Shown in pieces: positions 1 to 64,000 of a stretch of 64,000 bases of DNA. Below the pieces are notes generated by a model. The model was given only the letters and a program-made list of their open reading frames with translations, searched no databases and had not been told where the DNA came from. A program made the position numbers and the translations under genes. Positions within the stretch are counted from its first letter, which is position 1; each line of letters begins with the position of its first letter. The stretch lies in the NCBI RefSeq assembly GCF_016903815.1, contig NZ_CP069973.1; one strand, written 5' to 3'. The DNA is from Escherichia coli. Its GTDB lineage: Bacteria > Pseudomonadota > Gammaproteobacteria > Enterobacterales > Enterobacteriaceae.

Positions 1-1087
1 CCCGTGAACTCAGCCTGTATGAATCACAGCTCTACAACTGGCGCAGTAAACAGCAAAATCAGCAGACGTCTTCTGAACGTGAACTGGAGATGTCTACCGA
101 GATTGCACGTCTCAAACGCCAGCTGGCAGAACGGGATGAAGAGCTGGCTATCCTCCAAAAGGCCGCGACATACTTCGCGAAGCGCCTGAAATGAAGTATG
201 TCTTTATTGAAAAACATCAGGCTGAGTTCAGCATCAAAGCAATGTGCCGCGTGCTCCGGGTGGCCCGCAGCGGCTGGTATACGTGGTGTCAGCGGCGGAC
301 AAGGATAAGCACGCGTCAGCAGTTCCGCCAACACTGCGACAGCGTTGTCCTCGCGGCTTTTACCCGGTCAAAACAGCGTTACGGTGCCCCACGCCTGACG
401 GATGAACTGCGTGCTCAGGGTTACCCCTTTAACGTAAAAACCGTGGCGGCAAGCCTGCGCCGTCAGGGACTGAGGGCAAAGGCCTCCCGGAAGTTCAGCC
501 CGGTCAGCTACCGCGCACACGGCCTGCCTGTGTCAGAAAATCTGTTGGAGCAGGATTTTTACGCCAGTGGCCCGAACCAGAAGTGGGCAGGAGACATCAC
601 GTACTTACGTACAGATGAAGGCTGGCTGTATCTGGCAGTGGTCATTGACCTGTGGTCACGTGCCGTTATTGGCTGGTCAATGTCGCCACGCATGACGGCG
701 CAACTGGCCTGCGATGCCCTGCAGATGGCGCTGTGGCGGCGTAAGAGGCCCCGGAACGTTATCGTTCACACGGACCGTGGAGGCCAGTACTGTTCAGCAG
801 ATTATCAGGCGCAACTGAAGCGGCATAATCTGCGTGGAAGTATGAGCGCAAAAGGTTGCTGCTACGATAATGCCTGCGTGGAAAGCTTCTTTCATTCGCT
901 GAAAGTGGAATGTATCCATGGAGAACACTTTATCAGCCGGGAAATAATGCGGGCAACGGTGTTTAATTATATCGAATGTGATTACAATCGGTGGCGGCGG
1001 CACAGTTGGTGTGGCGGCCTCAGTCCGGAACAATTTGAAAACCAGAACCTCGCTTATGCCTGTGTCCATATTACGTGGGTAGGATCA
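1..1087 (+). mobile_element. IS3: IS3 insertion sequence, 5' part cut by window edge; right inverted repeat ends ...CCATATTACGTGGGTAGGATCA at 1087
   Basis: orfA/orfB protein and DNA match recalled IS3 (InsE/InsF); terminal IR recognised at 1066-1087; window starts about 170 bp inside the element. Confidence 0.85.
3..194 (+). CDS. insE: IS3 OrfA (InsE) transposase N-terminal subunit, 5'-truncated by window start
   Basis: Frame 3 reads [63 protein letters not shown] then TGA at 192-194; overlaps orfB start as expected for the -1 frameshift arrangement. Confidence 0.8.
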
Positions 1088-1117
1088 GAACTCCATCCAG
1101 TCGTTTGGGGTTGCTAA
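191..1117 (+). CDS. insF: IS3 OrfB (InsF) DDE transposase; the recalled native stop position (1055-1057) reads TAT here, so the ORF runs 20 codons further, through the IS end into flanking DNA
   Basis: 308-aa [35 protein letters not shown]... identical over the recalled 288 aa of InsF apart from one K/Q difference; DDE integrase core ([18 protein letters not shown]). Confidence 0.85.
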
Positions 1118-1664
1118 TGACGTCCTGCATCCGCTTAATCTGGTCGGGCGTAGACATATAATCCCACAGGGTGAGCAGAACCTTTTTTGCGGCTACACTA
1201 TTTCCCTGATCTGATACTAATGCCATATAGCCCCATAAACTATCCCTCAGCCAGACACCATCATAGTGGGTTTCTGCCGCTGTTTTGTCATCTTCGAAAG
1301 TAGAAGCAAGAATAAATGTTCCCCAGGGTTTCTCCGTCAACGTTAACTTTCGTGTGTTTTCTGTTAATGTTAACAACCCTTGAATTTCGTCTTTGGTATA
1401 GTGGCTCTTTATTTCATTTTTTAATTTGGCTGAGTGAATCAAAAGACGATAATTAGGATACTTATCTGGATTTAACGATAAATAACTTTTATCTGTTGCT
1501 GCCCCCGTGGAATTAAGAATGTTAAATACAGATTCACTCGTCACTTCTGCCCCTGTCGCCTGGCATGTGCCGCACGAAAATATACCAGCGAGCAGAAGAG
1601 TTAATGCAGATTTCCCTTTCATAAAATATTCCATCAATCGTTTGTTAAAAGCGTAGATAACCAC
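1088..1664 (-). pseudogene. Putative secreted/lipoprotein gene (possibly the K-12 ygeQ-like gene of the glyU-adjacent island), C-terminally truncated by the IS3 insertion
   Basis: ORF MKGKSALTLLLAGIFSCGTCQATGAEV... with N-terminal signal peptide; reading frame runs straight into the IS3 right end at 1087, last residues are IS-derived; identity of the family not verified. Confidence 0.5.
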
Positions 1665-1859
1665 TTATTTAACAACTTGAAAATAAGGTGTTTTACCTGG
1701 GTTGTTACAAAAGGATTGCATTGCGTAAATGCTTTTTATTTACAACAAAATGGGGAAGTATTACGGCGATTGCGAAAAGTCTGAAGCGATTGAATTAAGA
1801 TAATATAGAAAATCGGATACAACAAAAATGGCAGGTTGATGAGGTGAAGATAAATTGAT

Positions 1860-1933
1860 TGGAGCGGGCGAAGGGAATCGAACCCTCGTATAGAGCTTGG
1901 GAAGCTCTCGTTCTACCATTGAACTACGCCCGC
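1860..1933 (-). tRNA. glyU: tRNA-Gly (anticodon CCC), glyU
   Basis: Reverse complement reads GCGGGCGTAGTTCAATGGTAGAACGAGAGCTTCCCAAGCTCTATACGAGGGTTCGATTCCCTTCGCCCGCTCCA: cloverleaf, CCC anticodon, encoded CCA. Confidence 0.93.
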
Positions 1934-2011
1934 TTCGAGATGCGTAAGGCATTATAAACCTTACGCTCTCCTTAGCAAGTGCCACGCTGCTGACTGCTGA
2001 TTAATTCGCCA

Positions 2012-2791
2012 TCAGCATTTTGGCTTGCTGCCCTGAGGCGGCAAGTAACGTAGCGGATCAATTGCCGTTGCACGGTAACGAATCTGGAAATGCAGGCGAA
2101 CAGATGCCGCATCCGTGCTCCCCATAGTGGCGATTTTTTGCCCAGTCTTCACGCTTTGCCCATTATTTACCAGCATCGTGTCATTATGGGCGTAAGCCGT
2201 AATGTAATCTTCACTGTGTTTAATCATGATGAGATTACCGTAGCCACGCAGCTGGTTGCCCACATACACCACCTTTCCTGCACCCGCGGCGTAAATAGGT
2301 GTACCCCGTGGAGCTGAGATATCAATCCCTTTATTGCCGCCATCTGCTGTCGAATACGGCATGATAACTTTCCCTGTCGTTGGCCATAACCAACAACGTT
2401 GCCCTACTGGCGGCCAGGATGATTTCGGTACCGCTGATGACGGTGTAACCGATGCGGTTTTGGTCGTTGATTTGGCGGTTGATTTACGTGTAATACTGCT
2501 ACTTTTCGCCCCACCCAGTTTTAGTTTCTGACCAACTTCAATGGTGTAAGGGGGGGAAATGCCGTTCAGTCGCGCCAGTTCTTTTACGCTGGTTCCCGTG
2601 GTGCGCGAAATACGATATAGCGTATCCCCCCGTTTCACGGTGTAAACGGAGCCGGAATACGTTCCTGTATCGGATGATTTGCTACCCGAACAGCCCGCCA
2701 AAAGCAGTCCAACCGATAACAACATCACGATACCCAGAGATTTTTTATTCAGGCGTCCCGCACTCAAAATCTTTCCTCGCTTAAAAAACAA
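2012..2791 (-). CDS. ygeR: LysM-domain M23-family peptidase lipoprotein YgeR (start codon uncertain; K-12 protein is a few residues shorter than the ORF)
   Basis: ORF with lipobox LLAGCSGS, LysM motif (YTVKRGDTLYRISRTTG), C-terminal M23 peptidase domain (GIDISAPRGTPIYAAGAGKVVYVG...HNDTMLV). Confidence 0.85.
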   Translation of the reverse strand: MFFKRGKILSAGRLNKKSLGIVMLLSVGLLLAGCSGSKSSDTGTYSGSVYTVKRGDTLYRISRTTGTSVKELARLNGISPPYTIEVGQKLKLGGAKSSSITRKSTAKSTTKTASVTPSSAVPKSSWPPVGQRCWLWPTTGKVIMPYSTADGGNKGIDISAPRGTPIYAAGAGKVVYVGNQLRGYGNLIMIKHSEDYITAYAHNDTMLVNNGQSVKTGQKIATMGSTDAASVRLHFQIRYRATAIDPLRYLPPQGSKPKC

Positions 2792-2893
2792 GACGCCTTA
2801 TCATAGCAGCCAGCCTCTTGATACCCAATCTCTTGCTTCTGGAAAAACGTGGTAATAGAGAAAGAGGTTAATTTCATTGGTAATGACTCCAAC

Positions 2894-3397
2894 TTATTGA
2901 TAGTGTTTTATGTTCAGATAATGCCCGATGACTTTGTCATGCAGCTCCACCGATTTTGAGAACGACAGCGACTTCCGTCCCAGCCGTGCCAGGTGCTGCC
3001 TCAGATTCAGGTTATGCCGCTCAATTCGCTGCGTATATCGCTTGCTGATTACGTGCAGCTTTCCCTTCAGGCGGGATTCATACAGCGGCCAGCCATCCGT
3101 CATCCATATCACCACGTCAAAGGGTGACAGCAGGCTCATAAGACGCCCCAGCGTCGCCATAGTGCGTTCACCGAATACGTGCGCAACAACCGTCTTCCGG
3201 AGCCTGTCATACGCGTAAAACAGCCAGCGCTGGCGCGATTTAGCCCCGACATAGCCCCACTGTCCGTCCATTTCCGCGCAGACGATGACGTCACTGCCCG
3301 GCTGTATGCGCGAGGTTACCGACTGCGGCCTGAGTTTTTTAAGTGACGTAAAATCGTGTTGAGGCCAACGCCCATAATGCGGGCTGTTGCCCGGCAT
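2894..3397 (-). CDS. insB: IS1 InsB (transposase C-terminal part, expressed as InsAB' by -1 frameshift)
   Basis: 167-aa [29 protein letters not shown]... matching IS1 InsB; A6C slippery motif TTAAAAAACTC on minus strand at 3331-3342. Confidence 0.9.
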
Positions 3398-3591
3398 CCA
3401 ACGCCATTCATGGCCATATCAATGATTTTCTGGTGCGTACCGGGTTGAGAAGCGGTGTAAGTGAACTGCAGTTGCCATGTTTTACGGCAGTGAGAGCAGA
3501 GATAGCGCTGATGTCCGGCGGTGCTTTTGCCGTTACGCACCACCCCGTCAGTAGCTGAACAGGAGGGACAGCTGATAGAAACAGAAGCCAC
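3316..3591 (-). CDS. insA: IS1 InsA (DNA-binding transposition inhibitor / transposase N-terminal part)
   Basis: 91-aa [45 protein letters not shown]... zinc-finger-like CxxC...CxxC, matches IS1 InsA. Confidence 0.9.
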
Positions 3592-3918
3592 TGGAGCACC
3601 TCAAAAACACCATCATACACTAAATCAGTAAGTTGGCAGCATCACCAAGAGCGCTATCCAGATAAAAACGATTAAATGCGAGAGTGCGACATGCCAGAAT
3701 GATTAATGAAATATCAATATGAGAAAATTACAGATAATTTCATTGTCAGGTTCTCTTCTCATTTTCGTGGTTTAACCACGATTATGTGATTGCCTCCGCA
3801 ATTCCTGTCTCTAACTCCCCTTCCTCGCAAAAACTGGCACTCCACGAGCATGTGTTTAGACAGTTTCATTAACGTAAACGGTTGCTTTTTACTCTGGCGG
3901 GCGAAAGGAGAAACACTG

Positions 3919-5367
3919 ATGAGCGCCATAGATTCCCAACTTCCCTCATCTTCTGGGCAAGACCGCCCAACTGATGAGGTTGACCGCATATTATCACCAG
4001 GAAAGCTGATCATACTCGGTCTGCAACACGTCCTTGTCATGTACGCAGGTGCAGTCGCTGTTCCTCTTATGATTGGTGACCGACTGGGCCTCTCAAAAGA
4101 AGCTATTGCGATGCTCATTAGCTCGGATCTCTTTTGCTGCGGGATCGTCACATTATTGCAATGTATCGGTATCGGCCGCTTTATGGGGATCCGCCTGCCG
4201 GTGATTATGTCGGTGACCTTTGCTGCTGTAACACCAATGATAGCCATTGGGATGAACCCGGATATCGGCCTGCTGGGGATATTTGGTGCCACTATCGCCG
4301 CGGGTTTTATCACCACATTATTAGCGCCACTTATCGGTCGCTTGATGCCTTTATTCCCGCCACTGGTTACCGGTGTGGTTATTACTTCTATCGGGCTTAG
4401 CATCATTCAGGTGGGCATTGACTGGGCCGCCGGAGGTAAAGGGAATCCGCAATATGGTAATCCCGTTTATTTAGGTATCTCCTTTGCCGTCTTAATTTTT
4501 ATCTTGCTCATTACTCGCTATGCGAAAGGATTTATGTCCAACGTCGCAGTATTACTGGGGATTGTATTTGGCTTTTTACTTTCGTGGATGATGAATGAAG
4601 TCAATTTATCCGGGCTACATGATGCTTCATGGTTTGCGATTGTTACGCCGATGTCGTTTGGTATGCCGATTTTCGATCCCGTTTCCATTCTGACCATGAC
4701 TGCCGTGTTAATCATCGTGTTTATCGAGTCGATGGGGATGTTCCTGGCACTGGGTGAAATAGTCGGTCGTAAACTCTCTTCGCACGATATTATTCGCGGG
4801 CTGCGTGTCGATGGCGTAGGGACAATGATAGGCGGCACGTTTAACAGCTTCCCCCACACGTCATTTTCACAAAACGTTGGCCTGGTTAGCGTGACGCGCG
4901 TTCATAGCCGCTGGGTGTGTATTTCTTCGGGAATTATATTAATCCTGTTTGGCATGGTGCCAAAAATGGCGGTGCTGGTAGCCTCCATTCCGCAATTTGT
5001 GCTGGGCGGCGCTGGTCTAGTGATGTTCGGCATGGTACTGGCGACAGGGATTCGAATTTTGTCGCGCTGTAACTACACCACCAACCGTTACAACCTCTAT
5101 ATTGTGGCGATCAGTCTCGGCGTTGGCATGACTCCGACGCTCTCTCACGATTTCTTTTCTAAGTTACCGGCCGTACTGCAACCGCTGCTACATAGCGGCA
5201 TTATGCTCGCAACCCTTAGCGCCGTTGTGCTGAACGTCTTCTTTAATGGCTATCAGCATCATGCTGACCTGGTGAAGGAATCCGTCTCTGATAAAGATTT
5301 AAAAGTCAGGACAGTACGTATGTGGCTTCTGATGCGCAAGCTGAAGAAAAATGAGCATGGAGAATAA
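3919..5367 (+). CDS. uacT: NCS2/NAT-family uric acid:H+ symporter UacT (YgfU); true start is the internal Met MSAIDSQLP, not the 525-aa ORF start
   Basis: 482-aa polytopic membrane protein with NAT signature region; matches recalled YgfU; extended ORF N-terminus is non-coding leader. Confidence 0.88.
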   Translation: MSAIDSQLPSSSGQDRPTDEVDRILSPGKLIILGLQHVLVMYAGAVAVPLMIGDRLGLSKEAIAMLISSDLFCCGIVTLLQCIGIGRFMGIRLPVIMSVTFAAVTPMIAIGMNPDIGLLGIFGATIAAGFITTLLAPLIGRLMPLFPPLVTGVVITSIGLSIIQVGIDWAAGGKGNPQYGNPVYLGISFAVLIFILLITRYAKGFMSNVAVLLGIVFGFLLSWMMNEVNLSGLHDASWFAIVTPMSFGMPIFDPVSILTMTAVLIIVFIESMGMFLALGEIVGRKLSSHDIIRGLRVDGVGTMIGGTFNSFPHTSFSQNVGLVSVTRVHSRWVCISSGIILILFGMVPKMAVLVASIPQFVLGGAGLVMFGMVLATGIRILSRCNYTTNRYNLYIVAISLGVGMTPTLSHDFFSKLPAVLQPLLHSGIMLATLSAVVLNVFFNGYQHHADLVKESVSDKDLKVRTVRMWLLMRKLKKNEHGE

Positions 5368-5368
5368 T

Positions 5369-5494
5369 ATGAATTTTTTAATGCGCGCTATATTCAGTCT
5401 GCTGTTGCTTTTTACTCTCTCTATTCCTGTCATTTCTGACTGTGTTGCAATGGCCATTGAAAGTCGCTTCAAATATATGATGCTACTTTTTTAA
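5369..5494 (+). CDS. yqfG: Small hydrophobic protein YqfG (41 aa: MNFLMRAIFSLLLLFTLSIPVISDCVAMAIESRFKYMMLLF)
   Basis: ATG 2 nt after uacT stop with GGAG 7 nt upstream; single predicted TM helix; corresponds to small K-12 ORF recalled between ygfU and idi; below ORF-track size cutoff. Confidence 0.5.
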   Translation: MNFLMRAIFSLLLLFTLSIPVISDCVAMAIESRFKYMMLLF

Positions 5495-5616
5495 ATGGTT
5501 TTTACCTGTCGGCATCCGCTCAAAACGGGCGGTTGTCGATAAACGCTCACTTGGTTAATCATTTCACTCTTCAATTATCTATAATGATGAGTGATCAGAA
5601 TTACATGTGAGAAATT

Positions 5617-6165
5617 ATGCAAACGGAACACGTCATTTTATTGAATGCACAGGGAGTTCCCACGGGTACGCTGGAAAAGTATGCCGCACACACGGCAGAC
5701 ACCCGCTTACATCTCGCGTTCTCCAGTTGGCTGTTTAATGCCAAAGGACAATTATTAGTTACCCGCCGCGCACTGAGCAAAAAAGCGTGGCCTGGCGTGT
5801 GGACTAACTCGGTTTGTGGGCACCCACAACTGGGAGAAAGCAACGAAGACGCGGTGATCCGCCGTTGCCGTTATGAGCTTGGCGTGGAAATTACGCCTCC
5901 TGAATCTATCTATCCTGACTTTCGCTATCGCGCCACCGATCCGAATGGCATTGTGGAAAATGAAGTGTGTCCGGTATTTGCCGCACGCACCACCAGTGCG
6001 TTACAGATCAACGATGATGAAGTGATGGATTATCAATGGTGTGATTTAGCAGATGTATTACACGGTATTGATGCCACACCGTGGGCGTTCAGTCCGTGGA
6101 TGGTGATGCAGGCAGCCAATAGTGAAGCAAGAAAATTGTTGTCTACTTTCGCGCAGCACAATTAA
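5617..6165 (+). CDS. idi: Isopentenyl-diphosphate delta-isomerase (type 1, Nudix fold)
   Basis: 182-aa [44 protein letters not shown]... matches E. coli Idi. Confidence 0.93.
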
Positions 6166-6192
6166 AAAACCCCGACATTTGCCGGGGTTGTG
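6164..6192. terminator. Bidirectional intrinsic terminator between convergent idi and lysS
   Basis: AAAAAACCCCGACATTTGCCGGGGTTGTG: A-run, GC hairpin CCCCGAC/GCCGGGG, T-rich tail. Confidence 0.6.
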
Positions 6193-6207
6193 AGCATAAC
6201 GTAATGC

Positions 6208-7725
6208 TTATTTTACCGGACGCATCGCCGGGAACAGAATAACGTCGCGGATGGTATGGCTGTTGGTGAACAGCATTACCATACGGTCGATGCCAATCCC
6301 CAGACCTGCTGTCGGCGGTAAGCCATGTTCCAGTGCGGTAACGTAATCTTCATCGTAGAACATCGCTTCGTCGTCACCTGCGTCTTTCGCGGCAACCTGA
6401 TCCAGGAAGCGTTGCGCCTGATCTTCCGCGTCATTCAGCTCGCTAAAGCCGTTACCGATTTCACGACCACCGATGAAGAACTCAAAGCGGTCTGTGATTT
6501 CCGGGTTAATGTCGTTACGACGCGCCAGCGGAGAAACTTCTGCCGGATATTCAGTAATGAAGGTCGGCTGAATCAGATGTGCTTCTGCCACTTCTTCGAA
6601 GATCTCGGTAACGATACGGCCCAGACCCCAGCTCTTCTCAACGTGGATACCGATAGATTCAGCAATCGCTTTCGCAGAGTCGAAGTTATCCAGATCCGCC
6701 ATGTCGGTTTCCGGGCGATATTTCTTGATCGCTTCACGCATGGTCAGTTTTTCGAACGGTTTACCGAAGTCCAGCGTCACGTCGCCGTAGGTCACTTCCG
6801 TCTTACCGAGAATATCCTGTGCCAGAGTACGGAACAGCGATTCGGTCAGCTCGATCAGATCTTTGTAATCTGCGTAAGCCATGTAGAGTTCCATCATGGT
6901 GAACTCTGGGTTATGACGTACGGAGATACCTTCGTTACGGAAGTTACGGTTGATTTCGAATACACGCTCGAAGCCACCGACCACCAGACGCTTGAGGTAC
7001 AGTTCCGGCGCGATACGCAGGTACATGTCGAGATCCAGCGCGTTATGGTGGGTGATAAACGGACGCGCAGCGGCACCGCCAGGGATCACCTGCATCATCG
7101 GCGTTTCAACTTCCATAAAGCCGCGGTTCACCATGAACTGGCGAATACCAGAGAGGATCTGCGAGCGCACTTTAAAGGTGTTACGGGATTCATCGTTAGA
7201 GATGAGATCCAGATAACGCTGACGATAGCGCGCTTCCTGATCCTGCAAGCCGTGGAATTTATCCGGCAGCGGACGCAGTGCTTTGGTCAGCAGACGCAGC
7301 TCGGTACAGTGGATAGACAGTTCGCCGGTTTTGGTTTTGAACAGTTTACCTTTCGCGCCGAGGATGTCACCGAGGTCCCATTTTTTGAACTGCTCGTTGT
7401 AAACGCCTTCCGGCAGATCGTCACGGGCAACGTACAGCTGAATGCGGCCACCCACATCCTGCAGGGTAACGAAAGACGCTTTACCCATAATACGGCGGGT
7501 CATCATGCGGCCAGCAACGGCGACTTCGATGTTCAGCGCTTCCAGTTCTTCGTTCTCTTTACCGTCGAATTCTGCGTGCAATTGGTCAGAGGTATGATCG
7601 CGACGGAAATCGTTCGGGAAGGCAATCCCCTGCTCGCGCAGGTTCGCCAGCTTCTCACGACGCGTTTTCAGTTCATTGTTAAGATCGACTACCGCGTCAG
7701 CGCCCTGTGCGTGTTGTTCAGACAT
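6208..7725 (-). CDS. lysS: Lysyl-tRNA synthetase (constitutive, class II)
   Basis: 505-aa [36 protein letters not shown]... class II aaRS motifs; 9 nt downstream of prfB as in the prfB-lysS operon. Confidence 0.95.
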
Positions 7726-7734
7726 GTTGGTTCC

Positions 7735-8833
7735 TCATAACCCTGCTTTCAAACTTGCTTCGATAAATTGATCCAGGCTGCCGTCCAGCACGGCCTGCGT
7801 GTTGCGGGTTTCTACCCCGGTACGCAGATCTTTAATGCGGGAGTCATCAAGGACATAAGAACGAATCTGGCTGCCCCAGCCGATGTCGGATTTGTTATCT
7901 TCCATCGCCTGTTTCTCGGCATTTTTCTTCTGCATCTCCAGTTCATAAAGCTTCGCTTTCATCTGCTTCATGGCCTGGTCTTTGTTCTTGTGCTGGGAAC
8001 GGTCGTTCTGGCATTGGGTCACGATCCCGGTTGGGATGTGGGTAATACGCACCGCAGATTCGGTACGGTTAACGTGCTGACCGCCCGCGCCGGACGCGCG
8101 ATAAACGTCAATGCGCAGATCCGCCGGGTTGATTTCGATATCAATATCATCATCAACTTCCGGGTAAACAAACGCAGAGCTGAACGATGTGTGGCGACGA
8201 CCGCCGGAGTCAAACGGGCTTTTACGCACCAGGCGGTGAACGCCAGTTTCTGTACGCAGCCAGCCGTAAGCGTAATCGCCGGAGATTTTGATCGTCACGG
8301 ATTTAATACCCGCCACTTCACCTTCCGACTCTTCGATGATTTCAGTTTTGAAACCACGCGATTCTGCCCAGCGCAGATACATACGCTCAAGCATGCTCGC
8401 CCAGTCCTGTGCTTCCGTACCGCCAGACCCCGCCTGAATATCGAGGTAGCAGTCGGCGCTGTCATATTCGCCAGAGAACATACGGCGGAACTCAAGCTGC
8501 GCCAGTTTTTCTTCCAGGGCGTCGAGTTCAGCAACGGCTTCGTTAAAGGTTTCTTCGTCGTCAGCTTCTACAGCCAGTTCCAGCAGACCAGAAACATCTT
8601 CCAGCCCCTGTTTCATTTGGTCGAGAGTGTCGACAACGGCTTCGAGGGAGGAACGCTCTTTACCCAGCGCCTGTGCGCGTTCGGGTTCGTTCCAGACATC
8701 CGGCTGTTCCAGCTCGGCGTTTACTTCTTCCAGACGCTCTTTCTTGGCGTCGTAGTCAAAGATACCCCCTAAGAACGTCGGAGCGTTCCGTGAGGTCCTG
8801 AATGCGATTATTTACCGGATTAATTTCAAACAT
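7735..8833 (-). CDS. prfB: Peptide chain release factor 2, expressed via programmed +1 ribosomal frameshift at in-frame UGA codon 26
   Basis: ATG at 8833 gives [25 protein letters not shown] then TGA (8758-8756); +1 frame continues [16 protein letters not shown]... to stop at 7735 (25+340=365 aa); GGQ and SPF motifs present. Confidence 0.93.
8755..8773 (-). promoter_or_regulatory. prfB autoregulatory frameshift window: internal Shine-Dalgarno-like AGGGGG, slippery CUU UGA C
   Basis: Minus-strand sequence CTTAGGGGGTATCTTTGAC read directly; matches the canonical RF2 recoding site. Confidence 0.9.
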
Positions 8834-8923
8834 GGTCTGATTTCTTTTATTGAGCTAGTCAAAATGCGGTGATAAGAGCGGGATTGTACCCAATCCACGC
8901 TCTTTTTTATAGAGAAGATGACG

Positions 8924-10657
8924 CTAAATTGGCCAGATATTGTCGATGATAATTTGCAGGCTGCGGTTGCCGCGAAACTCGTTGATATCGAGCTTGTAAG
9001 CCAGTTGCACTTCGCGCACGCCGTTATCCGGCCAGAGGGCGGTATCGACATTAAAAGCAATACCATCCAGCAGTGGACCGCCGCCGACCGGTTCGACCAT
9101 CACCTTCAAATGACGTTCGCCCACCAGCCGCTGTTGCAGCAGACGGAAATGACCGTCAAACAGCGGCTCCGGGAACATCTGCCCCCACGGGCCAGCATCG
9201 CGCAGCAACTGCGCCACTTCCATGGTCATTTCGGCCGGGCTTAACGGACCGTCTGACACCACTTCGCCTTGCAATAGCGAAGGGTCCAGCCACTCTGTAA
9301 CCAGTTCGCCAAACCGTTGTTGAAAGAGTTCGAATTTATCCTCTTCCAGCGACAAACCCGCCGCCATCGCATGACCGCCAAACTTCAGTATCATGCCAGG
9401 GTAGAGTGTGTCTAATCGCTCCAGTGCATCACGCATATGCAGCCCCTGAATGGAGCGACCTGAACCTTTCAGCGTACCATCACCTGCTGGCGCAAAGGCG
9501 ATAACCGGACGGTGAAAACGCTCTTTGATGCGCGAAGCCAGAATACCGACAACGCCCTGATGCCATTCGGGGTGATACATTGCCAGCCCGCCGGGTAGCG
9601 TGTCGCGACTTCGCTCCAGTTTCTCGCACAGGGTCAGGGCTTCAACTTGCATTCCTTGTTCGATCTCTTTTCGCGTCTGGTTTAGCGCATCGAGTTCATT
9701 TGCCAGCACGCGCGCTTCGCCGATGTTGTCGCACAGCAAGAGCGCCACACCGACGGACATATCGTCCAGTCGTCCGGCAGCATTGAGACGTGGCCCCAGC
9801 GCAAAACCTAAATCGCTGGCGGCGAGTTTTTGTGCATCACGGTTTGCCACTTCCAGCAGCGCTTTAATCCCTGGACGGCACTTTCCGGCACGGATGCGAC
9901 TCATCCCCTGCCAGGTCAGAATGCGATTATTAGCGTCCAGCGGCACGACGTCCGCCACTGTTCCCAGCGCGACCAGATCCAGCAGTTCTGCCAGGTTAGG
10001 AATTGCGATGCCACGCTCATAAAACCAGCCCTGATCGCGCAAAAAGGTGCGCAGCGCCAGCATCAGATAAAACGCCACACCCACGCCTGCCAGTGATTTC
10101 GACGGGAAATTACAGTCGCGCAAGTTAGGGTTAATGATCGCTTCCGCTGCGGGTAATGTTTCGCCCGGCAAATGGTGATCGGTAACAATAACCGGAATGC
10201 CCAACGAGCGAGCGTGTTCAACGCCCGCATGGGAGGAAATACCGTTATCCACCGTGACAATTAACTGCGCGCCACGGGCATGGGCCTGATCGACTACTTC
10301 CGGGCTTAAGCCGTAACCGTCTTCGAAACGGTTTGGTACCAGATAGTCGATATTGCTGCAACCAAGCGAGCGCATCGCCAGCACGCTTAGAGCCGTGCTG
10401 GTCGCGCCGTCGGCATCAAAATCACCAACCACAATAATCCGCGTTCCTTCGCGAAAAGCGTTGTAAAGGATCTCAACGGCCTTTTCGACGCCGCTCAGTT
10501 GCTGCCAGGGCAGCATACCTTTAACACTGCGTTCCAGTTCTTGCGCACTGCGTACTCCCCGGCTGGCGTATAAACGGCGCAGCAAGGGAGGCAATTCAGC
10601 GGGCAAGTCTGCCGTTTCATCGACTTCACGGCGACGAAGTTGTATCTGTTGTTTCAC
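8924..10657 (-). CDS. recJ: Single-stranded-DNA-specific 5'-3' exonuclease RecJ (DHH family)
   Basis: 577-aa ORF; DHH motif (VVGDFDADGATS, VTDHH), matches RecJ. Confidence 0.95.
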   Translation of the reverse strand: MKQQIQLRRREVDETADLPAELPPLLRRLYASRGVRSAQELERSVKGMLPWQQLSGVEKAVEILYNAFREGTRIIVVGDFDADGATSTALSVLAMRSLGCSNIDYLVPNRFEDGYGLSPEVVDQAHARGAQLIVTVDNGISSHAGVEHARSLGIPVIVTDHHLPGETLPAAEAIINPNLRDCNFPSKSLAGVGVAFYLMLALRTFLRDQGWFYERGIAIPNLAELLDLVALGTVADVVPLDANNRILTWQGMSRIRAGKCRPGIKALLEVANRDAQKLAASDLGFALGPRLNAAGRLDDMSVGVALLLCDNIGEARVLANELDALNQTRKEIEQGMQVEALTLCEKLERSRDTLPGGLAMYHPEWHQGVVGILASRIKERFHRPVIAFAPAGDGTLKGSGRSIQGLHMRDALERLDTLYPGMILKFGGHAMAAGLSLEEDKFELFQQRFGELVTEWLDPSLLQGEVVSDGPLSPAEMTMEVAQLLRDAGPWGQMFPEPLFDGHFRLLQQRLVGERHLKVMVEPVGGGPLLDGIAFNVDTALWPDNGVREVQLAYKLDINEFRGNRSLQIIIDNIWPI

Positions 10658-10662
10658 GCGAA

Positions 10663-11373
10663 TTATTTACCGCTGGTCATTTTTTGGTGTTCGTCGAGGA
10701 ATTCTTTCATCTCTTTCGGCGGCTGGTAACCCGGGACAAGTGTGCCATTGCTCAGCACAACTGCCGGAGTACCGCTAACGCCAAGCTGGACGCCAAGTGC
10801 GTAATGGTCGGCAATATCCACGTCGCAACTGGCTGGTGCGACGCTTTTACCTGCAATCACATCATCAAACGCTTTGTTTTTATCTTTCGCACACCAGATA
10901 GCTTTCATTTCTTTCTCTGCATCGCTGTCCAGCCCCTGGCGCGGGAAGGCAAGATAACGCACGGTGATCCCCAGCGCGTTATAGTCTGCCATTTGCTCAT
11001 GCAGTTTGTGGCAGTAACCACAGGTAATATCAGTAAACACGGTGATGACGTGTTTTTCCTGCGGTGCTTTATAAACGATCATCTCTTTTTCAAGCGCATT
11101 CAACTGCTTTAACAGCATCTTATTGGTGACATTGACCGGAGCCGTGCCGCTAACGTCATACATTGGCCCCTGAATGATATGTTTACCGTCATCGGTGATG
11201 TACAACACACCGCTGTTAGTCAGCACAGTCTTCATGCCAGCCACGGGTGCTGGCTGAATATCGCTGCTTTTAATGCCCATTTTGGCTAACGTTTGTTGAA
11301 TTGCCGCGTCATCCGCCTGAACAAAGCCTGAAAACGCCGCCAACAACGTAAATAACATAAAACCTTTCTTCAT
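10663..11373 (-). CDS. dsbC: Periplasmic thiol:disulfide interchange protein DsbC (start at MKKGFMLF rather than the longer ORF)
   Basis: Signal peptide, thioredoxin CGYC active site (ITCGYCHKLH), matches DsbC; 6 nt upstream of recJ. Confidence 0.93.
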   Translation of the reverse strand: MKKGFMLFTLLAAFSGFVQADDAAIQQTLAKMGIKSSDIQPAPVAGMKTVLTNSGVLYITDDGKHIIQGPMYDVSGTAPVNVTNKMLLKQLNALEKEMIVYKAPQEKHVITVFTDITCGYCHKLHEQMADYNALGITVRYLAFPRQGLDSDAEKEMKAIWCAKDKNKAFDDVIAGKSVAPASCDVDIADHYALGVQLGVSGTPAVVLSNGTLVPGYQPPKEMKEFLDEHQKMTSGK

Positions 11374-11396
11374 AAATCGTCCTATTTTCTCAGCAA

Positions 11397-12293
11397 TCAA
11401 GCCCGCGGGTGATGCTGTTGATGAAGTTGACGCAAACGCTCGGTGGCGACATGCGTATAAATTTGGGTGGTGGATAGATCGCTATGACCCAACAACATCT
11501 GCACCACACGTAAATCCGCACCATGATTTAATAAATGAGTGGCAAAAGCGTGACGCAACACATGCGGTGACAGCTTTTCGCTGTCGATACCCGCCAGCAC
11601 GGCATAATGTTTAATGCGGTGCCAGAAGGTCTGTCGCGTCATCTGCTGCGCACGCTGGCTGGGGAACAACACATCAATAGAGACACCGTTCAACAACCAC
11701 GGTCGCCCATGCTCGAGATACGTTTCCAGCCAGTAAACCGCCTCTTCACCTAACGGCACCAGGCGCTCTTTGTTGCCTTTACCAATGACCCGCACTACGC
11801 CCTGACGCAGGCTGATATCACTCATTGTCAGTCCGACCAGTTCAGAGACACGCAGCCCGGTAGCATACAACACTTCAAGCATGGCTTTATCGCGTAGCTC
11901 CAGTGGCTGATCAATTAATGGTGCCTGTAATAAACGTTCGACCTGCGCTTCGCTTAAATCTTTTGGCAAACGCTGTGGCAATTTCGGTGAAGCGAGATGC
12001 GCACTGGGATCGTCTTCACGAAACTTTTCGCGATAAAGATACTGGAACAATCGGCGCACTGCACTCAGCAAACGTGCCGAGCTGGTGGCTTTATACCCGC
12101 CCTCCAGCCTTTCTGCCAGTAATGCCTGCAAATCGTCACTTTGCGCCGTCGCCAGCGTCAACCCGCGGTGATGCAACCACTCCACCATCATTGACAGATC
12201 GCGACGGTAAGCGTTCAACGTATTTTCAGCCAGATTTTTTTCCAGCCACAGAGCATCAAGAAACTGCTCGATGCGTGCCAGATCCTGTTTCAC
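11397..12293 (-). CDS. xerD: Site-specific tyrosine recombinase XerD
   Basis: 298-aa ORF; tyrosine recombinase catalytic residues (R...HxxR...Y: LRHAFATHLLNHGADLRVVQMLLGHSDLSTTQIYTHV). Confidence 0.95.
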   Translation of the reverse strand: MKQDLARIEQFLDALWLEKNLAENTLNAYRRDLSMMVEWLHHRGLTLATAQSDDLQALLAERLEGGYKATSSARLLSAVRRLFQYLYREKFREDDPSAHLASPKLPQRLPKDLSEAQVERLLQAPLIDQPLELRDKAMLEVLYATGLRVSELVGLTMSDISLRQGVVRVIGKGNKERLVPLGEEAVYWLETYLEHGRPWLLNGVSIDVLFPSQRAQQMTRQTFWHRIKHYAVLAGIDSEKLSPHVLRHAFATHLLNHGADLRVVQMLLGHSDLSTTQIYTHVATERLRQLHQQHHPRA

Positions 12294-12404
12294 TTGCGCC
12301 CCTTATGGTCACTCATTTGATCCATTATGCCTTATTGTGCCGTGACTAAAGCGATTCTGATACACTAGCCGCAAAAGCCACAGCAGAATCGAGAAGCTTA
12401 CGTT

Positions 12405-12926
12405 ATGAATATGGGTCTTTTTTACGGTTCCAGCACCTGTTACACCGAAATGGCGGCAGAAAAAATCCGCGATATTATCGGCCCAGAACTGGTGACCTTA
12501 CATAACCTCAAGGACGACTCCCCGAAATTAATGGAGCAGTACGATGTGCTCATTCTGGGTATCCCGACCTGGGATTTTGGTGAAATCCAGGAAGACTGGG
12601 AAGCCGTCTGGGATCAGCTCGACGACCTGAACCTCGAAGGTAAAATTGTTGCGCTGTATGGGCTTGGCGATCAACTGGGATACGGCGAGTGGTTCCTCGA
12701 TGCGCTCGGTATGCTGCATGACAAACTCTCGACCAAAGGCGTGAAGTTCGTCGGCTACTGGCCAACGGAAGGATATGAATTTACCAGCCCGAAACCGGTG
12801 ATTGCTGACGGGCAACTGTTCGTGGGGCTGGCGCTGGACGAAACTAACCAGTATGACCTTAGCGACGAGCGTATTCAGAGCTGGTGTGAACAAATCCTCA
12901 ACGAAATGGCAGAGCATTACGCCTGA
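12405..12926 (+). CDS. fldB: Flavodoxin 2
   Basis: 173-aa [26 protein letters not shown]... long-chain flavodoxin FMN-binding N-terminus. Confidence 0.93.
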
Positions 12927-12959
12927 TGTCACTGACGGCTTAGCGCATATGCTTTGCCG

Positions 12960-13632
<673 letters not shown>

Positions 13633-13862
13633 TCACGAAAATCCAGTACCCCGCTATTGTAACGTGTTTTTCGACTTCTTTTACGGGAATATCAGTAAAC
13701 ACAATCGCGATCGCGAAATTAATTCACAACAATTCAAGGGCTTCATTTTTTTGGAAGTCGCCTCGCAGAAGGCACAGATCGCGTAGTGAAAGCACTTGCA
13801 TTGCCTCATAGCTCTTTTACCATTAGTCATTAATACGCCGTTAAGCAACTCAGGACTCTATT

Positions 13863-14843
13863 ATGGCTTTTACACCTTTTCCTCCCCGTCAGCCTACGGC
13901 TTCTGCCCGTTTACCGCTGACACTGATGACGCTTGATGACTGGGCGCTTGCCACCATTACTGGCGCGGACAGCGAAAAATATATGCAGGGTCAGGTGACA
14001 GCAGACGTCAGCCAGATGACAGAAGATCAGCACCTGCTGGCCGCCCATTGCGACGCCAAAGGTAAAATGTGGAGCAATTTACGTCTGTTCCGCGACGGCG
14101 ATGGCTTTGCGTGGATTGAACGGCGCAGCGTGCGTGAACCGCAGCTGACTGAACTGAAAAAATATGCGGTATTCTCTAAAGTGACCATCGCGCCAGACGA
14201 CGAGCGTGTGCTGCTTGGTGTTGCCGGTTTTCAGGCGCGCGCCGCGCTGGCAAACCTCTTTAGTGTATTACCTTCGAAGGAAAAGCAGGTTATCAGAGAA
14301 GATGCGACTACCCTGCTATGGTTTGAACACCCGGCAGAACGTTTCCTGATCGTAACCGATGAAGCTACTGCCAATATGCTGACCGATAAACTGCGCGGTG
14401 AAGCGGAACTGAACAATAGCCAACAGTGGCTGGCATTAAACATTGAAGCGGGTTTCCCGGTGATTGATGCCGCCAACAGCGGGCAGTTTATTCCACAGGC
14501 GACCAATCTCCAGGCGCTGGGCGGTATCAGCTTTAAGAAAGGCTGCTATACCGGACAAGAGATGGTGGCGCGAGCAAAATTCCGTGGTGCCAACAAACGC
14601 GCGCTCTGGTTGCTGACAGGTAGTGCCAGCCGACTGCCGGAAGCTGGTGAAGATTTAGAGCTGAAAATGGGCGAGAACTGGCGTCGCACCGGTACGGTGC
14701 TGGCTGCGGTAAAACTGGAAGATGGTCAGGTCGTGGTACAGGTCGTCATGAATAACGATATGGAACCGGACAGCATCTTCCGCGTGCGTGACGATGCGAA
14801 TACACTGCATATCGAGCCGCTGCCGTATTCGCTCGAAGAGTAA
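13863..14843 (+). CDS. ygfZ: tRNA-modifying / Fe-S cluster repair folate-binding protein YgfZ
   Basis: 326-aa ORF with GcvT-like fold and conserved KGCYTGQE motif. Confidence 0.9.
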
Positions 14844-14852
14844 ATCTCTGTA

Positions 14853-14907
14853 TCGCATCAGGCATTTATCGCCTGATGCGACGCTGACGCGTCTTATCAT
14901 GCCTACA
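14853..14907. repeat. REP (palindromic unit) element downstream of ygfZ
   Basis: CGCATCAGGC...GCCTGATGCGACGCTGACGCGTCTTATCATGCCTAC matches REP/PU consensus. Confidence 0.75.
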
Positions 14908-14919
14908 AAGGCATACCCA

Positions 14920-15582
<663 letters not shown>

Positions 15583-15742
15583 TTACTCCGGAGAAACGTA
15601 CACGCACATGTATACCTCTCCAGCGTAACTGAGAATAGTTCCAGTGAACACCTGTTAGCTAAAATAAATTCTGATTTGAGACTAATCTCCTAAAAATCAT
15701 GAAATTAAATGCGAAATTTCAACTAACAGGCGTGAGTTCAAT

Positions 15743-16054
15743 TTAAAGACATTTAAATTCAATCACATAAAATTGTGTCTGACCGGGATAGATGTCAGCA
15801 ATGACTTTTTTCAGTTCAGTCAGGGTCATATTTTCCTGCTCTGCATGTTTTTCCGTCAGCGTATCCAGCGTTACGGTTGAGGTTGCGGTGACTTCAATCG
15901 TGCAAAAATAACCGTCATCTTCAAAACGTCCGACACGAAGCACATCACCCGTTTTGAAGTGCGATTCAGACTCGTCGCGGATGGTGATGGTTTTACGCCC
16001 AGCCAGAATGTCATCCTGGAAACGTTGAAAAAAAGTGATGTCGTTTGGCTGCAT
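15743..16054 (-). CDS. yqfB: ASCH-domain protein YqfB (N4-acetylcytidine amidohydrolase)
   Basis: 103-aa [59 protein letters not shown]... Confidence 0.88.
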
Positions 16055-16071
16055 GGTACTATTTCCTGTAA

Positions 16072-17532
<1,461 letters not shown>

Positions 17533-17544
17533 GTCGATGAAGTA

Positions 17545-17570
17545 CCGGATGCAATACTTGTTGCATCCGG
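17545..17570. terminator. Hairpin between convergent bglA and ygfF (putative bidirectional terminator)
   Basis: CCGGATGCAATACTTGTTGCATCCGG perfect 10-bp stem. Confidence 0.5.
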
Positions 17571-17588
17571 TCAGACAACTTCCCTGTT

Positions 17589-18332
17589 TTATTTCCCGCC
17601 CGCCAAATCGATAAAACTTCCCGTGACGTAAGAGGCTTTATCACTTAGTAGCCAGACAATGGCCTGCGCGACCTCTTCTGCCTGTCCACCACGCTGCATG
17701 GGGATGTTCGACTTAACGCGATCGACGCGTCCAGGCTCGCCGCCGCTGGCGTGCATTTCGGTATAAATAAACCCTGGCCGCACGCAGTTAACGCGGATCC
17801 CCTGCGCGGCGACTTCCAGCGATAGTCCGGTGGTTAACGTATCAATCGCCCCTTTCGATGCCGCGTAATCAACATATTCCCCTGGCGAACCCAACCGTGA
17901 GGCCACCGAAGAGACATTGACGATAGCGCCGCCACTGCCACCATTTTTAAGCGCCATGCGTTTTACCGCCTCGCGGCAGCAGAGAAAATATCCCGTCACG
18001 TTGGTGGAAAGTACTCGGTTGATTCGCTCTGCGGTAAGGTTTTCAACGGTGCACTGGGTAAACAAGATCCCGGCGTTATTGACCAGCGCTGCTAGCGGTT
18101 CATCGTGCTGATCGATTGCTGTAAACATCGCAACGACCTGGTTTTCGTCGCTGATATCCGCTTGGAGCACGAATGCTTTGCCACCGGCTTGCGTTATTAA
18201 GTTCATCACTTCCTGCGCCGCGTGGAGGTTTTGCTGATAATTAACCGCCACCGTATACCCTTCTTGCGCCAACAGTAATGCAGTTGCCCGCCCGATGCCG
18301 CGACTGCCACCAGTCACAAGTGCTATAGCCAT
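17589..18332 (-). CDS. ygfF: Short-chain dehydrogenase/reductase YgfF
   Basis: 247-aa ORF; TGGSRGIG Rossmann motif, catalytic YxxxK (YAASKGA), NAG motif. Confidence 0.9.
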   Translation of the reverse strand: MAIALVTGGSRGIGRATALLLAQEGYTVAVNYQQNLHAAQEVMNLITQAGGKAFVLQADISDENQVVAMFTAIDQHDEPLAALVNNAGILFTQCTVENLTAERINRVLSTNVTGYFLCCREAVKRMALKNGGSGGAIVNVSSVASRLGSPGEYVDYAASKGAIDTLTTGLSLEVAAQGIRVNCVRPGFIYTEMHASGGEPGRVDRVKSNIPMQRGGQAEEVAQAIVWLLSDKASYVTGSFIDLAGGK

Positions 18333-18416
18333 TTGTTTTTCCGAGAAAAATTAATTCGTTGACGTATCTTTGAGATTGCTAACAAACTGGCTCAATCTTC
18401 AATGTTGGCACGCTTT

Positions 18417-18520
18417 TCCCCCTCGCCCTTTCAGGGAGAGGGCCGTGGTGAGGGTAAATATTCGCGCCAGTGCCGGCCTGTTCCCCTCACCCTAACCCTC
18501 TCCCCAAAGGGGCGAGGGGA
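18417..18520. repeat. GC-rich nested palindromic extragenic repeat (boxC-like?) downstream of gcvP
   Basis: CCCCTCGCCC-GGGAGAGGG-GGTGAGGGT ... ACCCTCACC-CCCTCTCCC-GGGCGAGGGG: three nested inverted-repeat pairs. Confidence 0.6.
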
Positions 18521-18598
18521 CTGTCTGAGCACTTTTGTACTTTGTCATCTGACTAAAAAGGCGCCGAAGCGCCTTTAGAAAATAGTCGAATCAGTGAA

Positions 18599-21472
18599 TT
18601 ACTGGTATTCGCTAATCGGTACGCAGGAGCAGAACAGGTTACGGTCGCCGTAAACATCATCCAGACGTTTCACTGTCGGCCAGTATTTGTCTGCCACACC
18701 TGCCGGGAATACCGCAACTTCACGGCTGTACGGATGCGCCCACTCGGCGACCAGTTCGCTCTGAATGTGCGGCGCGTTCACCAGCGGGTTATCTTCCAGC
18801 GGCCAGACACCGGCTTTCACCTGGTCAATTTCTGCGCGGATAGCCAGCATCGCGTCGATAAAGCGATCCAGTTCCACTTTGCTTTCAGATTCAGTCGGTT
18901 CAACCATCAGCGTACCCGCCACCGGGAACGACATCGTCGGCGCGTGGAAACCGTAGTCGATCAGGCGCTTGGCAATATCCAGCTCGCTGATGCCGGTTTC
19001 TTCTTTCAGCGGGCGAATATCGAGAATACATTCGTGCGCCACGCGACCGTCGCGACCGGTATACAGCACCGGGAAGGCATCCTGCAGGCGGCTGGCAATA
19101 TAGTTGGCGCTGAGGATTGCCACCTGGCTTGCTTTTTTCAGCCCTTCTGCGCCCATCATGCGGATGTACATCCAGCTGATTGGCAGGATAGAGGCGCTAC
19201 CGAACGGTGCCGCAGAAACCGCGCCCTGACGGGTTAACATGCCTTCGATGTGCACCACGCTATGACCCGGTACAAACGGTGCCAAATGCGCTTTCACGCC
19301 GATCGGTCCCATACCCGGACCACCACCGCCGTGCGGAATGCAGAAAGTTTTATGTAGGTTAAGGTGTGAAACGTCCGCACCAATAAAGCCCGGCGAGGTG
19401 ATGCCAACCTGGGCGTTCATGTTCGCGCCATCAAGGTAAACCTGACCGCCGAACTGATGCACGACTTCACACACTTCACGGATCGTTTCTTCATACACGC
19501 CGTGGGTAGAAGGATAAGTCACCATGATACAGGAGAGGTTATCGCCCGCCTGTTCCGCTTTCGCGCGCAGATCAGTCAGATCGATGTTGCCGTTTTTATC
19601 ACACGCCACAACCACCACCTGCATTCCTGCCATATGTGCAGAAGCGGGGTTAGTTCCGTGCGCAGAAGCCGGGATCAGGCAGATATCGCGATGCCCTTCG
19701 TTGCGGCTTTCATGATAATGACGAATCGCCAGCAGGCCCGCGTATTCGCCCTGTGCGCCAGAGTTCGGCTGCATACAAACGGCGTCGTAACCGGTCAGTT
19801 TCACCAGCCAGTCAGCCAGCTGCGCAATCATCTGCTGATAACCTTCGGCCTGCTCCGGCGGGCAGAACGGGTGCAGTTCGGCAAATTCCGGCCAGGTGAT
19901 TGGGATCATCTCGGCGGCGGCGTTCAGTTTCATGGTGCAGGAACCCAGCGGGATCATCGCCTGATTCAGCGCCAGATCTTTACGCTCCAGCGAGTGCATA
20001 TAGCGCATCATTTCGGTTTCGCTGTGGTAGCGATTAAACACCGGATGGGTGAGGATTTCGTCGTCGCGCAGCATCGCAGGTTGAATAGAGCGGCTGTCGT
20101 GAGCCACGTCTTTGTCCAGCGTGTCGATGTCCAGGCCGTGGTTATCCCCCAGCAGTACGCTGAAAAGCTGCATCACGTTTTCGCGCGTGGTGGTTTCATC
20201 AAGGGTGATCCCAACCGCGTTCAGGATATCGCTACGCAGGTTGATTTCAGCCGCTTCGGCACGCGTCAGTACGCCCGCCTTGTCGGCCACTTCCACACAC
20301 AGAGTGTCGAAATAGTGCGCATGGCGCAGCTTCAGACCTTTTTGTTGCAGGCCTGCCGCCAGGATATCGGTCAGACGGTGAATGCGGTTAGCGATACGTT
20401 TCAGGCCAACCGGGCCGTGATAAACGGCATACAGGCTGGCGATGTTTGCCAGCAGTACCTGGGAAGTACAAATGTTGGAGTTCGCTTTCTCACGACGAAT
20501 ATGTTGCTCGCGAGTCTGCATCGCCATGCGCAGAGCGGTGTTGCCAGCTGCATCTTTCGATACACCGATAATACGGCCCGGCATTGAGCGTTTGTATTCA
20601 TCTTTCGCCGCAAAGAATGCCGCGTGTGGGCCACCGTAGCCCATCGGCACGCCGAAGCGTTGCGCCGAACCAAAAACAATATCCGCGCCCTGTTTACCCG
20701 GCGCAGTTAACAGCACCAGCGCCATAATATCGGCGGCAACGCTGACCACAATTTTGCGTGATTTCAGTTCGCTAATAAGCGCAGTGTAGTCGTGAATTTC
20801 ACCGGTAGTGCCTACCTGCTGTAACAGCACGCCGAAGACGTCCTGATGGTCGAGCACTTTTTGCGCGTCATCGACAATCACTTCAAAACCAAAGGTTTCG
20901 GCACGAGTACGGACCACATCCAGCGTTTGCGGATGCACATCGGAAGCCACGAAGAAGCGGTTGGCATTTTTCAGTTTGCTGACGCGTTTCGCCATCGCCA
21001 TTGCTTCGGCGGCAGCGGTGGCCTCGTCCAGAAGAGAAGCAGAGGCCATATCCAGTCCAGTCAAATCCAGCGTTACCTGCTGGAAGTTGAGCAGTGCTTC
21101 AAGGCGGCCCTGGGAGACTTCAGGTTGATACGGAGTGTACGCGGTATACCAGCCCGGATTTTCCAGCATGTTACGCAGGATAACCGGCGGTAGCTGCACG
21201 GCGGTGTAACCCATGCCGATGTAAGACGTGAAGCGTTTATTGCGACTGGCAATAGCCTTGAGTTCTGCCAGTGCGGCGTATTCGGTCGCCGGTGCGCCAA
21301 CCTGCGGTGGTGTCGCAAGCTGAATATCTTTCGGCACAATCTGGCCGGTCAGCGCGTTTAACGATTGTGCACCAACGGCATTCAGCATTTCTTGCTGTTG
21401 CGCGGCGTCCGGTCCGATATGGCGTTCAATAAAAGCGCCGCTGTTTTCAAGCTGGCTTAACGTCTGTGTCAT
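18599..21472 (-). CDS. gcvP: Glycine dehydrogenase (decarboxylating), glycine cleavage P protein
   Basis: 957-aa ORF matching GcvP; PLP-lysine region; operon with gcvT-gcvH. Confidence 0.96.
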
Positions 21473-21508
21473 GAGCGATGGTTCCTGAAACGTGCAGTGA
21501 ATTGTGAA

Positions 21509-21580
21509 CCTCTCTCCTTACGAAGAGAGTGAGGGTGAGGCATAAATTTTCCTCACCCTGATCCTCTCCCGCAGAAGAGG
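21509..21580. repeat. Second copy of the same GC-rich palindromic repeat family, in gcvH-gcvP intergenic spacer
   Basis: GAGAGTGAGGGTGAGG-loop-CCTCACCCTGATCCTCTCCC shares GAGGGTGAGG/CCTCACCCT/CCTCTCCC modules, same orientation as the 18417-18520 copy. Confidence 0.6.
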
Positions 21581-21590
21581 AATAAAGCCG

Positions 21591-21980
21591 TTACTCGTCT
21601 TCTAACAATGCTTCGTATGCGGTCGCATCCAGCAGTGATTCCAGTTCGCTTTCATCGCTGGCTTTGATTTTAAAGATCCAGCCACCTGCATACGGTTCGC
21701 TGTTCACCAGTTCCGGGGAATCGCTCAGTGCATCGTTTACCGCCACGATTTCACCGCTTACTGGCGCATAAATGTCTGACGCCGCTTTTACTGATTCGGC
21801 AACCGCGCAGTCATCGCCCGCGCTAACCGTTGCGCCCACTTCCGGCAGGTCAACAAACACCATATCGCCTAACAGCTCCTGAGCATGTTCGGTAATACCA
21901 ACGGTGTAAGTGCCGTCGGCTTCTTTACGCAGCCATTCGTGTTCTTTGCTGTATTTCAGTTCTGCTGGTACGTTGCTCAT
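21591..21980 (-). CDS. gcvH: Glycine cleavage system lipoyl carrier H protein
   Basis: 129-aa [34 protein letters not shown]...; lipoyl-lysine motif ESVKAASD. Confidence 0.95.
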
Positions 21981-22003
21981 CAATCAATCTCCAAAAAAGT
22001 AAA

Positions 22004-23098
22004 TCACGCGACGGCTTTGCCGTTACGCACAAAAACAGGTTTTGTCACTTTAACCGGCATTTCACGGTTGCGAATTTGCACAATCGCCGTTTCGCCAATA
22101 CCTTCCGGCACGCGCGCCAGCGCAATGCTGTAACCCAGCGTCGGGGAGAAAGTACCGCTGGTGATAATGCCTTCATGCTGGTTGCCCTGCGCATCGGTAA
22201 AGCGTACCGGCAGTTCATTACGCAGCACGCCTTTTTCGGTCATCACCAGACCAACCAGTTTTTCTGTACCATGCTCACGCTGCACTTCCAGGGCTTCACG
22301 ACCGATAAAGTCACGATCTGCCGGTTCCCAGGCGATAGTCCAGCCCATGTTGGCGGCTAAAGGAGAAATAGTTTCGTCCATCTCCTGACCATAAAGATTC
22401 ATGCCCGCTTCCAGACGCAGCGTGTCACGCGCGCCCAAGCCACATGGCTTAACACCCGCTTCCACCAGCGCACGCCAGAAATCGGCCGCTTTTTCATTGG
22501 GCAGCGCAATTTCATAGCCCGCTTCACCGGTATAACCAGTGGTGGCAATAAACAGATCGCCCGCCTGCACGCCAAAGAACGGTTTCATCCCTTCCACCGC
22601 CTGACGCTGGGCGTCATTAAACAGTGTGGCAGCTTTTGCCTGCGCATTCGGCCCTTGCACGGCAATCATGGAAAGGTCATCACGAACGGTAATTTCGATG
22701 CCGAAAGGTTCAGCGTGTTGGGTAATCCAGGATAGGTCTTTTTCGCGGGTGGCGGAGTTAACAACGAGGCGGAAGAAATCTTCAGTAAAGTAGTAGACGA
22801 TGAGGTCATCTATCACACCGCCAGAGGCATTCAACATCCCCGAGTAAAGGGCTTTGCCGCTTTTGGTGAGCTTCGCCACATCGTTCGCCAGCAGATAACG
22901 CAGAAACTCCCGGGTGCGGCTGCCGCGGAGATCGACGATGGTCATATGTGACACATCAAACATTCCGGCATCGGTACGTACCGCATGATGTTCGTCGATT
23001 TGCGAACCGTAATGCAGCGGCATCATCCAGCCGTGGAAATCCACCATGCGAGCGCCGCAAAGCGTGTGTTGTTCGTACAAAGGAGTCTGTTGTGCCAT
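22004..23098 (-). CDS. gcvT: Aminomethyltransferase, glycine cleavage T protein (start at [11 protein letters not shown]; the longer ORF N-terminus is leader)
   Basis: 364-aa protein matching GcvT. Confidence 0.94.
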
Positions 23099-23470
23099 CT
23101 TGTCCTCATTGAATAAGCGGGGCTGACAACTTTTCATGGTGAAATTATCACCACGAAACCCAGCATCGGAGCCACTCCCGGTCCCCAACGCAATCGTTCT
23201 CTTTTGCCTGAACTTACCACCGAAACAGACTGTTAACCATAAGGTAAAATTGATCATCACATTAGCTTATGGTTAAAAAACGCCAAAATCGCGACAGAAT
23301 AAAAAACCAAAAAACACACCAGTTTCTATATAAAGATGATGCCATTAGAAAGCTAATTTGAATAAGGCAATATTAAGAGCTAAAAAAATGTCAAAAAACA
23401 CTAAATCAAAAAATAATGACATTAGAAAATATAATGCGAAAACGGAGGTGAAATTAGTTTATTTCAAATG
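23099..23470 (-). promoter_or_regulatory. gcvTHP promoter/control region: long AT-rich upstream tract with repeated CATTAG/CTAAT motifs
   Basis: CATTAG at 23343 and 23420, CTAATT at 23353, ATTAG at 23453, embedded in A/T-rich DNA with A-tracts; position upstream of gcvT fits the known GcvA/Lrp-controlled region. Confidence 0.55.
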
Positions 23471-23544
23471 AGGAAAATCTCCCGGCGAAAAAACCGGGAG
23501 ATGAAAGTGTGATGGGTATCAAATAAACAGCAGAAGAGAAATTT

Positions 23545-24747
23545 TTAACGCAGCCATTCAGGCAAATCGTTTAATCCCATTGCCTGGCGGATAAGTTGCG
23601 GCTTAACGCCAGGAAGCGTGTCGGCCAGTTTCAAACCAATATCACGCAGCAGTTTTTTCGCCGGATTGGTACCGGAAAACAGATCGCGGAATCCCTGCAT
23701 ACCAGCCAGCATCAGCGCCGCACTGTGCTTGCGGCTACGCTCATACCGGCGCAGGTAAATGTACTGCCCGATGTCTTTCCCCTGACGATGCAACCGTTTC
23801 AGTTCAGCAATCAGCTCTGCAGCATCCATAAAGCCGAGATTTACTCCCTGCCCCGCCAGCGGGTGAATGGTATGCGCGGCGTCGCCCACCAGCACCAGAC
23901 GGTGCGCGGCAAACTGGCGCGCATAACGCCCCGTCAGTGGGAACACCTGACGCGCGCTCTCAACCTTGCATAAGCCCAGGCGATTATCAAAAGCGATATT
24001 TAACGCGCGATTAAATTCATCTTCACTTGCCTGCTGCATCCGCTGCGCTTCCTCTGGCGACAGTGACCAGACAATTGAGCAAAGATGCGGATCGCTAAGC
24101 GGTAAAAAGGCCAGAATGCCTTCGCCATGGAAAACCTGCCGCGCCACCGCATCATGCGGTTCTTCCGTGCGAATGGTCGCTACCAGCGCGTGATGCTGAT
24201 AATCCCAGAAAGTCAGCGGAATATCTGCTTTGTTGCGCAACCAGGAATTAGCACCGTCCGCGCCAATCACCAGACGCGCCGTTAACATGCTGCCATCTTT
24301 CAGCGTCAGGAAAGTTTCATTTTCTCCCCAGGCGACCTGCTGTAATTCTGCGGGGGCCAACAGAGTGATATCTGACGACTGCTGCGCTTTGTTCCACAGC
24401 GTGTAGTGAATCACTGAGTTTTCAACGATATGCCCAAGATGGCTATAGCCCATGCTTTGATCGTCAAACGAAATGTGACCAAAACTGTCTTTGTCCCACA
24501 CTTCCATACCGTGATAACAACTGGCCCTACGAGAGAGAATGTCCTGCCAGACGCCAAGACGGGTGAGTAATTTTTCGCTGGCGGCATTGATAGCCGAAAC
24601 GCGCAGTTGTGGTGGTGCATCCGCCGCCAGAGGTTCCGGTACGCGCTGCTCCAGTACGGCAACGCGTAAGCCGCTCCCCTGTAAGCCGCAGGCAACCGCC
24701 AGCCCCACCATGCCGCCACCAACAATGGCTACATCAACACTTTGCAT
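23545..24747 (-). CDS. ubiI: FAD-dependent 2-octaprenylphenol hydroxylase UbiI (VisC)
   Basis: 400-aa ORF; N-terminal GxGxxG FAD motif (VAIVGGGMVGLAVA), flavin monooxygenase family. Confidence 0.92.
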   Translation of the reverse strand: MQSVDVAIVGGGMVGLAVACGLQGSGLRVAVLEQRVPEPLAADAPPQLRVSAINAASEKLLTRLGVWQDILSRRASCYHGMEVWDKDSFGHISFDDQSMGYSHLGHIVENSVIHYTLWNKAQQSSDITLLAPAELQQVAWGENETFLTLKDGSMLTARLVIGADGANSWLRNKADIPLTFWDYQHHALVATIRTEEPHDAVARQVFHGEGILAFLPLSDPHLCSIVWSLSPEEAQRMQQASEDEFNRALNIAFDNRLGLCKVESARQVFPLTGRYARQFAAHRLVLVGDAAHTIHPLAGQGVNLGFMDAAELIAELKRLHRQGKDIGQYIYLRRYERSRKHSAALMLAGMQGFRDLFSGTNPAKKLLRDIGLKLADTLPGVKPQLIRQAMGLNDLPEWLR

Positions 24748-24769
24748 TGTTTATTCCTTAAAACCGCCT

Positions 24770-25948
24770 TCAACGCGCCACCCAACCGAGGGTGCGCTGC
24801 GCCAGCACATCGCGTGCCGGGGTGAATAATTCCATCGTCATCAGTCCGATGTTGCGCCCGACAACCAGCGGTGCCCAACGGTTGGCAAAAAGATGTACCA
24901 GGCTGTCCGTGACGCCGATGGTTGCTTCGCGATCGCTCTGTCGACGCTGCTGATAACGGCACAATACGCCGTAATCCCCCATGTCTTCTCCGCGCTCCTG
25001 CGCCTGAGTCAGGGTTTCCGCAAGACTCATCACATCTCGCATACCGAGGTTGAACCCTTGCCCGGCAATCGGGTGCAGGGTTTGCGCCGCATTGCCCACC
25101 AGCACGGTACGATGGGTAATAGCTCTGGCGGCGCGGGTTAACGCCAGCGGATAAGCACTGCGTTTACCGGCGTGGGTAATTTTTCCAAGTCGCCAGCCAA
25201 AGGCCGACTGGAGCTCACGGCAAAACTTCTCGTCACTCCACGACAGCACCTCTTCGCGCCGTTCCAGTGGATGACACCAGACCAGCGAACAGCGTCCGTC
25301 AGACATCGGCAACATCGCCAGCGGGCCATGTTGCGTGAAGCGTTCAAAAGCGCGGCCTTCGTGCGCAACAGAAGTAGCAACGTTGGCAATCACTGCCAGT
25401 TGTTCGTAAGGCTCCTGCTGCCAGTCAACGCCGCACGCGGTGGCTAACGCTGAATGGGTGCCATCAGCGGCTACCAGCACGCGGCCCGTCAGCGTCTCGC
25501 CACTCTCCAGCGTCACTTCAACGTGACTCTGAGTACGGGCAACGTTAGCCACGCGATCAGGGCAATGCAGCGTTACGCCAGGTGCTTTACGCAGCAATGC
25601 AAACAGCCGTTGCCCGACATTGTGCAATTCGACAACCTGTCCCAGCGCCGCCAGTTGGTAATCTTCTGCGGCGAGGGTGACAAATCCAGCGTGACCACGA
25701 TCGCTGACATGCACGGTGGTGATGGCAGTTGCGCAATCCGCCAGAGATTGCCAGACGCCGATGCGCGCCAGTTGCTGACAGGTACCCGCCGCCAGCGCTA
25801 TCGCTCGTCCATCAAAGCCCGGATGAGCATGTGACTCTGGCGCAGTCGCTTCAATCAAATGTACCGGCAGCGCCCCGTGACTTAACCGGGAAATAGCCAG
25901 CGCCAGCGTCGCGCCCGCCATGCCGCCACCGACGATGATTACGCTCAT
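24770..25948 (-). CDS. ubiH: 2-octaprenyl-6-methoxyphenol hydroxylase UbiH
   Basis: 392-aa ORF; MSVIIVGGGMAGATLALA FAD motif; paralog of UbiI immediately upstream. Confidence 0.93.
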   Translation of the reverse strand: MSVIIVGGGMAGATLALAISRLSHGALPVHLIEATAPESHAHPGFDGRAIALAAGTCQQLARIGVWQSLADCATAITTVHVSDRGHAGFVTLAAEDYQLAALGQVVELHNVGQRLFALLRKAPGVTLHCPDRVANVARTQSHVEVTLESGETLTGRVLVAADGTHSALATACGVDWQQEPYEQLAVIANVATSVAHEGRAFERFTQHGPLAMLPMSDGRCSLVWCHPLERREEVLSWSDEKFCRELQSAFGWRLGKITHAGKRSAYPLALTRAARAITHRTVLVGNAAQTLHPIAGQGFNLGMRDVMSLAETLTQAQERGEDMGDYGVLCRYQQRRQSDREATIGVTDSLVHLFANRWAPLVVGRNIGLMTMELFTPARDVLAQRTLGWVAR

Positions 25949-27270
25949 TGCTTTCTCGCAGCAGCCATCAACGCTTCGATTTCTTCCGGCTTTTTCACCA
26001 CGCTGGCGGTGAGGTTTTCGTTACCGGTTTCGGTAATCACAATGTCGTCTTCAATACGAATGCCGATACCGCGATATTGTTCTGGCACATCCGCATCCGG
26101 CGCGATATACAGACCAGGCTCTACGGTCAGTACCATCCCCGGTTCCAGAATGCGCGAGCGATCCTGACCATAAACGCCAACGTCATGGACATCCAGTCCT
26201 AACCAGTGGCTAAGGCCATGCATAAAGAAAGGACGATGGGCGTTCTGAGCGATCAGTTCATCAACATCACCTTTCAGGATGCCGAGTTTTACCAGGCCGC
26301 TAACCATGATGCGCACCACTTCACCAGTGACTTCCAGAATGGAAGTTCCCGGACGATACAGGCGCAGGCTGGTTTCGAGAGACTCCAGCACAATGTCGTA
26401 GATTTCACGCTGGGTCTGGGTGAATTTGCCGTTGACCGGGAAGGTGCGGGTAATATCGCCAGCGTAACCTTTGTATTCGCAACCCGCGTCAATCAACACC
26501 AGGTCGCCGTCGCGCATTTCACACTCGTTTTCGGTGTAGTGCAGAATGCAGCCGTTTTCACCGCTGCCGACAATGGTGTTATAGGACGGATAGCGCGCAC
26601 CGTGGCGGTTAAATTCGTGGTGAATTTCGCCTTCCAGATGGTACTCGAACATTCCCGGACGGCATTTTTCCATCGCCCGGGTATGTGCCATGGCGGTGAT
26701 TTCTCCCGCGCGGCGGAGTACGGCAATCTCTTCTGGCGATTTGAACAGGCGCATTTCATGAACAACAGGACGCCAGTCGATCATCGTTGCCGGTGCGGTG
26801 AGATTTTGCCGCGAACCTTTACGCAGTTTTTCCAGCGCACTGTTCACGATTTCATCAGCATATGCATATTCGCCCTGGGCATGGTAAACCACATCCAGGC
26901 CGTTAAGTAGTTGATAAAGTTGCTGATTGATTTCGCTGAATGCCAGTGCGCGGTCAACGCCCAGTTTCTCTGGCGCGGCATCCTGGCCTAAGCGACGGCC
27001 AAACCAGATCTCCGCCGTCAGGTCGCGAACGCGGTTAAACAGAACGCTGTGGTTATGAGTGTCATCGCTTTTAATCAGCACCAGCACCGCTTCCGGTTCG
27101 TTAAAGCCGGTGAAGTACCAGAAGTCACTGTTCTGACGATAGGGGTATTCGCTGTCGGCGCTACGTGTTACTTCTGGTGCAGCAAAAATCAGCGCGGCGC
27201 TGCCGGGTTGCATTTGCTCCACCAGGGCCTGACGGCGACGCTGAAACTCTTGCCGGGATATCTCACTCAT
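25945..27270 (-). CDS. pepP: Xaa-Pro aminopeptidase (aminopeptidase P II); start at MSEISRQEF
   Basis: 441-aa M24B metallopeptidase with conserved metal ligands (HGLSHWLGLDVHD, EPG). Confidence 0.93.
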   Translation of the reverse strand: MSEISRQEFQRRRQALVEQMQPGSAALIFAAPEVTRSADSEYPYRQNSDFWYFTGFNEPEAVLVLIKSDDTHNHSVLFNRVRDLTAEIWFGRRLGQDAAPEKLGVDRALAFSEINQQLYQLLNGLDVVYHAQGEYAYADEIVNSALEKLRKGSRQNLTAPATMIDWRPVVHEMRLFKSPEEIAVLRRAGEITAMAHTRAMEKCRPGMFEYHLEGEIHHEFNRHGARYPSYNTIVGSGENGCILHYTENECEMRDGDLVLIDAGCEYKGYAGDITRTFPVNGKFTQTQREIYDIVLESLETSLRLYRPGTSILEVTGEVVRIMVSGLVKLGILKGDVDELIAQNAHRPFFMHGLSHWLGLDVHDVGVYGQDRSRILEPGMVLTVEPGLYIAPDADVPEQYRGIGIRIEDDIVITETGNENLTASVVKKPEEIEALMAAARKQ

Positions 27271-27295
27271 AACACTCTCCTTACGTTTTTTGTTT

Positions 27296-27874
27296 TTAGT
27301 GTAGAGTCGGTTTTTGTACTTCTGGCGCGGTCGGTTGCGGATGAGTAAAGGTGTCGTGGCATAACAGCGCGGCAACACGAACGTATTCGATGATCTCTTC
27401 AAGCGACATTTCAAGCTCTTCCTGATCTTCGTCTTCGTCGTAACCCAGTTGCGCAATGTTACGCAGATCGTCGATAGCTTCACCGGTTTCGCCGGTCACT
27501 TTATCCAGCTTCGGTTGCGTAACGCCAAGACCAAGCAGGAAGTGATTGACCCAACCTGCCAATGCATCAGCCCGATCGAAAACGCTGACATCATCGCCAT
27601 CAGGCAGATAAAGCTGAAAAAGGAAGCCGTCATCCTGCAGGGCATCGCTGGTGGCAGAGTGCATTTTACGCAGTGCCTGTGCCAGCTCATGACCGAAAGC
27701 CATGCCTTCGTTCGTCAGGTCGTGAAGTAGCGGTAGCCATGAGCTGTCATCGTTACCGCCACATATCATCCCGCTGATTAAACCATGCATCTCAGCTGGG
27801 GTCAGACCCGTCCCTTGTTGGTTCAGATACTGGTTCATTTCGTTGTAACCAGGCATTTCGTTCTGTATAGACAT
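27296..27874 (-). CDS. ygfB: UPF0149-family protein YgfB
   Basis: 192-aa acidic protein [21 protein letters not shown]...; first gene of ygfB-pepP-ubiH-ubiI cluster. Confidence 0.88.
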
Positions 27875-27975
27875 AAGCATTCGTCGTCAAAGGGAGGAAT
27901 ATTCATGATATGCTACCACTTTGGGCCCTGGTGGACCAGAAAAGGGCTTGTCTCTTCTCATCAGGGTAGCTATAG

Positions 27976-28371
<396 letters not shown>

Positions 28372-28412
28372 CACTTTTCGGTTTACTGTGGTAGAGTAAC
28401 CGTGAAGACAAA

Positions 28413-28596
28413 ATTTCTCTGAGATGTTCGCAAGCGGGCCAGTCCCCTGAGCCGATATTTCATACCACAAGAATGTGGCGCTCCGCGGTTGGTGAGCATG
28501 CTCGGTCCGTCCGAGAAGCCTTAAAACTGCGACGACACATTCACCTTGAACCAAGGGTTCAAGGGTTACAGCCTGCGGCGGCATCTCGGAGATTCC
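28413..28596 (+). ncRNA. ssrS: 6S RNA (SsrS), RNA polymerase sigma70 holoenzyme regulator
   Basis: ATTTCTCTGAGATGTTCGCAAGCGGGCCAGTCCCCTGAGCCGATATTTCATACC...GGCATCTCGGAGATTCCC matches recalled 6S RNA; 3' end +/- 3 nt. Confidence 0.88.
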
Positions 28597-28670
28597 CTTC
28601 TTATCTGGCACCAGCCATGACGCAACTACCAGAACTCCCACTGATATTATCCCGACAAGAAATCCGCAAA

Positions 28671-29219
28671 ATGATTCGGCAACGTCGTCGTGCGTTAACG
28701 CCGGAACAACAGCAGGAAATGGGTCAACAAGCCGCTACCCGGATGATGACTTATCCCCCGGTGGTGATGGCACATACGGTCGCTGTATTCCTCTCTTTTG
28801 ATGGCGAACTCGACACCCAGCCACTCATAGAACAACTCTGGCGCGCCGGTAAGCGCGTATATCTTCCAGTTTTGCATCCCTTTAGTGCCGGTAATTTGCT
28901 GTTCCTGAATTACCATCCGCAAAGCGAACTGGTGATGAACAGGTTGAAGATCCATGAGCCAAAATTGGATGTGCGTGACGTGCTCCCCCTTTCCCGATTA
29001 GACGTCCTGATCACCCCCCTGGTCGCCTTTGATGAGTACGGTCAGCGCCTGGGAATGGGCGGAGGTTTTTATGATCGGACCTTACAAAACTGGCAGCACT
29101 ATAAAATGCAACCGGTGGGTTATGCGCATGATTGTCAGTTGGTGGAAAAACTCCCCGTTGAAGAGTGGGATATCCCACTGCCTGCGGTGGTTACACCGTC
29201 GAAAGTCTGGGAGTGGTAA
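28671..29219 (+). CDS. ygfA: 5-formyltetrahydrofolate cyclo-ligase (YgfA/Fau); start at MIRQRRRALTP, co-transcribed downstream of ssrS
   Basis: 182-aa protein with conserved GMGGGFYDR motif; the 248-aa ORF extension overlaps the 6S RNA gene. Confidence 0.88.
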   Translation: MIRQRRRALTPEQQQEMGQQAATRMMTYPPVVMAHTVAVFLSFDGELDTQPLIEQLWRAGKRVYLPVLHPFSAGNLLFLNYHPQSELVMNRLKIHEPKLDVRDVLPLSRLDVLITPLVAFDEYGQRLGMGGGFYDRTLQNWQHYKMQPVGYAHDCQLVEKLPVEEWDIPLPAVVTPSKVWEW

Positions 29220-29277
29220 GGGCGACACACCTGCATCGCCCTGATTGACATCGTTGATTCTTTGACCTAATTTAGTG

Positions 29278-29418
29278 AGTAAGGGTAAGGGAGGATTGCT
29301 CCTCCCCTGAGACTGACTGTTAATAAGCGCTGAAACTTATGAGTAACAGTACAATCAGTATGATGACAAGTCGCATCATAACCCTTCTCCTTCAAGCCCT
29401 CGCTTCGGTGAGGGCTTT
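29278..29418 (+). ncRNA. sibC: SibC antisense sRNA (type I antitoxin RNA), approximate ends
   Basis: Fully antisense to ibsC; ends in hairpin GCCCTCGCTTCGGTGAGGGC; 5' end estimated from recalled ~140-nt length. Confidence 0.6.
29320..29379 (-). CDS. ibsC: Type I toxin IbsC, 19-aa hydrophobic membrane peptide MMRLVIILIVLLLISFSAY
   Basis: Minus-strand ATGATGCGACTTGTCATCATACTGATTGTACTGTTACTCATAAGTTTCAGCGCTTATTAA; AAGGAG 9 nt upstream; in ygfA-serA spacer. Confidence 0.8.
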   Translation of the reverse strand: MMRLVIILIVLLLISFSAY

Positions 29419-29607
29419 ACCGTTACAGCCCCATGCTGCCCTGCCATCGTAAATCCCCATTAAATAAACACAACGCATTGATCTGACTTTGATTTATTTT
29501 CTGGAGCAGACTCGCAAAGTAGAATGCGCAACGCGGCAACGGTGTGGAGAAGGGATAAAAAAACGGGCAAGTCAGTGACCTGCCCGTTGATTTTCAGAGA
29601 AGGGGAA

Positions 29608-30840
29608 TTAGTACAGCAGACGGGCGCGAATGGTACCCGGAATAGCTTTCATTGCCTGCAGCGCTTTTTCGGCAACGTCTTCGTCGGCTTCAATATCAAT
29701 AACTACATAACCCATCTGGGCGGAAGTTTGCAGATATTGCGCGGCGATGTTGACGCCCTGCTCGGCAAAAATTTTGTTGAGCGCAGTTAGCACGCCCGGA
29801 CGGTTTTCGTGGATGTGCATCAGACGACGCCCACCGTGCAGTGGCAGCGAGACTTCCGGGAAGTTCACCGCAGAGAGCGTTGAGCCATTGTCAGAATACT
29901 TGATCAATTTACCCGCAACTTCCAGGCCGATATTCTCCTGCGCTTCCTGAGTCGAACCGCCAATGTGTGGCGTCAGAAGGACGTTGTCGAATTCACACAG
30001 CGGAGAGGTAAATGGATCGCTATTGGTCGCCGGTTCCGTCGGGAATACGTCGATTGCCGCCCCCGCCAGATGTTTGCTCGCCAGCGCATCACACAGCGCC
30101 GGAATATCCACCACAGTACCGCGCGAAGCATTAATCAGCAGCGAGCCGGGCTTCATTAGTGAAATTTCTTTCGCGCCCATCATATTTTTGGTGGACGGAT
30201 TCTCTGGTACATGCAGACTCACCACATCGCTCATATTCAGCAGGTCAGAAAGATGCTGTACCTGAGTGGCGTTGCCCAGCGGCAGTTTATTTTCAATATC
30301 ATAAAAGTAAACATACATTCCCAGCGATTCAGCCAGAATGCCCAATTGCGTACCAATATGACCGTAGCCGATGATACCCAGCTTTTTGCCGCGCGCTTCA
30401 AAAGAACCCGCCGCCAGTTTGTTCCACACGCCACGGTGCGCTTTAGCATTGGCTTCCGGCACGCCGCGCAATAGCAGCAGCAGTTCGCCAATCACCAGCT
30501 CCGCAACAGAGCGCGTATTTGAGAACGGTGCGTTAAATACCGGGATCCCGCGCTTTGCCGCCGCATCCAGATCAACCTGGTTTGTTCCGATACAGAAACA
30601 GCCAATAGCGACCAGTTTTTCTGCGGCGTTGATCACGTCTTCAGTCAGATGGGTACGGGATCGCAGGCCGATGAAGTGGGCATCGCGGATGGATTCTTTT
30701 AATTGTTCATCATCCAGCGCGCCTTTGTGAAATTCGATGTTGGTGTAACCAGCTGCACGAAGGCTTTCCAGCGCCTTTTGGTGCACGCCTTCTACCAGCA
30801 GAAACTTAATCTTGTCTTTCTCCAGCGATACCTTTGCCAT
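29608..30840 (-). CDS. serA: D-3-phosphoglycerate dehydrogenase
   Basis: 410-aa ORF MAKVSLEKDKIKFLLVEGVHQKALESLRAAGYTNIEFHKGALDDEQL...; NAD Rossmann GYGHIG, C-terminal ACT domain. Confidence 0.96.
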   Translation of the reverse strand: MAKVSLEKDKIKFLLVEGVHQKALESLRAAGYTNIEFHKGALDDEQLKESIRDAHFIGLRSRTHLTEDVINAAEKLVAIGCFCIGTNQVDLDAAAKRGIPVFNAPFSNTRSVAELVIGELLLLLRGVPEANAKAHRGVWNKLAAGSFEARGKKLGIIGYGHIGTQLGILAESLGMYVYFYDIENKLPLGNATQVQHLSDLLNMSDVVSLHVPENPSTKNMMGAKEISLMKPGSLLINASRGTVVDIPALCDALASKHLAGAAIDVFPTEPATNSDPFTSPLCEFDNVLLTPHIGGSTQEAQENIGLEVAGKLIKYSDNGSTLSAVNFPEVSLPLHGGRRLMHIHENRPGVLTALNKIFAEQGVNIAAQYLQTSAQMGYVVIDIEADEDVAEKALQAMKAIPGTIRARLLY

Positions 30841-31095
30841 TTACCCAATCCTGTCTTTTGAAATGTTGTGTGCGGATTTGCGTCCGCCTTTCAACATATC
30901 AAAAAATAATATTGCGGCAATATGAACGTTTGCGTCGCGATGTTGAGGAAATATCACGCAAAGGTAATTCTTGGATGAATATGCTGGTTTAGAAGATTTA
31001 TTTAGAGCAATCGACAATAGCCAGGTAAAAACGTGACACATGTCACCAAATTTAATGAAGAGAATTTTTTTAACGGGGGAGGTTCCCCCGTCAGA

Positions 31096-31755
31096 TCATT
31101 TCACAATGGTTTTGACACCGTCAGGTGTGCCAATCAGCGCAACGTCCGCGCCACGGTTAGCAAACAAGCCAACAGTCACCACGCCAGGAATCGCATTTAT
31201 GGCGTTTTCCATCGCTATCGGGTCAAGGATTTCCATGCCGTGGACGTCGAGGATCACGTTGCCATTATCGGTCACCACGCCCTGACGGTATTCCGGACGA
31301 CCGCCCAGTTTCACCAGCTGGCGCGCCACTGCACTACGTGCCATCGGGATAACTTCTACTGGCAGCGGGAATTTACCCAGAATATCAACCTGCTTGGAAG
31401 CGTCTGCAATACAGATAAATTTTTCTGCAACCGAAGCAATGATTTTTTCACGGGTCAGCGCCGCGCCGCCGCCTTTGATCATTTGCATGTGGCCGTTGAT
31501 TTCATCTGCGCCATCAACGTAGATGCCAAGGCTGTCGACTTCGTTGAGATCAAAAACGTGAATGCCGAGGCTTTTCAGTTTTTCAGTGGAAGCATCTGAA
31601 CTGGAAACGGCCCCTTCAATCTGGCCTTTCATTGTACCGAGCGCGTCAATAAAGTGTGCGGCGGTGGAACCTGTACCTACACCAACAATGGTGCCGGGCT
31701 GAACATACTGAAGTGCCGCCCATCCTACTGCTTTTTTCAATTCATCCTGCGTCAT
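31096..31755 (-). CDS. rpiA: Ribose-5-phosphate isomerase A; start at [12 protein letters not shown]
   Basis: 219-aa protein matching RpiA (GVGTGST motif). Confidence 0.94.
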
Positions 31756-31810
31756 GATCGTTTCGCCTGTGGTATGAAATTTCACACGCATTATATACAA
31801 AAAAAGCGAT

Positions 31811-32041
31811 TCAGACCCCGTTGGCAAGCCGCGTGGTTAACTCATCCATAAAATATCGCGCAATGGCAGGCATCCCCTTTCGCCCCGCAAATAAGGCATG
31901 CAACAATCTGGGTATGCCGCTCCACGGAGCAAACAGGCGCACCAGTTCACCGTTCACAAGCCCCTGTTTACAGGCAAATTGAGGCAATAACGCCACGCCA
32001 TTCAACACAACCAGGGCGCGAACTCGCTGAGCGAAATGCAT
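31811..32041 (-). pseudogene. yqfE: LysR-family regulator C-terminal fragment (yqfE-like remnant)
   Basis: 76-aa ORF resembling only the C-terminal co-inducer domain of a LysR regulator; no HTH domain upstream. Confidence 0.45.
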
Positions 32042-32182
32042 TAGCGCAAATCCCTGATCTTTTAAGCTGCGCGTTTAACCACGAATACAAATGTTACCCG
32101 CCGACGGCTTCGGTATATGCAACCTGACACAAAATTGTGTCATAGTGCAGGAAAAAGCATTTACCAGGAGCAGACAACAGCA

Positions 32183-33076
32183 ATGAAACGCCCGGACTAC
32201 AGAACATTACAGGCACTGGATGCGGTGATACGTGAACGAGGATTTGAGCGCGCGGCACAAAAGCTGTGCATTACACAATCAGCCGTCTCACAGCGCATTA
32301 AGCAACTGGAAAATATGTTCGGGCAGCCGCTGTTGGTGCGTACCGTACCGCCGCGCCCGACGGAACAAGGGCAAAAACTGCTGGCACTGCTGCGCCAGGT
32401 GGAGTTGCTGGAAGAAGAGTGGCTGGGCGATGAACAAACCGGTTCGACTCCGCTGCTGCTTTCACTGGCGGTCAACGCCGACAGTCTGGCGACGTGGTTG
32501 CTTCCTGCACTGGCTCCTGTGTTGGCTGATTCGCCTATCCGCCTCAACTTGCAGGTAGAAGATGAAACCCGCACTCAGGAACGTCTGCGCCGCGGCGAAG
32601 TGGTCGGCGCGGTGAGTATTCAACATCAGGCGCTGCCGAGTTGTCTTGTCGATAAACTTGGTGCGCTCGACTATCTGTTCGTCAGCTCAAAACCCTTTGC
32701 CGAAAAATATTTCCCTAACGGCGTAACGCGTTCGGCATTACTGAAAGCGCCAGTGGTCGCGTTTGACCATCTTGACGATATGCACCAGGCCTTTTTGCAG
32801 CAAAACTTCGATCTGCCTCCAGGCAGCGTGCCCTGCCATATCGTTAATTCTTCAGAAGCGTTCGTACAACTTGCTCGCCAGGGCACCACCTGCTGTATGA
32901 TCCCGCACCTGCAAATCGAGAAAGAGCTGGCCAGCGGTGAACTGATTGACTTAACGCCTGGGCTATTTCAACGACGGATGCTCTACTGGCACCGCTTTGC
33001 TCCTGAAAGCCGCATGATGCGTAAAGTCACTGATGCGTTACTCGATTATGGTCACAAAGTCCTTCGTCAGGATTAA
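32183..33076 (+). CDS. argP: LysR-family transcriptional regulator ArgP (IciA); start at [10 protein letters not shown]
   Basis: 297-aa protein; N-terminal HTH ([35 protein letters not shown]). Confidence 0.93.
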
Positions 33077-33279
33077 TCTATCAAATAATGCCTGATAGCA
33101 CATATCAGGCGTTGTCCTCACTTCTTTTTGTATTCCTTGAATCACATCACAAAATAGACAAATCTCAGGCGGCAAAAAACGACGTCTGAATGCATTTTTT
33201 TTGCTGGCGACAAACCCACGTAAAAAGCTCACCGTAGGCGCAAATACCCTCATTTTGATTGCGTTTTACGGAGCAAATA

Positions 33280-35424
33280 ATGTCTAACGTGCAGGAGTGG
33301 CAACAGCTTGCCAACAAGGAATTGAGCCGTCGGGAGAAAACTGTCGACTCGCTGGTTCATCAAACCGCGGAAGGGATCGCCATCAAGCCGCTGTATACCG
33401 AAGCCGATCTCGATAATCTGGAGGTGACAGGTACCCTTCCTGGTTTGCCGCCCTACGTTCGTGGCCCGCGTGCCACTATGTATACCGCCCAACCGTGGAC
33501 CATCCGTCAGTATGCTGGTTTTTCAACAGCAAAAGAGTCCAACGCTTTTTATCGCCGTAACCTGGCCGCCGGGCAAAAAGGTCTTTCCGTTGCGTTTGAC
33601 CTTGCCACCCACCGTGGCTACGACTCCGATAACCCGCGCGTGGCGGGCGACGTCGGCAAAGCGGGCGTCGCTATCGACACCGTGGAAGATATGAAAGTCC
33701 TGTTCGACCAGATCCCGCTGGATAAAATGTCGGTTTCGATGACCATGAATGGCGCAGTGCTACCAGTACTGGCGTTTTATATCGTCGCCGCAGAAGAGCA
33801 AGGTGTTACACCTGATAAACTGACCGGCACCATTCAAAACGATATTCTCAAAGAGTACCTCTGCCGCAACACCTATATTTACCCACCAAAACCGTCAATG
33901 CGCATTATCGCCGACATCATCGCCTGGTGTTCCGGCAACATGCCGCGATTTAATACCATCAGTATCAGCGGTTACCACATGGGTGAAGCGGGTGCCAACT
34001 GCGTGCAGCAGGTAGCATTTACGCTCGCTGATGGGATTGAGTACATCAAAGCAGCAATCTCTGCCGGACTGAAAATTGATGACTTCGCTCCTCGCCTGTC
34101 GTTCTTCTTCGGCATCGGCATGGATCTGTTTATGAACGTCGCCATGTTGCGTGCGGCACGTTATTTATGGAGCGAAGCGGTCAGTGGATTTGGCGCACAG
34201 GACCCGAAATCACTGGCGCTGCGTACCCACTGCCAGACCTCAGGCTGGAGCCTGACTGAACAGGATCCGTATAACAACGTTATCCGCACCACCATTGAAG
34301 CGCTGGCTGCGACGCTGGGCGGTACTCAGTCACTGCATACCAACGCCTTTGACGAAGCGCTTGGTTTGCCTACCGATTTCTCAGCACGCATTGCCCGCAA
34401 CACCCAGATCATCATCCAGGAAGAATCAGAACTCTGCCGCACCGTCGATCCACTGGCCGGATCCTATTACATTGAGTCGCTGACCGATCAAATCGTCAAA
34501 CAAGCCAGAGCTATTATCCAACAGATCGACGAAGCCGGTGGCATGGCGAAAGCGATCGAAGCAGGTCTGCCAAAACGAATGATCGAAGAGGCCTCAGCGC
34601 GCGAACAGTCGCTGATCGACCAGGGCAAGCGTGTCATCGTTGGTGTCAACAAGTACAAACTGGATCACGAAGACGAAACCGATGTACTTGAGATCGACAA
34701 CGTGATGGTGCGTAACGAGCAAATTGCTTCGCTGGAACGCATTCGCGCCACCCGTGATGATGCCGCCGTAACCGCCGCGTTGAACGCCCTGACTCACGCC
34801 GCACAGCATAACGAAAACCTGCTGGCTGCCGCTGTTAATGCCGCTCGCGTTCGCGCCACCCTGGGTGAAATTTCCGATGCGCTGGAAGTCGCTTTCGACC
34901 GTTATCTGGTGCCAAGCCAGTGTGTTACCGGCGTGATTGCGCAAAGCTATCATCAGTCTGAGAAATCGGCCTCCGAGTTCGATGCCATTGTTGCGCAAAC
35001 GGAGCAGTTCCTTGCCGACAATGGTCGTCGCCCGCGCATTCTGATCGCTAAGATGGGCCAGGATGGACACGATCGCGGCGCGAAAGTGATCGCCAGCGCC
35101 TATTCCGATCTCGGTTTCGACGTAGATTTAAGCCCGATGTTCTCTACACCTGAAGAGATCGCCCGCCTGGCCGTAGAAAACGACGTTCACGTAGTGGGCG
35201 CATCCTCACTGGCTGCCGGTCATAAAACGCTGATCCCGGAACTGGTCGAAGCGCTGAAAAAATGGGGACGCGAAGATATCTGCGTGGTCGCGGGTGGCGT
35301 CATTCCGCCGCAGGATTACGCCTTCCTGCAAGAGCGCGGCGTGGCGGCGATTTATGGTCCAGGTACACCTATGCTCGACAGTGTGCGCGACGTACTGAAT
35401 CTGATAAGCCAGCATCATGATTAA
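33280..35424 (+). CDS. scpA: Coenzyme B12-dependent methylmalonyl-CoA mutase (Sbm/ScpA); start at MSNVQEWQQ
   Basis: 714-aa protein; C-terminal B12-binding DxHxxG motif ([11 protein letters not shown]). Confidence 0.93.
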
Positions 35425-36412
35425 TGAAGCCACGCTGGCAGAAAGTATTCGCCGCTTACGTCAGGGTGAGCGTGCCACACTCGCCCAGGCCATGACGCTG
35501 GTGGAAAGCCGTCACCCGCGTCATCAGGCACTAAGTACGCAGCTGCTTGATGCCATTATGCCGTACTGCGGTAACACCCTGCGACTGGGCGTTACCGGCA
35601 CCCCCGGCGCGGGGAAAAGTACCTTTCTTGAGGCCTTTGGCATGTTGTTGATTCGAGAGGGATTAAAGGTCGCGGTTATTGCGGTCGATCCCAGCAGCCC
35701 GGTCACTGGCGGTAGCATTCTCGGGGATAAAACCCGCATGAATGACCTGGCGCGTGCCGAAGCGGCGTTTATTCGCCCGGTACCATCCTCCGGTCATCTG
35801 GGCGGTGCCAGTCAGCGAGCGCGGGAATTAATGCTGTTATGCGAAGCAGCGGGTTATGACGTAGTGATTGTCGAAACGGTTGGCGTCGGGCAGTCGGAAA
35901 CAGAAGTCGCCCGCATGGTGGACTGTTTTATCTCGTTGCAAATTGCCGGTGGCGGCGATGATCTGCAGGGCATTAAAAAAGGGCTGATGGAAGTGGCTGA
36001 TCTGATCGTTATCAACAAAGACGATGGCGATAACCATACCAATGTTGCCATTGCCCGGCATATGTACGAGAGTGCCCTGCATATTCTGCGACGTAAATAC
36101 GACGAATGGCAGCCACGGGTTCTGACTTGTAGCGCACTGGAAAAACGTGGAATCGATGAGATCTGGCACGCCATCATCGACTTCAAAACCGCGCTAACTG
36201 CCAGTGGTCGTTTACAACAAGTGCGGCAACAACAATCGGTGGAATGGCTGCGTAAGCAGACCGAAGAAGAAGTACTGAATCACCTGTTCGCGAATGAAGA
36301 TTTCGATCGCTATTACCGCCAGACGCTTTTAGCGGTCAAAAACAATACGCTCTCACCGCGCACCGGCCTGCGGCAGCTCAGTGAATTTATCCAGACGCAA
36401 TATTTTGATTAA
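35417..36412 (+). CDS. argK: MeaB/ArgK-type G-protein chaperone for methylmalonyl-CoA mutase
   Basis: 331-aa ORF; P-loop GTPGAGKST; start overlaps scpA stop by 8 nt. Confidence 0.92.
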
Positions 36413-36422
36413 AGGAATTTTT

Positions 36423-37208
36423 ATGTCTTATCAGTATGTTAACGTTGTCACTATCAACAAAGTGGCGGTCATTGAGTTTAACTATGGCCGAAAACTTAAT
36501 GCCTTAAGTAAAGTCTTTATTGATGATCTTATGCAGGCGTTAAGCGATCTCAACCGGCCGGAAATTCGCTGTATCATTTTGCGCGCACCGAGTGGATCCA
36601 AAGTCTTCTCCGCAGGTCACGATATTCACGAACTGCCGTCTGGCGGTCGCGATCCGCTCTCCTATGATGATCCATTGCGTCAAATCACCCGCATGATCCA
36701 AAAATTCCCGAAACCGATCATTTCGATGGTGGAAGGTAGTGTTTGGGGTGGCGCATTTGAAATGATCATGAGTTCCGATCTGATCATCGCCGCCAGTACC
36801 TCAACCTTCTCAATGACGCCTGTAAACCTCGGCGTCCCGTATAACCTGGTCGGCATTCACAACCTGACCCGCGACGCGGGCTTCCACATTGTCAAAGAGC
36901 TGATTTTTACCGCTTCGCCAATCACCGCCCAGCGCGCGCTGGCTGTCGGCATCCTCAACCATGTTGTGGAAGTGGAAGAACTGGAAGATTTCACCTTACA
37001 AATGGCGCACCACATCTCTGAGAAAGCGCCGTTAGCCATTGCCGTTATCAAAGAAGAGCTGCGTGTACTGGGCGAAGCACACACCATGAACTCCGATGAA
37101 TTTGAACGTATTCAGGGGATGCGCCGCGCGGTGTATGACAGCGAAGATTACCAGGAAGGGATGAACGCTTTCCTCGAAAAACGTAAACCTAATTTCGTTG
37201 GTCATTAA
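36423..37208 (+). CDS. scpB: Methylmalonyl-CoA decarboxylase (crotonase fold); start at MSYQYVNVV
   Basis: 261-aa enoyl-CoA hydratase/isomerase family protein. Confidence 0.92.
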   Translation: MSYQYVNVVTINKVAVIEFNYGRKLNALSKVFIDDLMQALSDLNRPEIRCIILRAPSGSKVFSAGHDIHELPSGGRDPLSYDDPLRQITRMIQKFPKPIISMVEGSVWGGAFEMIMSSDLIIAASTSTFSMTPVNLGVPYNLVGIHNLTRDAGFHIVKELIFTASPITAQRALAVGILNHVVEVEELEDFTLQMAHHISEKAPLAIAVIKEELRVLGEAHTMNSDEFERIQGMRRAVYDSEDYQEGMNAFLEKRKPNFVGH

Positions 37209-37231
37209 TCCCTGCGAACGAAGGAGTAAAA

Positions 37232-38710
37232 ATGGAAACTCAGTGGACAAGGATGACCGCCAATGAAGCGGCAGAAATTATCCAGCATAACGACATGGTG
37301 GCATTTAGCGGCTTTACCCCGGCGGGTTCGCCGAAAGCCCTACCCACCGCGATTGCCCGCAGAGCTAACGAACAGCATGAGGCCAAAAAGCCGTATCAAA
37401 TTCGCCTTCTGACGGGTGCGTCAATCAGCGCCGCCGCTGACGATGTACTTTCTGACGCCGATGCTGTTTCCTGGCGTGCGCCATATCAAACATCGTCCGG
37501 TTTACGTAAAAAGATCAATCAGGGCGCGGTGAGTTTCGTTGACCTGCATTTGAGCGAAGTGGCGCAAATGGTCAATTACGGTTTCTTCGGCGACATTGAT
37601 GTTGCCGTCATTGAAGCATCGGCACTGGCACCGGATGGTCGAGTCTGGTTAACCAGCGGGATCGGTAATGCGCCGACCTGGCTGCTGCGGGCGAAGAAAG
37701 TGATCATTGAACTCAATCACTATCACGATCCGCGCGTTGCAGAACTGGCGGATATTGTGATTCCTGGCGCGCCACCGCGGCGCAATAGCGTGTCGATCTT
37801 CCATGCAATGGATCGCGTCGGTACCCGCTATGTGCAAATCGATCCGAAAAAGATTGTCGCCGTCGTGGAAACCAACTTGCCCGACGCCGGTAATATGCTG
37901 GATAAGCAAAATCCCATGTGCCAGCAGATTGCCGATAACGTGGTCACGTTCTTATTGCAGGAAATGGCGCATGGGCGTATTCCGCCGGAATTTCTGCCGC
38001 TGCAAAGTGGCGTGGGCAATATCAATAATGCGGTAATGGCGCGTCTGGGGGAAAACCCGGTAATTCCTCCGTTTATGATGTATTCGGAAGTGCTACAGGA
38101 ATCGGTGGTGCATTTACTGGAAACCGGCAAAATCAGCGGGGCCAGCGCCTCCAGCCTGACAATCTCGGCCGATTCCCTGCGCAAGATTTACGACAATATG
38201 GATTACTTTGCCAGCCGCATTGTGTTGCGTCCGCAGGAGATTTCCAATAACCCGGAAATCATCCGTCGTCTGGGCGTCATCGCTCTGAACGTCGGCCTGG
38301 AGTTTGATATTTACGGGCATGCCAACTCAACACACGTAGCCGGGGTCGATCTGATGAACGGCATCGGCGGCAGCGGTGATTTTGAACGCAACGCGTATCT
38401 GTCGATCTTTATGGCCCCGTCGATTGCTAAAGAAGGCAAGATCTCAACCGTCGTGCCAATGTGCAGCCATGTTGATCACAGCGAACACAGCGTCAAAGTG
38501 ATCATCACCGAACAAGGGATCGCCGATCTGCGCGGTCTTTCCCCGCTTCAACGCGCCCGCACTATCATTGATAATTGTGCACATCCTATGTATCGGGATT
38601 ATCTGCATCGCTATCTGGAAAATGCGCCTGGCGGACATATTCACCACGATCTTAGCCACGTCTTCGACTTACACCGTAATTTAATTGCAACCGGCTCGAT
38701 GCTGGGTTAA
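37232..38710 (+). CDS. scpC: Propionyl-CoA:succinate CoA transferase
   Basis: 492-aa ORF, acetyl-CoA hydrolase/transferase family. Confidence 0.92.
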   Translation: METQWTRMTANEAAEIIQHNDMVAFSGFTPAGSPKALPTAIARRANEQHEAKKPYQIRLLTGASISAAADDVLSDADAVSWRAPYQTSSGLRKKINQGAVSFVDLHLSEVAQMVNYGFFGDIDVAVIEASALAPDGRVWLTSGIGNAPTWLLRAKKVIIELNHYHDPRVAELADIVIPGAPPRRNSVSIFHAMDRVGTRYVQIDPKKIVAVVETNLPDAGNMLDKQNPMCQQIADNVVTFLLQEMAHGRIPPEFLPLQSGVGNINNAVMARLGENPVIPPFMMYSEVLQESVVHLLETGKISGASASSLTISADSLRKIYDNMDYFASRIVLRPQEISNNPEIIRRLGVIALNVGLEFDIYGHANSTHVAGVDLMNGIGGSGDFERNAYLSIFMAPSIAKEGKISTVVPMCSHVDHSEHSVKVIITEQGIADLRGLSPLQRARTIIDNCAHPMYRDYLHRYLENAPGGHIHHDLSHVFDLHRNLIATGSMLG

Positions 38711-39603
38711 TGACTCGTCCCGTCACGATCTTCAGCAATATGCTGAAGCATCGTGGCGGTATAACGATGATTTCTGATTGAATAAAGATATTCCTGCATA
38801 TACATCGGCCTGTGCGGTGCATCAAAATATTTCAGCGTTGCCGGATTCACCAGTCGCCAGGCAAAATGCGGGATCACCGTCAGAAAATGTCCGCGCTCCA
38901 CGGCGCTGATTTTGGCCATAAAACTGTAGGGACGATAAATAATGGTTGGATTGATCCCACAAGGTCGCATATTCGCATCAATCATTGCTTCGAAGTTGGC
39001 CCGGTTCTGAAAGCGCATTTGTAGCCAGGGCAGCTCCTGAAGCAGCTCTTGCTCTTGTCGCTCTTCATAACGGCGAGAAACGAGAAAGCCTAATCGCAGC
39101 GGTGGTAGTTCACTGATAGTCAGGTTTTCCAGTTCCTGAACTCGTGCAGATACATGCTGTGGGGAGATAATAAAATCTAACTGGCGGTCAAAAAGATTAT
39201 CGATAACGCCATTTTCGCTGAACTCAACTGGCTGGGCGGTCACGCCTTCATACTTATCTCCGAGACTAATCAACTGATCGAAAATAATTGTCGGATAAGT
39301 ATTATCTATGCCAATCACAATTTCTCGTGAACGACGTCCTGAGTTATGGATTTCATTATCAATCGCAGAAAGCCGTTGATAAACCGGGAACAGTTTTTGA
39401 TACAGTTCCTGTCCGGCTTTATTGAGGCTGATATTATTATCTTTGCGGGTAAATAGCGTATAGCCAATTTGTTCTTCCAGCGCGGCAATGCTTTTACCAA
39501 ATGGCGAAGCCGTCATATGGATTTTTTCTGCCGCCCGGGCAATATTATTGGTTTGCGCTAATAAAATGAAATTGCGCATCTTTTTCGAAATAAAAATGTC
39601 CAT
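38707..39603 (-). CDS. ygfI: LysR-family transcriptional regulator YgfI; start at MDIFISKKMRNF
   Basis: 298-aa protein with N-terminal HTH; convergent with scpC, 4-nt overlap of stops. Confidence 0.85.
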   Translation of the reverse strand: MDIFISKKMRNFILLAQTNNIARAAEKIHMTASPFGKSIAALEEQIGYTLFTRKDNNISLNKAGQELYQKLFPVYQRLSAIDNEIHNSGRRSREIVIGIDNTYPTIIFDQLISLGDKYEGVTAQPVEFSENGVIDNLFDRQLDFIISPQHVSARVQELENLTISELPPLRLGFLVSRRYEERQEQELLQELPWLQMRFQNRANFEAMIDANMRPCGINPTIIYRPYSFMAKISAVERGHFLTVIPHFAWRLVNPATLKYFDAPHRPMYMQEYLYSIRNHRYTATMLQHIAEDRDGTSH

Positions 39604-39769
39604 CCCCCTCCCCCGCATCCTTGTCCGCTTAACCGTTTCAGTCAGCCTATCCTTGATGAAACCGCGAGCAAAGATAGGTGATTACGTCATGGTTTTACAG
39701 AAAATTACAGAAAAAGGAGGCAATATCGGGTAAAGGCATTAGCCCGACGAATACGTCGGGCTACAAATA

Positions 39770-40510
39770 TTATTGTGCTGCAGGTGTTTTAGCGGGTTGT
39801 TGATCCACAGGTTCTAACTGGAAGACCACATCGACCTGATCATCAAACTGAATAGCGGCCTGCTCGTAAGTTTCCTGGGCGGACACCGGCGCGGCATCGG
39901 CTTTCATCATCCGCACCATTGGGCTGGGCTGATAGTTGGAAACATGGTAGCGCACGCTATATACCGGCCCCAGTTTACGATGAAAGCCGTTCGCCAGTTC
40001 CTGCGCCTGATGAATCGCGTTATCAATCGCTGCCTTACGCGCTTTGTCTTTATAGGCATCCGGCTGCGCCACGCCCAGCGACACAGAACGAATTTCGTTA
40101 AGACCCGCCTTCAGCGCGCCATCCAGCAAGGAATTCAGTTTGTCTAACTGACGGAGCGTGACTTCCACCGTTCTCACAGCGCGGTAGCCTTTAAGGATAC
40201 TTTTACCATCCTGATAATCATAATCTGGCTGGGTGCGTAAGTTTGCTGAGCTGATATCTTTTTTCGCGATCTGATTGAGTTCAAGGAAGGAAATGTATTG
40301 TGCGACGCGCTCATCTGCCTGTTTTTTGGCAGTAGCGGCATCCTTCGCGGCCACGTTAACTTCAATCGCAAGAGTGGCAATGTCTGGCACCGCATCCACG
40401 CTTGCCGTACCGGAGGTGACAATATGCGGTCCATCCGGCAATTCGTTAGCCTGCGCTGCCATCCCGCTAATACCCATTAATGCCGCCAGGGCGATAACTT
40501 TGAACTTCAC
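39770..40510 (-). CDS. yggE: Periplasmic SIMPL/DUF541-family protein YggE
   Basis: 246-aa ORF with signal peptide MKFKVIALAALMGISGMAAQA. Confidence 0.88.
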   Translation of the reverse strand: MKFKVIALAALMGISGMAAQANELPDGPHIVTSGTASVDAVPDIATLAIEVNVAAKDAATAKKQADERVAQYISFLELNQIAKKDISSANLRTQPDYDYQDGKSILKGYRAVRTVEVTLRQLDKLNSLLDGALKAGLNEIRSVSLGVAQPDAYKDKARKAAIDNAIHQAQELANGFHRKLGPVYSVRYHVSNYQPSPMVRMMKADAAPVSAQETYEQAAIQFDDQVDVVFQLEPVDQQPAKTPAAQ

Positions 40511-40602
40511 GTTAGTCTCTCCGTGTTAATTGACTTGCCCAAAATTCAGGACCTCTGGAGGCAAGCTTAGCGCCTCTGTTTTATTTTTCCATCAGATAGC
40601 GC

Positions 40603-41238
40603 CTAACTGAACAAGGCTTGTGCATGAGCAATACCGTCTCTCGCCAGCTGCAAGGCAATAAACCACATAACACATCCCACAACCAGATTGATAATGCGCT
40701 GTGCTTTTGCCGTGCGCAGACGCGGTGCCAGCCAGGCTGCGAGAAGAGCCAGACCAAAGAACCACAGGAAAGAGGCGCTAATTGTCCCGAGTGCAAACCA
40801 GCGTTTTGGTTCCACATCAAGTTGCCCGCCAAGGCTGCCCAGTACAACAAAAGTATCCAGGTAAACATGCGGATTCAGCCAGGTCACTGCCAACATGGTG
40901 GCGATAATTTTCCATCTGCCTTGCTTCATGACTTCGGCGCTGGCTAACTCAATATTACTGCTCATTGCTGTTTTAAAAGCGCCAAAACCATACCACAGCA
41001 AGAAGGCTACGCCGCCCCAGGTGACCAGCGCCAGCAACCACGGCGACTGCATCAATAACGCGCTGCCACCAAAAATCCCGGCGCAAATCAGGACCAAATC
41101 GCTGATAGCACAAAGTAAGGCAATCATAATGTGGTACTGACGACGTATGCCCTGATTCATCACAAAAGCATTTTGTGGACCGAGCGGTAGGATCATAGCC
41201 GCCCCAAGTGCAAGACCTTGAAAGTAATAAGAAAACAC
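40603..41238 (-). CDS. argO: Arginine exporter ArgO (LysE family)
   Basis: 211-aa multi-[41 protein letters not shown]... Confidence 0.92.
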
Positions 41239-41376
41239 GTTGGATATTCCGAATTAAGTATCTGATGCAGAGACTATATCGCGGGATTGTTATTAGCGGA
41301 AATTGATAATATTAATTGGCAATCAGAAAAACTAATAAGAGAGAGGCCAGAGAGTATTATCTGGCCTCAGCGTTGA

Positions 41377-42237
<861 letters not shown>

Positions 42238-42431
42238 TCAATATTCCTTTTCAACTGACTCAAAATGGAGAAATACACTCCGCCGCCTTATGACGGGCAG
42301 TCTGACAAGGGTAAACAATAAAGCATAATTTTGCCAAATAGATCACAGATTTCTCATCTGAATCACCTTGCTTTTGGCGAAAAAATCCCCGCAGAGCGGG
42401 GCTCAGACAGATATCAATGTGCGCTTTGTCA

Positions 42432-42529
42432 TGCCGGATGCGGCGTGAACGCCTTATCCGGCCTACAAAAACCTGCAAATTCAATATATTGCAGGATACG
42501 TGTAGGCCTGATAAGCGTAGCGCATCAGG
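42432..42529. repeat. BIME: two inverted REP units with central spacer, mscS-fbaA intergenic
   Basis: GCCGGATGCGGCGTGAACGCCTTATCCGGCCTAC ... GTAGGCCTGATAAGCGTAGCGCATCAGGC. Confidence 0.8.
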
Positions 42530-42594
42530 CAATTTTGCTTTTGGCGAAAAAAAGACCCGCAGAGCGGGCCTTGAGATAAGCAGAAAGGAATATC

Positions 42595-43674
42595 TTACAG
42601 AACGTCGATCGCGTTCAGTTCCTGGAATGCTTTCTCCAGACGAGCGATCATCGAAGTCTGACCGGCACGCAGCCATACGCGCGGATCGTAGTATTTCTTG
42701 TTCGGCTGATCTTCGCCTTTCGGGTTACCCAGCTGACCCTGCAGATAAGCTTCGTTCGCTTTGTAGTAGTTCAGAACGCCTTCCCAGGTTGCCCATTGGG
42801 TATCGGTATCGATGTTCATTTTTACTACGCCGTAGCTTACGGAGTCTTTGATTTCCTGAGCAGTAGAACCGGAACCACCGTGGAATACGAAGTTCAGGCT
42901 GTTGTGCGGCAGGTTGTGTTTCTTGGAAACATATTCCTGAGAATCACGCAGGATGGTCGGAGTCAGAACCACGTTACCCGGCTTGTAAACACCGTGTACG
43001 TTACCGAAGGACGCTGCGATGGTGAAACGCGGGCTGATTTTGCTCAGTTCGGTGTATGCGTAATCAACGTCTTCCGGCTGGGTGTACAGTGCAGAAGCGT
43101 CCATGTGGCTGTTGTCCACGCCGTCTTCTTCACCACCGGTGCAACCCAGTTCGATTTCCAGAGTCATGCCGATTTTGGACATGCGCTCCAGGTATTTAGA
43201 GCAGATTTCGATGTTCTCTTGCAGAGATTCTTCAGACAGGTCGATCATGTGAGAAGAGAACAGCGGCTTACCGGTAGCTGCGAAGTGTTTTTCACCCGCG
43301 TCCAACAGACCGTCGATCCACGGCAGCAGTTTCTTCGCGCAGTGGTCAGTGTGCAGGATAACCGGAACACCATAATGTTCAGCCATCTGGTGAACGTGAT
43401 GCGCACCAGAGATCGCGCCCAGGATAGCAGCACCCTGCGGAACGTCAGATTTCACGCCTTTACCAGCGATAAAGGAAGCACCACCGTTGGAGAACTGAAC
43501 GATAACCGGCGCTTTAACTTTAGCAGCGGTTTCCAGTACGGCGTTGATGGAGTCAGTACCGACGCAGTTTACTGCTGGCAGTGCGAAGTTGTTTTCTTTT
43601 GCTACCTGGAAAACTTTCTGTACGTCATCACCAGTGATTACGCCAGGTTTTACGAAATCAAAAATCTTAGACAT
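42595..43674 (-). CDS. fbaA: Fructose-bisphosphate aldolase class II; start at MSKIFDFVKPG
   Basis: 359-aa protein matching FbaA; Zn-binding His motifs. Confidence 0.96.
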   Translation of the reverse strand: MSKIFDFVKPGVITGDDVQKVFQVAKENNFALPAVNCVGTDSINAVLETAAKVKAPVIVQFSNGGASFIAGKGVKSDVPQGAAILGAISGAHHVHQMAEHYGVPVILHTDHCAKKLLPWIDGLLDAGEKHFAATGKPLFSSHMIDLSEESLQENIEICSKYLERMSKIGMTLEIELGCTGGEEDGVDNSHMDASALYTQPEDVDYAYTELSKISPRFTIAASFGNVHGVYKPGNVVLTPTILRDSQEYVSKKHNLPHNSLNFVFHGGSGSTAQEIKDSVSYGVVKMNIDTDTQWATWEGVLNYYKANEAYLQGQLGNPKGEDQPNKKYYDPRVWLRAGQTSMIARLEKAFQELNAIDVL

Positions 43675-43700
43675 GTCTCTTGTCCTGTATCGTCGGGCCT

Positions 43701-43786
43701 TATACTCGTCATACTTCAAGTTGCATGTGCTGCGTCTGCGTTCGCTCACCCCAGTCACTTACTTATGTAAGCTCCTGGGGATTCAC
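43701..43786. repeat. ERIC/IRU partial element (about half of the 127-bp consensus) in pgk-fbaA spacer
   Basis: ...GTTCGCTCACCCCAGTCACTTACTTATGTAAGCTCCTGGGGATTCAC matches the conserved ERIC arm. Confidence 0.7.
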
Positions 43787-43888
43787 TCTCTTGTCGCCTT
43801 CCTGCAACTCGAATTATTTAGAGTATGAAAAATTGCGTGCTCTAAAAGCGCGCTGAAACAAGGGCAGGTTTCCCTGCCCTGTGATTTT

Positions 43889-45052
43889 TTACTTCTTAGC
43901 GCGCTCTTCGAGCATCGCTACTGCAGGCAGTACTTTACCTTCCACGAATTCGAGGAATGCGCCGCCGCCAGTGGAGATGTAGGAGATTTTGTCAGCAATG
44001 CCGAACAGGTCGATTGCTGCCAGAGTGTCGCCGCCGCCAGCGATGGAGAACGCTTCGCTGTCTGCGATAGCGTTAGCCACGATTTCAGTACCTTTGCGGA
44101 AGTTCGGGAATTCGAACACGCCAACCGGACCGTTCCACAGAATGGTTTTCGCATTCTTCAGGATTTCAGCCAGTTCCTGAGCGGAAGCATCACCGATATC
44201 CAGGATCTGCTCGTCAGCTTTCACATCGTTAACAGATTTCAGGGTAGCCGGTGCAGTTTCAGAGAACTCGGTTGCTACGCGAACATCAGACGGAACCGGG
44301 ATGTTGCAGGTGGTCAGCAGACGTTTAGCTTCGTCAACCAGGTCAGCTTCGTACAGGGATTTACCCACATCGTGGCCTTGTGCCGCGATAAAGGTGTTAG
44401 CGATACCACCACCAACAATCAGCTGGTCAGCGATTTTAGACAGGGAGTCCAGAACGGTCAGTTTGGTAGATACTTTAGAACCACCAACGATAGCCACCAT
44501 CGGGCGAGCAGGTTCTTTCAGTGCTTTACCCAGCGCGTCCAGTTCAGCTGCCAGCAGCGGGCCTGCGCACGCAACGTCAGCGAATTTACCGATACCGTGA
44601 GTAGAAGCCTGCGCGCGGTGAGCAGTACCGAATGCGTCCATTACGAACACGTCACACAGTGCAGCGTATTTTTTGGACAGGGTTTCGTCGTCTTTCTTCT
44701 CGCCTTTGTTGAAGCGAACGTTTTCCAGAACAACCAGTTCACCTTCAGCAACGTCAACGCCGTCGAGGTAATCTTTAACCAGACGAACCGGGTTAGACAG
44801 TTTGTCTTTCAGGTAGTTAACAACCGGCAGCAGAGAGAATTCTTCGTTGTACTCGCCTTCGGTAGGACGACCCAGGTGGGAAGTTACCATCACTTTTGCG
44901 CCTTGTTTCAGGGCCAGTTCGATGGTCGGCAGAGAAGCACGGATACGCGCGTCGCTGGTTACTTTCCCGTCTTTTACTGGTACGTTCAGATCCGCACGGA
45001 TAAATACACGTTTCCCAGCAAGATCCAGATCGGTCATCTTAATTACAGACAT
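43889..45052 (-). CDS. pgk: Phosphoglycerate kinase; start at [15 protein letters not shown]
   Basis: 387-aa protein matching Pgk. Confidence 0.96.
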
Positions 45053-45101
45053 GGTGAATCCTCTCGTTGATTCTAAAAGTTTTGCAGACGCTGCTTGCGT
45101 C

Positions 45102-46121
45102 TTACCTGAAAGCAACAGTAGCCATAGCTAACGTCGTGTCGAGCATTCGGTTAGCAAAGCCCCATTCGTTATCGCACCAGACCAACGTTTTGATCAGGTG
45201 TGCGCCACTGACCCGGGTTTGGGTGCCATCGACAATGGCACTGTGCGGATCGTGGTTAAAATCTACAGAGACCAACGGCAATTCCGTATAGTCAACTATA
45301 CCATGAAATGCACCTTGTGCTGCTTTTTGCAGCAACAGGTTGACTTCATTGGCTTTTACAGGTTTCTTCACCGTCACGCTTAAATCGATTGCCGTCACAT
45401 TTATGGTTGGCACACGTACCGCAATCGCTTCAAAGCGATCGTTAAATTGCGGAAAAAATCGTGTGATACCGGCGGCCAGTTTAGTATCGACCGGAATGAT
45501 CGACTGGCTGGCTGCCCGGGTGCGACGCAGGTCAGGATGGTATGCATCAATAACCTGTTGATCGTGCATGGCGGAGTGAATTGTGGTCACAGTGCCGGAC
45601 TCAATACCGTACGCATCATCTAACAATTTGATGACGGGAATTATGCAATTCGTGGTACAGGAAGCGTTAGAAACGATGCGGTGTTCCGCACCAAGTTGAT
45701 CCTGATTGACGCCGTAAACAACGGTCGCGTCGAGATCGTTACTGCCAGGATGTGAAAAGAGCACTTTTTTGGCCCCGGCGGCAATATGCGCTTCGCCATG
45801 CTCGCGGGAGCCATATACGCCGGTGCAGTCGAGGACTACATCAACGCCAAGTTCACGCCAGGGGAGCGATTGCAGTGAACGTTCATGCAATACGCGGATG
45901 GCGTCATCACCAACAAAAAGTTGATCGCGTTCCTGTCGTACTTCCCATGCAAAACGGCCATGGCTGGTGTCATATTTCAACAAATGCGCCATGCCCGCAG
46001 CATCCGCCAGTTCGTTGATTGCCACCACGGTAATTTCCGCCCGGCGTCCGGATTCATACAAAGCACGAACCACATTACGCCCGATGCGACCGAAGCCATT
46101 TATCGCTACGCGTACGGTCAT
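45102..46121 (-). CDS. epd: D-erythrose-4-phosphate dehydrogenase; start at [15 protein letters not shown]
   Basis: 339-aa GAPDH-family protein; catalytic SNASCTTNC. Confidence 0.94.
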
Positions 46122-46405
46122 AGATCTCCTGCAAGGTTTTCCCTGAGCAAATTTGCCAGACAGAGTAATCCAGCAAATCGTCCGGGGAAACCTTACCTGT
46201 CGCAAACTGCGACTGATTGGTTAATTGTCGAACATTTAATCGACTGAAACGCTTCAGCTAGGATAAGCGAAACGTGGAATAAAAGGAATGTTTGTCCAGC
46301 CGAAGAAGACATTTATCTGACTCACATCACACTTTTATCCCCTTTTGTGGGAAGCTTTATTCCAGGCTGGCGTAATAATAACCCTACAATAACTGGAATA
46401 AATTG

Positions 46406-47119
46406 TCAGCTTGTGAAGTGATACCGGCCTTCTTCAGTCATCTCTACTATCAGATTGGCCTGACGGCTATTCATCAGCACACGCTCGACATTGGGGCCAT
46501 CGGTGCGGGCATAAAATGCTTCGGCTACTTGCCGCGTTAATCCTCCCGCAATTTTACGACTAATCAAGCGCTCCCGCAGAATTTGAGCAGGTGCATGAAT
46601 AAAAATAGAAAAATCGCAGAAAGATGCCAACTCCAGCCACTTTTCATCATCCAGTAACAACCAGTTTCCTTCGACGATGACGAGTGGTGCGGTAACGTGC
46701 AACGCATCTTCAACAGGATCATGCTTTTGTCGATCGTACTGCGGCCACGTACAATCCCCTTCCACGACCTGGCGCAGATTTTCCGTCAGTTTCGCAACGT
46801 CAAATGTCTCTGGTGCGCCTTTGAAGGGGCGCAATTGATGCGCATCCAGCCAGCTATTGTAATGGTGAAAACCATCCATCGGGAGCGTCTGAATAGCGGG
46901 CAGTTCCGGGTCTTGTTGCGCGAGATATTCCCAGAAGGTGGTTAGGGTTGATTTACCCGTCCCCGGCGGAGCGCAAAGAAAAACCACCGTACGCCGCTGC
47001 GGATTTACCGTCTGTAAGGCCGCCAACATGTGCAGCAACGGTTTATGTACATTTTCAATCTCTTCGTTCTGGTACTGTGCCTGTATCTTCAGCCCATTCA
47101 CCGTTAATTCAATTTTCAC
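46406..47119 (-). CDS. yggC: P-loop kinase-like protein YggC
   Basis: 237-aa ORF; Walker A CAPPGTGKST. Confidence 0.85.
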   Translation of the reverse strand: MKIELTVNGLKIQAQYQNEEIENVHKPLLHMLAALQTVNPQRRTVVFLCAPPGTGKSTLTTFWEYLAQQDPELPAIQTLPMDGFHHYNSWLDAHQLRPFKGAPETFDVAKLTENLRQVVEGDCTWPQYDRQKHDPVEDALHVTAPLVIVEGNWLLLDDEKWLELASFCDFSIFIHAPAQILRERLISRKIAGGLTRQVAEAFYARTDGPNVERVLMNSRQANLIVEMTEEGRYHFTS

Positions 47120-47625
47120 GGCGTTAATTCCTTTAAGGTGGTCGTTACTGCCAGCGTCAGCGCCGTTTTGACCATTCCGCTAAAACGCGCCTCTGACCAG
47201 ACGGCGAAATCGGCGAACTTCATCGCTTTCAACGCGTCATAGAGCGTCGCATTGCAGGTTATGCTATTGACGTTGCTGATAAAATCCCAGGTCATGTCAT
47301 CGGCAAATCCGGGCGTTTCATCCTGTTCGTTCAGGTAATGCCAGAACTGGGAAAAATGCGTGATATCGGCGTACAACCATTTATCCATTTTCCCCAACGC
47401 ATAAATCAAACGCAGTGCAACATCAATATCGTCAAGCGGGCCGCTTTGGGCGAGTAACGGCTTCACTGCATATTCCACGATCTCTTCATCGTTATCGACA
47501 AACAGCGACGGCAGAAACTGGCGTATCCCCTGGAGCAAAATGGTATGCGCAGTTTTCATAAATGAAAATAAATTGTCCTGTGCATCCAGTTGCTCAAGCA
47601 CATCATCTTCTGTCAGCGTCGCCAT
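47116..47625 (-). CDS. yggD: MtlR-like protein YggD
   Basis: 169-aa ORF MATLTEDDVLEQLDAQDNLFSFMKTAHTILLQG...; 4-nt overlap with yggC. Confidence 0.85.
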   Translation of the reverse strand: MATLTEDDVLEQLDAQDNLFSFMKTAHTILLQGIRQFLPSLFVDNDEEIVEYAVKPLLAQSGPLDDIDVALRLIYALGKMDKWLYADITHFSQFWHYLNEQDETPGFADDMTWDFISNVNSITCNATLYDALKAMKFADFAVWSEARFSGMVKTALTLAVTTTLKELTP

Positions 47626-47646
47626 TGGTCTTCCGATAGATCACCA

Positions 47647-48612
47647 TCAATGCAGGGAGTCTATTATATTACACGTTTGGTCCGCGCCGCCGATCAGTAA
47701 TGTCTGCGTCCGCACCCCATTCGCCGTCTGTTGGATACCGTTCACCAGCTCACCGCCCGTCACGCCCGTAGCGCTAAAGAGGATATCGTTCCCCCTCACC
47801 AGTTCATCGAGCGAGTACACACGGTTAACGTCAACGCCCATTGCCTTGCAACGCTTGCGCTCCTGCTCTGCAATCTGCCGATTTTCCGTGTAATCCCCTT
47901 TAGCCTGGCAAAAGTCAATCAGCTCGGCCTGCATATCCCCGCCTAATGCTTTAACGGCACAGGCAGAAATCACGCCTTCTGGCGCACCGCCGATGGTGTA
48001 CATCACATCGTAAGGATTATCCTGCCAGCAGGTCAGCACGCTGGCGGCGACATCGCCATCCGGCAGGGCAAAAACCTTCACGCCCAGCTGTGTTGCTTCC
48101 TCAATCGCGGCACTCAGGCGCGGTTTATCCAGCGTAACCATGCGCAGCTTATCCAGCGGTTTGCCTAACGCTTTCGCCACGTTGCGCAGGTTGTCCGTCA
48201 GAGGCAAAGACAGATCAATCGCGCCCGCCGCCAGCCGATTAACAACCAGCTTTTTCATATACATATCGGGCGCATGTAACAGGCTATCTCGAGGGGCGAA
48301 AGCCATGACCGCCAGCGCATTGCTCTGCCCCATCGCCACCATCCGCGTGCCTTCAATGGGATCAACCGCGATATCGACTTCTGGCCCATCGCCTTTGCCC
48401 ACCTCTTCGCCAATCCACAGCATCGGCGCATGGTCAATTTCTCCTTCGCCGATAACCACTCGTCCACGAAAAGCGACGTCGTTTAATGCCTGGCGCATCG
48501 CGGTGACCGCCAGGCCATCAATTTTATTTTTGTCGCCACATCCGGTTTGCGGCCAGGCAGCCAACGCTGCCTGTTCCGTAACGCGAAATAATGGCCACGC
48601 CAGGGACATCAT
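47647..48612 (-). CDS. yggF: Class II (GlpX-like) fructose-1,6-bisphosphatase YggF
   Basis: 321-aa ORF with GlpX-family motifs (DPIEGT). Confidence 0.88.
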   Translation of the reverse strand: MMSLAWPLFRVTEQAALAAWPQTGCGDKNKIDGLAVTAMRQALNDVAFRGRVVIGEGEIDHAPMLWIGEEVGKGDGPEVDIAVDPIEGTRMVAMGQSNALAVMAFAPRDSLLHAPDMYMKKLVVNRLAAGAIDLSLPLTDNLRNVAKALGKPLDKLRMVTLDKPRLSAAIEEATQLGVKVFALPDGDVAASVLTCWQDNPYDVMYTIGGAPEGVISACAVKALGGDMQAELIDFCQAKGDYTENRQIAEQERKRCKAMGVDVNRVYSLDELVRGNDILFSATGVTGGELVNGIQQTANGVRTQTLLIGGADQTCNIIDSLH

Positions 48613-49886
48613 TGCGCGGCCTCCCCGATATCAACGCCAAATTGTGCCAGCAGATATTTCTCGGCCTGTTCATTCCAGATGCCGTGCGTTTCCTCAACCA
48701 GCCGCGCCAACTCTTTAAACAGCGGATCGGTTTTGCCTTTTTCGGCAAAATCGGCAATGGCAGTGAGCGGCATGGTCACGCCGTTATAAATGAGTTTTTT
48801 ACCGCCAGGGATATCCGGCAGATTGAGCACGGTTTCTGGCACCGCATCCAGGCCACCGATATGGGTCACCATAAACGACGGCTGTAACTGCCCAGTGGCG
48901 CTAAGGGCAATCGCCTCTTTCATGTCGTCCGTTGAACCGCCAGATGTACCGACGACGTGCGTGCTGTTGTAATGGACGTTGTAGAAATTAAACGGCACTT
49001 TGAAGTTTTTATCCGTCGGCCCGGCAAAGAAGTTCAGACAGCCATCTTCCGCCAGTAATTCATCAGCCATCTCAACGACAGCAGGCACCGCCGCATAAAC
49101 AAAAATGTCATCGAACCCGGCATCTCCTGTCAGCGCCCGCAGCATCTGGACAGGATCGCTCATCCCTTTGGTATTCACATACACCAGCTCAATGCCTTTA
49201 CTGGCCGCCAGTTCCACCGGCAGCAGCTTCTGTACCTGCGCCAGACGTTTGTCGTCGATATCGACCACCACCACCCGCGACGGTTGTATGCCGCCGTTAA
49301 TGGCGTAATCGATAGCGCCAATGCCCATCGGACCTGCACACGCCAGCAGTGCAATATTGCCGCCAGGTTTGACGCCCATGCGATGCTCATAAACATATTG
49401 CGTGGTGTGATAATTGGCATGATAAGCACCAATAATGCAGCACATAGGCTCTGCCAGCGACGCCGCAGCAAAATAAGAGCCGTGATACGGTAATACGCAG
49501 CCCAAATTAATGGCGATTTCGGGAATAATCATATAAGTGGCATTGCCGCCAAAATATTCGTAGCTGTAGCCCGCTGAATATCCGCTTGGTAACCCCATCG
49601 CCGGTTGCAATACAAAACGCTGGCCTTTTTTATATTTGCCAGTGAGATTTTTACCCACTTCGACAATAACCCCGGCACATTCATGCCCGGTAATGACCGG
49701 ATGATTTTCTAAATCGTCGGGTACGCGTTTATGTTCACTACCGAGTAACGCCGCTTTCCAGGTCGATAAACAGACGCTGTCAGAAATTACACTCACCAGT
49801 AATTCATTATCGGTAATTTCTGGCAGTTCAAATACGCGCAGACGGACATCCCGCTTGCCATAAATAGCAGCAACTTTGGTTTTCAT
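48609..49886 (-). CDS. yggP: Zn-dependent medium-chain dehydrogenase YggP (putative sugar-phosphate dehydrogenase)
   Basis: 425-aa ORF; MDR-family Zn-binding region (GHECAG), Rossmann motif; 4-nt overlap with yggF. Confidence 0.85.
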   Translation of the reverse strand: MKTKVAAIYGKRDVRLRVFELPEITDNELLVSVISDSVCLSTWKAALLGSEHKRVPDDLENHPVITGHECAGVIVEVGKNLTGKYKKGQRFVLQPAMGLPSGYSAGYSYEYFGGNATYMIIPEIAINLGCVLPYHGSYFAAASLAEPMCCIIGAYHANYHTTQYVYEHRMGVKPGGNIALLACAGPMGIGAIDYAINGGIQPSRVVVVDIDDKRLAQVQKLLPVELAASKGIELVYVNTKGMSDPVQMLRALTGDAGFDDIFVYAAVPAVVEMADELLAEDGCLNFFAGPTDKNFKVPFNFYNVHYNSTHVVGTSGGSTDDMKEAIALSATGQLQPSFMVTHIGGLDAVPETVLNLPDIPGGKKLIYNGVTMPLTAIADFAEKGKTDPLFKELARLVEETHGIWNEQAEKYLLAQFGVDIGEAAQ

Positions 49887-49900
49887 TTTTACCTCTGTAA

Positions 49901-51289
49901 TCAGTGTTTATGTTCGGCGGTTAATTGATTAAATAAAGTGTCGAGTTTTGGATCGCCAATATAGTTATTAATCAATATCAGTGGTTTATCCGTCACACGT
50001 TTCACGCGCCCTTCCAGACTGGCATGAGTAACGACGATATCCGCATCCGCAGGCACGTTTTCTATGGCGTAATGTTTTACTTCAATTGCCAGCCCCGCTT
50101 TTTCCAGGCGTTTACGGAAGGTGGTCGCGCCCATCGCACTGGAGCCCATCCCCGCATCGCAAACAAAGGCGATACGCTTAACCCTGCTTAACGAGAATGC
50201 ACCCTCTTGTTTCATCGCCTTAACCGCATTGGCTGACTGAGCAAACTCATCTTCGCTCTCCGTTTCCACCGTTTTTTCCATCTTCAGTATCAGCGAAGTA
50301 ATAGCAAAGGACACCAGGGTACCTACCGTAACACCGGCAATTGTCGCCAGGAACGAGCCTTTCGGCGTCAGTGCCAGGTAAGCAAAGATAGACCCCGGAC
50401 TTGGGCCAGCCACCAGACCACCGTCCAGTAAGTTAAACATCCAGGTGCCAGACATACCGCCCGCAATCATGGCAATAATGGTCAGCGGCTTCATCAGCAC
50501 ATACGGGAAATACAGTTCGTGGATCCCACCGAGGAAGTGAATAATCATCGCCCCGGGCGCAGAACGTTTACTCATCCCTTTACCAAACAAGGTAAACGCC
50601 AGCAGCAGCCCCAGGCCCGGACCTGGGTTAGAGGCCACCATAAAGAAGATGGATTTACCGTTAACCGAAGCCTGTTGCATTCCCAGCGGATAATAGACGC
50701 CCTGATCGATCGCATTATTGAGGAAAAGCACTTTCGCCGGTTCATTGATGACTGACAACAATGGCAGATAACCCGCATGTACCAGCGCCTCAATACACTC
50801 TTTGACGAAAGTATTGGCAATTAACACCGCCGGGCCGATCACTTCAAAACCCAGCAGACAAAGGAGCATCCCCGCGATACCTAATGAGAAGTTATTGATA
50901 ACCATCTCAAAACCAGCAGGTATGCGTTTTTCCAGTGCCTTATCAACATATTTTATGACCAGCCCACCGAGCGGCCCCATAATCATTGAGCCAAGGAACA
51001 TCGGGATCTCTGCGCCGACGATCACACCAATAGTACCTATTCCGCCCATGACCGCGCCGCGTTTACCGCCGACCAGATGACCACCGGTAGAACCAATCAT
51101 CACGGGCAATAAATAGGTAATCATCGGGCCGACAATTTTGGCGAAATGTTCGTTAGGCAGCCAACCGGTGGGAATAAATAACGCAGTAATAAAACCCCAG
51201 GCAATAAAAGCACCAATATTGGGGATGACCATTGCAGTCAAAAAGCCCCCAAAAGCCAGGACCTTTGCACGAGCAGACTTGTTTTCCAT
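49901..51289 (-). CDS. cmtA: PTS mannitol-family EIICB component CmtA (cryptic)
   Basis: 462-aa polytopic membrane ORF with C-terminal EIIB domain containing conserved Cys (VCDAGMGSS). Confidence 0.9.
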   Translation of the reverse strand: MENKSARAKVLAFGGFLTAMVIPNIGAFIAWGFITALFIPTGWLPNEHFAKIVGPMITYLLPVMIGSTGGHLVGGKRGAVMGGIGTIGVIVGAEIPMFLGSMIMGPLGGLVIKYVDKALEKRIPAGFEMVINNFSLGIAGMLLCLLGFEVIGPAVLIANTFVKECIEALVHAGYLPLLSVINEPAKVLFLNNAIDQGVYYPLGMQQASVNGKSIFFMVASNPGPGLGLLLAFTLFGKGMSKRSAPGAMIIHFLGGIHELYFPYVLMKPLTIIAMIAGGMSGTWMFNLLDGGLVAGPSPGSIFAYLALTPKGSFLATIAGVTVGTLVSFAITSLILKMEKTVETESEDEFAQSANAVKAMKQEGAFSLSRVKRIAFVCDAGMGSSAMGATTFRKRLEKAGLAIEVKHYAIENVPADADIVVTHASLEGRVKRVTDKPLILINNYIGDPKLDTLFNQLTAEHKH

Positions 51290-51316
51290 AATATTATCCT
51301 GTAGAGGAGAGAGTAA

Positions 51317-51760
51317 TTATCCGCGGCTGATAATGTCCGCTAATTGTTTTTCTGATGATGCTGTTAAGAGTTGTTCGAGTATTTCTTCTTCGCACAGTAA
51401 TTCACTTAACGCCTGAATAGCGCCAATGTGCGAATCGGCATCGGCAGCAGAGAGTCCGATGAGTAATTTAATTGGTTCGTCATTCCCCGGAAAATAAACA
51501 CCTTGTTCAAGTAATGTCAAAGACATCCCGGTTTTAAGCGCCCCACATTCCGGTCGCGCATGAGGCATTGCCACGCCTGGTGCGAGAATATAATAAGGGC
51601 CATTGTTAATGGTGGAATCTTTAATTGCCTGAATGTAATTCTCGCTGATATAGTTTTTATCCAGCAATGATACCATCGAGAAATCGATAGCTTCCTGCCA
51701 ATCTTTTGCTGAATGTATAACTGAGATTGATGATTCTGGAAAATAATCACTAAGCCGCAT
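51317..51760 (-). CDS. cmtB: PTS mannitol-family EIIA component CmtB (cryptic)
   Basis: 147-aa ORF with EIIA-Mtl phospho-His region (GVAMPHARP). Confidence 0.9.
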   Translation of the reverse strand: MRLSDYFPESSISVIHSAKDWQEAIDFSMVSLLDKNYISENYIQAIKDSTINNGPYYILAPGVAMPHARPECGALKTGMSLTLLEQGVYFPGNDEPIKLLIGLSAADADSHIGAIQALSELLCEEEILEQLLTASSEKQLADIISRG

Positions 51761-52032
51761 AAATTATCCTTATTTTATTTTTAGGGTACCGTCCGGCGGT
51801 AAAAATAAAATACTCGTGCGGTTTAATGAAAGCAATTGAGCAGGGAAACCGGTGTTTTGAAAACAGTTAATTATTAATTTCTTATATAACATTGAGTTAT
51901 AGTTATAACAACAAATGTCAATACGCATATCGTGATGCATATTACATAATTGATATTTATTGCATATAAATATTTGTGATCTACAACACGCTTTATCTAT
52001 TGCTTGTCCGCAAACGGACATATCAAGGTAAT

Positions 52033-52060
52033 AAAAAAGGTCGCCGAAGCGACCTTTTTA
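52033..52060 (-). terminator. Intrinsic terminator of tktA
   Basis: Minus strand reads hairpin GGTCGCTTCGGCGACC followed by TTTTTTAT. Confidence 0.75.
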
Positions 52061-52073
52061 CCCGAAATGCTAA

Positions 52074-54065
52074 TTACAGCAGTTCTTTTGCTTTCGCAAC
52101 AACGTTATCAACAGTGAAGCCGAACTCTTCAAACAGCAGCTCTGCCGGAGCAGATTCACCGAAGGTGGTCATACCGACGATAGCACCGTTCAGGCCAACA
52201 TACTTGTACCAGTAGTCAGCAATACCCGCTTCTACAGCAACGCGTGCAGTAACCGCTTTCGGCAGTACGGATTCACGGTAAGCAGCATCCTGCTTGTCAA
52301 ATGCGTCGGTAGACGGCATGGACACCACGCGCGCTTTCACGCCTTCGGCAGTCAGTTTTTCGTAGGCAGCAACAGCCAGTTCAACTTCTGAACCGGTAGC
52401 GATGAAAATCAGTTCCGGCTGACCGGCGCAGTCTTTCAGCACATAACCACCGCGCGCGATGTTTGCCAGTTGCTCTTCAGTTCGTTCCTGCTGCGCCAGG
52501 TTCTGACGGGAGAGGATAAGCGCAGTCGGGCCGTCCTGACGCTCAACGCCGTATTTCCACGCGACCGCGGATTCAACCTGGTCACACGGACGCCATGTAG
52601 ACATGTTCGGGGTCACGCGCAGAGAAGCGACCTGCTCAACCGGCTGGTGAGTCGGGCCATCTTCGCCCAGACCGATGGAGTCGTGGGTGTAAACCATCAC
52701 CTGACGCTGTTTCATCAGCGCAGCCATACGTACGGCGTTACGTGCGTATTCCACGAACATCAGGAAGGTGGAGGTGTACGGCAGGAAACCACCGTGCAGG
52801 GAGATACCGTTAGCAATCGCGGTCATACCGAACTCGCGAACACCGTAGTGGATGTAGTTACCTGCAGCATCTTCGTTGATTGCTTTAGAACCAGACCACA
52901 GGGTCAGGTTAGACGGTGCCAGGTCAGCAGAGCCGCCGAGGAATTCAGGCAACAGCGGGCCGAACGCTTCGATAGCATTCTGCGACGCTTTACGGCTGGC
53001 GATTTTCGCCGGATTAGCCTGCAGTTTAGCGATAAACTCTTTCGCTTTGGCGTCGAAGTCAGACGGCATTTCGCCTTTCATACGGCGGGTAAATTCAGCC
53101 GCTTCCTGCGGATAAGCTTTCGCGTAAGCCGCAAACTTCTCATTCCATGCAGATTCTTTCGCCTGGCCTGCTTCTTTCGCATCCCACTGAGCATAGATTT
53201 CAGACGGGATTTCGAACGGCGCGTATTTCCAGCCCAGCTGTTCGCGGGTCAGGGCAATTTCAGCGTCGCCCAGCGGCGCACCGTGGGAGTCGTGGGTACC
53301 GGCTTTGTTCGGGGAACCGAAACCGATGATGGTTTTGCACATCAGCAGGGACGGTTTGTCAGTCACTGCGCGCGCTTCTTCTACTGCGCGTTTGATGGAT
53401 GCCGCGTCATGACCGTCGATGTCGCGAATAACGTGCCAGCCGTAAGCTTCGAAACGCATTGCGGTGTCGTCAGTGAACCAGCCTTCAACGTGACCATCGA
53501 TTGAGATACCGTTGTCATCGTAGAACGCAATCAGTTTACCCAGCTTCAGCGTACCCGCCAGAGAGCAAACTTCGTGGGAGATGCCTTCCATCATGCAGCC
53601 GTCGCCCATGAAGGCGTAGGTGTAGTGGTCGACAATGTCGTGACCTGGACGGTTAAACTGCGCCGCCAGCGTTTTTTCTGCAATCGCCATACCGACTGCG
53701 TTGGCAATACCCTGACCCAGCGGACCGGTGGTGGTTTCCACACCAGCGGTATAACCTACTTCCGGGTGGCCCGGAGTTTTAGAGTGCAGCTGACGGAAGT
53801 TTTTCAGTTCTTCCATCGGCAGATCGTAACCGGTGAGGTGCAGCAGGCTGTAGATCAGCATGGAGCCGTGGCCGTTGGACAGCACGAAGCGGTCACGGTC
53901 AGCCCAGGACGGATTCTGCGGGTTGTGTTTCAGGAAATCACGCCACAGGACTTCGGCAATGTCAGCCATACCCATAGGGGCACCCGGGTGACCGGATTTG
54001 GCTTTCTGTACTGCGTCCATGCTCAGCGCACGAATAGCATTGGCAAGCTCTTTACGTGAGGACAT
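52074..54065 (-). CDS. tktA: Transketolase 1; start at [12 protein letters not shown]
   Basis: 663-aa protein matching TktA; ThDP-binding motif. Confidence 0.96.
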
Positions 54066-54342
54066 TTTGACTCCAGATCGGATGATGAAGGGCACGCCCT
54101 TAACGACTTGACGACAGCGCGTTTTGGGCTACGCCGGAAAATTTGCCAACAATTTACCGCAAGCCGCGCGTCATGTACATGGAACATCCTTTTGCTGCTT
54201 CAGAAATCTCTGGATCATGCTCGCATGTTGCGCAATCTACTCGCCCGTCCGTTGCGCTTTTCCTTATACTGAGACTGAGCGTCGATTCACCTGCAAACGG
54301 CGCATTTTTAGAATAATCCTGACCTTGTGCGGAAGAGAAAAC

Positions 54343-55101
54343 ATGAAAATTCGCGCCTTATTGGTAGCAATGAGCGTGGCAACGGTACTGACCGGTTGCC
54401 AGAATATGGACTCCAACGGACTGCTCTCATCAGGAGCGGAAGCTTTTCAGGCTTACAGTTTGAGTGATGAGCAGGTGAAAACCCTGAGCGATCAGGCATG
54501 TCAGGAGATGGACAGCAAGGCGACGATTGCGCCAGCCAATAGCGAATACGCTAAACGTCTGACAACTATTGCCAATGCGCTAGGCAACAATATCAACGGT
54601 CAGCCGGTAAATTACAAAGTGTATATGGCGAAGGATGTGAACGCCTTTGCAATGGCTAACGGCTGTATCCGTGTCTATAGCGGGCTGATGGATATGATGA
54701 CGGATAACGAAGTCGAAGCGGTGATCGGTCACGAAATGGGGCACGTGGCATTAGGCCATGTGAAAAAAGGAATGCAGGTGGCACTTGGTACAAATGCCGT
54801 GCGAGTAGCTGCGGCCTCTGCGGGCGGGATTGTCGGCAGTTTATCTCAATCACAACTCGGTGATCTGGGCGAGAAATTAGTCAATTCGCAATTCTCCCAG
54901 CGCCAGGAAGCAGAAGCCGATGATTATTCTTACGATCTTCTGCGCCAACGCGGCATCAGCCCGGCAGGTCTTGCCACCAGCTTTGAAAAACTGGCAAAAC
55001 TGGAAGAAGGTCGCCAAAGCTCAATGTTTGACGACCATCCTGCATCCGCCGAACGCGCCCAGCATATTCGCGATCGTATGAGCGCAGATGGGATTAAGTA
55101 A
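54343..55101 (+). CDS. loiP: Outer-membrane M48-family metalloprotease lipoprotein LoiP (YggG); start at MKIRALLVAM
   Basis: 252-aa lipoprotein (LTGCQ lipobox), HEMGH zinc motif. Confidence 0.92.
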   Translation: MKIRALLVAMSVATVLTGCQNMDSNGLLSSGAEAFQAYSLSDEQVKTLSDQACQEMDSKATIAPANSEYAKRLTTIANALGNNINGQPVNYKVYMAKDVNAFAMANGCIRVYSGLMDMMTDNEVEAVIGHEMGHVALGHVKKGMQVALGTNAVRVAAASAGGIVGSLSQSQLGDLGEKLVNSQFSQRQEAEADDYSYDLLRQRGISPAGLATSFEKLAKLEEGRQSSMFDDHPASAERAQHIRDRMSADGIK

Positions 55102-55104
55102 AGC

Positions 55105-55300
<196 letters not shown>

Positions 55301-55306
55301 TGGTGC

Positions 55307-56227
55307 TTACTCGCCCTTTTTCGCCGCCTGAATATAGAGCATCTCCAGCGCCAGCGTCGCCGCAGCCAGAGCGGTGATTTCCGACTGATCGTATGCCGGA
55401 GCCACTTCCACTACGTCCATCCCAACGATGTTGAGATCTTTCAGGCCGCGTACCAGTTTAATGGCGCGATCGGAGGTCAGGCCGCCAATCACTGGCGTAC
55501 CGGTTCCCGGCGCGAAAGCAGGATCCAGGCAGTCGATATCAAAGGTCAGGTAAACCGGCATATCACCCACAATCTGTTTCACTTGGGCGATAACGTCATC
55601 CACGCTGCGATCGTTCACCTGGCAGGCGTCCAGCACGGTAAAACCGTTGTCTTTATCAAACTCGGTACGAATACCAATCTGCACGGAATGATTCGGGTCG
55701 ATCAGACCTTCTTTCGGCGCGGTATAGAACATGGTGCCGTGGTCAAATTCACAACCGTTCGCGTAGGTATCGGTGTGGGCGTCAAAGTGTACCAGCGCCA
55801 TTTTGCCGAAATGCTTCGCATGAGCACGCAGCAGCGGCAGCGTAACAAAGTGGTCACCACCGAAGGAGAGCATACGCTTACCGGCAGCCAGCAGCTTCTC
55901 GGCGTGCGCCTGCAGCTTCTCGCTCATCTCACGGGCATCGCCAAAGGCATATACCAGATCGCCGCAGTCCACGACGTTCAGACGCTCACGCATGTCGAAA
56001 TTCCACGGGAAGCGGTTGTGTTCCCAGGCCAGATTCGTCGAAACCTGACGGATCGCTGCCGGACCGTGGCGACCACCCGCACGGCCAGAGGTGGCCATGT
56101 CGAACGGCACGCCGGTGATCACCCAGTCGGCATCGCTGTCATACGGCTGGAAGTTCATCGGCAGGCGTAAAAAACCAAAGGCGTTGGAAACCAGTGAGTT
56201 ATCGTATTGATGACCTAAGGTGCTCAT
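55307..56227 (-). CDS. speB: Agmatinase (agmatine ureohydrolase)
   Basis: 306-aa [32 protein letters not shown]...; arginase-family Mn ligands ([14 protein letters not shown]). Confidence 0.95.
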
Positions 56228-56261
56228 GGATGGACTCCTATTACAAAGTCGATATAAAAAA

Positions 56262-56296
56262 ACCCTTCCGCGTCGTTAGGCCCGACGAGGAAGGGT
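56262..56296 (-). terminator. Intrinsic terminator after speA
   Basis: Minus strand reads hairpin ACCCTTCCTCGTCGGGCCTAACGACGCGGAAGGGT followed by TTTTTTTA. Confidence 0.7.
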
Positions 56297-56364
56297 TGGA
56301 TTTGTCACAATAAATTGTGGCGGATTATCACCGCTAAATTAAGCGGATTCAAGTAACACAGGAC

Positions 56365-58341
56365 TTACTCATCTTCAAGATAAGTATAACCGTACAAACC
56401 TGCCTCGAACTCTTCAAGGAACTGTTGTTGCAGTTCAGCATCAAGATCGGTTTTCTTCACTTGATCGCGGAACTGGGTTAACAGCGTTTTCGGATCGAGC
56501 TGTACATATTGCAGCATGTCTGCCACGGTATCGCCTTCGTCAGACAGTTCTACTTCTACGCTACCGTCAGGGAACACGAACACGTCAACCGCTTCGGTAT
56601 CACCGAACAGGTTGTGCATATTGCCAAGGATCTCCTGATATGCGCCGACCATAAAGAAACCGAGCATCGGCGGATTCTCTGGATCGTACTCCGGCATTGG
56701 CATTGTCGTGGCAATACCATCACCATCAATATAGTGGTCGATAGCACCGTCAGAGTCACAGGTAATATCCAGCAGCACAGCGCGACGTTCCGGCACTTGA
56801 TCCAGCCCTTCCAGCGGCAGAACCGGGAACAACTGGTCGATCCCCCATGCGTCCGGCATTGACTGGAACAGCGAGAAATTGACGTACATTTTGTCCGCCA
56901 TACGTTCCTGCAGTTCGTCGATTATCGGACGATGCGCACGGTTTTGCGGATCCAGTTGCTTCTGCACTTCATGGCACATGCTCAGATAGAGTTGTTCTGC
57001 CCATGCACGTTCTTGCAGGCTAAAGGTGCCGGAAGAGTAGCCGATATGAATGTCGTGCAGATCCATCTGACTGTCGTGTAACCATTCACGCAGAGAACGG
57101 CGAGTTCCCGGTTCGTGCATCTCCTGCCAGGTTTCCCACATGCTTTGCAGCGCGCGCGGCGCATCTTCTGCAGGCGCGGTCGGCACCGTGTATTCGTTAC
57201 GTTCCACGCCGATGATATTAGACACCAGCACGGTGTGATGCGCAGTCACCGCACGACCCGATTCGGTGATTACCGTCGGATGCGGCAGACCGTTTTCTTC
57301 ACACGCATCACCAATCGCCCAGATGATGTTGTTGGCATATTCATTGAGGCCGTAGTTTACGGAGCAGTCAGACTGCGAACGGGTGCCTTCATAGTCCACG
57401 CCCAGACCGCCGCCGACGTCGAAGCACTGAATATTGACGCCCAGCTTGTGCAGTTCCACATAGAAACGCGCCGATTCACGAACGCCTGTGGCGATATCGC
57501 GAATATTCGCCATCTGCGAACCGAGGTGGAAGTGCAGTAGTTGCAGGCTGTCGAGACGCCCGGCTTCACGCAGGGTTTCAACCAGTTGCAGTACCTGAGT
57601 CGCAGCCAGGCCGAACTTCGATTTTTCCCCGCCGGAGGACTGCCATTTACCCGAGCCCTGCGAAGCCAGACGTGCACGCACGCCCAGACGAGGAACGACA
57701 TTCAGACGTTCTGCTTCATCCAGCACAATGGCGATTTCTGACATCTTCTCAATGACCAGGTAGACCTTGTGGCCCATCTTCTCGCCAATTAATGCCAGGC
57801 GGATATATTCGCGGTCTTTATAACCGTTGCAGACGATGACGCTACGGGTCATGCCAGCATGTGCCAGCACCGCCATCAACTCTGCTTTCGAGCCTGCTTC
57901 CAGTCCCAGCGGTTCGCCCGAATGAATCAGGGACTCAATCACGCGGCGGTGCTGGTTAACTTTGATCGGATAAACAAGGAAGTAATCGCCGTTATAGCCG
58001 TAGGATTCCCGCGCACGTTTGAACGCGGCGTTAATGGAACGCAAACGGTGCTGCAGGATCTGTGGGAAACAGAACAGTGCAGGCAGACGCTGACCCTGTG
58101 CTTCACGAGTTTTCACTAACTGCGCGAGATCGACGCGAGCTTCCGGGACGTCCGGGTCCGGGCACACGCTGATGTGGCCCAGCTCGTTAACGTCATAGTA
58201 GTTATTGCCCCACCAGGCAATATTGTAAGTACGCAGCATCTTGCTGGCTTCCTGGGAGCTCATTGCAACCTCCTGCATGGAGCGTAGTACACCGTGTTCG
58301 CCCGCTGACGAAGGCAAACCCATAGACATGTCGTCAGACAT
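56365..58341 (-). CDS. speA: Biosynthetic arginine decarboxylase; start at [12 protein letters not shown]
   Basis: 658-aa PLP-dependent Orn/Arg/DAP decarboxylase family protein. Confidence 0.95.
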
Positions 58342-58349
58342 AGCGAACC

Positions 58350-58481
58350 TCAAATTATTTTATTAAGTGTAAAACAGTTAACGACTATCGCAGCCTGGAA
58401 CTGCGATAACAACCCATAAGCACATGGATTTTCCAGCAGTGTATGCTGACGCTCCGACTGCGCAACCGGTTTCTTTTTCAT
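58350..58481 (-). CDS. yqgB: Small protein YqgB (43 aa: [43 protein letters not shown])
   Basis: Short ORF immediately upstream of speA on the same strand, found by direct translation; matches recalled K-12 yqgB; below ORF-track cutoff. Confidence 0.55.
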
Positions 58482-58616
58482 AACATTATTAAGCACATAA
58501 CCGAACGTAAGTGTGACAGTTCGGCGAAACCACGAGAAAACTCTTGTTTTTACAAGAGCGCCCTTGTTCAGTCCTCAGTAACTGTAACCAGCTCTTGAAT
58601 CCTGAGAAGCGCCGAG

Positions 58617-58832
58617 ATGGGTATAACATCGGCAGGTATGCAAAGCAGAGATGCAGAGTGCGGGGAACGAATCTTCACCAGAACGGTGAGACAGGTTAAG
58701 CAGCAGACAACGGTTCATTATTTCGTATCACCTCCACGGCCGCCTGTTAAGACGAACCCACAAGCCAAAACTCTGATTTCAACCCGGCTGGAAGTGGCAA
58801 CACGAAAGAAACGTCGTGTGCTTTTTATTTAA
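58617..58832 (+). CDS. yqgC: Hypothetical small ORF (K-12 yqgC-like, 71 aa); coding status doubtful
   Basis: ORF-track entry [24 protein letters not shown]...; basic, low-complexity; positional equivalence to K-12 annotation only. Confidence 0.3.
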
Positions 58833-59095
58833 GCCGCGCGCCGCGTTTTATACCCCACAATGGCAGAAAATTGCAAAAGATAAATACGCAGAATGCCGGC
58901 ATTGTCAGGAAAAATTTCCAGCCACGTTTTTAACAGAATGAGACACGATTCAAAAAAAAGTGGAAATCGGGTGAAGAATTGACCTAAAATAGCCATCCAG
59001 ATGTTAATCCATCCATACCGATTAACACTCAGACTGCCAGTGTTTTTAACCTGCAGAGTCGTGGTAGGATCCGCTACCACAGAAAATCCACACAA
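58829..59095 (-). CDS. yqgD: Hypothetical small ORF (K-12 yqgD-like); coding status doubtful
   Basis: ORF-track entry [23 protein letters not shown]... overlapping the metK upstream region. Confidence 0.3.
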
Positions 59096-59135
59096 CAGTT
59101 TGAGCTAACCAAATTCTCTTTAGGTGATATTAAAT

Positions 59136-60290
59136 ATGGCAAAACACCTTTTTACGTCCGAGTCCGTCTCTGAAGGGCATCCTGACAAAATTGCTGACCA
59201 AATCTCTGATGCCGTTTTAGACGCGATCCTCGAACAGGATCCGAAAGCACGCGTTGCTTGCGAAACCTACGTAAAAACCGGCATGGTTTTAGTTGGCGGC
59301 GAAATCACCACTAGCGCCTGGGTAGACATCGAAGAGATCACCCGTAACACCGTTCGCGAAATTGGCTATGTACATTCCGACATGGGCTTTGACGCTAACT
59401 CCTGTGCGGTTCTGAGTGCTATCGGCAAACAGTCTCCTGACATCAACCAGGGCGTTGACCGTGCCGATCCGCTGGAACAGGGCGCGGGTGACCAGGGTCT
59501 GATGTTTGGCTACGCAACTAATGAAACCGACGTGCTGATGCCAGCACCTATCACCTATGCACACCGTCTGGTACAGCGTCAGGCTGAAGTGCGTAAAAAC
59601 GGTACTCTGCCGTGGCTGCGCCCGGACGCGAAAAGCCAGGTGACTTTCCAGTATGACGACGGCAAAATCGTTGGTATTGATGCTGTCGTGCTTTCCACTC
59701 AGCACTCTGAAGAGATCGACCAGAAATCGCTGCAAGAAGCGGTAATGGAAGAGATCATCAAGCCGATTCTGCCCGCTGAATGGCTGACTTCTGCCACCAA
59801 ATTCTTCATCAACCCGACCGGTCGTTTTGTTATCGGTGGCCCGATGGGTGACTGCGGTCTGACTGGTCGTAAAATTATCGTTGATACCTACGGCGGCATG
59901 GCACGTCACGGTGGCGGAGCATTCTCTGGTAAAGATCCATCAAAAGTGGACCGTTCCGCAGCCTACGCAGCACGTTATGTCGCGAAAAACATCGTTGCTG
60001 CTGGCCTGGCCGATCGTTGTGAAATTCAGGTTTCCTACGCAATCGGCGTGGCTGAACCGACCTCCATCATGGTAGAAACTTTCGGTACTGAGAAAGTGCC
60101 TTCTGAACAACTGACTCTGCTGGTACGTGAGTTCTTCGACCTGCGCCCATACGGTCTGATTCAGATGCTGGATCTGCTGCACCCGATCTACAAAGAAACC
60201 GCAGCATACGGTCACTTTGGTCGTGAACATTTCCCGTGGGAAAAAACCGACAAAGCGCAGCTGCTGCGCGATGCTGCCGGTCTGAAGTAA
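59136..60290 (+). CDS. metK: S-adenosylmethionine synthetase; start at [18 protein letters not shown]
   Basis: 384-aa protein matching MetK (GGGAFSGKD motif). Confidence 0.97.
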
Positions 60291-60310
60291 TCTTTCTTCA
60301 CCTGCTTTCA

Positions 60311-60342
60311 AAGGCCAGCCTCGCGCTGGCCTTTTTCTTTTA
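60311..60342 (+). terminator. Intrinsic terminator of metK
   Basis: AAGGCCAGCCTCGCGCTGGCCTTTTTCTTTT: GC hairpin plus T-run. Confidence 0.8.
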
Positions 60343-60725
60343 CCTCACCGCGGTGGATAGGCATTCACGCCGCATCCGGCAAAAAGCTGCCCGCACAATA
60401 ACATCATTCTTCCTCAACACGTTTTATCGCAAATTATCATCACTACTGAAACCGATTACACCAATAACACCAGCCAAATATTTGTAATATTTTCATATTA
60501 TTATTCAGTTTTCACAGTTGTTACATTTCTTTTCAGTAAAGTCTTAATTGCAGATAACAGCGTTTAATCTATGATGATATAACTCAATTATTTTCATGCA
60601 CTTAAACCATAACTAAGATAAATGTTAGTGTAAGCGATTACACTGATGTGATTTGCTTCACATCTTTTTACGTCGTACTCACCTATCTTAATTCACAATA
60701 AAAAATAACCATATTGGAGGGCATC

Positions 60726-62120
60726 ATGCCTGACGCTAAAAAACAGGGGCGGTCAAACAAGGCAATGACGTTTTTCGTCTGCTTCCTTGCCGCTCTGGCG
60801 GGATTACTCTTTGGCCTGGATATCGGTGTAATTGCTGGCGCACTGCCGTTTATTGCAGATGAATTCCAGATTACTTCGCACACGCAAGAATGGGTCGTAA
60901 GCTCCATGATGTTCGGTGCGGCAGTCGGTGCGGTGGGCAGCGGCTGGCTCTCCTTTAAACTCGGGCGCAAAAAGAGCCTGATGATCGGCGCAATTTTGTT
61001 TGTTGCCGGTTCGCTGTTCTCTGCGGCTGCGCCAAACGTTGAAGTACTGATTCTTTCCCGCGTTCTACTGGGGCTGGCGGTGGGTGTGGCCTCTTATACC
61101 GCACCGCTGTACCTCTCTGAAATTGCGCCGGAAAAAATTCGTGGCAGTATGATCTCGATGTATCAGTTGATGATCACTATCGGGATCCTCGGTGCTTATC
61201 TTTCTGATACAGCCTTCAGCTACACCGGTGCATGGCGCTGGATGCTGGGTGTGATTATCATCCCGGCAATTTTGCTGCTGATTGGTGTCTTCTTCCTGCC
61301 AGACAGCCCACGTTGGTTTGCCGCCAAACGCCGTTTTGTTGATGCCGAACGCGTGCTGCTACGCCTGCGTGACACCAGCGCGGAAGCGAAACGCGAACTG
61401 GATGAAATCCGTGAAAGTTTGCAGGTTAAACAGAGTGGCTGGGCGCTGTTTAAAGAGAACAGCAACTTCCGCCGCGCGGTGTTCCTTGGCGTACTGTTGC
61501 AGGTAATGCAGCAATTCACCGGGATGAACGTCATCATGTATTACGCGCCGAAAATCTTCGAACTGGCGGGTTATACCAACACTACCGAGCAAATGTGGGG
61601 GACCGTGATTGTCGGCCTGACCAACGTACTTGCCACCTTTATCGCAATCGGCCTTGTTGACCGCTGGGGACGTAAACCAACGCTAACGCTGGGCTTCCTG
61701 GTGATGGCTGCTGGCATGGGCGTACTCGGTACAATGATGCATATCGGTATTCACTCTCCGTCGGCGCAGTATTTCGCCATCGCCATGCTGCTGATGTTTA
61801 TTGTCGGTTTTGCCATGAGTGCCGGTCCGCTGATTTGGGTACTGTGCTCCGAAATTCAGCCGCTGAAAGGCCGCGATTTTGGCATCACCTGCTCCACTGC
61901 CACCAACTGGATTGCCAACATGATCGTTGGCGCAACGTTCCTGACCATGCTCAACACGCTGGGTAACGCCAACACCTTCTGGGTGTATGCGGCTCTGAAC
62001 GTACTGTTTATCCTGCTGACATTGTGGCTGGTACCGGAAACCAAACACGTTTCGCTGGAACATATTGAACGTAATCTGATGAAAGGTCGTAAACTGCGCG
62101 AAATAGGCGCTCACGATTAA
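60726..62120 (+). CDS. galP: Galactose:H+ symporter GalP (MFS sugar porter); start at [12 protein letters not shown]
   Basis: 464-aa 12-TM MFS protein with sugar-porter signatures ([16 protein letters not shown]-like PDSPRW). Confidence 0.95.
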
Positions 62121-62129
62121 TCTCCCCAA

Positions 62130-62153
62130 GCTTCCTCCCATCGCGGAGGAAGC
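62130..62153 (+). terminator. Hairpin terminator after galP
   Basis: GCTTCCTCCCATCGCGGAGGAAGC perfect 9-bp stem followed by T-rich tract. Confidence 0.6.
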
Positions 62154-62196
62154 CACCTCTTGCAGTCATCTTTTCTTCGCTCTATCCTCTGCCGCT

Positions 62197-62694
62197 ATGA
62201 AAACATCCCGTCTCCCTATCGCCATCCAACAGGCCGTTATGCGTCGCCTGCGGGAAAAACTCGCCCAGGCCAACCTGAAGCTAGGGCGTAACTACCCGGA
62301 GCCAAAACTCTCTTACACCCAGCGCGGAACCTCCGCCGGAACAGCCTGGCTGGAAAGCTATGAAATTCGCCTCAATCCCGTTTTGCTGTTGGAAAACAGT
62401 GAAGCCTTTATTGAAGAAGTGGTGCCGCACGAACTGGCACATTTGCTGGTATGGAAACATTTCGGCCGCGTAGCGCCACATGGCAAAGAGTGGAAGTGGA
62501 TGATGGAAAACGTGCTGGGTGTTCCCGCCCGTCGTACGCATCAGTTCGAACTGCAATCCGTGCGTCGCAACACCTTCCCCTACCGCTGCAAGTGCCAGGA
62601 GCATCAGCTTACCGTACGCCGCCATAATCGCGTAGTTCGTGGCGAGGCCGTCTATCGCTGTGTTCACTGCGGTGAACAGCTGGTTGCGAAATAA
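62197..62694 (+). CDS. sprT: SprT-like zinc metalloprotease-fold protein (YggI)
   Basis: 165-aa ORF; HELAH zinc motif, C-terminal CxxC...CxxC zinc ribbon. Confidence 0.9.
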
Positions 62695-62788
62695 CCATCT
62701 GAACTATCAGGAACTTTCCTGATCTGGCTGATTGCATACCAAAACAACTTTCGCTACGTTGCTGGCTCGTTTTAACACGGAGTAAGTG

Positions 62789-63496
62789 ATGTACCGTTAT
62801 TTGTCTATTGCTGCGGTGGTACTGAGCGCAGCATTTTCCGGCCCGGCGTTGGCCGAAGGTATCAATAGTTTTTCTCAGGCGAAAGCCGCGGCGGTAAAAG
62901 TCCACGCTGACGCGCCCGGTACGTTTTATTGCGGATGTAAAATTAACTGGCAGGGCAAAAAAGGCGTTGTTGATCTGCAATCGTGCGGCTATCAGGTGCG
63001 CAAAAATGAAAACCGCGCCAGCCGCGTAGAGTGGGAACACGTCGTTCCCGCCTGGCAATTCGGTCACCAGCGCCAGTGCTGGCAGGACGGTGGACGTAAA
63101 AACTGCGCTAAAGATCCGGTCTATCGCAAGATGGAAAGCGATATGCATAACCTGCAGCCGTCAGTCGGTGAGGTGAATGGCGATCGCGGCAACTTTATGT
63201 ACAGCCAGTGGAATGGCGGCGAAGGCCAGTACGGTCAATGCGCCATGAAGGTCGATTTCAAAGAAAAAGCTGCCGAACCACCAGCGCGTGCACGCGGTGC
63301 CATTGCGCGCACCTACTTCTATATGCGCGACCAATACAACCTGACACTCTCTCGCCAGCAAACGCAGCTGTTCAACGCATGGAACAAGATGTATCCGGTT
63401 ACCGACTGGGAGTGCGAGCGCGATGAACGCATCGCGAAGGTGCAGGGCAATCATAACCCGTATGTGCAACGCGCTTGCCAGGCGCGAAAGAGCTAA
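62789..63496 (+). CDS. endA: Periplasmic DNA-specific endonuclease I; start at [14 protein letters not shown]
   Basis: 235-aa secreted protein matching EndA. Confidence 0.94.
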
Positions 63497-63575
63497 CCTA
63501 CACTAGCGGGATTCTTTTTGTTAACCCCTACCCCACGCGTACAACCGCGTGGGGAGACGACGCGGATTTTTAACT

Positions 63576-64000
63576 ATGCGTATCCCCCGCATTTATCATC
63601 CTGAACCACTGACCAGCCATTCTCACATCGCGCTTTGCGAAGATGCCGCCAACCATATCGGGCGCGTACTGCGCATGGGGCCGGGGCAGGCGTTGCAATT
63701 GTTTGACGGTAGCAACCAGGTCTTTGACGCCGAAATTACCAGCGCCAGCAAAAAAAGCGTGGAAGTGAAGGTGCTGGAAGGCCAGCTCGACGATCGCGAA
63801 TCTCCGCTGCATATTCACCTCGGTCAGGTGATGTCGCGTGGTGAAAAAATGGAATTTACGATCCAGAAATCGATCGAACTCGGTGTAAGCCTCATTACGC
63901 CACTTTTTTCTGAGCGCTGCGGCGTTAAACTGGATAGTGAACGTCTGAACAAGAAGCTCCAGCAGTGGCAGAAGATTGCAATTGCTGCCTGTGAGCAGTG
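63576..64000 (+). CDS. rsmE: 16S rRNA m3U1498 methyltransferase RsmE (YggJ), 3'-truncated by window end
   Basis: [54 protein letters not shown]... reading to window edge. Confidence 0.88.

Follow-up and report, generated by a model that had tools for sequence, protein, structure and literature searches.

Our comparisons suggest that the six genes cmtB-cmtA-yggP-yggF-yggD/fumE-yggC form a conserved, selected and mobile module for the uptake and breakdown of a sugar alcohol. They occupy the minus strand at positions 46406-51760 of the window, a stretch of 64,000 nt of Escherichia coli DNA, and the layout given in a preliminary description (six co-directional genes with two 4-nt overlaps and short gaps, below a 313-bp AT-rich region) was recovered with all coordinates exact. 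The overlaps are ATGA for yggP/yggF and GTGA for yggD/yggC; the gaps measure 27 nt (cmtB/cmtA), 14 nt (cmtA/yggP) and 21 nt (yggF/yggD), and GC content falls to 0.32 in the spacer between cmtB and the tktA stop codon (51761-52073). The block is 99.7% identical to that of K-12, at least 80% of it is held by 5386 of 5426 complete E. coli genomes (99%), and RefSeq annotates the same six genes. It is a real, long annotated and under-characterised locus, historically named 'cryptic mannitol', and no growth phenotype of it is known in K-12. As the preliminary description had held, no substrate is documented for cmtBA-yggPFDC in the 2026 RefSeq/NCBIfam names or in the literature searched.

Our analysis, which included a comparison of 80 loci from Enterobacterales, Vibrionaceae and Clostridia, newly brought out an invariant core, a modular phosphatase, an exchange of YggD for a PRD-type regulator, purifying selection, the paralogy of YggP and SorE, and conserved promoter elements. 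The core, EIIA, EIICB, YggP and YggC, co-occurs in every complete locus, while gene order and regulator vary around it; roughly 50 loci of Enterobacterales repeat the E. coli order, and the four core genes are also found together in Vibrionaceae and Clostridia. It is this conservation across genomes, and not any statistic from inside the window, that argues against a chance arrangement. All six genes show dN/dS values of 0.03-0.17 in unsaturated comparisons, with 0.025-0.13 for yggP, indicative of purifying selection. This selection and the joint travel of the genes across phyla support the earlier reading of a compact PTS and sugar-phosphate catabolic unit. The cassette also occurs at unrelated chromosomal sites, for instance in the men operon of Hafnia and beside mtlADR in Rahnella. 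Genes for transketolase, transaldolase or class II aldolase adjoin it in several independent contexts, which would fit a bisphosphate or a pentose-phosphate-pathway product, and the repeated presence of transketolase genes is a hint that the substrate may have five or seven carbons. Two further neighbourhoods were seen: in Garciella, genes for an MDR dehydrogenase, a PfkB kinase and a 284-aa class II aldolase adjoin the cluster, and a PPi-PFK gene lies upstream of it in two clostridial lineages.

Profile searches bore out the domain assignments made previously, namely PTS_EIIA_2 in CmtB, PTS_EIIC and PTS_IIB in CmtA, ADH_N and ADH_zinc_N in YggP, FBPase_glpX in YggF, MtlR in YggD and a P-loop kinase in YggC. 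The first gene in all proteobacterial loci, cmtB (51317..51760, minus strand), encodes a 147-aa EIIA of the Fru/Mtl type (PF00359, 102.9 bits; NF007358 equivalog, 326 bits) with the active-site motif GVAMPH. The product of cmtA (49901..51289, minus strand; 80 of 80 loci) is a 462-aa EIICB permease of the mannitol family (PF02378 and PF02302) with the IIB cysteine motif VCDAGMGSS. It scores 475.7 with TIGR00851 mtlA (cut-off 468.4) and 588.5 with PRK15083 (cut-off 589), and this placement in the mannitol subfamily points to an alditol.

The core gene yggP (48609..49886, minus strand) encodes a Zn-dependent medium-chain dehydrogenase of 425 aa. It is paralogous to L-sorbose-1-phosphate reductase (SorE) over its full length, judging from 45% identity to SorE of CFT073 (E 1e-132) that extends through the C-terminal extension; identity to GatD is only 24%. 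The role of SorE has been validated genetically (PMC12817954), and orthologues of YggP go under the name 'L-sorbose 1-phosphate reductase' in several sources. Invariant positions include residues consistent with Zn ligands (C39, H68, E69 and E146), the dinucleotide-binding motif GPMG and D209, whose location after the second beta-strand suggests a preference for NAD over NADP. We propose that YggP is an alditol-1-phosphate 2-dehydrogenase that forms a ketose-1-phosphate; against this, enzymes only 45% identical could differ in regiochemistry, so YggP need not follow SorE. The literature searched yielded no reported enzyme activity for YggP or YggC.

YggC (46406..47119, minus strand), a P-loop small-molecule kinase of 237 aa present in every complete locus, is translationally coupled to YggD through its GTG start, which overlaps the yggD stop codon. 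It belongs to NCBIfam family PRK09270 (NF006742 equivalog, 504 bits), with PanK and Udk as distant kin, and has the PanK/Udk/PRK fold (PDB 3c8u, E 5e-21; PanK, E 1e-10); RefSeq names it 'nucleoside/nucleotide kinase family protein'. The P-loop, a DGFH motif and the lid arginines are invariant, and this conservation does not discriminate between phosphorylated and unphosphorylated substrates.

The accessory gene yggF (47647..48612, minus strand) is translationally coupled to yggP by the ATGA overlap, and encodes a 321-aa paralogue of class II (GlpX-type) fructose/sedoheptulose bisphosphatases (TIGR00330 equivalog, 588 bits, cut-off 259). FBPase activity in vitro and a mild phenotype in glycerol fermentation have been reported for YggF, as cited in PMC8719807. 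Among the 80 loci it is absent from Rahnella, Budvicia, Clostridia and Vibrionaceae; in Vibrionaceae the 3' end of the cluster is occupied instead by a gene for a YcdX/PHP hydrolase. The phosphatase of the module is modular, being GlpX-type in Enterobacterales, YcdX/PHP-type in Vibrionaceae, or absent; the two forms are unrelated, a case of non-orthologous displacement. Since Rahnella, Budvicia and Clostridia lack a phosphatase, the core can do without one.

The protein encoded by yggD (47116..47625, minus strand; 169 aa) has the MtlR fold (PF05068, 178.7 bits), and a Pfam profile search showed no domain of a fumarase in it. It matches a near-identical chain in PDB 3C8G (E 2.4e-108), which we take from the literature to be the Shigella orthologue, and also 6KCR (MtlR). 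The gene is now annotated fumE, 'fumarase E', and its product did not bind DNA in ChIP-exo (PMC8464067). Its distribution is complementary to that of another regulator: yggD is present in all proteobacterial clusters, and Clostridia have a PRD/Mga-type regulator instead. This genome context argues that fumarase is not the physiological role of YggD, which we propose to be a regulator acting through protein contacts.

Upstream of cmtB, the sequence reveals an intrinsic terminator of tktA (52033..52059, minus strand), made up of an A-run, a GGTCGC-TTCG-GCGACC hairpin and a T-run; hairpin and T-run are conserved in 15 genera, and would isolate the cluster from tktA transcription. Pattern matching and phylogenetic footprinting identified two CRP-like boxes 44 bp apart on the same strand, a distal one at 51975..51990 (CGTGTTGTAGATCACA in E. 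coli, TGTGATCTGAATCACA in other genera) and a second one, TGTAATATGCATCACG, at 51931..51946, with a conserved ATCAC half-site. The putative cmtB promoter (51800..51835, minus strand) consists of a -35 TTGCTT (51830-51835), a 17-nt spacer and a -10 TATTTT (51807-51812) that falls inside the invariant block CGAGTATTTTATTTTTA (51800-51816). Both hexamers and this block are conserved among Enterobacteriaceae genera, and the transcription start is a predicted one. Regulation had previously been considered not established, which does not hold for CRP, because cAMP-CRP is known to bind and activate the cmtB promoter (PMC3105977; PMC12412646). It does hold for a specific sugar inducer: in a Biolog screen of 198 compounds, said to include common polyols, the only good inducers of PcmtA were nucleosides, and none of the compounds, sugars included, induced it specifically (PMC12412646). 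Tight packing, the lack of an intrinsic terminator within the six-gene block and the terminator between the block and tktA favour a single, probably co-transcribed module. Nevertheless, yggP contains the sigma-54 motif CTGGCGGCAATATTGCA (49350..49366, minus strand), an exact match to the intragenic ChIP site IS35 (PMC4591121), and one paper lists yggDC as a separate unit, which leaves room for sub-operonic transcription.

From these data we tentatively propose, at somewhat less than an even chance, that the six genes constitute a single catabolic module, activated by CRP, through which a mannitol-like alditol is used. CmtB and CmtA would take up the alditol and phosphorylate its terminal carbon, and YggP would then oxidize C2 of the alditol-1-phosphate with NAD+, yielding a ketose-1-phosphate. 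L-sorbose-1-phosphate reductase likewise acts on the carbon adjoining the phosphorylated one. Because ketose-1-phosphates are not central metabolites, YggC, acting as an omega-kinase, would use ATP to phosphorylate the free terminal hydroxyl; a product of this kind would also make sense of the constant company of YggP and the kinase. Which ketose-1,omega-bisphosphate results would depend on the alditol: a hexitol would lead to FBP, a heptitol to sedoheptulose-1,7-P2 and a pentitol to a pentulose-1,5-P2. From this bisphosphate YggF would remove the C1 phosphate to give F6P, S7P or Ru5P/Xu5P, unless a class II aldolase cleaved it instead. If YggC and YggF both acted at C1 of one ketose, each would undo the work of the other, so the model requires them to work at opposite ends. 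YggD, as an MtlR-type regulator, would sense the state of the PTS through its protein contacts. Points that weigh against this model are the patchy distribution of the phosphatase, the failure of all 198 Biolog compounds to induce PcmtA specifically and the inconspicuous growth of K-12.

An unlikely alternative places the oxidation at the far end, with YggP producing a ketose-6-phosphate other than F6P (e.g. tagatose-6-P or psicose-6-P), YggC phosphorylating it at C1 in the manner of phosphoribulokinase or tagatose-6-P kinase, cleavage of the bisphosphate by an aldolase whose gene lies elsewhere, and YggF merely supplying F6P for biosynthesis, like GlpX in glpFKX. YggC homologues do match the Pfam family PRK (phosphoribulokinase/uridine kinase), one of whose members is a ketose-phosphate 1-kinase, and the Garciella and PPi-PFK neighbourhoods could be read in the same way. 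The gatYZABCD operon, which uses an MDR dehydrogenase for far-end oxidation, follows the same logic: the PTS takes up an alditol, a Zn-MDR dehydrogenase oxidizes the alditol phosphate, a kinase converts the ketose phosphate to a bisphosphate, and an aldolase cleaves the latter; however, its PTS is of a different family, and it encodes the aldolase GatY/GatZ and neither kinase nor phosphatase. Against this alternative, YggP is far closer to SorE than to GatD, the core conserved in the 80 loci lacks an aldolase, and a kinase and a GlpX-type phosphatase would oppose each other at C1.

We equally doubt a reductive, sorbose-like route, whereby a rare hexulose or heptulose would be imported as ketose-1-phosphate and reduced by YggP to an alditol phosphate, for enzymes outside the cluster to finish. 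The SorE paralogy and the names given to YggP orthologues favour it, and ketose transporters exist among Fru/Mtl-superfamily permeases, but CmtA scores as an EIIC of the mannitol subfamily and the invariant kinase would be left with no obvious role. The sorCDFBAME operon is likewise PTS-linked, its SorE and YggP being paralogues that act on sugar phosphates, but it has a mannose-family PTS, the regulator SorC and an SDR oxidoreductase, a second dehydrogenase that the cluster lacks, and neither kinase nor phosphatase. SorE reduces a ketose-1-phosphate made by the PTS, whereas YggP would operate oxidatively to produce one.

It is similarly improbable that YggC and YggD are purely regulatory, the kinase modulating a transporter or regulator while the PTS and YggP suffice to make a normal intermediate. 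This role has been suggested for FrcK from Sinorhizobium meliloti (frcBCAK), a P-loop NTPase with a pantothenate-kinase match and with links to the use of fructose, mannitol and sorbitol. FrcK has an ABC transporter as its neighbour and does not serve as the fructokinase; its mutant loses about 50% of fructose uptake and derepresses mannitol transport, and the kinase may influence transport or regulation (PMC10433430). FrcK probably shares the kinase family of YggC, as judged from the 'fructokinase' label of 3c8u and the published description rather than from the FrcK sequence; as the sole studied relative, working where no ketose-1-phosphate arises, it would count against a ketose-1-phosphate kinase. 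YggC itself is tied to a PTS and always comes with YggP. The yggD-yggC coupling and adjacency in all proteobacterial loci agree with a regulatory pair. However, Clostridia keep yggC without yggD, between the EIIA and EIICB genes, the fold and motifs of YggC are typical of small-molecule kinases (PanK, Udk, PRK), and the recurrent phosphatase is left unexplained. Finally, a cryptic relic or chance neighbourhood (a silent duplicate of the mannitol PTS, a spare FBPase isozyme, a minor fumarase and a nucleoside kinase) accords with the 'cryptic mannitol' name, the 'fumarase E' and nucleoside kinase annotations, the cited YggF data and the lack of a specific inducer, but it is very improbable, being largely refuted by synteny from Enterobacterales to Clostridia and purifying selection on all six genes, with the unrelated insertion sites and the missing fumarase domain of YggD also against it.

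The proposed alditol module resembles other known systems in part. It shares with E. coli mtlADR a mannitol-subfamily permease, an MtlR-fold protein and CRP-dependent expression, but differs in its separate EIIA, a SorE-family Zn-MDR in place of MtlD, and the additional P-loop kinase and bisphosphatase; as Rahnella carries both side by side, the two systems are not redundant. The step proposed for YggC, from ketose-1-phosphate and ATP to a ketose-1,6-bisphosphate, is that of FruK and TagK in the fruBKA and D-tagatose pathways, although these are PfkB-family (ribokinase-fold) kinases and YggC has the P-loop PanK/Udk/PRK fold. Likewise, glpFKX includes a GlpX-type bisphosphatase in a CRP-controlled catabolic operon, but there it serves gluconeogenesis from trioses, whereas yggF is coupled to a dehydrogenase gene; this coupling, and the PHP hydrolase in its place in Vibrionaceae, suggest that the phosphatase is a step of the pathway, with YggF as the proposed C1 phosphatase.

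The locus cmtB-cmtA-yggP-yggF-yggD-yggC, called cryptic since the 1990s, occurs in 99% of E. coli genomes and is one of the few multi-gene blocks for carbohydrates that still lack a function in the best-studied of all bacteria. The preliminary description had presented it as six minus-strand genes, and ORF positions agree: cmtB (51317-51760, type 2 EIIA), cmtA (49901-51289, EIIC+IIB), yggP (48609-49886, Zn medium-chain dehydrogenase), yggF (47647-48612, GlpX equivalog), yggD (47116-47625, MtlR fold) and yggC (46406-47119, P-loop kinase of family PRK09270), separated, from cmtB to yggC, by 27, 14, -4, 21 and -4 nt. Both overlaps are of the start/stop type (ATGA and GTGA), and the spacer between the tktA stop codon and cmtB, also described as AT-rich, is 313 bp long with a GC content down to 32%. 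The domains assigned to all six proteins likewise coincide with those of Pfam and NCBIfam, and the RefSeq annotation shows these six genes as well, flanked by tkt and epd-pgk-fbaA. The locus is long known and annotated, and the new part is its pathway logic. Gene packing, coupling and synteny suggest that the six genes are co-transcribed.

The cluster DNA is 99.7% identical to that of E. coli K-12, and at least 80% of the block is found in 5386 of 5426 complete E. coli genomes. For each of the six E. coli genes, dN/dS was 0.03–0.17 in those comparisons with E. albertii, E. whittamii, Citrobacter, Salmonella diarizonae and Raoultella in which dS was unsaturated, so that "cryptic" cannot mean decaying. 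This purifying selection, together with synteny across 80 loci, indicates that the initial reading as a compact PTS/sugar-phosphate catabolic cluster was essentially right. Of the two gaps in knowledge claimed for it, the one concerning the substrate persists, since we found none documented in the papers searched and the NCBIfam names of June 2026 are still generic; the one concerning regulation is partly closed, because control by CRP has been published. Divergence within Escherichia is mosaic (46406-47119 and 51317-51760 in the window, compared with loci L006-L011 of the cross-genome comparison): amino acid identity between lineages is 86–100% for cmtB and 82–92% for yggC, against 95–99% for the four middle genes, and dS is 0.8–1.2 for yggC, ca. 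0.3 for the middle genes and only 0.08–0.11 for yggD. The divergent ends suggest recombination or allele replacement there.

YggP orthologues with 63–99% identity occur in many Enterobacterales, Vibrionaceae and Clostridia, and the 80 loci that we tabulated display four architectures. About 50 loci from Enterobacterales keep the E. coli order, EIIA-EIICB-YggP-GlpX type-MtlR like-YggC; those from Rahnella and Budvicia show EIIA-EIICB-YggP-MtlR like-YggC, with the phosphatase absent; in ca. 21 loci from Vibrionaceae the latter series is followed by a PHP hydrolase of the YcdX family; and ca. 10 loci from Clostridia are arranged as EIIA-YggC-EIICB-YggP beside a Mga/HTH-PRD-EIIA regulator, without an MtlR-like gene and without a phosphatase. 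The invariant core is thus EIIA, EIICB, YggP and YggC, and no locus combines the MtlR-like protein with the PRD regulator. A PPi-PFK gene upstream of the clostridial clusters was discarded as part of the module, because it occurs in two lineages only. In Garciella (L064:943-3801), genes for a further MDR dehydrogenase, for a PfkB kinase and for a class II aldolase of 284 aa lie just upstream of the PRD regulator and convergent with it; they may represent a tagatose-type branch linked to the cluster or an operon of their own.

The cassette is mobile. For instance, it lies within the men operon in Hafnia and adjoins the canonical mtlA-mtlD-mtlR locus in most Rahnella, and in Enterobacteriaceae it occupies the tktA-epd gap, an insertion hot spot that also takes an ECF-transporter islet. 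The islet was seen in Salmonella diarizonae, Buttiauxella and Superficieibacter (L019:12450-15084, L040:3628-6690 and L013), and comprises two ABC ATPases, a CbiQ component and an S component, plus a PCC-domain protein in the last two genera.

Within the core, CmtA (PF02378, 99 bits; PF02302, 49.9 bits) and CmtB (PF00359, 102.9 bits) hold between them the EIIC, IIB and type 2 EIIA domains of Fru/Mtl-family Enzymes II. Their translations contain, respectively, VCDAGMGSSAMG and GVAMPHARPE, which, by their match to the active-site motifs of MtlA, we take to be the phosphoryl-transfer sites of the IIB cysteine and the EIIA histidine. CmtA scores just above the cut-off of TIGR00851 (475.7, cut-off 468.4) and just below that of PRK15083 (588.5, cut-off 589). 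Deletion of cmtA raises the tobramycin MIC and CmtA affects aminoglycoside uptake (PMC12412646), which gives its true inducer some practical interest. One E. coli protein cluster from the YggP homologue search (P0014) is a product of 671 aa in which a PTS_EIIC domain is joined to YggP; it is either a genuine fusion of cmtA and yggP, with loss of the stop codon and the 14-nt gap, or an annotation artefact. Separately, the EIIA of Aliivibrio fischeri as called (L002:6962-7540) has 192 aa, compared with 147 aa in E. coli, with ca. 45 residues preceding the PTS_EIIA_2 domain (at 50-191); ORF calling yields ca. 147–190 aa in other Vibrionaceae, and the extension may be a product of start-codon choice.

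YggP is a Zn medium-chain dehydrogenase (ADH_N/ADH_zinc_N) that matches no specific curated family in Pfam or NCBIfam and has no close solved structure in the PDB (best E-value 1e-8). Over 416 residues it is 45% identical to SorE, the L-sorbose-1-phosphate reductase, of strain CFT073 (E 1e-132), at full length and including an unusual C-terminal extension, while identity to GatD, from the galactitol operon, is only 24%. Positions C39, H68, E69, E146, G185-P-M-G188 and D209 are invariant in the orthologue alignment; from knowledge of the MDR family, we take the first four to be the catalytic Zn ligands and GPMG plus D209 to be the NAD site, and an Asp after the second beta-strand is consistent with the type found in NAD-dependent enzymes. 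MtlD, SrlD and GatD act at the far end of their substrates, in contrast to SorE. The latter reduces L-sorbose-1-phosphate to D-glucitol-6-phosphate (PMC12817954), and therefore works on the carbon adjoining the phosphorylated one. As a side observation, a sigma-54 promoter-like motif inside yggP (CTGGCGGCAATATTGCA, 49350-49366, minus strand) matches exactly a published ChIP site for this factor (IS35, PMC4591121), and there is no gene for an enhancer-binding protein near it.

YggC, a distant relative of PanK and Udk, falls far under their curated cut-offs (panK, 51 against 235; udk, 37 against 180), and homology extends to the PDB entry 3c8u, labelled "fructokinase". The motifs APPGxGKST, DGFH, KGxPETFD and EGN, as well as R184/R188/K189, are invariant in ten orthologues from three phyla, and with them the P-loop (Walker A), the catalytic Asp motif and the lid arginines of PanK/Udk/PRK-fold kinases; YggC carries every motif of an active small-molecule kinase. 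It was predicted in 2011 to be a "sugar/polyol kinase", on which work was then "in progress". By family assignment, its only studied relative would be FrcK of Sinorhizobium meliloti, which is not the fructokinase of that bacterium and may influence transport (PMC10433430). No phosphate-binding signature emerged when residues were compared with those of 3c8u and PanK: among the basic residues considered as possibly specific to PTS-linked YggC proteins, K100 belongs to a PanK-family-wide motif and R130 is also found in 3c8u.

YggF matches TIGR00330 at full length (588 bits, cut-off 259.3) and PF03320 with 405.5 bits. GlpX-type enzymes are C1-specific ketose-bisphosphate phosphatases, and class II enzymes are known FBP/SBPases. 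The FBPase activity of YggF is attributed to Brown et al. 2009 in PMC8719807 and PMC3105977; deletion of yggF mildly impairs glycerol fermentation (PMC8719807), and its mRNA increased ca. 31-fold in a nutrient-poor co-culture. In Vibrionaceae, the PHP-domain hydrolase encoded after yggC scores 357 bits against NF006702. The phosphatase is accessory, and has been supplied twice from unrelated families.

Together, these features can be accommodated in a single scheme. With the geometry of SorE, but run oxidatively, YggP would convert the PTS product into a ketose-1-phosphate, and ketose-1-phosphates other than fructose-1-phosphate have no known outlet; YggC would then add a phosphate at the distal hydroxyl, producing a ketose-1,omega-bisphosphate, from which the GlpX-type YggF would release an ordinary ketose-omega-phosphate or, alternatively, which a class II aldolase would cleave. 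The presence of a constant kinase beside YggP, and of none in the sor operon, would follow from YggP making a ketose-1-phosphate and from the sor pathway running the reaction in the reverse direction. The scheme would also explain why yggP and yggF are translationally coupled and why an unrelated phosphatase stands in the place of YggF in Vibrio, and it would make the phosphatase dispensable where a housekeeping FBPase or an aldolase can serve. We infer every enzymatic step, and put the scheme as a whole forward tentatively, as plausible if somewhat short of probable. Caution is advised by the findings on FrcK, by the residue comparison of YggC, by the lack of a Cra box at the cmtB promoter and by a Biolog screen in which none of the compounds was a specific inducer of that promoter.

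Among PTS-alditol operons, the cmt cluster is a variant that differs from mtl, gat, srl and sor in combining a SorE-type dehydrogenase, a P-loop kinase and a modular phosphatase. Whereas mtlADR encodes MtlD, the cmt cluster does not, its sole dehydrogenase being the Zn-MDR, and Rahnella has a separate mtlA-mtlD-mtlR next to its cmt-type cluster. The sor operon of CFT073, in turn, encodes a mannose-type IIA/IIB/IIC/IID PTS, an SDR and a sugar-binding regulator, none of which is found in the cmt cluster. That YggP, YggC and YggF or the PHP hydrolase form a new "phosphate-transposition" route for PTS-imported alditols, from alditol-1-phosphate through ketose-1-phosphate and ketose-1,omega-bisphosphate to ketose-omega-phosphate, is a bolder proposal that we regard as unlikely; if true, it would provide the first biochemical function for the FrcK/YggC kinases and overturn the "fumarase E" label of YggD. 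In any case, a selected, mobile module with an invariant core turns the "unknown substrate" into specific assays of YggP and YggC, making a question of ca. 30 years directly testable. Solving the cluster would assign a function to a kinase family spanning from rhizobia to plants, test the physiological meaning of the "fumarase E" annotation and, possibly, show how an overlooked polyol from the diet or from algae is used by gut and marine bacteria.

The gene neighbourhood bears on what this polyol might be. In Enterobacteriaceae tktA lies upstream of the cluster, ca. 300 bp off; transketolase and transaldolase genes are found 450–540 bp upstream in V. hepatarius, a Photobacterium and a Vibrionaceae MAG; a transketolase gene fused onto the operon lies 16 bp downstream of the last cluster gene in V. 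mediterranei; and transketolase and FbaA-like aldolase genes lie downstream in Rahnella laticis. Loci with such neighbours include L072:12369-14372, L047:12566-15800 and L061:3588-6634. Transketolase-family neighbours thus appear in ca. 4 of ca. 20 distinct contexts, apparently independently, and we infer that the adjacency is far above chance. Recombination anchored on a conserved tkt gene could contribute to it. The neighbouring Tkt proteins are 76–99% identical to E. coli TktA and so give no obvious sign of being specialised paralogues. A functional link would imply a product that enters the non-oxidative pentose phosphate pathway, which favours a C5 or C7 alditol over a hexitol. Under the bolder proposal above, the recurrence of transketolase, transaldolase and aldolase genes beside the cluster would point to a natural substrate of this kind, a C5 or C7 alditol missing from standard phenotype arrays. 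One example is volemitol (D-glycero-D-manno-heptitol), which occurs in brown algae and plants and resembles mannitol at C1-C5; we speculate that its degradation via sedoheptulose-1-phosphate and sedoheptulose-1,7-bisphosphate would fit every gene.

YggD, currently annotated as FumE, has MtlR (PF05068, 178.7 bits, residues 5-167) as its sole Pfam match, and no fumarase domain (Fumerase/Fumerase_C, Lyase_1) was detected with Pfam. Its matches in the PDB are 3C8G, a near-identical chain (E 2.4e-108), the MtlR structure 6KCR (E 9e-13) and 3BRJ (E 3e-8); it lies outside the MltR/MtlR subfamily proper (NF008234, 87 bits, cut-off 149) and has its own equivalog, NF007455. YggD is described as "verified as fumarase E" in PMC8464067, from an in vitro metabolomics screen, and the same study obtained no peaks for it in ChIP-exo. 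Across the 80 loci, an MtlR-like gene lies beside this PTS in every proteobacterial version and a PRD regulator takes its place in Clostridia, a complementary distribution that argues for a regulatory physiological role of YggD, tied to this PTS system. Given its lack of DNA binding in ChIP-exo, YggD would probably act via protein contacts, and the "fumarase E" label probably reflects a weak in vitro activity.

Alignment of the tktA-cmtB spacer across 15 genera shows that the tktA terminator (52033-52059) is kept, followed by a distal CRP box (51975-51990), near-perfect in other genera (TGTGATCTGAATCACA), and a second, half-conserved one (51931-51946), and by a proximal promoter, TTGCTT-17 nt-TATTTT (51830-51835 and 51807-51812), within an invariant 17-nt block. 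The cmtB promoter is bound by cAMP-CRP in genomic SELEX and its activity is lost in a crp mutant (PMC3105977); this control was confirmed in 2025 with a PcmtA-gfp fusion, which, among 198 Biolog compounds, was best induced by uridine and other nucleosides, was lowest with glucose and did not disclose any sugar-specific inducer (PMC12412646). Relative to the inferred start, the CRP boxes are ca. 140 and ca. 180 bp upstream, a long distance for simple class I or II activation, and an additional activator or another promoter may therefore take part. Simple scans for sigma-70 promoters and terminators were not above shuffled sequence (7 against 9.6 expected and 6 against 7.0), the former missing the conserved cmtB promoter, and CRP patterns in the whole window were at chance (30 against 27); the control sites therefore rest on conservation across genera and on published binding. 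A possible hairpin in the leader, located between the -10 block and the Shine-Dalgarno, seemed to covary in a first alignment but was rejected because it failed across 30 distinct leaders, and the cmtB leader has no Rfam match.

Had the cmtB promoter contained a Cra (FruR) box, this would have backed a fructose-1-phosphate intermediate; its absence there withholds that support. The only one found is a Cra-like box in the yggC-epd spacer (ACTGAAACGCTTCAGC, 46243-46258), close to a CRP-like box with one mismatch (46316-46331); both presumably belong to the epd-pgk-fbaA promoter. There is no convincing intrinsic terminator inside the block or 3' of yggC, so read-through from yggC into epd is possible. 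E. coli genomes differ in their form of the tktA-cmtB spacer, the window (51761-52073) having the short, 313-bp one; a form of ca. 1.5 kb occurs in ca. 1816 of 5426 E. coli genomes and in E. albertii and E. whittamii (e.g. L006:5621-7126), and contains REP-like repeats and an opposite-strand gene of 305 aa, which was ruled out as a lost regulator because it encodes a prohibitin/SPFH protein. Elsewhere, TGTGATTTGCTTCACA at 60647-60662 is a perfect CRP consensus, the sole match with zero mismatches in the 64-kb window.

Follow-up and report, generated by a model that had tools for sequence, protein, structure and literature searches.

Upstream open reading frames (uORFs) control downstream genes in several described systems. 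In secM-secA, a ribosome near the end of the uORF opens a hairpin that masks the downstream start, and in the ornithine-sensing speFL-speF system (orf34 in Salmonella), ligand-dependent ribosome arrest blocks the loading of Rho. In E. coli and related bacteria, speA encodes the enzyme that opens the route from arginine to putrescine and spermidine. Its expression is repressed by polyamines and by cAMP; to our knowledge, the cis elements behind this repression have not been defined. A 2021 study named yqgB-speA as a candidate uORF-regulated pair and counted yqgB among the experimentally validated small ORFs; both for yqgB-speA and for mdtU-mdtJI, whose uORF responds to spermidine, it detected a Rho-dependent RNA 3' end that follows a validated uORF (Adams 2021, PMC7815308). 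A yqgG-yqgB-speAB transcript was inferred in the same work, and the speA leader was found to be Rho-dependent, based on the effects of the rhoR66S allele on a lacZ fusion and in northern blots (Adams 2021, PMC7815308). A search of the accessible literature for a described mechanism of the speA leader returned none. The analysis presented here suggests that yqgB most likely serves to switch on speA translation rather than acting as a free-standing protein.

The window, i.e., the whole stretch of 64,000 nt that was analyzed (contig NZ_CP069973.1), is part of the E. coli chromosome and exhibits the gene order speB-speA-yqgB ... metK-galP. The region is found with at least 95% identity in 5425 of 5426 complete genomes and with at least 99% identity in all but one. 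RefSeq lists speA, yqgB, yqgG, yqgD, and metK as coding sequences (CDSs) at this locus, while yqgC is no longer annotated. For the comparative analysis, the 80 closest speA loci among the matches listed were used, which cover about 35 genera of the Enterobacteriaceae and comprise 78 distinct sequences. Within this sample, the divergent order of speA and metK is kept in the 77 loci with a locatable metK start, the intergenic length ranges from 633 to 1039 nt (mostly about 780-920 nt), and the ATG of the primary speA start is present in all 80 loci. The hexamers of the speA promoter sit within near-invariant blocks, and the metK promoter is located in the same intergenic DNA. A scan for promoter and terminator consensus motifs gave match counts not above those of shuffled sequences and was useful only for two hairpins, H9 and H3. 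The speA 5' UTR was previously cloned with the primer GCGCGGCTTAAATAAAAAGC, which corresponds to position ~58839 of the window (Adams 2021, PMC7815308). The speA leader is therefore 498 nt long and holds both yqgG and yqgB (Table 1).

Table 1. Features of the speA-metK region, listed in the direction of speA transcription (positions in the window).
Feature	Coordinates	Strand	Description
yqgD	58829..59095	-	88 aa from TTG; RefSeq version 83 aa with GTG start at 59080
speA promoter	58839..58876	-	TTGCAA 58876-58871, N18, TATAAA 58852-58847, GC-rich discriminator; hexamers read from sequence
yqgC	58617..58832	+	71 aa ORF antisense to the speA leader
H3	58797..58821	-	5'-proximal leader hairpin; covariation GC33/AU11
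H4	58729..58796	-	Anti-SD CACUUCCA..CG (58796-58785) pairs with yqgG SD region CGUGGAGGUG (58738-58729)
yqgG	58575..58718	-	47 codons, RefSeq CDS, antisense to yqgC
H9	58532..58567	-	Terminator-like stem-loop GCUCUUG-loop-CAAGAGU, then UUUUCUCG; between yqgG and yqgB
H10	58468..58531	-	GGUUUC 58531-58526 with GAAACC 58473-58468 (yqgB codons 4-5)
yqgB	58350..58481	-	43-codon ORF, ATG 58481, TGA 58352-58350
speA primary start	58339..58341	-	ATG giving the long isoform; INRI-seq peak
H17	58296..58348	-	58348-58331 (GUUCGCUAUGUCUGACGA) pairs with 58311-58296 (speA codons 11-16)
Rho-dependent RNA 3' end	58284	-	Listed at 3085854 in the Adams 2021 supplement with a Rho score of 3.09 and the flag "uORF"
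speA internal start	58261..58273	-	SD GGAGG 58273-58269, ATG 58263-58261 (codon 27), short isoform

The original prediction of a 43 aa ORF ending 8 nt before speA on the same strand is confirmed by yqgB. The gap between its stop codon and the speA ATG is exactly 8 nt (GGTTCGCT), and the Shine-Dalgarno (SD) sequence of speA, GAGG (58351-58348), overlaps the yqgB UGA, while yqgB does not itself exhibit a recognizable SD. The yqgB product matches the families PF11036 (109.6 bits against a cut-off of 24, E = 5.6e-32, residues 1-43 of 43) and NF033844 (91.4 bits, cut-off 35), which carry the names "virulence promoting factor" and "acid stress response protein YqgB," respectively. A profile search based on 20 diverse query sequences identified 136 YqgB proteins; the named matches all originate from genera of the Enterobacteriaceae, except for two evidently mislabeled records, and the usual lengths of 43 or 48 aa reflect two alternative stop positions. 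The ATG and an open frame of 42-91 codons were found in all 78 distinct sequences, even in lineages with insertions of 51-140 nt, which is clearly the opposite of the loss of frame in other enterobacteria that had been named as evidence against a real yqgB. In 58 of the 78 sequences the stop codon is a TGA that precedes the speA ATG by 8 nt; the other 20 use a TGA in ATGTCTGA that overlaps speA codons 2-3 (+8); in no sequence does yqgB end in the frame of speA. Summed over the 78 sequences, this stretch contains 0 stop codons in the yqgB frame vs. 279 and 184 in the other two frames, which are interrupted in 78/78 and 75/78 sequences, respectively. This arrangement lies far beyond chance. The suggestion that yqgB is a leader or coupled ORF is thereby strengthened, as frame and stop position are kept in all 78 sequences and translation has been published. 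The yqgB start codon was captured by INRI-seq in a cell-free system; according to the INRI-seq authors, it went undetected by Ribo-RET in vivo. This implies that yqgB translation is low in LB, and coupling to speA may consequently matter only under other conditions.

Conservation of the yqgB frame is not accompanied by a comparable signal for its peptide. Identity to E. coli at codon positions 1/2/3 amounts to 96/99/66% for speA, 84/76/72% for yqgB, and 77/79/71% for yqgG, and the leader as a whole does not show a protein-like pattern of codon-position periodicity. Pooled pN/pS for yqgB amounts to 0.81 in frame, while the two shifted frames give 0.91 and 0.75. Neither periodicity nor the comparison of pN/pS with shifted-frame controls detected selection on YqgB amino acids beyond the constraint at the nucleotide level. 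As the in-frame value is no better than those of the shifted frames, selection seems to act on translation as such and not on the peptide, and the evolutionary signal favors a translated leader ORF over a functional small protein. The family names imply a function of the YqgB protein, which this evolutionary pattern does not support. The conserved YqgB motifs, among them KKPVA, YGLLS, and AIVVNCFTL, fall on predicted helix arms of the leader RNA described below: KKP on H10, QH..LL on H14, and YGLLS/AIVV on H15/16. Variable residues, in contrast, map to RNA loops.

The original prediction regarded yqgB as the only real small protein of the cluster. This was wrong, as it overlooked yqgG, a RefSeq CDS whose SPA-tagged protein product has been detected (Weaver 2019) and whose ORF is kept in 77 of the 78 sequences. 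It carries the strong SD GGAGGTG (58735-58729), spans 43-51 codons in most of the sequences that retain its ATG, and yields a full-length match to PF23505 (129.9 bits, cut-off 27). Its pN/pS is 0.64 in frame vs. 0.88 and 0.94 in the shifted frames, which points to a modest signal of selection on the peptide that is visible as synonymous third-position changes in the sequence ..DSRAG. The ..SRAG end was considered as a SecM-like arrest motif and rejected, since the position following RAG varies and does not hold a conserved Pro in any case. The H9 motif could be located in 74 sequences; in 72 of them, the yqgG stop codon is found 0-18 nt before helix H9, most commonly at a distance of 7 or 0 nt.

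Two further ORFs of 71 and 88 aa had been described as non-coding, and the comparison bears this out. The ORF of yqgC is intact in only 6 of the 78 sequences, all of them from Escherichia, and contains 1-7 in-frame stops elsewhere. Similarly, yqgD, which spans the promoter regions of both speA and metK, is intact in 4 of the 78 sequences, again only in Escherichia, with up to nine in-frame stops in the others. YqgC matches the PF17430 profile with 133.9 bits; a search of yqgD against Pfam and NCBIfam gave no match. Neither ribosome density nor a tagged protein was observed for YqgC (Weaver 2019). Thus, neither yqgC nor yqgD is a conserved gene, and yqgC fails as a real protein family despite its profile match. 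It is suggested that these two ORFs, though annotated, are not genes.

A feature missed by the original prediction is a conserved, structured RNA that makes up the 5' leader of speA. In this leader, 54% of sites show at least 90% identity vs. 29% of third codon positions of speA in the same loci, and blocks of 40-55 nt are almost invariant at every codon position. A consensus fold of 58 leaders obtained with RNAalifold contains 105 base pairs, of which 20 exhibit compensatory double changes, and 97.3% of cells at the consensus pairs are paired. The number of double-change cells is 200, compared to 67±9 in column shuffles (none of 500 shuffles reached 200) and to 31-56 in controls with slid partners. 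Covariation is found in helices H3, H6, H7, H9, H11, and H13; H4, H10, H15/16, and H17 are invariant, therefore carry no covariation, and are supported by conservation alone. On the opposite strand, several of the invariant G:U pairs would turn into A:C mismatches, so that the structure belongs to the RNA in the sense orientation of speA. The compensatory changes and these strand-specific G:U pairs led us to reject the view that promoters or transcription factor binding sites alone account for the conservation. The folding energy of the full leader (z = -2.4) and that of the hairpin at the speA start (z = -1.37) are too weak for an argument to be built on them, and conservation and covariation were used in their place. 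A scan of positions 57800-59600 on both strands against Rfam 15 (E ≤ 1) gave no match.

The helices are arranged around the initiation regions of the two small ORFs. H4, in which an anti-SD would mask the SD region of yqgG, does not vary in 57-58 of the 58 sequences and encloses the hairpin H6 (58755-58740), where five of six pairs show double changes. H9 is nested within an invariant outer helix, directly abuts H10, and covaries at two pairs (UA40/CG16 at one, UA25/CG10/AU3 at another); published data report no 3' ends at this terminator-like element. H10, also invariant in 57-58 of 58 sequences, encloses the start codon of yqgB, which lacks an SD, together with the hairpin H11, which covaries (AU36/GC11 and CG52/UA4). 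Read on the plus strand, H3 (58800-58819, followed by GCTTTTTATT) is similar to an intrinsic terminator that carries a T-run.

At the speA start, H17 is predicted to sequester the primary AUG and codons 1-4 together with the last part of the SD. It consists of 16 pairs, 11 of which never vary, and 99% of its cells are paired; both stop positions of yqgB fall in its 5' arm. In E. coli this hairpin folds at -21.2 kcal/mol, which is unexceptional compared to shuffled sequences, and the minimum free energy fold of the full leader assigns a different pairing to the start region. Third positions conserved at 95% or more are enriched at the 5' end of speA (12 of 19 in codons 1-19 vs. 31 of 181 in codons 20-200; Fisher p = 3.9e-5), although this synonymous conservation could also reflect the alternative yqgB stop or the composition of initiation regions. 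Two speA starts were identified by INRI-seq, the annotated ATG and the ATG at codon 27, which leads to a shorter, cytoplasmic isoform. The internal start is located outside of H17; its ATG is present in 80 of 80 loci, and only one of these lacks the GGAGG SD.

Two RNA 3' ends have been mapped in this region. The first, which is Rho-dependent and whose converted coordinate was verified on the sequence, lies 12 nt 3' of H17, at a distance of 57 nt into speA. A second one was placed at ~58725, just 5' of the yqgG ATG (Adams 2021, PMC7815308), and this position is directly 3' of H4. Both published ends thus fall just 3' of predicted stable helices.

Taken together, we consider it reasonably probable (about 60%) that the speA leader is a uORF-coupled, Rho-sensitive translational leader in which termination at the yqgB stop opens the hairpin at the speA start. 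In this model, a sigma-70 promoter at ~58839 would give rise to a folded 498 nt leader with two translated uORFs, yqgG and yqgB, in which the primary speA start would be held closed by the invariant 16 bp hairpin formed with codons 11-16. We infer that a ribosome finishing yqgB melts H17 and thereby permits initiation at the primary AUG by translational coupling. Without translation of yqgB, the primary start would remain shut and leave the untranslated 5' part of speA accessible to Rho, which would terminate the transcript, and trimming back to H17 would then yield the observed 3' end. The position of the published end at 58284, 12 nt 3' of H17, fits such trimming to a stable stem. As the start at codon 27 has a strong SD of its own outside of H17, the leader should specifically control the long SpeA isoform and read-through into speAB. 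Translation of yqgG is probably relayed to yqgB, judging from the predicted helices: its stop codon precedes H9 by 0-18 nt, H9 abuts H10, and H10 would clamp the yqgB start, while the yqgG SD itself may be masked by the invariant anti-SD in H4. A more far-reaching version, in which the leader would be a riboregulator of ~500 nt specific to the Enterobacteriaceae that runs through a three-step relay (unmasking of the yqgG SD, then the yqgB start, then the speA start) in response to a signal and sets the level of Rho-dependent read-through into speAB as well as the proportion of long vs. short SpeA, is regarded as doubtful. Its input would be a signal such as polyamines, the supply of arginine or Arg-tRNA, or acid.

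The translational leader model has to be weighed against the view that YqgB is a functional small protein acting in trans, whose place beside speA reflects nothing but co-expression in an operon. The strong matches to curated families, the listing as experimentally validated, and the conserved motifs speak in favor of this view, as do the acid and colistin phenotypes of yqgB deletions and the claimed binding of a small molecule (Cai 2026, with citation of Hobbs 2010). However, the in-frame pN/pS is no lower than that of shifted frames, the motifs coincide with invariant helix arms (H10 and H15/16) and the variable residues with loops, and the C-terminus freely changes frame and length (42-91 aa) while the stop stays fixed relative to speA. 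In Salmonella, deletion of yqgB lowered the mRNA and enzyme levels of speA and speB, and the phenotype was rescued by polyamines, in a study that reported neither complementation nor a polarity control (Cai 2026); these are the outcomes that a cis effect predicts. In a further screen, overexpression of YqgB elicited a heat-shock response of the aggregation type and not the cold-shock-like response of the arrest type (Ando 2025). Given this response and the absence of any known arrest motif, YqgB does not appear to be an arrest peptide of the SecM, TnaC, or SpeFL type. A role of YqgB in trans is therefore considered unlikely.

It has also been considered that the leader might be a structured RNA switch that is controlled by a trans factor, be it a metabolite, a small RNA, or a protein such as CsrA, with the ORFs being incidental or serving as a shield against Rho. 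The near-invariant 40-55 nt blocks and many conserved helices, the overall lack of protein-like periodicity, and the low initiation at yqgB in vivo would suit such a switch, and the invariant anti-SD:SD pairing at yqgG implies a regulated opening step. Yet it would leave unexplained why insertions of 51-140 nt have not closed the yqgB frame and why this frame always ends no more than 8 nt from the speA ATG. There is also neither a match in Rfam nor an identified ligand or factor, and this explanation is considered rather improbable. According to a last view, the small ORFs arose by chance in conserved DNA that contains two promoters, and they serve no function. This is true of yqgC and yqgD and in line with the presence of the speA and metK promoters in the same intergenic DNA. 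For the cluster as a whole it is hardly tenable, as the yqgB frame is free of stops in all 78 sequences while the other frames are interrupted in nearly all of them, translation has been published for both yqgB and yqgG, and the compensatory changes and strand-specific G:U pairs indicate selection on RNA and not on DNA only. A chance origin is thus supported for yqgC and yqgD and excluded for yqgB and yqgG.

The ORFs, their translation, the Rho-dependent ends, and the idea of a uORF are already published. The conserved stop-in-hairpin architecture, a structured leader outside of the Rfam families, and the lack of detectable peptide-level selection on yqgB are new here, and these observations point to a type of mechanism that is already known. 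The model of yqgB as a coupled leader ORF makes the feedback control of speA and the meaning of the yqgB phenotypes directly testable. It suggests that the published phenotypes of yqgB mutants in acid stress, virulence, and colistin sensitivity probably arise in cis through speAB, which matters for work that treats YqgB as a drug target (PMC13159126).

Compared to the systems described at the outset, the speA leader resembles secM-secA in that a uORF, here yqgB, ends beside a hairpin that, in our prediction, sequesters the downstream initiation region. In contrast to secM, whose product carries the defined arrest peptide FxxxxWIxxxxGIRAGP that is relieved by secretion, YqgB lacks such a motif and the ..SRAG end of YqgG is not followed by Pro; for yqgB, we instead propose ordinary termination inside the arm of the hairpin. 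With speFL-speF (PMC6386406), it shares a gene for a polyamine-producing decarboxylase, a long and structured leader, a translated small ORF, and premature termination by Rho. However, there is no obvious sequence motif common to the two leaders, and speFL works by ligand-dependent arrest, not by a stop codon placed inside the start site of the next gene. Finally, mdtJI and speA are both polyamine-related, and the mechanism of mdtU was tested by experiment (PMC7815308), whereas its counterpart in the speA leader is a proposal. The speA leader differs from that of mdtU by its much greater length, the presence of two uORFs, and the predicted hairpin at the start site.

Insertions in the speA leader, the 5' RNA that carries the small ORFs yqgG and yqgB, are lineage-specific and were found, among the 80 speA loci fetched from Enterobacteriaceae, in Citrobacter (loci L011 and L016), Klebsiella/Raoultella (L018, L023, L026, L030 and L033), Kosakonia (L036, L050 and L077) and in L029, L055 and L078. 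In C. portucalensis, approximately 245 nt are inserted within yqgG, and in Klebsiella an insertion of approximately 45 nt sits between the two arms of the predicted helix H4. Insertions of 51–140 nt are located in the C-terminal part of yqgB, where the frame stays open and the usual stop codon is retained. Some of the leader insertions look like palindromic REP-type elements.

The YqgG protein of the window strain ends in ..RAGYSY, versus ..RAGNSY in the other Escherichia sequences examined, a single-residue polymorphism at codon 45 in the variable C-terminal tail. In the YqgB profile search, two proteins carry the labels Vagococcus sp. WN89Y (P0107) and Stenotrophomonas sp. MY15 (P0122). Their source assemblies are probably contaminated or mislabelled, as every other named match belongs to the Enterobacteriaceae.

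Coordinates of features in and around the speA-metK intergenic region
Feature	Position	Strand	Remarks
Internal speA start	58261-58273	minus	SD GGAGG and ATG at codon 27
Rho-dependent 3' end	58284		between primary and internal speA starts
YqgG codon 45	58584-58586	minus	Y/N polymorphism
H3 followed by T/A-run	58800-58829	plus	GCTTTTTATT after the hairpin
yqgD	58829-59080	minus	
speA promoter	58838-58852	minus	discriminator ACGCGGCGCGCGGC 3' of TATAAA box
Near-invariant block	58960-59035	minus	adjoins metK; …TTAATCGGTATGGATGGATTAACATCTGGATGGCTATTTTAGGTCAATTC…
Promoter-like site	58961-58990	plus	consensus scan

On the opposite strand, H3, the 5' hairpin of the leader, resembles an intrinsic terminator, and the adjacent T/A-run is kept across genera. 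H3 could stop antisense transcription from the yqgC strand ahead of the speA promoter. The yqgG-yqgC pair appears as a divergent excludon in the ExcludonFinder listing, and the Term-seq entries listed around the speA leader locus include no plus-strand 3' end (Adams 2021; PMC7815308). For yqgC, a Pfam family exists (PF17430), though the ORF is neither conserved nor translated. The small ORF yqgD is still annotated as a protein by RefSeq/PGAP; its intact frame is confined to Escherichia and no family model covers it. The block next to metK, which shows almost no variation, falls within yqgD; it is probably the promoter of metK, together with octamers in tandem that resemble MetJ boxes.

Within speA, all 80 loci keep the codon-27 ATG of the internal start, and a single locus lacks its GGAGG motif. 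The position of the Rho-dependent 3' end upstream of this start is taken from the same published tables (Adams 2021). The discriminator of the speA promoter is near-invariant and very GC-rich. Discriminators of such composition are typical of promoters under stringent (ppGpp/DksA) control.
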